Assembly: GCA_022605425.2 (NCBI GenBank)
Contig: CM061253.1
Location: forward strand, 558,001-622,000
Direction: 5' to 3'
DNA length: 64,000 nt
Source of the DNA: Hamiltosporidium tvaerminnensis FI-OER-3-3
Taxonomy: Eukaryota; Fungi; Microsporidia
The translations under genes and the position numbers were made by a program. Below the pieces are notes generated by a model. The model saw only the letters and a list, made by a program, of their open reading frames with translations. It was not told where the DNA came from and ran no database searches. Positions 1 through 64,000 of this stretch are shown here, one piece after another; positions within the stretch are counted from its first letter, which is position 1; the number at the start of each line of letters is the position of its first letter.

Positions 1-65
1 GAAATATTAGTAAACTTCTTGCTGTATTATAAATCTTTTGTAAATCCAAATGGACAGGATCGTGA

Positions 66-1476
66 CTTAATGTATTTTTTACAGACTTTAATAATATAGG
101 ACACCCTCATGCGAAGAAAAGACATGATATAATCAAAAAAACATATGCTATTTCGGATATAAATAAAAATTTTAAAGAAGATGTAAACCAAAATATTCAA
201 AAGCCAATAAATTACTCTGATTTAGATAGTGCAGAAACGCATTCAAATGAAAAATATGATAAATTTGTGCAAATCTTCCAAAATCAAGAAAATCCCAAAA
301 CATTAAACTCTTTAAATAACAATAATTTTGGTATAAATAGAGACTATTTTCCCAGTCTTAACATAATTCCGAGTTCCCAAAAATATACTGAGAATGAAAA
401 TCATGATATTTTTCCGCCACAGTACTTTTCAAATACCTATCCTGGTGCTACGGAAGATAAGATAGATTTTTATCCAAATACTACTGAAAGTAATATGACA
501 AAATCAAAATATCCAGACAATAAAAGTTATATGCCCGGGGTTCATTCAAACATCTACAGATTTTCAAACACGGATGATAAAATAGACGATTCTGGTATTC
601 CGTATGTATTTGATCGAAATAATCTTGAAGTGAATGTTATGTTTAGAGAAGAAGGAGCCGATAGTCATTCGAATATAGGTTCTGAATACAAAAATCCAAA
701 TGTTTCTTATACAAATTATTTCAATATTTTGAGCGGTCTTGACTCAAATACAACCAAAAATACAAGTTCGAAACAAAATGCTAGAAATATGGAAATGTTG
801 ATACCAAAGGATCTTAATAATTTTTAAGAGAACATGCACTATGGAGAAAATACAGATAAAGCCATAAAAAAATTTGATATAGCTCATCAAAAAACACATT
901 TAGGTACACCAAATATGAGCGAATCAGAATATTTTACATATGGTAATCCAAATTATGGCGTAATAAAAGAACAAGGAGAAAATAATGATGCAGGAATAGT
1001 GGGTAATATTGAATCTGGCAACACACTGAATAGAAATCCTTATTATAATTCTTTATACCATGATATCAATTCTAATACAACCAAAGATAGTGAATCTACA
1101 AACCTATCAAACAATGCTATATTTCCAGTTCAAAATCCTAGCACGGATTCCAGAAATTTTCTACAGCAAAAAATGAAGTCCGTGCATAAGAAAAGCAAAT
1201 GAATTTAATAACGCAAAAAAACCAGGAATTAAATATGGAACAAATGAAACCGAAAGCCTAAACACTTTTAAAGGAAACGGAAGATACGATGAAAATAATA
1301 TATCCAAAGCAACTGATTATATGCCGTGGGATAGCCCCAGCTTAAATATATTAGAACAAAAAACCGAAGGAATAAATGCAAAAGATATAACCGTAAACAA
1401 TATTAATGATACTATTCGAATGCCTGGTTACAAAGGAAAATATGACAGGGGAACGAACGAAAAAAAAATTCTATGA
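66..1476 (+). pseudogene. Disrupted Asn/Ser-rich low-complexity protein gene, unknown function, 5' end probably outside window
   Basis: Frame is open from ~66 through ORF 267..827. ORF 834..1202 is in the same frame after a single TAA. Coding-like sequence (EFNNAKKPGIKYGTNETES...) continues in another frame from ~1170 to TGA ~1476. Internal repeat DSNTTKN / NSNTTKD. Confidence 0.55.
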
Positions 1477-2589
1477 ATAACCAACAAGAATCTTATCTCT
1501 ACGGATGGTCGTTACTTAAATGTCGGTTAATTTCAGATTCAGATCTAGAGACGATACAAAACCATAAAAAAAGGCGTTTATATCACCTTTGGAATAACAA
1601 TTCTGACTTAATTGCTTAAAATTGTTTTACTAGCAATAAATACAGTTTACATTAAATGGCCTCAATCTAACACTATTGATTAAATAATATTTGTAATTAT
1701 TATAAAAATGCTTTAATATATTTTTTAAAAATTACCAAATTCGGTAATTAATAATAATCCTTTTTAATTACTATTTTATGTTTGTCTTTTCCTTATTCAT
1801 TTCTAACTTTTAATACTTTTCAAATCGTATAAAAAATAAGTAGCGCTAGACAAAAAAATGTGTACTTGAAAGCCTTTGATAAGTGCATAGTTTGAATTAT
1901 AGTAGAAAGATAATCTAAAAATAATTTTAGAAAGTCGCTTTAAAATTTGCGTTTTGTTTTCTGTAAAAGCATTGATTCATCGAACTCTATATATTGATCT
2001 TTCATAGAGATTCAATAAAATATATGTTCAAGAAAACTAAAAAAACGAAGTAAATATTTTTCTCAAATATTATTATAATATGTTCATTCAAATAAGGCGA
2101 TCTAAATTATATATCCACAGCAAGTAAAATTTAGTGCAAATATAAAGATACAGCATTAAAAACCAGAAAATTCATAATAAAACAGCTTATACATAACTAA
2201 ACTTAAATTTCAACGTACAGCACTATCCTTTTCATCAACAATATATAATCATTATATACTTATAAGTAATTTAAAATAAGGTTTTTCAAAACCAGAAGAG
2301 AAATAGATAATTAAATGCCAACTTTATGGGTTTGAGAGCAGTAAAATTTAACTTTAAATGTCGAGAAGTACTCTTCTATGATTTAAAAAGGTCGAGTGTA
2401 CTAAACACGTATGTCTTTGTAAGAGGCTAAATACAAGCTTTTATCATGTTATGATAGCTATTACAAATAAAATTACAGCGCAACTAATAATTTTCGTATT
2501 AATATAACATGCATAATCGTTGATCGACCTAATGTAGGAGTATTGAACACAAAAAGTATATAAAGTAGCTGAAATAAATTTCTGTTTTT

Positions 2590-2830
2590 ACTTCATTCAT
2601 CCTCGGCACTACAGCCCTGCAGGAGCCTTGATCGCCTTCAGTAATACCGCCCATCTTTTTTCCAGTGTTTTGTTTACTTTTTCGGGTCTCGTAACAAGGT
2701 TGTTTTAAAGGGTGGATTGTTAGCCCTACGCCTAACCCCCAAACTTGGAAGACGAGTCACTTTTAGTCACCTCTTACACAAACAGAGAACATTACAAGCT
2801 AATTCTGCTCCCGGGTTGGTGGAAAACGGT
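2590..2830 (-). mobile_element. Bipartite non-autonomous RTE-derived element (RTE 5'UTR fused to RTE 3' end)
   Basis: Minus strand has the RTE 5'UTR motif GGGGGTTAGGCGTAGGGCTAACAATCCACCC, followed within ~100 nt by the RTE 3' motif AAGGCTCCTGCAGGGCTGTAGTGCCGAGGATGAATGAAG. This matches the AAGGGCTGTAGCGTC end of the RTE at ~48570-48600. Confidence 0.7.
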
Positions 2831-3431
2831 TTTATACTACTCAAAATTAATATCTGAGTCAGTATAAAGCATACAAAATTCGATTGTATATCAGCCATAA
2901 ATACTTTTATACAATTTTTTTGCTAAGCAACCAATAGATTTACAATAATATATTGTATATAACAAAATACCAAATTAAGTGGGGAAAAAAAATTGAGAAT
3001 TGTAAACTAGCAAAGCTTTTAAATTATTAAGTCAAAGCACATTCAAATTATTATGAAACAGAGATAGATAATAGAGATAGCAATTTGTAAAGATAAGGTC
3101 TATGACATATTAAGCAAGAATAAAACATTAGAGTAGACACACTCGCACAATGCTACATTATATGAAATTATTATATTAACAACTAGTTATAACTTGAAAG
3201 ATCTTATTTCCCCAAACAAGAAACAATATTTATACCGGTTTGCCGGTTTAAAAAAAGAGGAGTTAGTGAATCAAACAATGTACAAAGGAAAACAAATATA
3301 TTCTTGATATTTTTAAAACAAATACATACCAAAGAAAAAATTACGAACAATAATACGTGTTATTTATCTATTCGGCTTCTTAATTCAATGTGGTATGAGT
3401 ATCAGCTCCAATTAAGTATAAATTCATTAGC

Positions 3432-3531
3432 AAAATAATATATTTACGAGAATAGTGACTTATTTTGTCATATTGGAAATAAAAATAATATATTTACGAG
3501 AATAGTGACTTATTTTGTCATATTGGAAATA
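3432..3531. repeat. Exact 50-bp tandem duplication
   Basis: aaaataatatatttacgagaatagtgacttattttgtcatattggaaata at 3432-3481 and 3482-3531. Confidence 0.95.
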
Positions 3532-4321
3532 ATAATATATTATTTGCCAAAAAGCTAAGTAATTGAAGGGAAAGATATTATTCCAGACAGTCAAAAATTA
3601 ATTTAAAAACCATGTGCAAATTTCTTCTGATAAGGCCATATTTCAAAAAATATGAATTCTTAGCGTCTTTATCATATTTGAAAACCAATGTGAATTTGGA
3701 TATCAACCTAGCTGTAAATCAGTTTTTTAAATCAATCTTGAGAGATAATATTTGAAAGTTTAAACAAATTTCAGAATTAAAACAGATTAAATTATAAAAT
3801 ATCATATTCAGAACCTTTCCTTTATTTTGACAAAAAATTAAATTGCAAGATTTACTGGATTCAAATTATTTTATAAAGTCTTTTTATCAAATTTTTAAAT
3901 ATAGAAAAATTTAAAGGTTAAGAATATCCTGCAGGTGGTAATAGTGCCATTCACAAACGTATTATTTAAATTAAAGCTTTTTTTATATGAAAGAAGACAT
4001 ATTATGTCTCAAGATTTGTCCTAAAAATCCAAAACACGGGCCAAAATAGAACCAAGCATATATTAGAAAAAATCACGATTAATAATTACAGTCCTGTTTG
4101 CCTCTCAGTGTTAATTGTAAACAGAATGAATGCCAGTGTATTCTGTCACAGATCCATGTTCGTACATTTTATTGGTCTATTACTCTTTTCAAAAAGCTGG
4201 TTTTAAAGAGGCAACCATTTCAACACGCATAAGTTCTCTTTTTTTCCTGCCAAACTCTTACTTTTATACACATTTTTCATGGTCTGATTTACACGCTAGG
4301 TCATTTTTTTTGAGACAGTCT

Positions 4322-4500
4322 TGAATTTTTTTTTCATTTATTTCTTTCTATCCATTGGAATCCAGGATTATAGGGAATTTATCTATTGCAATCCTGATTA
4401 TATTTTATTCCGACCAAGGTAAAACCCAAAACGATAATTTCCCTATCAATTCCACATACTCATCGGCAAGCAGATAGTTTTTAATGTGGTTATCTTTCGT
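4322..4500 (-). mobile_element. Degenerate SINE-like family B copy
   Basis: Resembles 30900-31064, ending on + in ccacatactcatcggcaagcagatagtttttaatgtggttatc (shared head). Confidence 0.6.
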
Positions 4501-5429
4501 ACGCCTATAATTTATTATGTACAAATGGCAATCCAAAGCTTTATATTTCCATGCAAAAAGGGATTTCGAACTTAGAACAAATCATGAAATATAATTTGAA
4601 TGCTTTTTTTATGAATGTAACCACAATATATATAAATTAGCATATATACACGCCATAGGATAAAATCTTACCGATTCAAATTTAACATATTGTATTTTTT
4701 TAAAAATTGGCTAGGAGTTTACAAAAAACTTTCAATACAAAAAGTTAATTCAAAATTAAATAATCTTTTGAATTAGAATATGAGTGACAAAAGATAATTT
4801 ATCACAATAAGCAACTCACCTTAAATATAATAATTTTCTTGTATATAAAATATCAAATTAAATATCGAAAATTTAAAGCTTTTATTGAAATATAATTTTA
4901 AATCTAGAAAAGATTTCATCTAAAGTACATTTCTATTCAATAATACCATTAATAGTACAGGAAATATAAATTTATGATTAGGTGTATGCGATATAAAGGC
5001 TAGGAGATACCCCTGATGCAATTAAACAAAAGATGAAACTTAAAGGAACATCAAAGAATAAAGAATTCTAATGCGCTATAAGTTAAATAGATTGTTTTTA
5101 TAGTTAAATTCTCCAATTTTTCGGTTAGAAGGTAGAAATATTAGAAAGCTGAAAAAAAGCTAAACAATATAGAAAGAACAAACAAATAGTAAAAATTAAA
5201 CTATAATAGGAATTAAATTTGGTAAAGGTTATACCATTTAAGTTTTAAGAATTTGTTTTAATTAATGCGGAGTATTTAATTTGGAATTATTCTTGGTTTA
5301 TATTTTTTTAGATTCTTTTTATATAAAATAATTTGACTTGTGTAGTTTTGAAAATACCTAGTACTACCCCTTGCATATTTCTATTAAATATAAACATATA
5401 TATTTGAAAAAAATGAAAACTTCATTAAA

Positions 5430-6410
5430 AGTTATATAATGCAAAAAATGAGTTTGTGTGTGTTAGTGATTCTTTCAGAGGGCTAAAGAAAGGTAATATT
5501 AGGTTAGCTCATGAAGCTGTATTCTGCAATATCCAGGATAGAAGTGGATTATGGCGAGCAGAAGGTATGCACCAACACAGTAATAAGTCGGGATAAACAG
5601 TAAACATTTTAGCGACTCGATGTGAAAAAATGCTCCTATATAACCACACCAGACGACACGATGAAGTGGTTAGATACCCACACATTCTTTTTTTATTTAT
5701 ATAGATTTATCTAATTAAAACGAATTAGGTGTCACTCAGTTCAATAAATTTTGAAAACGAGTATGCCGAGATAAGAGTGAACACCATAATAAAAACCCAT
5801 GTTAACATTCGGAATAACAAACTTTATATATTTATTTTAAATAAGATAAAAATAGCAAAACACACATTTAAGTATAAATTACTTCTAAAAATCTACTTTA
5901 AAATTTTAAACTGAAAAACCGACGAAGTATGGCCTATGTTTAGTCGATGAATTGGGGATAGATTTAAAGGTTTGTGATAATCTCTCTTGTGATCGTATGG
6001 AATGGTATTAAGATCAAAACCATAAAATATATCTTTAAATACTACAAATACTCATCAATGTAGATGCCTACATTCAGCCGATAATGATCAAAAATCAGTT
6101 GAAGTAATTTACTTTGATCGATGAAGAAACCTCGGTCGGATTTAAAAACTGAAAAGTGTTGGAACCGAGTATACATTTGTGTTATTAAGCAGCCTAAGTG
6201 TACGAGAAACCAATACTCATTTAAACTAGGCTGGTTAGAAGGAAGATGGTGTTAAATGTGTCAGAACAAACAACATCGGGCCTTTTATTGAAGCTGCAGG
6301 AACCGAAGATAAAGATAAGCGAAATGGCGATTAGAAGTTGAATTTTAGAGGCTAAGTGTATACATTAAATAGGACAAAATACCTTTAGCTCGGAATTTAA
6401 ATAAAAAATA
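5430..6410 (+). mobile_element. Decayed 5'-truncated R4/Dong-like non-LTR retrotransposon
   Basis: Colinear with the minus copy at 58780-60268 (VSDS..KGNIR, LATRCEKM, ENEYAEIRVNTIIKTHVNIRNN). Many stops; ends in tttaaataaaaa. Confidence 0.85.
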
Positions 6411-6602
6411 ATGCTACAATCCCTATCTAAGATTTTCCATTAAATGTAAAACTATTTTACCCTATATTCTTAATAAACCATTACAAATACACCCATCCAT
6501 ATTTCTAGTTAAAAATAAAAAAAATATAAAACATTTTAACTTCCTAAACTTATTTAAATTTTTATCTTGCATTACATCATAAATGGCAAAAACTTTGAAC
6601 CC

Positions 6603-8432
6603 ATGATTACTAATGAGTCATCTACACATTACAAGACCTTTAAAGCAAAATTACTAACATTGAATGGTATCTTATCAAAAATATTACCATTAGATGTTTT
6701 AAATATGCATCCTTTCGACTATTTCACTGAATATACATTAAATATTTCGGACATTTTGGATTCTCTGATTATTAAAGCACAAAATGATTTAAAAAAATAC
6801 GAAACACAAAATTTAGAATTAAAGGAGGAAATAAATGAAATGAAAAAATATTTAGAAAAGGGAAATTTAAATGAATGTAGTAGTTCTATTGAGAGTAAAG
6901 AAGAATCAGAAAATATTTTTATTGCACAGGCATTTCTACAAAATGAAAAACAATCTTTATCTTTTGAGGTAGAAAAAGTGAAAAAAGAAATAAATTTCTT
7001 ACTTGAAAGCGTAATTTCATTAGAAACAGAATTGGGACGGCAGCCACATTTTAGGGATTTTGAATTAACAGTTACCGAAAATATTTTTCTGACTAGAGAT
7101 TTGTATTTAGAAAATAATTTTTCTTTTAAAGAAATAAAAATTTATGATTGTAAAAATTTATTAGAAAGAAAGGAAATTATAAAAATGAAAGAAAATTATA
7201 GTAATAAAAGTAATATTAATAATAAAGAAATAAATACATTTGAAATAATAAAAAATATTAATGAGAATAATAAGGAAACACCTGTTTATACCTTTCCCAT
7301 TAAGCCTTCACTTTCAACAATAAGATTTCTTAAAGACAGAATTGAAATTTTAAAAGACGAAAAAACAAGAAGAGAAAAAAATAAATATTCTTTAATTAAA
7401 GAAATACAAAAATATTTGTATATTTTGAATTGTAAACCAGAAGAAATAAACAATGAAGGCAAGAATACAGCTAATAAAGAATCAGATATTTCATTGTATA
7501 ATAATGAAAATAATTCTGAGCAAAATAATACGTTTGAAAAAAACAGTGACACAAATATTTATAACTCAGGTAAAAATTTTACTTCCGAAAAATATTCTAC
7601 CGACAAAAGCAGCGACAAAAATATTTGTAACTCATATAGAAATAATATCCTAGAAAATGATATAAGTGCTTCGAATTTTATTGCTTTAAATGATTTATGT
7701 TTTGAAAAAAATGATTTATTTTCTAAAAATATTTCTTTCTTAGAAAAATTAAAATATATTTTAGAAATAGAAATTGAAAATAGAAAAATTCTTATAAATA
7801 AAATTACAGAAGAAATTGAACACATACATGATAATTTAGAAGGGGTTTCTTACAAAAAAAAAGAAATTTTTAATTTAGAATGCATAAATATTAACTATAT
7901 TATGCAGATATCAGAATATCTAGATTTTTTAAAAAATGAACAATCTAGACTATTTAATCTTGTGTTTGATAAAATAAACAATGAATTGATAGAAGTATGG
8001 AATATATTTGGAATAAAAGAAAGAAAAATAGATAGAACCATCGAAGGATTAGAATTTATGAAAAAAGAATTAAAAAATTTGAATACAAAAAAAGAATCGT
8101 TTGTTAAAGTTTTAGATTTAATACATAAACGAAAAAACTTTGTAGAAAAAATGTTAACCTTTGAAAAAGTAGCCAGCGATCCAAAAAGACTTTTTAAAAG
8201 CAGTTTCCAACTTCTTAATGAAGAAAAATTTAGAAAAAGTGCGGTTCCAAATTTACTTAAAATTGAAGAAGAACTTAAAAGAGAATTAGAAGCCTTTGAA
8301 TCTAAATATGGAATATATGTTTATAACGGAAAAAATTATAAGAATTCACTTGAACAAGAAATAACAGACAGAATAATTAATAAATCTGTATTTATTAATA
8401 ATAAATGTGATACTCCAAGAAAAACCAGATAA
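6603..8432 (+). CDS. ASE1: Ase1/PRC1/MAP65-family spindle midzone microtubule-bundling protein
   Basis: Coiled-coil protein with C-terminal family motif FEKVASDPKRLFKSSFQLLNEEKFRK..PNLLKIEEEL..FESKYG..NG and a terminal TPRK CDK site. ATG at 6603 is preceded by CCC and is preferred over the TTG at 6567. Confidence 0.85.
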   Translation: MITNESSTHYKTFKAKLLTLNGILSKILPLDVLNMHPFDYFTEYTLNISDILDSLIIKAQNDLKKYETQNLELKEEINEMKKYLEKGNLNECSSSIESKEESENIFIAQAFLQNEKQSLSFEVEKVKKEINFLLESVISLETELGRQPHFRDFELTVTENIFLTRDLYLENNFSFKEIKIYDCKNLLERKEIIKMKENYSNKSNINNKEINTFEIIKNINENNKETPVYTFPIKPSLSTIRFLKDRIEILKDEKTRREKNKYSLIKEIQKYLYILNCKPEEINNEGKNTANKESDISLYNNENNSEQNNTFEKNSDTNIYNSGKNFTSEKYSTDKSSDKNICNSYRNNILENDISASNFIALNDLCFEKNDLFSKNISFLEKLKYILEIEIENRKILINKITEEIEHIHDNLEGVSYKKKEIFNLECININYIMQISEYLDFLKNEQSRLFNLVFDKINNELIEVWNIFGIKERKIDRTIEGLEFMKKELKNLNTKKESFVKVLDLIHKRKNFVEKMLTFEKVASDPKRLFKSSFQLLNEEKFRKSAVPNLLKIEEELKRELEAFESKYGIYVYNGKNYKNSLEQEITDRIINKSVFINNKCDTPRKTR

Positions 8433-8442
8433 ATGTAAAATC

Positions 8443-8557
8443 AAATTTAATTTCTAATAAATAAAAGTAAATTCTTAATTATTTATTAATTTCTAGATTT
8501 AAATTTAATTTCTAATAAATAAAAGTAAATTCTAATTATTTATTAATTTCTAGATTT
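8443..8557. repeat. ~58-bp near-perfect tandem duplication downstream of ASE1
   Basis: aaatttaatttctaataaataaaagtaaattc(t)taattatttattaatttctagattt occurs twice. Confidence 0.9.
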
Positions 8558-8574
8558 AATTTTTTTTTAGTTTT

Positions 8575-8900
8575 ACATTACTATAATTAACACCTTTATA
8601 GTCAATAAATAGCTACCAAGACACTCTTAGTAAATAGTATTGTTGCTAACACTCTCACTACTACTCTATAATTAACACCTCCTTCAATTACTACTACCAT
8701 ATACTTAACACCCCCTATATTACAGCTCTATAATTAACACCCCCTTACTACTACTACCATATAATTAACACCTCCTATATTACTACTCTATAATTAACAC
8801 CCCCTATATTACTACTCTATAATTAACACCTCTTATTAATACACACAGTTATTAACACCTTTACTACTAGTACCATATATTTAACACCCCTTTACTATAC
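8575..8900. repeat. Degenerate ~30-bp minisatellite (ctataattaacaccYYtatattactact)
   Basis: About ten ttaacacc-anchored units between the convergent gene ends. Confidence 0.85.
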
Positions 8901-10218
8901 CATTACACTTAACACTCTTTACCAATCTACCACTACTCTCCTTATTAAGACCCTCTATTTTCTTAATCCGTATAATAACAAAATTATCCCTTAAATTATT
9001 TTTATAATCCACAAAATCCATTAATGTCTTATTATCACTTAAAAAAGAATAAAAATACGGATTAAAACACGAAAATACAAACACAGTTTTCATTTCAAAT
9101 AATTTTTTAAAATTTATAAATTTATCATAAATTGATACACAAATCAAAATTCCTAAAATATTTTCTGTCTTTCTGTTGAAATCTGCCCTTTTTTTAAATA
9201 TTTGATAAATTAATTTTTTATTCAACAATTTTTTTAACTCAAAAACATCTTTTTCCTCATTTTTGTAAGTATCTGTATTATCTGTAGATTTGTGTGTATT
9301 GTAAATATTTTCGTAGTGCTTTTTATCCTTACCATACACCTCTCTATCCTTCCTATTCTCTTCTATATTCTTACTATACTCTTTACTATTATTAGTATTT
9401 CTAATATCCTTACGATTCTCGTCTCTATCCTTACCATTCTCTTTAATATCCTTCATATTCTCTTCTATATCCTTACCATACACCTCTCTATCCTTATTCT
9501 CTTCTATATCCTTACTATACTCTTTACTATCCTTACCATTCTCTTTAATATCCTTATTCTCTTCTATATCCTTACCATACACCTCTCTATCCTTACCATT
9601 CTCTTTAATATCCTTATTCTCTTTACCCCCCAAAAGAAGATCTGATAGTGAAATTCTAAAAAGATTATAAAAATTATTTTTTAAATAAAAATATGTTTTA
9701 AATTCAGGTATCGAAAAATTAAGATTAGAATTATAAAGAAATAGAACATCTTCTATATTTAAAGGGTATAGGAAATGTCTATAAAAATTGTAGGATCTAT
9801 TTTTTGGATAAAAATTTTTATTTATTAAAATATTTAGGGGTACAATCAGTATATCATCAGTATTATGTGTAATAGTATGTGTAACAGTATGTGTAATAGT
9901 ATCTATATTACAATTATTATGTGTAACAGTATCCATATTACAATTATTATGTGTAATAGTATCTATATTACAATTATTATGTGTAGTATTATGTGTAATA
10001 GTATCTATATTACAATTATTATGTGTAACAGTATCTATATTACAATTATTATGTGGATTTAAATTATTATCAAAATATTTATTCTTATCTTCTTCTAAAT
10101 TATTCAAAATATCTGTGCTCGTTTTGTGTCTAAATGGTATTTGGTTTTCTAAAATATAAAAATGTGTTTCTTTTTGAATGTAATTTTCGTTTATAAATTT
10201 ATTTATATTTTGTAACAT
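8881..10218 (-). CDS. Probable tRNA-splicing endonuclease non-catalytic subunit (Sen54-like) with two tandem-repeat insertions
   Basis: Without the repeats the protein reads LNIEDVLFL / EFKTYFYLKNNFYNLFR / YQIFKKRADFNRK..GILICVS. These resemble Sen54 blocks (L.PEEALYL; Y.VY.YLKRLGY.V.R; F.V.KP..F.K..F.ICV). CCCC lies just upstream of the ATG. Confidence 0.55.
   Translation of the reverse strand: MLQNINKFINENYIQKETHFYILENQIPFRHKTSTDILNNLEEDKNKYFDNNLNPHNNCNIDTVTHNNCNIDTITHNTTHNNCNIDTITHNNCNMDTVTHNNCNIDTITHTVTHTITHNTDDILIVPLNILINKNFYPKNRSYNFYRHFLYPLNIEDVLFLYNSNLNFSIPEFKTYFYLKNNFYNLFRISLSDLLLGGKENKDIKENGKDREVYGKDIEENKDIKENGKDSKEYSKDIEENKDREVYGKDIEENMKDIKENGKDRDENRKDIRNTNNSKEYSKNIEENRKDREVYGKDKKHYENIYNTHKSTDNTDTYKNEEKDVFELKKLLNKKLIYQIFKKRADFNRKTENILGILICVSIYDKFINFKKLFEMKTVFVFSCFNPYFYSFLSDNKTLMDFVDYKNNLRDNFVIIRIKKIEGLNKESSGRLVKSVKCNGIVKGC
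9320..9625. repeat. Coding tandem repeat encoding KDIEEN/KDREVYG/KDIKENG units
   Basis: 18-21 bp units such as atatccttaccattctcttta and atatccttattctcttct. Confidence 0.9.
9860..10055. repeat. Coding 30-bp tandem repeat encoding HNNCNIDT(I/V)T
   Basis: attatgtgtaa(t/c)agtatctatattacaatt repeated about 5 times plus shorter THT units. Confidence 0.92.
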
Positions 10219-10299
10219 AAACGGGGTATTTTTTATAAATAAATAGCGGTATTTTAAAAATATAAAAAGATAAATTAAATTAATCTCTTTATAAGAATT

Positions 10300-10470
10300 A
10301 TAGTAATTAATGTATTATAGTAATTATAGTAATTATAGAATTATAGAATTAGAAAATAGAAGAATAAAGAATAAAAGAATAGAAGAATAAAAGAATAAAG
10401 AGTAAAAGAATAAAAGAATTAGAAGAATAAAGAGTAAACAATTGTAGGAATGGGAAATAAAAAGAATAAA
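10300..10470. repeat. Low-complexity attatagta / aaagaat microsatellite
   Basis: Visible 7-9 bp units between the RBL stop and the Sen54-like start. Confidence 0.8.
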
Positions 10471-10541
10471 TGAATGTAGAAATAGGAAATATTAAGGAAT
10501 GTAATACACAGTATAGAAATATTAAATGGCAAGATAATATT

Positions 10542-11558
10542 TTATTGGCAAATTGATGGGTGGCTGGTGCAGAGAGATTCATTAGAAGAAATATTTGCGT
10601 AGAAAGATTGTGAGGGGTATGATGAGTGGTTGTGATGTGGTTGGTGAGAATGGGGTATTTCTTTATGGCTTAAATTGGTGTCTGGCTGTGTGTACGGAAG
10701 AGGAATATGTTTGGGTGGAGTGTATTGAGGAATGGCGTGGGTTGGAGGATAGTGTGTTGGCATTTCTGATTCATAGAAATATGTGTCTATGTGGTTAGCT
10801 TGGTTGTTTTTAGCGACTTCGGAAGCAATACTGTTATTTATTCTTATTAGATTATCGATATATGATTTTGATTGGAAAGGTTTATAGGTTTTTATTCCAT
10901 TGGTTTGAAAATTGTTGATAAATGAGGAATTGTGAGTTGAATCGGGGCTTTGTAGCTTATTTGTAGAAGATGAAACGTTTGTAGTGTAATAACTTTCATG
11001 TGTGTAATTTGAAGATTTTTTTGTATTTGTTACTTCTGAAATCGAATCAAAATATCTCTGAAAATTGAAAATTTGATTTTTATCTTTAGCATTACATTTA
11101 GCTGGTTTGACTTTATAAGTTTTAGTTTTTACATCTTCAGTAGAATCTACCGATAAACATTTCCGAAGCAACGGAAATATTTTACTTCGAAATTTCGATT
11201 TAATTAAAAATCCATCTTCTTTATGTACAATCTCCCAAGACTCTAGACCATGGTGTTTTTTACACGGTTTTATAGTTTCAGAGGTATCAAAATAACAAAT
11301 ATTTTTTTCATCTAAATTTATCAAATATGAATTATTTCCATTATTTATAAATTTAAATATTTCTTCTTTTACATTTGATGAATTGCTTTCTTTAAATAGT
11401 AAATCCTTTTTTTCTGACAAAAATAATCTTTTATTTACATGTTGGTAAGAAAAAACTACTAATTCGGTATCAGTAAATTCTTTCTTTATATTTTCTGAAA
11501 ATATACTTTCTAAAAATATAAATATTTGTACAAATATCATTTTATATGAAATACACAT
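10542..11558 (-). CDS. Secreted ricin-B-lectin-like (RBL) protein, paralogue 1
   Basis: Hydrophobic signal peptide; beta-trefoil-like motifs ICYF..IKPCK..W, RKCLSVD..AKCNAKDKNQIFNF; His/Pro/Ser-rich tail; ends SICQ. Confidence 0.8.
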   Translation of the reverse strand: MCISYKMIFVQIFIFLESIFSENIKKEFTDTELVVFSYQHVNKRLFLSEKKDLLFKESNSSNVKEEIFKFINNGNNSYLINLDEKNICYFDTSETIKPCKKHHGLESWEIVHKEDGFLIKSKFRSKIFPLLRKCLSVDSTEDVKTKTYKVKPAKCNAKDKNQIFNFQRYFDSISEVTNTKKSSNYTHESYYTTNVSSSTNKLQSPDSTHNSSFINNFQTNGIKTYKPFQSKSYIDNLIRINNSIASEVAKNNQANHIDTYFYESEMPTHYPPTHAIPQYTPPKHIPLPYTQPDTNLSHKEIPHSHQPHHNHSSYPSQSFYANISSNESLCTSHPSICQ

Positions 11559-12249
11559 TGTATTCTGATTTTTATTTTTTGTTTAAATATCTTCATTATC
11601 TATAAAATATTTGTATTAAATCGTAAACGTATCAAAATAATCAGATCATTATTTTTTTGAAAAAAATTAATTTAATTAATAAAACAAATATTAATACTAA
11701 AAATTATAAAGAACTTAGTAAACAGAAACATAGATAATGAAACCAATAAAGAAATTTACAATCTTAATATAATATTTTAAGATAAATATATTTTTAACTT
11801 TTTTTAGATATGATGTGATTTAGATAATTAATCAAAATTATTATAAGAATATCCAAAACACTTTTGTGAAAAGAAAATGATTTAATATTATTTTACCATT
11901 TATTAGTGTAAAAATGTACATTAAAATAATAATTAAATATTTAAAAGACAATCTTTTTAATTTTCTATTTGCGTATCATAAAATAATATTATTATAATTT
12001 TTAAGAAATATGTTCATCCATCTATATTACTAGAAATTTTAAACTTATATTAATCTTTGATAATAAGATATCTTAATATATTATTAATTGTCTTTTCTGA
12101 TCTAAGATCTAATTATATAAGAATTCCAATAGAATCTAATTTAACTAAAAAATTAATTTCTAAAAAGATAAATTGTTTGAAATAAACCAATAGGTCTGTT
12201 TATACAACAAATAAAAAACTATTTATAGATTTTAAGATAAATTCCACTA

Positions 12250-12498
12250 CCTTTTAAACCATTGAACTACTTGACATTTAAACCATTGAACTATTGAACC
12301 ATTGAAACATTGAACTACTTGACTATTAAACTATTGAACTATTGAACCATTGAAAAATTAAACTATTAAACCATTAAACTGATAAACCATTAAACTATCA
12401 AACAATTAAACCATTAAACAATTAAACTTTTAAACTATTGAACTATTGAACTATTGAACTATTGAACTATTGAACTATTGAACTATTGAACTATTGAA
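12250..12498. repeat. 8-bp microsatellite (attgaact)n with degenerate attaaacc units
   Basis: Perfect attgaact run at ~12437-12498, degenerate units upstream. Confidence 0.95.
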
Positions 12499-13644
12499 TA
12501 GATTTGAGTTCATAAAAAAGCTTTTTAATTAAGTCAGCTTGGCGAATTATTGATGTAAAAATAAAACCGAATTGATTTAAAATATAAAAAAAGTCTCTAT
12601 ACTACCTATGTAAGACCATTAAAGAAACTTTCTTAAATATTTAGATAACATAGAACCTCTGTGTTTCTATTTTAGTTGAGAATATTATTTTAAATTATTT
12701 ATTTACTATAAAACGTATGAAAATTTATATCAAATTTATTGTTCGTACAGATTTATAAGAAAAGTCTTAATACAAATAGAAAAAAAAACAGTTTTATATA
12801 TAAATAAATGAACTAATAAATAAATACATATAATTATTTCTAGATATAGATATTTATTGAGAAAATACTTTAATTATTTCTTAAAAAAGAAATAAATTTT
12901 GATTTAAGTAGTTTGAAACCACAATTTTATATTTTAAAATACGTTTCGTAGTATTTAATTTCTTGTTTTGAATTAGTATGCACTAAAATTAAGACATACT
13001 GATTATATACATTTTCATGTATGTCAAAATTTTAAAGTCTCAAGATTTGAGTAACTTTTTAAGTTACGATGGAAAAAAATGAAAATATTTGTTTACTTCA
13101 AGAAAAATTATACACCAGATTTTATCGAAAAAAACTGCTCAAATATATTTTTTCTTCTCTTTTCTAATAACAAGTTATAATTTGAAGAGGTTTGCAGGTA
13201 TTGGTTTTTAAAGGCAAAGATTATTGAAATGTAAGTTGGCTCTAAAGATTTTTGTTGTATTCGTAAATTTTATGAAATCTTATAAGAGTTTCAAAATTTA
13301 TATTAAAATTAACTCATTAACAGTGGTAAACAAATAAATAAGAAATATTCTAAAGAATATGGAATATCGGAAATTTTATATAAAATTAAAAGAAAGACAT
13401 AAAATTACATTATTTTATCTAAAAGTAGTTTTTAAAAAAGATATGCGTATAAAAATATCGATTTAGATTTTAATATATAATTTTTATTTAAAAGATATAT
13501 TCGTTATTAAATTTATATTCTTTTAAAAATACGTTTTTTTAATTTAATTAATATAATTTTGAATTTTACAATATTAAATGTTTATTTTTATCTAAAAAAA
13601 GAGTAAGATTATTAAAAAAGTCTGAATTTTGAGTTAAAAGATTT

Positions 13645-14628
13645 TTATTGACAAAGAAGTGTAGGTAAAGTATTTGTAGTATATGTTTGAGGAGCTGCTA
13701 AATTAGAAATACTGTTGCTATTGGCATAATAATATTGGGATGAAGATGAAGGCGGTAAAAGAGAGTTAGTTGAACATGCAGATGTAGATCGGTTATAAGT
13801 AGGTGATGGTAATGATTGATGAGGGGTGGCATTTGCATAGGCGTAATTGTATGCGGTGTTATAAGCGGTTGGATAGGTTGTGGAATTTATTGGCTGAACA
13901 GGTACTGAGTATTGTTGAATCGGTGCGCTAGAACTTGAATATGTTTGCTGTGAAGGTGGAGGTGATGGTGCATTCGGTCTCTTAACAATGGTGGTTTCAA
14001 CTTTACTAGGGGTAGCACATCCATGTTCTTTCATGGCGGTTAGAATAGGTTGGTCCTCTTTTACTGAAGAAGAACTTTCTGATGAATCTGGATCGTTTGT
14101 ATTCTGTGGTGGGGGATCCTCTGGATTTATATAATCACGGAATAAAAATAGTTGATTGTCATCTTGCGCACTACATTGTGCAGCCTTGACTGAAAAACTA
14201 TTTTTACCAAATCTTTTTGTCATATCTATTGCTAAACACTTCCTTGGTCTTCCTAAGACTTTACTTTTATACTTTGATCGTATCATAAAAGCGTCACCGC
14301 CAGTTTCTACAGCCCACCCATCTTCTTCCTCCTTTTCCGATTTACACGGTTCTATATTCTTTCTAGAATTGAAATAACACATCTTCCTTCCATTTACAGT
14401 GATTCTATATCTGTTATCTTTAACTTTTTCAAAAACAACTTTATCCATATCACCAACAATAGCATCTAAATGTGAGAAACCAAGCATATTATCTGCCATT
14501 ACAAGCCTTCTTTCATCTCCTTTGGCAGTAAATATATTTATATGCTTTCCTATAATTTCTTTTCTCATGCTATCCGCTTTCACAATACTACACAACACAA
14601 ATATAAAGAATCGTAATTTTAACAACAT
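13645..14628 (-). CDS. Secreted ricin-B-lectin-like (RBL) protein, paralogue 2
   Basis: Signal peptide MLLKLRFFIFVLCSIVKA; MCYF..IEPCK..GW, RKCLAID..AQCSAQDDNQLFLF; Ser/Thr/Pro tail; ends LLCQ. Confidence 0.82.
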   Translation of the reverse strand: MLLKLRFFIFVLCSIVKADSMRKEIIGKHINIFTAKGDERRLVMADNMLGFSHLDAIVGDMDKVVFEKVKDNRYRITVNGRKMCYFNSRKNIEPCKSEKEEEDGWAVETGGDAFMIRSKYKSKVLGRPRKCLAIDMTKRFGKNSFSVKAAQCSAQDDNQLFLFRDYINPEDPPPQNTNDPDSSESSSSVKEDQPILTAMKEHGCATPSKVETTIVKRPNAPSPPPSQQTYSSSSAPIQQYSVPVQPINSTTYPTAYNTAYNYAYANATPHQSLPSPTYNRSTSACSTNSLLPPSSSSQYYYANSNSISNLAAPQTYTTNTLPTLLCQ

Positions 14629-15399
14629 TTCATATTAAAATTTGACTTCTTTTATAATTTTATTTAATTATTAAACGTTTTACATTATACCTATTAAAAA
14701 TATATTTGATTTTTTTAAAAATTGATTTGTAACAACGTACATCAATATGTTTTAGATTATACATATAAAAGCCAAAATTAAAAATATTGGTATTATTTCA
14801 GTCGGAAGTTCAATATTTAAATTTACTTATAATTTATTTAATATGAATCATAAAGTAAAATATTATTTGTTGAAACTCAATGATTATCTTTGGTGTATCA
14901 TTTATGTTTAACTGTTTGATAAAATATCTGATTCTTAAAATTGATCTTTTAAGAAAGATAATACATTGATTTGAATAAATATTTACACTCACGTAAGCTT
15001 AAGTCTTAAATTTTCTGGAACCAACTTACTCTGTTAAAAATTTGTCGTAAAAAACACTAACTTAGATCATAAAATTAAAATATTTTCACAAATGAATAGC
15101 TTATTTATAGAGAAATGAATAGAATTTATTGTATCACTTAAGATTTTTTTAGAAATAATATTCATTAATGAAAAAAAGTGTTAAAATTAATTTCGAAATT
15201 AAAAAAAGATAAAAGAAAGATTTATTGATTATTTGGTTTGCTTTTGGGATCTTTGCTCCATCCATTAAAAAGCGATTTTCACAATTAGTTAATATTCATT
15301 AAGATTTTATTTACAATTTCAGTTCTCCAGGGAAAGTATTATTATGACTTATTCAGTAAAAATACTAAACAATTTATTATAAATATAATTATATATATT

Positions 15400-15520
15400 G
15401 GTGTTATATCAGGATATATAGGCCGATCTCCTATAATCCTGAGTTATATCGATTAAAAGAAATAAATTTTCATTTGTTCATCCTCGACACCGAGAGTATA
15501 AGTGAACAGGAATATGTATT
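15400..15520 (+). mobile_element. 5'-truncated SINE-like family B copy
   Basis: ataggccgatctcctataatcctgagtt...ttgttcatcctcgacaccgagagta matches 24080-24170 and the reverse complement of 30870-30960. Confidence 0.7.
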
Positions 15521-16115
15521 AAGGTGTTATATAATTAGAAATTATTCAAATTTATTTCAAGCGTATTTATTATTCGAATTTAATTAATATACAATTGATA
15601 TTTCAAATTTTATATCTGAATAGACTGGTAAAAATAATAGATAGATATTGGTCTGAATCAAAAAAAAAGTTTAAAAATCCTGAGTTGTAAATTTTTACCT
15701 TCATTCTACACTTAGATTCCAAAATACTTAAATGTCATATTAGTTTGAAATCTATTTATATATTCATTATGAAACAAAAAAACGATTTAAAATCCAATTT
15801 ATAGTAAATTATAGAATCTACAGAAAGCAATTAATAAAAAGCTATAACTAAAGTATAGTTTGGGAATTTAAACGGGGTTTTTGATACTTTTAGAGAGAAA
15901 TACTTATATTTAATCCAAAAACTAAAATATAATCTATTTTTATAGCCGAAACATTTAATTTAAAAACAAAATCAATACTGAGAATCTCATTTGAAAGAGT
16001 AAACATTTTTTACACAAAAATACAGCTAAGAACAATCATAAAACTGTGTTTTACATGTAAAAACAAAGATAAAAGATAAAAAATCGATGTAATTTATGTT
16101 AATATTTAGTTTATT

Positions 16116-17168
16116 CTATTGACAAACTAAGAGCAAGGACATGTTTTGAGAGCAAACTGGGATTTTACCTGAAATATAAGAGTTTCCGTATGCATCAGTA
16201 TGAATATAAATCGGTTCTGTTGCTCCAACAGTAGAATAAAAAGGTTTTGTAGGCTCACATATATTGTTGCTAGGGGCATATTGAGTTGATGGGGGCTGTT
16301 GATATGGATTATACGATGGCTGTTGATATGGATTATATGATGGTTGTGCGGGTTGTGTATTGTTGTATCCGTATTGCTGATTATAAGACGGCTGTGTTCT
16401 GTTTTCATATGTATTTGGTTGCTGGTAATTGCTGTAATATGAATTTGAATAATTGTAAGTATTTTGGGGAATCTGAGTAGAATAGTCAGGGGTTTGGGTC
16501 GTACAGGTTGTTATGCGTATCGGTGTTGTAATGAGACCTTCTTTTATACCTTCAATAAGTCCTTCGTTTTGACTTTCAAATGTAGTTTCTAACATTTCGG
16601 ATGAAGATTCTCTATTTGATTCTTTATAACTCATTTCTACTGATCCTGACTCGATTTCATTATCTTCCATTGCAGTGCTATGTGGTTTAAAGGAGAATAA
16701 TTGATCCTTATCTTTCTTATCACAATTTTCTGCTGAAATTTTATATAAATCAGCACGAGGTTTATTTGACACGTCAATTTTTAAACATTTTCTATTTTTT
16801 AGCGGTTTTTTATGATTATGTTTTGATTTAATCATATAAAAACCTTTTTCTTTTTTGATAGACCACCCATCCTCTTCATCTAATTCAGCTTTACAAGGCT
16901 CAATGCTTTTCCGAGAAGGAAAGTAGCATATTTTTGAATTAAATACCGTAATAGTGTATCTATTTTTAGCTGCTTTAGTAATATGTACCTTGTCACCTAT
17001 TCCTATAATCTTTTCAGCATCTCTAAAAAATATTCCTGATTTAGGAAATCTTACAAGTCCTTTCGTAGAGCCAGACGAAGTATATAATGACAAAGGTTTA
17101 TCCAAAAATTTTTCTTCGATATCTTTAGATATTATCAACTTTATAAATACCATACTAAAAAATAACAT
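16116..17168 (-). CDS. Secreted ricin-B-lectin-like (RBL) protein, paralogue 3
   Basis: First in-frame ATG at 17168 (MLFFSMVFIKLIIS signal peptide); ICYF..IEPCK..GW, RKCLKID..ENCDKKDKDQLFSF; QPSYNPYQ repeats; ends LVCQ. Confidence 0.82.
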   Translation of the reverse strand: MLFFSMVFIKLIISKDIEEKFLDKPLSLYTSSGSTKGLVRFPKSGIFFRDAEKIIGIGDKVHITKAAKNRYTITVFNSKICYFPSRKSIEPCKAELDEEDGWSIKKEKGFYMIKSKHNHKKPLKNRKCLKIDVSNKPRADLYKISAENCDKKDKDQLFSFKPHSTAMEDNEIESGSVEMSYKESNRESSSEMLETTFESQNEGLIEGIKEGLITTPIRITTCTTQTPDYSTQIPQNTYNYSNSYYSNYQQPNTYENRTQPSYNQQYGYNNTQPAQPSYNPYQQPSYNPYQQPPSTQYAPSNNICEPTKPFYSTVGATEPIYIHTDAYGNSYISGKIPVCSQNMSLLLVCQ

Positions 17169-17576
17169 ATATTTTAATTTCAAACATAGTATTTATACTT
17201 TTATAATTATCTTTGCGTTTTAAAATCCACCATTTATTATATATTTCAATTTTTCACAATTATTTTTATTACGTGTCAAATTTTTATTCAGTTTCATTCG
17301 TTTCAGTTCAAAAATTTACAAACACTAGTTATCAATTTGTATCTTTTTGATAGGTAACGGAACTTAGAAAATTAGTTAAGTTTTAATTGGACATTTATTG
17401 TTCTAAAGAATCCAGAAAAGTAATAAGTAAGATAGTAAACTATAAGCTTATATAAAGGGCTATCAAAAGTTTCCTATTTAGTTTTAAATGTTTTTAATTT
17501 CAGATGAATAAAATATATGAAAATGAGCAAATAGCATTCTTCTTTCTATTTTAAAATTTATATCTACGATTTTTTT

Positions 17577-17720
17577 TTAGTAGATCGCTCCTTCTCTACA
17601 GATATAACACAACCCAATAATGAATCATAGCTTCGCCAAGTTATAGGCGTTCCAAAGACAATTTCTTGTAATAGATTAGGTTGTCAGCCTAACGCAAACT
17701 TTCCAAACGATAGATAAAGA
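17577..17720 (-). mobile_element. Truncated copy of RTE-tailed SINE (family C)
   Basis: Reverse complement aligns with 26490-26632 (gaaagtttgcgttag..tgacaacc, aacgcYtataac, tctgtagagaa). Confidence 0.65.
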
Positions 17721-18349
17721 GTGTGCCAAACGATATCTAAGATAATGCCTTAAAAAATATTTTTGCTTATTCTTCGTATCCTTTATAGATCAGAAAAATA
17801 GAAATTTTATTATTTGATACAAAAGATTATAAAAATATAACGAAAAGTTAATAGATCGGCTATCTTAAGAGTTAACTACACAATCATTTCTGTATTCGAA
17901 TTATATGCTCAAATATAACAATTCCTAATAGAATATTCTTCAACATATCTTATTTTCTATTCGTATATTATTTACTAATGCGGATATTCATCAAATTTAA
18001 TAAAATATACTTTATTCAAAACTTAGAAATCCATATCAAATTAATAAATTCCATAAAATTGAATAATTTAAATTTTAAAACCAAATTCTTCTATATTATA
18101 TTACCGATAGACTTGATTAATAAAACATTGATTCTTCTAAATTCAAAAATTTATAATATTTATGTATGATAACCCAAAATATATTCAAACAATTTATCAT
18201 ATTTCAAATTATTTTCTCAAATGGTTTAAATGTTAATTTTCGAACTATTACTATTACAAAGTAAATTTTAAAAAGACATGAAATAAATTTGAGCAAATAC
18301 ATTTTTTCTGCAAACTTTCTTATAATAAGGAATTCGGAGTTTTTTAATA

Positions 18350-20036
18350 TTTCATATTTTGAGGAGAAAAAATGTGTGCTATTTTTAATGGAAAAAATTC
18401 TATCAAAATGTTATAGATTGTGCCAAATATGGGATTACTAAAGTGCAAATACTATAAAATTTCAGGAAGCTTGTCAAGTAATATGAACTACGATCAGAAA
18501 AGAAGGATTTAAAAACAAGGAGCCAATATAAACTTCGAAAATGGTGATTATATAAGATAGGTATCAACAATATCATTCAAGAAGCTATAAAAGATGGTGA
18601 AAAAGAGCCGAGCCAATGTTTTTTCTTCTATACATCTTCCTATCCATATTCGTATAAAAGCAATGCACCGGGAAACCACAATTAAAGCTGCGGGTTTAAG
18701 CGAGAGAGAACAGAACCATTCGTTAAACGTGCCAAGATTGCCAGAAAATCAACCTTTGATGCGAAATATGCAATTTAGTCTAAAACGGCTAATTATTAGA
18801 ATAAAAATTTCAGAAAGATCTTGTTGATATGGCGCAAATACTTGAAAGATAATGACGGCTATGTATAAATCTTACACATTTTGGATGTACACTCCAAATT
18901 TAAATTAGGGTACTATTGCTAACAAAGTCAGCAGCCGTAGTTTTAAAAGCGCTTATTATCATATTTTATCCGAAGGTGCACCTAGTATTCTACAAACAGA
19001 TAATGAAATGAAGTCGGTAAATGAAAGGATAAAACAAATATGTGTTGACCCCAACATTTCTTTTGTTCCTAGAAGAACAAGGCACCCATAAAAATAAGAA
19101 AAAGGTTAGAGATGCAACCAGACAATTATCCGCAATTCTGCTATAAATTTACGAACATCTAACAGAAAAGATGGATAGGTTTAAATAAGAAAATCGTACT
19201 TAGTATTAAGCTACAATTAAATTTAGGGCAAAGAAATAAATATAGCCACAATGGAGATATATAGAGGTCGAATAGAAAAAAATTCATTTTTTTACGAAGA
19301 AAATGCAATCATAAAAGAATATTCTTCACGCTCCGAATCAAAGGAAAATTTTGAAAATATAGATAGAAACATCTAAATGTCATCTGATGAAGATCAAGTA
19401 AATGATGAGAATAACAACCTGATAAATCCATTGTTCTAGGTACGGATTTACTTTAATATCAAGTCACAGGTGTCTTTCTATGAAGAAGGATGCGGATGAA
19501 CACTTTTTTTCACATAAAATTTAATCCCAGTGATATCGTGCTACTACAGAGAGGTTTCAATAACAATCAAAGGACCAAAAAATTCAAAATCATTAACTTC
19601 TTCTAAAAAAATCTTCGGAAATGATTGCTAGGAGTAGCCTTGATATTTTTTTGATAGATGTGACAGCAAGCTCAAAATTATTGCAAAAAATTGTATTAAG
19701 AAGTATCATTATGATATATTATTTTGTCTTGAAAACAACATGAATGATTAAACCCCCTCCCAATTCATAACAAATACGGTTATATCTTTTAAAGTAATAT
19801 TTTTCTATCTTATTTTCTCTTAAATTTCTTAATTACTGTTTTTGTGTTTCTACATATTTATATTTATTAAAATTAAAAAAAAATAAGAAATTTAGGAAAA
19901 TATTAAACGATGGAAAATGGCTTACAAAAAAGAATTAGAGTGAAAAATATTTTTTTTAGAAAACAAACCGAAATAATATATGGTTTTTAGAGATTTTTGT
20001 GGAAAAAAAATTTACAGTTGTGGAATGGGTTTGACA
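18350..20036 (+). mobile_element. Decayed Ginger-like (rve integrase-type) DNA transposon
   Basis: Broken frames encode HLPIH, DLVDM..DNDGY..ILDVHSKF, GAPSILQTDN and RCNQTI. Putative right end ...gggtttgaca. Left end not resolved. Confidence 0.7.
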
Positions 20037-20099
20037 AAAAATAACACAAATTAATGTAGTAATCTCTTAAAATAGTTTGAATAAAATATTAAGGAAGTA

Positions 20100-20597
20100 T
20101 AACTTAGTAGGCAATTCATTGGGTTTTTTTTGAATTAAGTAAGGGAATATTCCTTTTGGAATATTCCGGGGCTTTATTATGACACAATACTATGAGATGT
20201 ATCCTAAAAGACTTAAGTATCCATGAATGTAGAAGCGAATATACAATACATAATACACAATAAGAAAGTGGAAATAATTTAATTAAATCGACTAATAGAA
20301 CTTTCTTTCCGCTAGATTAAAGCCGAGGAGTGCCTGGAGGGGGCATTAATGGGGGTTTTGAAGTAGCTGAGAGACTTAAGGAATCAGCATGCGTTTAAAA
20401 TAAGCATGTTTCGAGAAATATTGTGTTAATCGTGGCAAAACAAAAAAAATACATCATATTTTACTTGGGGCGCCCAAGATGAGACAAACATCGACACTTT
20501 TGCCAATTAGATTTTAAAAAAGAAAATGAAAGCTTTAAATTGGGTGACTAAATACTTTATAATAAAATAATTGCCTTAATCTGAAATTTAAATAAAT
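20100..20597 (+). mobile_element. Short decayed 3' fragment of R4/Dong-like LINE
   Basis: ctaaaagactt..ccatgaatgtagaagcgaatataca matches the LKRLEIPMNVEAYIQ-coding region; ends atttaaataaat. Confidence 0.65.
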
Positions 20598-21289
20598 ATC
20601 ATCAACTTAAGTTTCTAGAGAGAAGTAGATCAGGAACATTCAAAAATAAAATACAAATAAAGATAATATCAGATTACAATTATCTTACACATAATTTTTT
20701 AAAAGAAAAGTTTAAAAAGTTTTTACGTCTTCCCATAGACGATTTACTTATGATTCTGTGCAGATCATTATAAGTTTGTACGGACTAATACTTAGCGATA
20801 TAAAAATTTGGGATTTTTTAGCTACCAGGAGAACTTTTACAAGTATGAAATGAAAATATGAAAAGCTATTACAGATAAGTTCTATTATGTTTTCTTTACG
20901 AAGATCAAACATAAATTGAGTATAAAATTTGAAAAATTGTAAATGATAAGCATATTGTGGATTGACTCACGACAAAAAAGGTCTGAAACTTAAATATTAC
21001 GTAAATGCTGGATTTTGGAACCAAAAAATAACATGATACAATAAAAAAATCATCCCAGAACATAATCACAAATCTGATTTGGTTTATATCTACTGTAAAA
21101 CTTATACTTTGTTCTATATTATTACTCAAAGGCCGAATTTATTCTTAAATTAGAAGTGATTTAACTTTGATTAATGTATAAAATTAAAGGTAATATATGT
21201 CTTGAATTAAAATATTATTCCCATATTAAAATCTAATTATAATTAAATTTTTCATACATTCATCCGAACGAAAATAGGAAATAAATATT

Positions 21290-21606
21290 ATGCTTTTTTT
21301 TTTATTTTTATGTTGCTAAATCAACAAGTGTTGGAGCAAGCCGTAAAAGATTATCAAATCTAGTACCAAGTGAATGTAGACTTTTTTAATTGTATTCCTA
21401 ATAAATTTAGCAAACGACATATACCAAACGATGATGAGATTTTAAATCGAGATAATCTAGAAAGGATAGTGGAATTAATTGATGCCAATAGTGTAAAGAA
21501 TATAAGCATGTTTGGCAATGAAAATTACCCGAATTTGTTGTCTGAAAAAGTTAGTAAAATAATGAATTGTAAAGAGGGTAGTCTAAGACCAAAGATAAAA
21601 AGTTAA
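21290..21606 (+). pseudogene. Possible remnant of a gene with hydrophobic N-terminus
   Basis: ATG at 21310 is in frame with ORF 21370..21606 but separated by one TAG; hydrophobic leader upstream is frameshifted. No family recognised. Confidence 0.3.
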
Positions 21607-22795
21607 TTAAATTGTTTTAACTATTTTTTTTTAACGACTTTTAATTTATTATCAAAACATCTACTCATTTAAACCAATGTAAATACCATAAGCCAAAAAA
21701 AAATTCTAGTATATTTTTTATAATGACACTTTTTATAAGATTAACACAGTATGCTAATTTTAAAAATTAAAATAGTGAAAATTTTTACTAAATATAAGCA
21801 AATATATTCTGAAAACCTCTAATTCAAGTCAAAACAAACAACTGTATAATCATTACACTCAAAATAGAATTTCAATTACAATATTTCAATATATGTTTGA
21901 TATTCAATTTAAGACCTACTATCATCGATAATGATCTAGGATTATGAAATTTTAGAATTGACCTAAGTATTTCATAATTTATATCTTTCGTTACGCATAA
22001 TGATCAAAACTATATGTGCTTTGCGGAACTGCACACATAATTTAAGCAATCTATAAAGAATTTAATTTATGAAATATTACTGGTGTAAGATAGGATAAAT
22101 TAAAACATACAAATTGCAGAAAATAGTAAAAGCCAAGTGGAATATGAATTATTTTAGAAATCTAAATATATAACGATTTTATGGAATAAAATTCTTATGA
22201 TTAGCCAAATTACCAAGATTATGTGCAATGAAATGTTTTGTTCTTTAAAAAATTCTATTATTGTATGAGCGGTGATTTTGAAATTCCTAGATTACAAAAC
22301 TTGCAATGAAAATGTATATTCGAACGATTTGAAGACTAAAAACATTTTATATCATCCAAAACCAGGAATCTGGTTTTTCCTATAGACATTGAATTATTAG
22401 AGAAACAACTTTAAAATTTTAGGTGTATTAAATTCATCCATCGTATTTTTAAATATGTGTCCAAACAATTAAAAAAATATTAATTTTATTCGCTTTTTTT
22501 TATCTAGAAGAGCAAGTAAATGGTCACCTGATTAATTTATTTATTGTTTACATCTCCAAGCTCTGATTTACCTCCCCTACAATTTAGAAATTGTAGACTT
22601 TAAAGGATATTCCATTTGATTTCTAATGTATTCGCAACCATTAAATATGGTAAAAAGGTTTACTAAGTGAAGTTGGATAAAATTTGAACGCCAAATACTT
22701 ACTATTTTTTGAAAATTTATAAATGTAATTTTTGATTCTATAACATTTCGGTAATATATGCGTATAAATCCTACCGATTAGCTTCTTATTTATAT

Positions 22796-25110
22796 CAGAG
22801 CTCTCCAAACCACCGCCCGCAGACACATTTCATGAGCCTGCAGTATGCCATACAGAAATTCCCTCTACTTAGCCCTAAATTTTTTTATTGGAGAGTGGGT
22901 GTTTCTTTAAGCTAAAAAAATGATAAAATTCCCGTATAGTATACAAAAAAATTACAATTACAAATAATTTTTATTATCAATTCGTAATACAAATAAATTT
23001 TATTTGGTTTTTAACATCTTTCTGACAATATTTTTATTATTATTTTATACAAAAATAAAAATAATCGGTGGCATAATTTATTATTAGTGAGAATGATGTA
23101 GTTTAAATTTATCCCTAATATTATCTTGAAACCGTGGTTCTAATTTACTAGTAGAAATTGTCTTTAAAGATAGCAACGGCTTATCTGTTACTTTGGATAT
23201 GTAAATATTCTTTGTGTATTTCATTTAGAGAATATTTTTTTCACATAGATAGGTAATACCGAAAGCGTAAATAAATCACGAGCTAACTTATGAACGTTAT
23301 TAAATTATATAGAGCGAAGACACTTATTAAATCCCTCATATGATGACTATAAATATTTTTCTTCGGAAATATTCTCTCATTTTACATCAATTATTTCCAA
23401 TTAAAGCTTCTGAGCGAGAGTTTCGGCATTAGTAGCGGTAAAAAGTTTTTGGAAAATTTTAATATTGTTTGCTGCCAAATCGAAATCAGAAGGACGATAA
23501 TCGCAATCTATTTTCGGAATATTCAAAGTTTCTAATGCAAACTCTATTGGAAATGCTGTCTCCGTTTGTTCACTGAATATTTGGCACGTAAAAAATAAGT
23601 GAATTTTTTTTTTGGAATTTGAAAAAATTTAAAGAAAGTATTTTCTGTGACTGTATGTTTCAGGCAGTATCTGTTTTTTCATTGCAATTTTAAATTGATA
23701 TGATTCATATATTTGGTTAAATCTGCTTAAAAATATAATTTTCATAGTCATTCATTACTTTGTAACTCAACAAAGAGGAAATTTCTTTGATATAAAAGTA
23801 TTTCGATGAGTTTTCTACGTCTAACAAACTGCGTCAAACCTTTTCCAAAGCTGAGCTACCGAATTGCAGTAATATATACTAAATCATTTTCTCTGATTTC
23901 TTCAATAAAATCACAAAATTAACGATGATTGGGTGGATGTGATTTTATATAGTTAACAGTTGATATTAAGTGAAGAAAGAATAAGCACATTAAAAACTTT
24001 CTGCTTGGTAATAAATGAATACAAGTTGAATCTAAATCATTGCTGTCATTGTGGTTGGATATAAACCACACTGGATCCATAAGACAATCCCCTTTAATTC
24101 CGAGTCACGAATGATTACAAGAAACGAATAAAATATTCGTTTGTTCATCCTCGACACTGAGAGGTAAAAAAGGAACGGAATAAGTATGTAAGTAGTTGTT
24201 GATATTACTAGTTTAAAAACCACCACATGTCTTAGCATTTCCAGCATAACTACTGTTGATGAATACTACAATGATTATCAATGGTTTGGAATCACTGCAA
24301 TTTTCTGCTGCTTTACATACAAGAGCGACCCACATTTATTTTTTATATTCATATATTTTCCGACATAAGTTGGAATACACTTCAAGTTTTTACATCAAGG
24401 TTATTCTTTGCAATAGATTTTTCGACTTAGTAAAAATATCTTGCCAGTACTTATTTGTGAATACTTAGAATATCTAAAAGCTCTTTATATACTTCATGAT
24501 TTGGATCAACTTCTTGAATAAAAATCAAAACGTTAGCTATATTCGAAATATCTGTTGAGTCATACAAAGTCGTATAAACAATTCTAGGGTTGGGTTCTTG
24601 TCAAAAAAATTTTTGATTATATTACTTGCCCTGTCATATACTCTCCTCGCTATTGTTTTGACCGAAAAACTGATTTTTTTAAATGATTCATTTTTTCTAG
24701 GGACATTTCTAATGCTGACCAATAATACATCTTCGACAAATTCACCGTCCTTGCTCATGTTTACCACGTTTTATAATATATAAGTCACATGTAAAATAGC
24801 TCGGGGTTACTGCTTCTTGGCCAGCATTTACTTTCCTTAACAACGATTTTTGAGTTTTTTACACGCATTTAAAGTTTGGACCCTGTAATTATAGACTTCC
24901 AGTAAATTTAGAGTAATTCATATAATTTTTTTTTGACAATGACGTTTTATATTGTATTCTTTAATTACCGAAATGGATTACTACAAATAAAACATATTAC
25001 TATATTGCTTGATTAAATAACAAATTACTAGCACCCTATTTGTTTTTTAAAGATTGAGAATTCATTACTTATCTTTCTCTTTTTTCCTTATTCATATTTA
25101 TTCAAATAGA
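22796..25110 (-). mobile_element. Buster-type hAT transposon with pseudogenised transposase (GTF2IRD2/EPM2AIP1-like)
   Basis: Minus-strand fragments in the expected order: VICFIC..SVIKEYNIKRH (~24940-25010), DGEFVED..ISFSVKTIARR (24537..24767), HCSIHQQ*LC (~24250), TAIR*LSFGK (~23850), GITYLCEK.FSKMK (~23240). TIR CAGAGCTCTCCAAAC at 22796 is preceded by attTAtat (nnnTAnnn target). Other end not resolved. Confidence 0.88.
23970..24197 (+). mobile_element. SINE-like family B, full length, inserted into the hAT transposase
   Basis: Shared head gtgaagaaagaataagcacattaaaaactttctgcttgg; tail taagtatgtaagta; flanking direct repeat gttgatatta at 23959-23968 and 24198-24207. Confidence 0.8.
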
Positions 25111-25276
25111 GGAAATAAAAAAAATGAAATAAGAATATAGTATGGTAACATTAAAATTTTCAATAAAAATAAAATAAGAATACAGTTTGATTAACGTTAA
25201 AATTTTTTGCAAAAAAATAAAATTAATAAATTTCTTTTAAGCGCTGTTTAACTACCAAGAAGAAAACAAGCAAATA

Positions 25277-26007
25277 TCTTTATTTAAAAGTTTTACATCT
25301 TTTTAAAATAGTGGCAAGTGTTATATTTGTTTTCATGACATTACGCAGTTCTAGGTTTAACATAAATGACTGCTACCCCAACACTCCATCGGTAACCCCT
25401 GCGATACCTACGTCCCAAAGCCTTTCATCTACCAGGTGTGTAGAACCTAAATAATAGGCGAGGCAGTTGCCCGGAGTTCGTTAATGTCCGTTGCATGGAG
25501 TGTGATCGAAGGCCGAAGCCCCCCCTGGGCTCCCATAAGACTTTGCAGCATTCCCACTTACTCTACACTTTCTGAACCCAATAAACTTCTGGCTAAGATA
25601 TATTTCAGAGATTTACATGGGGTCCACCTAGACAGTGCAATGTCATACCAACAGGTATAACCTGCTACTTAGCTTTCCTGGCTTTTAATGGGTTTTATTT
25701 TTATATCTCCCAGGCGCTAAGTCTTCTAACCCGAGTGAGCAAGGCTAGGTTTCCATGCTTTTACATGGCAATTACCTACATGTTCAGCTGCGGTCAGCAA
25801 TCTGGTTACATAAAAAACTACAAATAAATTTGTAGAAAAAGTTTCTCCATTTCCTAGACCTCTTCTCCTCATTACAACTCCCATGGAACAACCGAAGATG
25901 TAGTGTGGTTGTATTCCCACCAAAAATCCAAACAATGATCTTCACACCAGTTTCACACACTCATTGCCAAGCAGAAAGTTTTTTATGTGGTTATCCTCCC
26001 TCCACGT
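25277..26007 (-). mobile_element. SINE-like family A (~730 bp), young copy
   Basis: Highly similar to the reverse complement of 60330-61058. Perfect 16-bp direct repeat agaaaacaagcaaata at 25261-25276 and 26008-26023. Confidence 0.9.
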
Positions 26008-26409
26008 AGAAAACAAGCAAATAATAAAGATATTATTTTATTTTTTGTAGTGGAAAATTTTAAAGATTTTAGTTTTGATAATTTCGACATAACATAACAA
26101 CATCAATTGCAAAGTAAAGATTAAAATGAAGCTAAAAATCAATCAAAGAAAAATTATATGTTATTTTTTTACCTTAAACAATGAAAGACAGAAATAGTTG
26201 TTAAAACAGTTGCCTTTCGTAAGAAAGCTCAAGATTCGCCGCACATCGAAAAGATGATTTTTTTAAGTCTTTTTAACTAAAATTGGTTCGTATTAACAAA
26301 TTTCGAAGTCATATTTGGAATACTTTGACCCAGATCTACTTAAATATGTTTTCATGGTTAATCATACAAATATGAGTTTTTTGTTCCGATTTTGTGAGCC
26401 ATTATCACT

Positions 26410-26635
26410 TTTAGTGCAAATAGTCGAGTGATGAGAATATCTGAATTTACATTCGAAGGCCTAGGGTTTGCACCCCGGTTGCTTAATTCTTTATCTTCCG
26501 TACAAGAAAGTTTGCGTTAGAGTGACAACCAAACGAATCAAAAGAAAAATGTTTCTGAAACGCTTATAACGAAGTGAACTTTAATTCACTCGTGGATTGT
26601 GTTCCCTCTGTAGAGAAAGAAACAAGCTACCTGTT
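26410..26635 (+). mobile_element. Putative tRNA-headed SINE with RTE-derived body and tail (family C)
   Basis: Degenerate A box TAGTCGAGTGA and B-box-like GGTTTGCACCCC at tRNA-like spacing, closing gcaa/ttgc stem, then RTE-like gtttgcgttagagtgacaacc and ggattgtgttcc..gtagagaa. Confidence 0.5.
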
Positions 26636-27490
26636 TTTTTTATTACCACCTTTAAAATTAATTAAATAAGAGCAAAATAAAGATAAGATAGCTGACAGCA
26701 TGTATGTAAAGCTTCAAAAGCAAAGTATAGATTGAAACTCTATTTAACACAGTTGTTCTTTAAATGTGTCTTGAATAATTAAGCTTCTAAAAAATAACCT
26801 TTTCGACTTGACTGTAATTTTTCAAACTATACATCTCCAATTATTTTTTCTTACTTTATACTTTAAATTATTAATTTACATACAAAAGTTATTTTTAAAA
26901 AATATGGTTAATATACATGCTTATTTTTTTAATCGTATGTATGAAACTTAAAAATTTCAATCCTAAAATATTAATAATTAACATCAAAAAAATACTTTTC
27001 CGTACTTTGGAATAAAATATAATGAGTTATTGGTTAGCGAACTTTATATAGACGTCACCATGCATCCTAGGCCAAAAAGTTTAGCGACTTTTGATCTATA
27101 TTACGGTACAAAATATAGAAAGAAAATGTATTTTAAATTGTAGTAATCAATTTAAAAACATGCGAATCCTCTAGAATAGATGTATGAGTATGCTAAAATA
27201 CGGATATGAAGTAGTCAATAATAGATGGAATGATTTTTCAAAAAACCCAACGTACATAAATTTTAATTCTTTTTGCTAATGAATTTAAGAGTAACTGTCT
27301 TAGCAATTTATTATGAAATGAAAATTATTGTAGTCTGATCGATTAAAAAAAGGTTTTTAAAATCCAAATTAATCATATATTACTTGAATAATTGGTTGAA
27401 TTTTAGATTAAGGCTAGAGCAAAAAGAAAATTTTTCAGGGTTCAAATTTTTTTATTTTTAGTCCTTTTTGGCAATTTAATTTTTATTTAT

Positions 27491-29133
27491 TGTCAAGGTC
27501 CTTAGTGCCCCGTTATTTCTAATGCAGTTGTATATATTAATAACACCCTTTATTTATAATAGATATATGTTATTTGTATTATATTTCTATCCTATAATTT
27601 CCGCGTTATTCCGTATTTACTCCAGCTTCTATTGCTCCTATGATATTTCTGTATTTATATAGGCGGATTACAGTCTTTGAAACCAAACATTAAAAGGCAA
27701 TACATATACAAATAGTCTTAATGCAAAGTTTTACGGCTTGCTATTGTTTGATATTAAGACCGAATAAATGTTTTTTATTGCAATAACATGTTATGGGAAA
27801 CAATTTTCGAGCAAATGACTTTTACCAATAAATAAATTTACAAAAATAATATAATGCATTTATGATTGATTGTGTAGATCTTAGAAGATACGTTGATCAA
27901 AAAAATGAGATTATTGGACTTAGAACATAATCGACACTTATACAACGGATTTCTAGATGTTTAAGACGATGAACAAGACTTCATATTCCGAAGAAGATTC
28001 ATATAAATTTCTATTATAGTTTTGCTATTCCAGTAGCAAATAAATCCGATAATGATAAAGAATTTTAAAATTAATTTATGTAAACATATTTAACTGCTCT
28101 TAACATTCAAATAATATATGGAAGGCCACATTATTCAAAGGCTCGGGGACAAATTGAACTGATGAATCAAACATTTAAAGATGGTATGAAAAAAAGTTTT
28201 ATGTTAGGCTACAAAAATATGAATCGGTTTTAACAATTATGTTATATAAGCTTATAAAAGAACGATATATTGTGCCTCAAATAAATCATCATTACAACTT
28301 TTTAATGGCCAACTGGATTTATAATCTTCTTTCCGGTAATACGGTGACGGAGGAACTAAAAGATGATTTAGTATTTGTCGATGAAACAAGTTCTGATGTA
28401 TAACAGCAAGAAAACATGATCCGAGATATAAAGACACAATGGACTTTGGAGATTGTGTCTTGAATGTATAATGAAGTTCTTGAGCCTAAATAACTTACTT
28501 CATCTTCAACAACCAATGCTTTTGAAGTTCATATGAATATTGAAACTGATACAGAAGTAAGTAAACATTTTAAAAATATTAAAAAAGAATTATAGAAAGT
28601 AACGATTAAATAAACTAATAAGAGATCTTCTTATTGGTGATAAGGTTTTGTTAAAAAACAATTTTGACATGAATACAAAGACTAAACGCGCACCGTTTGA
28701 TTATTTTTATGATGATTCTGTCTTTACAGTAACAAATGGCTTTAGTAGTAATATGATAGAATTAGAAAACGTTAATGCTAAAAAGGAATTGTTCAGAAAG
28801 GGATAATAAAGCGGATTTAATTTAATTTTTTTCTTTTTTTAATATGTGTTATTTGTAAAATAAGAAATGTTAAGATATAGGGAAATGTTTTTATTTTTAA
28901 AATTGATTGCGATAATATTTTTGGTAGGAAAAATAAAGTTGAAAGTTTATAAACATTTATTTTCACTTGAACCCTATTATATTTAGAAACAAAATGCCTA
29001 ATATTTTAATCTGGGGACATTAAAAATGGATGAATAGAAAATATTGGGGTTATAAATATATTGAAAATAAAAGGGGGGCGTATTAGAAATAACCGGGAGC
29101 ACAAAATACATGGGTGCATTATGAAACGTGACA
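27491..29133 (+). mobile_element. Decayed Ginger-like integrase DNA transposon with TIRs
   Basis: Ends TGTCA...TGACA; inverted gtgccccgttatttctaat / attagaaataaccgggagcac. Internal fragments DCVDLRRY, SDNDKEF, GRPHYSKARGQIE. Confidence 0.8.
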
Positions 29134-29299
29134 CTTTTTAATATTCATTATTTTTTCTTTGAAATTTTTTGCGTTACCAAATATGCTTTTTTTTCGCATA
29201 ACACCGATTATTTCCTTATTAATGCATCTAAAAGCTTATTTATAGATAATATTTATGAAAACTTATTTCTAGCGTACACATTACAGATAAGATTCATAA

Positions 29300-30683
29300 T
29301 TTATTGGAAAATGTTGTTTTAAAGAATTAAAAATGTATTTAAATTTTAGATTCAATCTTTGAAACAACGAATAAAACATTTTTAAAAAAATTTAATTATT
29401 TACAGAAAATAAAAGTTACTTATAATTATTTTGATGAAGAAAATGAGAAATCTTTTATAACCAATAGCGATCTTTGTGCTACTGTGGTAGTAAAAAACTA
29501 TATTTTTGTATCGGATTTTGATGAGAAAATTCTAAAATTAATTCATTTAGAAAATTCTGTTTCAAGCCAAAATGGCAAACGTTTTATTGTAGAAACAAAT
29601 ACAATTTCAGAGGAAATAGAAGAATTTTTTTTTTAAAAAAAATATAGTTGATCTTCATATTTCATTTCATAAGACAATATTTTTTTTAATTTTAGTTTTT
29701 TTGGAACCACTAGAGAATCTTAAAACACTAAAAGTAGATTTTTTTTCGATAGTGGCAAAGCAAAACTTATTTTCTGAAGTATTGTCTTTTAATAAAATAT
29801 ACGAAATTGAGATAGAAGAATATAAAATCGATAAACAAAAAATATGTAAAATACTAAGTTTAGCAAATATTAGAAAATCAATTTTAATTGTTCATCCAAT
29901 AGAAATATTCAAGATGGATATTTTCTGCCAGATAATAATACAATTTTGGAGTTTTCCTTTTTAACCGAAGAAACCTGCGATAGTCTTTCACTTCCATTTT
30001 TGCTTAAATCCTTAAAAAATCTGGAAAAGGTGTATCTAAATGGAGATCATATCTATAAAATTCTTTTTTTAAAAAATTTTAGTTAATTCATAGCACCAAA
30101 AACTTTTAAAGTTGTGTCAATTATTTCTAAATATTCTATGAAATCTTATCAAAATTTTGATTTTGATACAGATATTACGGAAAATTTATGTTTAGGTAAT
30201 AATTTTCCAGATGGAACTATTAGAAATATATTTTTTAAAAAGAGAATGATCAGATTAAAGACTCTGAGTCTCTATGGTTTTCATATTGGAAAAAATGATA
30301 AGAAAATGTTAGGAAATTTAGAAAATTTAATATCTTTTGATATAATCAATTGTTTTTTATTGGAAAATTCATTTTCGGAATTATTTGATGAGGAAAAAAA
30401 GTATATTATAGAAGATCTGGTTTTAAATTTGGTTGATATAACCACAAATGATGTTTTTTTTATTTCTAAATTAAAAAGTTTAAAAAATTTAACACTTCTA
30501 TATTGTGAATTTATAAATTAGAGCTTTGAGAGTCTGAGGGGAATATACTTCGAAAGATTGGAGTATTATAGATTTGCTGCTATAGATTCATGCCATGATG
30601 ATGCTCAAATTGGTCATTTTACTGAAGAATTTGTGCCAAATATTTTTTCACAACAAACAGAAGAGTTATCTGTTGAAGCATAA
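29300..30683 (+). pseudogene. LRR-family pseudogene, C-terminal part
   Basis: ORF 30114..30521 (FHIGKNDK..SFSELFD..YIIEDL..DVFFISKLKSLKNLTL) is homologous to the C-terminus of 38559..40862. Frame continues past TAG to TAA 30683; upstream fragments are frameshifted. Confidence 0.8.
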
Positions 30684-30840
30684 TAAATGTGACTTTTTTT
30701 CGTACTATATTATATTTTTTAATATAAAACTTTAGTATATGACATATTTTATCTATTTTACTTCGAGTTCTACTAAGCCCTTACTTTCATTTAAACATAT
30801 CAGGAGTTTTTCATGATAATTTACTTTAAAAGAATATTTT

Positions 30841-31064
30841 TACTTACTAATTTATTTTATTCCTCTTTTACCTTTTAGTGTCGAGGATGACCAAAAGATT
30901 TTTTTCCATTTATTTCTTCTAATCATTTGGAACTCGGAATTATAAGGAATCGGCCTATAGACCTAATTGGTTTATATTCTGCCCTGATATCAACAATGAA
31001 ATCACATCAATTCTACACACTCATTGCCAAACAATAGTTTTTAATGTGATTATTCTCCCTTCAT
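30841..31064 (-). mobile_element. SINE-like family B, full length
   Basis: Shared head (+ strand cacactcattgccaaacaatagtttttaatgtgattattctcccttc), catcctcgacac 3' motif, agtaagtaa tail; imperfect flanking repeat aaga(a)atatttt. Confidence 0.78.
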
Positions 31065-31458
31065 CTTAGAAGAAATATTTTAAAGCTAAAAATATTATCT
31101 AATAATGCTAGGGAATAGTAGTTCCTTTATAGAACGTTTTTATTTATAATTTATAACACTATTGAGAATAAATGAGATGCTATCGTAGCATTGCGCCTAG
31201 ACATATAATATTTAGATTATAGTTGAGATAAATTTACTTTCCTCAAAATATACTTAATTATACAAATAGATATTTACTATATATACATAATTAATCAGAA
31301 ATTTTTTTACCAAAAACATCATAAGATCGGAAATAATTTTATGAAGGATATCGCATCTCTTTATTCAAATGCCATGGATTACATTCTTTATATACAGGTA
31401 ACGCAGTTCTAGGTTCTGCATATAACAACTTCGCGAACACTATCGATATTCTTTTGAT

Positions 31459-32917
31459 CAGAGGCCTCTAAAATACGGCCCTCGGTAGCAGTTTAGACAT
31501 TGCCTCCACCCACTTTCAAAATTTTTTTGCTGAGTGGGTGTTTGAAAAGCTAAAAATGATAAATTTCCTGTATATTATACAAAAAAAATACAGTTACTTT
31601 ATTTAAAACTATCACATTTTTTTAAAACATTGTGGCAACTGTTATATTTTTTTCATGGTATACGCGAAGTTTCGGGTTTAACTAATAACTGCTACCCCAA
31701 CACTACATTAGTACCCTCTGCGATACCTACATCCCAAAGCCTTTCGTATATCAGGTGTGTAGAACCTAATTAATAGGCGAGGCAGTTGCCCGGAGTTCGC
31801 TAATGTCTGTTGCATGATGTGTGATCGAAGCCCCCACCCCCTGGACTCCCCTAAGACTATACAGCATTCTCACTTACTCTACCCTTTCTGAACCAAATAA
31901 ACTTCTAGCTAAGATATATTTCAGAGATTTACATGGGGTTCACCTAGACGGTGAAATGTCATACAAACCGGTATAACCTGCTACTTAAATTTCCCGGCTT
32001 TTAATTGTTTTTATTTTTATATCATCCAAGCGCTAAGTCTTCTAAGCTGAGTGAGAAAGGTTAGCTTTCCATGATTTTAAATGGAAATTACCTACATGTT
32101 AAGCTGCGATCTGCGATTTATTGCATAAAAAACTAAAAAATTTATTTGTAGAAAAATTTGCTCCATTTCTTAGACCTCTCCTCCTCATAACAACTACCAT
32201 GGAGAAACAAAGATGTAGTGTGGTTTTATTCCCACCAAAAATCCAAACAATGATCTTTACACCGGTTTCACTTACTTATTGTCAAGCAGAAAGTTTTTTA
32301 AGTATTTAATCCTACCTCATCAAAAAAATTAAAGTTAAAGATAAATTTTATTATTATTTTGTAATATAAAGAAAAATTATTTGGTTCTTAACATTTTTTA
32401 TTTTATTTATATCAAAAAACCCAAATTAAATAAAAAAAATTATTTGCAGAATATATTATCACCGAGATTGATGTAGCTGAGATTTAGTACGAATCGATGT
32501 AAAAATTGGTTAAATTTACATGTAGAAATTATAAATAACTGCTTCAGGTGCTTATCTGTTAATTTAAATTTTAAATGTATTTTGTGCATTATATTTTAAA
32601 AAATATTTGTTCATGTAGTTAAGTAAAGCTGAGGCGAAAATAAACATTGAAAAGAATTTATGAATGTGATTGAATTGTGTGATTGGAAGACTTTTTGAAA
32701 TTTCAGTAATCTAGTTGAATATATTTATATAAAAATATGGCTGAATACATATTTGTTTTTTTAGACGCTTTTATCAAACTTTGATTTAAATATGGTAATA
32801 ATTTACATTTAATAAATATTTATCGGTATTTCAGTGTAAAATCAAATAAATTCTTGATCTGTGAAACTTTTTTCAGAAGTAACGTGGCCCGCGAGCCAAA
32901 TGGTTTGGCAACCCTTG
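31459..32917. mobile_element. Non-autonomous hAT (Buster-type) derivative, interrupted by a family A SINE
   Basis: Left end CAGAGGCCTCTAAAATACGGCCC and the next ~140 bp match 22796-22960. Right end GGCCCGCGAGCCAAATGGTTTGGCAACCCTTG. 8-bp flanks cttttgat / ttttagat (6/8 identical). Confidence 0.78.
31598..32320 (-). mobile_element. SINE-like family A copy
   Basis: Colinear with 25277-26007. Flanking repeats caaaaaaaatacagttac (31580-31597) and caaaaaaattaaagttaa (32321-32338), 15/18 identical. Confidence 0.88.
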
Positions 32918-32974
32918 TTTTAGATACACAAATCTCATATCTTCCATATTAAGGTTTTAAGACTAATTAAATGA

Positions 32975-33706
32975 GCAATACAGTCGTCCGAAGTTTGTCA
33001 GCCTTTGTTTCCTAAAGTGTTATCGTAGGTAAAAACTCACATTGGGCTCTCTCGAGTCTAGCAGGATTCTCACTGCGTTACACTTGCCAAACCGGGCAGA
33101 CTTCAAATAAAGTTATATCTCAGCGACTTATATGAGGTTCATCATAAAGGTTACAATGACATACAAACACGTATTAATAGCTACTTGGTCTTCTTTAATT
33201 AAAGGCGTTTAATTTATTGGATCTCATCGATTCTAAGTCTTCTAAACCAAGTAAGTAAAACCAGGCTTGCTGCTTTTACATGAAATTACCTACAAGTCTG
33301 TTGATATAGAAATTTCTAAAAAAATAATTCATTTAAATTAGATAAATTTCTACCTCATCATCAAAAAATATGCACCACTAACAAAAAAAAGAAAACAAAA
33401 CAAAAAAATAAAAGCCATAATTTAAATTCTTTATATTTTAATTATTTCCAAGCGACGATTCCTTATCCGGGATTCCGACAAAGTACAGTTGCAACTCGTA
33501 ATTTTCCTACATAAAAAATTACAAGGTAAATTTGTAGAAAAATTTCACTATTTCATGGACTTACGCTTCAATATGCAAATCCCATGCAAAAAATGAAAAC
33601 TTATTGCGATTTATTTCCGCTAAAAATACAAACAATGATTTAGCTGATCGAATCAACCTTTTCCTTCCCAAGCAAATGGGTTTTTATTTGGGTTTCTCCT
33701 TTACAC
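32975..33706 (-). mobile_element. Old, interrupted family A copy
   Basis: ctaagtcttctaaacc, gcttttacatgaaattacctaca, aaatttgtagaaaaa, caaacaatgat and ccaagcaaa are in family A order, with an insertion at ~33300-33480. Confidence 0.65.
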
Positions 33707-34299
33707 TTGATATAATATAATAATATATTTTGTATAAATCAGTGCATTGTTTGTATAATTAAGATTATAAGCATACAATTGATCTCACTAAAGATGCAAT
33801 CTGTCTTTTAAAAAAATTAGAAAATTGCAGCTTTGAAATTGTGTATCTCAATTGCACGGTTTTGATTTTTCCAGACAATAATAAGCATTAATTTAAGAGG
33901 TTTAGTTGAAGTAATAGCTTTAATCTTATATATTTGCATGAAATTTAAAGTTTTATATAAATGCAAGCAAACTACTATCTTCTGTATTTAGTAGCTTTAG
34001 GGAGTAACATCCTTTTATTTTGCTTTAAAAAGCATTTATAAATAAAGATTCGTGAGATATGGAAAAATATTAGTAAAACACAATAAAAAAATGATTTATT
34101 TAATTATTAATGCAATCACATGCCGGAAAAGACAGGAATATCTTAAAATCAAAAAGAATTTTATAAATAAACAGAATAAATTCCTTCGGAATTACATATA
34201 ATTATACATGGTGCGATAATTTTGGTATCAAAAACCCAAAGCTAAAAATCCTTTAAAAAGCTAAATCAATAATCAAATTTAATAAAAAAATATGACCTA

Positions 34300-61482: not shown

Positions 61483-61818
61483 ATGGAAGATCAAGATTGT
61501 AAAATCTGTACAAGGAACGAATTCGTTTTGGGTCCACAAACACCAAATAATTTGGATTTATTATGTAATAAGTGTAGAGAACATAATAAAAAACTTTTTA
61601 AAAGAGAAAATTTTATCAAAAGATATTTTTATCTGTACAAAGTTACATTGGGAATTTCAATAATGAATACCATAGAAGCATGGATAACTCATATTATTTT
61701 TCTATTAATGTTATATTCTTGTATTGTGCAAGGATATAGGTTTATACAGAGTATATTGTATGGAGCTATTGATCATTATAAGTCTGCACATTATCTGATT
61801 AAAAAATATTTCATATAA
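61483..61818 (+). CDS. Probable serine palmitoyltransferase small subunit-like protein with N-terminal CxxC..CxxC extension
   Basis: RYFYLYKVTLGISIMNTIEAWITHIIFLLML resembles the ssSPT motif (W.YYQY.L..GLYMLEPWE...FN) followed by one TM helix. Confidence 0.55.
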   Translation: MEDQDCKICTRNEFVLGPQTPNNLDLLCNKCREHNKKLFKRENFIKRYFYLYKVTLGISIMNTIEAWITHIIFLLMLYSCIVQGYRFIQSILYGAIDHYKSAHYLIKKYFI

Positions 61819-61899
61819 GTATTTCCTATAAAGTTTTTATCTTTTTTACAATAAAATTTTTGAATTAAAAATATTTTTTATATAATAACCCTAGAATAA

Positions 61900-63130
61900 A
61901 CTTAGAGCCGTTTACACTTTCTGGATTACAGAGCGAACATTGTTTATTCAACTCTTGGATTTCCGGAAAAAAGTAAAGAAATATTGACTAGACGAGCAGC
62001 AATCCTAAAGGTGGAAAGTACCAATAGAACCCACCATCTGAAATAGAAAGCTTCTTAAAAGTGAAATATAGGTTGGAAGAAGAGGTCACTGAGAAGAATT
62101 TAGTAGATGCTCAACTTGCAAAATTATAAGACGAAAACTTCATTCAAAGTTATATAATATAAGAAAAATTTGGCTTGTGTTTAGTCACTCTACTAGATGG
62201 GTAAAGAAGAAGAGTGTTAGACCACTGATGAAGCGTTCTGCTGCTATATTTAGATAGAAATGTATTCTGAGGAGGAAAAAGTATTTACTAACACCGTAAT
62301 GAATCCGTTAAAACTGTAGATATCCTAGCAACTCGATATGAGAAAATACTAGGCCATGGCTACACCAGACGGCGTAAGGAAGTGGTAAGATACCAGCACC
62401 CTCTCTTTCTAAACAAATAAAGATATAGTCTTCAAACCGAATTGGAAGCCAACAGTTCAATAAATTTTTAACAACAAGCATACGGAGATAAGACTGGACA
62501 CCGGGGTAAGAACTGCTGTCAAGATTCGGAATTATAGACCCGATATATTTATTTTAGATAAAAGAAAAAATATTCTGATATTCATTGAAGTAGGAATTAC
62601 ATTCCAAAATTCACTTCAAATAGTGTAAACTGCCCAACTTATGAAGTATGATCTGCTAACTAATGAGTTAGGTCTTATTTATATGTGTAGTGTTTATTTA
62701 ATCCCCGTATGTGACAACCTGGGAGGATATTTTGACAAAATACCATAAGTCACACCTCAAAAGACAGCAAATCTCTCATAATGCAAAATATACATTCATT
62801 CATAGTACTTAAGCAGACGGTCGAAACAATTTAGTTTGATCAAAGAAAGAATTTATTCTGGTCAAAATCAAGCTGAGAAACTGCATCAAGGGGTGTTAGT
62901 AATAGAGCCGAAATCCAAGAAGAACAATATTATCTTTAAAACAAGCCACTAACGATGAAGATGGTGTTAAGCATTTAAGAAAAGGAACTAATATTCCTTG
63001 ATTTCAGAAGGATGAACTACATTAAAGAACACTATGCTAAACATAAATGAAAGGTTGGATTTAGAAGAAGAGACGATTGTAGTACAAAAGGTAGAAGCAA
63101 ACGCAGTAAACTGGAAAAATGGGTTCAACC
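61900..63130 (+). mobile_element. Decayed 5'-truncated R4/Dong-like LINE
   Basis: Colinear with 58800-60050 (actagacgagcagcaatcct, gctcaacttgcaaa, ctaggccatg, cggaattatagacccgatatatttattttagataa). Many stops. Confidence 0.88.
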
Positions 63131-63199
63131 GTGAAATTATGGAAAAAAATAAAAGAAAAGTGAAAAGTATAAGAACAATAAAAGTATCTCGTCGTGATG

Positions 63200-63400
63200 A
63201 AAAAGACAAATGATGCAAGAAATCAATGTCTGGATTTTCGCTAAGTGCAAGATTATAAAATTTTTTCTTATCTTTACAAATCCTTTAAGAATTAGAAGGC
63301 TACTAAATGGCAAGACTTTTTCTAGAAATCTGTTTTGTAATTTTCATGTAACTAGAATAGAAAAATTGGCTGAAGTTGTTAGTAATTGTCGTAATTTTTC
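63200..63400 (+). mobile_element. Diverged partial family A copy
   Basis: aatggcaagactttttctagaaat..catgtaactaga..gctgaa..gtaattg matches 60484-60566. Confidence 0.6.
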
Positions 63401-64000
63401 GTCCGGCTTATATATAGGGAAATATCTTTTAAAAATTTCTATTTATTTACAAAGAAGGGAAATCATTAAAATAGGGATTAAGCAAAAAAAATGCATATTA
63501 TTATCAATCAAAATGCTTTCTGGATATTTTAGAATGATTTTTTTTTTGAAGTATAAAATTTGAATACTTAAATGAAATAAAGTCAAAGAATAATTAATTT
63601 TTTTTTAAAAAATAATCGTTTTTAAATCACCTCGGGTGATCATTTTTGTTACTATCTTCTCATTGAAAATTTCTATAATAGTAAAAACGTTTTATATGAC
63701 ATTTTTTCGTTAAACCACAATTTGATTTTTTTATAGTTCGTTTGGGTATTTCCTACTTTTGAAAAACCTTTATTTGCTCTAATTCTATTTTTCTTCACAA
63801 TTACTTTGCTTTGGTATAAAAAGTTAAACAACATATTTGCCCAAATGATTGCTATAGATGCAAACCATCCTTCATTAATTGGTTTTCGAAATTGTTTCTT
63901 TCTTTTTCTTTAAAAAAATCTTTGTATAAATCAAGTAAGAAAATATAAATAAAAGAGGTGAAAAGAAGAATAGAAAGAGAAGATTAGCAGAAATAAAACT

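Follow-up and report, generated by a model that had tools for sequence, protein, structure and literature searches.

Two non-coding retroposon families of the microsporidian Hamiltosporidium tvaerminnensis with a common 5' head of about 110 nucleotides and unrelated bodies: a putative promoter-like module

Two families of non-coding repeats in the genome of the microsporidian Hamiltosporidium tvaerminnensis, both flanked by target site duplications (TSDs), begin with the same 5' module (the head) and continue into bodies and 3' ends that are unrelated to each other. Family A is ~727 bp long and ends in ...TTTTAAATAAA, and family B is ~227 bp long and ends in ...GGAATAAGTAAGTAAGTA. They are composite (modular SINE-like) LINE-dependent retroposons, a known kind of element. 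The explanation that we favour, to which we give a little better than an even chance, is that A and B are non-coding retroposons dependent on LINEs, that they have one homologous 5' module of ~110 nt and nothing else in common, and that this head is promoter-like.

The source genome and the copies in the window

The window, which is the whole stretch of 64,000 nucleotides analysed here, corresponds to positions 558001–622000 of contig 8, in a genome that totals 21,638,905 bases in 17 contigs and has an A+T content of 73%. Its own GC content is ~27% and it encodes a microsporidian 8TM protein (PF17028). An ORF for the ribosomal protein P0 is also found in the neighbourhood. The published assembly of H. 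tvaerminnensis has 21.64 Mb in 17 contigs with 26.6% GC, and its interspersed repeats amount to 39.56%, with an unclassified 'other' fraction that makes up 25.45% of the genome (PMC10542269). The word SINE is absent from that genome paper (PMC10542269) and also from two microsporidian transposable-element surveys.

Self-BLAST of the window aligned three longer elements (starting at 26005, 60330, and 32317) over ~727 bp, which define family A. It also recovered the B copies that a first-pass annotation of this DNA had placed at 23970–24197, at 30841–31064 and, as a partial one, near 4322. A further copy listed there as headless (15400–15520) is indeed a piece of B, at 15410–15523 on the forward strand, and it turned out to be a 5'-truncated insertion with a TSD of its own. 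Insertions of this type are typical of LINE-type reverse transcription. The copies found in the window are the following (a fifth, B-like copy carrying an insert is treated at the end).

Family B:
23959–24207, + strand: B copy 1 with its TSDs, the element proper being 23970–24194
23970–24079, + strand: head module of B copy 1, ~110 nt (nhmmer head profile, E=8e-27, and alignment of the A and B consensuses)
24195–24197, + strand: junction extension of B copy 1, 3 nt (GTT)
23959–23968 and 24198–24207, + strand: TSD of B copy 1, 10 bp, GTTGATATTA
30841–31064, - strand: B copy 2, full, ~79% identity to the B consensus (self-BLAST)
about 4322–4503, - strand: degenerate B copy, incomplete, with the head and a portion of the body (self-BLAST)
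about 15410–15523, + strand: 5'-truncated ('headless') B copy, approximately B positions 100–225, TSD GGTGTTATAT

Family A:
60330–61058, + strand: A copy of the 727-bp class, 95% identity to the consensus, head at 60330–60439
25279–26005, - strand: A copy, 98% identity to the consensus, TSD of 16–18 bp, head at 26005–25895
31598–32317, - strand: older A copy, 87% identity to the consensus
57265–57954, - strand: old decayed A-like copy with a weak head match, body at 74–80% identity to A

Extent of the shared head

The A and B consensuses are homologous over their first ~110 nt, with 50 of 55 bases matching at the beginning and 40 of 56 after that, which means that identity drops within the head from 91% over nt 1–55 to 71% over nt 56–109. 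The similarity is also evident between individual copies, with the head of B copy 1 matching the A copies at 26005–25897, 60330–60437, and 32317–32212 (BLAST E-values from 3e-13 to 9e-10), and nhmmer E-values for the head in A copies going as low as 1e-30. Beyond the head the situation is different. The B body (positions 113–227) compared to the rest of A on both strands gives scores of 10–11, where shuffled sequences have a mean of 11.6. In searches with nhmmer --max all 30 B copies match the A profile at ~1–110 only, and all 34 A copies match the B profile at the head only. Profile HMMs run without filters found no A/B homology on the same strand beyond ~110, even at E<=10. The sole other match of this profile comparison was one short reverse-strand hit.

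In these alignments the boundary of homology is sharp, at about position 110. Two families with a common 5' head and unrelated bodies had been proposed by the first-pass annotation, and homology confined to the first ~110 nt bears this out, while the head length of ~70 nt given there has to be corrected to ~110 nt on the basis of the consensus alignment and nhmmer --max. The first objection foreseen there, that B is just an internal deletion of A, is rejected because the bodies are unrelated, with the B body at shuffle level and nothing in common past ~110 in the profile searches.

Copy number, ends, and target site duplications

Family A has 1359 candidates in the genome, the best 40 of which are 92–95% identical to the window copy, and the median identity of A copies to their consensus is 98.5%. 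For family B we found at least 40 full-length matches among 288 candidates, at 75–83% identity to the window copy. TSDs of 10–22 bp (median 14 bp) flank 29 of 36 A copies, and TSDs of 8–13 bp were found for 13 of 28 B copies. Neither family has any coding remnant, and the longest ORF beginning with ATG in A or B has 58 codons at most. With their variable TSDs, defined ends, a 5'-truncated copy in the case of B, and lack of coding capacity, both families are LINE-mobilised non-autonomous retroposons in the broad sense.

In the 30 B copies aligned both extremes are fixed, with GTGGAGGGAGG... at the 5' end and ...GGAATAAGTAAGTAAGTA at the 3' end. The B tail had been described as a short tandem array, (TAAG)n, and it is in fact a fixed (TAAG)2-3TA rather than an extended microsatellite; just one genomic locus has (TAAG)4. 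The copy in locus L054 has a junction extension of 23 nt, and a 3'-transduction search for its source returned this copy itself as the sole match. Regarding family A, a fixed-pattern count of its 3' ends gave 157 matches, which is an undercount since homopolymer lengths vary. Old A copies already end in AAATAAA, and therefore the 3' ends of A and B have long been different and the B tail is not simply an older A tail.

The junctions of A show some additional features. Among the 28 A copies with defined TSDs, 20 have G or GT... between TAAATAAA and the TSD, and 15 have an extra G, which does not belong to the TSD, before the first base of the element (G1). An extra 5' G at a retrocopy junction is compatible with reverse transcription of the cap, although in A it could also be an alternative start site or part of the element. 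In three A copies head nt 1–22 are repeated in tandem inside the TSD, with one to three additional units, which indicates re-initiation by the reverse transcriptase after reaching the 5' end.

Where the head is found

A core of 25 nt from the head has 631 matches in the genome at two or fewer mismatches, and the reversed control has 0. These 631 heads suggest that A alone accounts for roughly 2% of the genome. The same core had 0 matches in a metagenome scan.

The first-pass annotation had recommended searching with the head alone and comparing the sequences downstream. We ran the head profile (E<1e-3) over the window and 64 loci, ~315 kb in total or ~1.5% of the genome, a sample that is biased in that most loci were fetched as A or B matches. 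In it we detected ~90 heads, and all of them stand precisely at the start of an A-like or a B-like body, either young A-like (91–99% identity), old A-like (72–80%), or B-like. The 22 further heads that appeared in the flanks of the fetched loci are also all A-like or B-like. The profile had no match in the four LINE loci sampled (L061–L064). Among the 56 heads listed on contigs 1 and 2 only one is situated 1–3 kb upstream of a listed reverse transcriptase (RT) match on the same strand, and this one is a complete A copy adjoining a LINE.

History of the head

The B copies can be separated into two groups, B1, which comprises the majority and has one head variant, and the older B2 (L017, L019, L025, L020/L026, L028, and L030), in which the second half of the head is A-like. 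The older head variant of B2 (...ATTAAAAAC...GAAATTGATGTGAAAATCATTGT...) is also the one found in old decayed A copies, and for this reason the sequences suggest that the head of B is an ancient A-type head taken up by this family, which has been maintained under constraint in both lineages ever since. In the head consensuses of young A, old A, B1, and B2, positions 1–45 are nearly invariant, and so are AUCAUUG and the block GGUGGGA.AUA.AACCAC, with variable stretches between them.

The modular origin of B, with an A-type head joined to an unrelated body and tail, is well supported, and with it the earlier claim of a modular build, in which a portable 5' module is common to two families. Family B would have arisen when an ancient head of this type was joined to another body and 3' end, as could happen if the reverse transcriptase switched templates, and both lineages would have retained the head after the joining. 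Given that both kept it and that the first 45 nt are almost invariant, the head would act in cis on the RNA of the element itself.

The same alignments could also be explained if A and B came from one ancestor, with no exchange of modules, and only the head, being under selection, had remained recognisable while the rest diverged. The gradual fading of similarity inside the head, from 91 to 71%, and the likeness of old A and B2 heads would be expected in that case. However, old A copies with the same degree of decay as B (72–77%) still align along the whole 727 nt, no B copy aligns past ~110 with the --max profiles at E<=10, the lengths are as different as 727 and 227 nt, and the 3' ends were already different at the time of the old A copies. 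We consider common descent without a module swap unlikely, and continue with the joining of an A-type head to another body as the preferred origin of B.

What the head could be

The head has no recognisable relative among RNA families. Rfam at gathering thresholds gave 0 matches in the whole window, and at E<=10 over 23900–26100 the head had no tRNA, 5S, 7SL, snRNA, or ribozyme match; ARAGORN detected 0 tRNA genes in the window. The head had been put forward as novel, and it matches none of the tRNA, 5S, 7SL, and ribozyme models. A SINE in the strict sense has a 5' region homologous to tRNA, 7SL, or 5S, and the head shows no such homology.

These results bear on the possibility that A and B are classical SINEs, with a head derived from a cellular small-RNA gene and carrying an internal promoter for RNA polymerase III (Pol III). 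With its short length of 227 nt and no stretch of four or more Ts, B could be transcribed by Pol III. Within the head there are an A-box-like TGGCAATGAGTG and a B-box-like GGTGGGAATAC ~45 nt apart, a weak resemblance that was picked out by eye and is unscored. Against this origin stand the lack of any tRNA by ARAGORN and of any Rfam small-RNA match in the head at E<=10, the loss of most of the B-box-like string in the B1 head, and the T-runs of A (T5, T5, and T6 at positions 79, 165, and 188, the first of them inside the head). Given how Pol III terminates, these runs argue against transcription of A by this polymerase, which should stop long before 727 nt. A classical SINE origin appears quite improbable to us.

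A second possibility is that the head works at the RNA level, either as a self-cleaving or processing element at the 5' end or as a 5' structure that the LINE protein needs for second-strand steps. HDV-like ribozymes at the 5' ends of R2 and L1Tc free the RNA from read-through transcripts. Several observations are in keeping with a role of this kind, such as the start of the element always precisely at G, a resident LINE without a promoter of its own (see below), which makes read-through transcription plausible, the three-helix consensus fold that can be drawn for the head, and the tandem copies of nt 1–22 in three A copies, which can be seen as RT jumps at the 5' end. The structural evidence goes in the opposite direction. 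No Rfam ribozyme matches even at E<=10, and a descriptor of the HDV-like nested fold, with its start set at G1, had 0 solutions in B and, in A, only A/U-rich solutions outside the common head, so that HDV-like, hammerhead, twister, and other Rfam ribozymes find no support here. The folding energy of the A head is no better than that of shuffled sequences (z=+0.9; z=-1.8 for the B head), and there are no compensatory changes among the four lineage consensuses. Besides, the extra G often seen at the 5' end is in line with a capped RNA and not with a cleaved RNA that has a 5'-OH. We assign this role a low probability, comparable to that of common descent.

The most likely function of the head is that of a putative internal promoter. 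It would be a carried-along promoter or start-site determinant for RNA polymerase II (Pol II), with the RNA starting at G1. In A, the T-runs and the extra G before G1 would favour Pol II over Pol III. With such a promoter on board, each new copy could be transcribed without one from the LINE, which has none to offer.

Resident LINEs and possible mobilising partners

The abundant LINE of this genome, present in many copies and represented here by L061, L062, and L063, has one ORF of ~1256–1287 aa. In Pfam this ORF has a match to RVT_1 and no AP-endonuclease domain, and its C-terminus contains a CX2C...H...C (CCHC) motif followed by RPDIFILD...E, an architecture of the restriction-like endonuclease (RLE) type that is consistent with an R4-like element. 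Its PDB sequence matches fall on both L1 and R2 reverse transcriptases. The three full-length copies start at the ATG or one base before it (ATGGGTAGAAG...), end in ...CCCAGAATTTTATTAAATAAA, and have clean TSDs of 9–15 bp. Many ORFs are intact and there are identical RT segments. One truncated copy is found in the window.

58823–60262, - strand: 5'-truncated RLE-type LINE, residues 779–1256, 98% identity to the L061 ORF, 3' end ...TTTTATTAAATAAA

L064 represents another type of LINE, which contains two ORFs, matches Exo_endo_phos weakly, ends in poly(A), and has no head. The clean TSDs place the start of the RLE LINE at its ATG, and it consequently has neither a 5'UTR nor a head. For the four sampled loci (L061–L064) we can reject that the head is the ordinary 5'UTR of a single LINE, be it the RLE LINE, which begins at the ATG right after the TSD, or the poly(A)-tailed one; this was the second objection foreseen in the first-pass annotation. 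The LINE targeting of TAAATAAA sites, an idea prompted by L036 and L063, was also dropped, as the clean TSDs show a start at the ATG.

The head could still be the 5' end of an unsampled or extinct LINE lineage, from which A and B would derive as deletion products retaining the 5' and 3' ends of two LINEs, in the manner of RIME and NARTc. Four full-length LINE loci were inspected, and the other RT classes and three endonuclease-plus-RT copies are represented as coordinates only, which leaves some room for such a lineage. However, there is no head in L061–L064, the A and B bodies have no LINE similarity or coding remnant (their longest ATG ORF having 58 codons), and the single head among the 56 on contigs 1 and 2 that precedes a listed RT match is a complete A copy. 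A LINE origin of the head is in our opinion very improbable.

Returning to a promoter-like head on elements that depend on LINEs, the two families differ in what can be said about their partners. The tail of A had been compared to the end of the R4-like LINE, and the resemblance stands for the terminal TTTTA(TT)AAATAAA, ~11–14 bases, with no longer similarity between A and the RLE LINE by BLAST; with 73% A+T in the genome, so short a match has low complexity, and the R4-like label comes from domain architecture. Nevertheless, A and the RLE LINE both end exactly with this terminal motif, immediately next to the TSD, the TSDs are of similar length (median of 14 bp for A, 9–15 bp for the LINE), and both are young. 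The common stop motif, similar TSDs, and similar youth make the young RLE LINE the probable mobiliser of A.

For B the RTE-type machinery that had been suggested finds no support. PF14529 has no match in the genome. There are three copies with PF03372 plus RT on contig 1 (C1:588–624 kb), and no TAAGTAAGTA between C1:440,705 and 652,038, that is, near these copies. Endonuclease-plus-RT sequence is also present at C10:354 kb. In the whole genome TAAGTAAGTA occurs 358 times and its reversed control 390 times, which is no excess, and (TAAG)4 is restricted to the one locus mentioned above. A coordinate comparison of 51 matches to the B 3' end with the listed RT matches placed 0 of them at the expected 3' end of a LINE, and the TAAGTAAGTA sites listed, which cover contigs 1, 2, and part of 3, include no site at the 3' end of a listed RT match. 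Against the 3' termini of LINE fragments that have diverged (L025, L054, window 63050–63350, and L061), the B body scored at shuffle level. Among the LINEs searched or sampled there was no (TAAG)n-tailed or RTE-type element for B, and its mobiliser may be extinct. The idea of one head coupled to two LINE machineries is thus half-supported at best, with a plausible pairing of A and the RLE LINE, based on the short terminal match, and no partner found for the tail of B.

Comparison with known retroposons

The closest parallel to the head is Pr77, the first 77 nt common to the trypanosomatid L1Tc/ingi LINEs and to NARTc, RIME, SIDER, and DIRE, which is an internal Pol II promoter and also an HDV-like ribozyme (PMC1874656, PMC3383444, PMC8190864). 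In both cases several retroposon families of a parasite genome open, right at their first base, with a short conserved module, the module is kept while the rest differs, and each copy is proposed to have its own transcription start. On the other hand, Pr77 also heads an autonomous LINE, whereas the LINEs sampled here (L061–L064) lack the head, and our module, with its putative function, has neither an HDV-like fold nor any sequence relation to Pr77.

In Entamoeba, EhSINE1 shares ~70 bp of its 3' end with EhLINE1 (PMC2996970). It resembles A in being non-coding, several hundred bp long, flanked by TSDs, without tRNA or 7SL homology, and resident in a parasite genome. The differences are that A has only ~11–14 terminal bases in common with its putative LINE, compared to those ~70 bp, and that a common 5' head among the EhSINE families is not reported. 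The partner LINE of EhSINE1 carries a restriction-like endonuclease.

Animal composite SINEs (tRNA-headed, CORE-, V-, and Deu-SINEs) have a head or core in common and LINE-derived tails that differ, and the source of their heads is a tRNA, 5S, or 7SL gene with Pol III boxes. They are similar to A and B in that a conserved module has been recombined with different bodies and with tails that have a short fixed repeat, but the head described here matches no known RNA family, and A is too long and too rich in T-runs for Pol III.

Implications for Microsporidia

With families A and B, part of the unclassified 25.45% 'other' fraction of this genome (PMC10542269) acquires names and a structure. If the head is a promoter, it would be a compact and transferable transcription-start module in Microsporidia, and it would account for the success of non-autonomous elements in a genome whose LINE begins at its ATG. 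To our knowledge, few microsporidian promoters have been experimentally defined. We also advance, as a tentative proposal with less than an even chance, that the head is an undescribed portable expression module of Microsporidia (an internal Pol II promoter or start-site determinant, or a 5' RNA element acting in cis), unrelated to cellular RNA genes and moved between retroposons. If true, these retroposons would be transcriptionally self-sufficient next to a LINE without a promoter, and no SINE-like system or compact transferable promoter element would have been defined in a microsporidian before them. Without promoter function in the head, A and B would be a case of ordinary modular retroposon evolution.

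A B-like copy with an insert

One more head-bearing repeat of the window deserves mention.

36396–36830, + strand: degenerate B-like copy with a 216-bp internal insert

This repeat was considered as a third, longer family with the same head and was rejected as such. The 216-bp insert has a single other copy in the genome (C8:639129–639344, 99% identity), and with two copies only it represents a segmental duplication.

Family A and RLE LINE junctions

Among the 28 family A copies defined by target-site duplications (TSDs; loci L032-L060 from the rest of the genome, together with the window), an extra G precedes the first head base, G1, in 15; in 20, TAAATAAA is separated from the TSD by G or GT..., an interval of up to 23 nt. 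Such additional junction bases could stem from copying of the cap, from read-through at the 3' end or from untemplated nucleotide addition. The first 22–23 nt of the head (GTGGAGGGAGGATAACCACATA) are tandemly repeated in some family A copies, with 1–3 additional units, and each junction often carries an extra G:

L055:2230-2300, (-), family A tandem head units
L032:2230-2252, (-), family A tandem head units
L054:1479-1500, (+), family A tandem head units

[quoted passage not shown]

The abundant resident LINE with a restriction-like endonuclease (RLE LINE) has no 5'UTR (L061:2548-6365, L062 and L063, reverse strand). Its full-length copies start at the ATG or one base upstream of it (ATGGGTAGAAG), immediately preceded by a TSD of 9–15 bp, and terminate in TTTTATTAAATAAA. 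Family A and RLE LINE copies frequently adjoin, 35–70 bp apart:

L034:2226-2300, (-), family A and RLE LINE adjoining
L036:1449-1501, (-), family A and RLE LINE adjoining
L045:1465-1501, (-), family A and RLE LINE adjoining

In one case family A is inserted immediately 3' of the RLE LINE tail, and in others the RLE LINE starts ~50 bp beyond the family A tail. That they adjoin so often suggests either that both favour the same A+T-rich sites or that they are nested where repeats are dense.

Segmental duplications and other elements

A degenerate B-like copy contains a 216-bp insert (window 36555-36770) whose sole other genomic copy, 99% identical, is found ~44 kb away at C8:639129-639344, as would be expected from segmental duplication within this region. 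Three near-identical family B copies with identical flanks, spaced ~14 kb apart on contig 4 (G000:C4:489317-517717; L005, L006 and L010), are a tandem segmental triplication, and a fourth, related copy is located on contig 14 (L011).

For the candidate tRNA-derived SINE at window 26410-26635, ARAGORN does not call a tRNA and there were no Rfam matches at the gathering threshold.

A second LINE type (L064, G000:C4:3800-12500) has a poly(A) tail and two ORFs, with a weak AP-endonuclease match. Many RT matches of its class, '1-204', fall <60 kb from contig starts, suggesting a subtelomeric preference:

C4: 7.8 kb, class '1-204' RT match
C9: 2.5 and 6 kb, class '1-204' RT matches
C7: 16 kb, class '1-204' RT match
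C13: 51 and 59 kb, class '1-204' RT matches
C14: 51 kb, class '1-204' RT match
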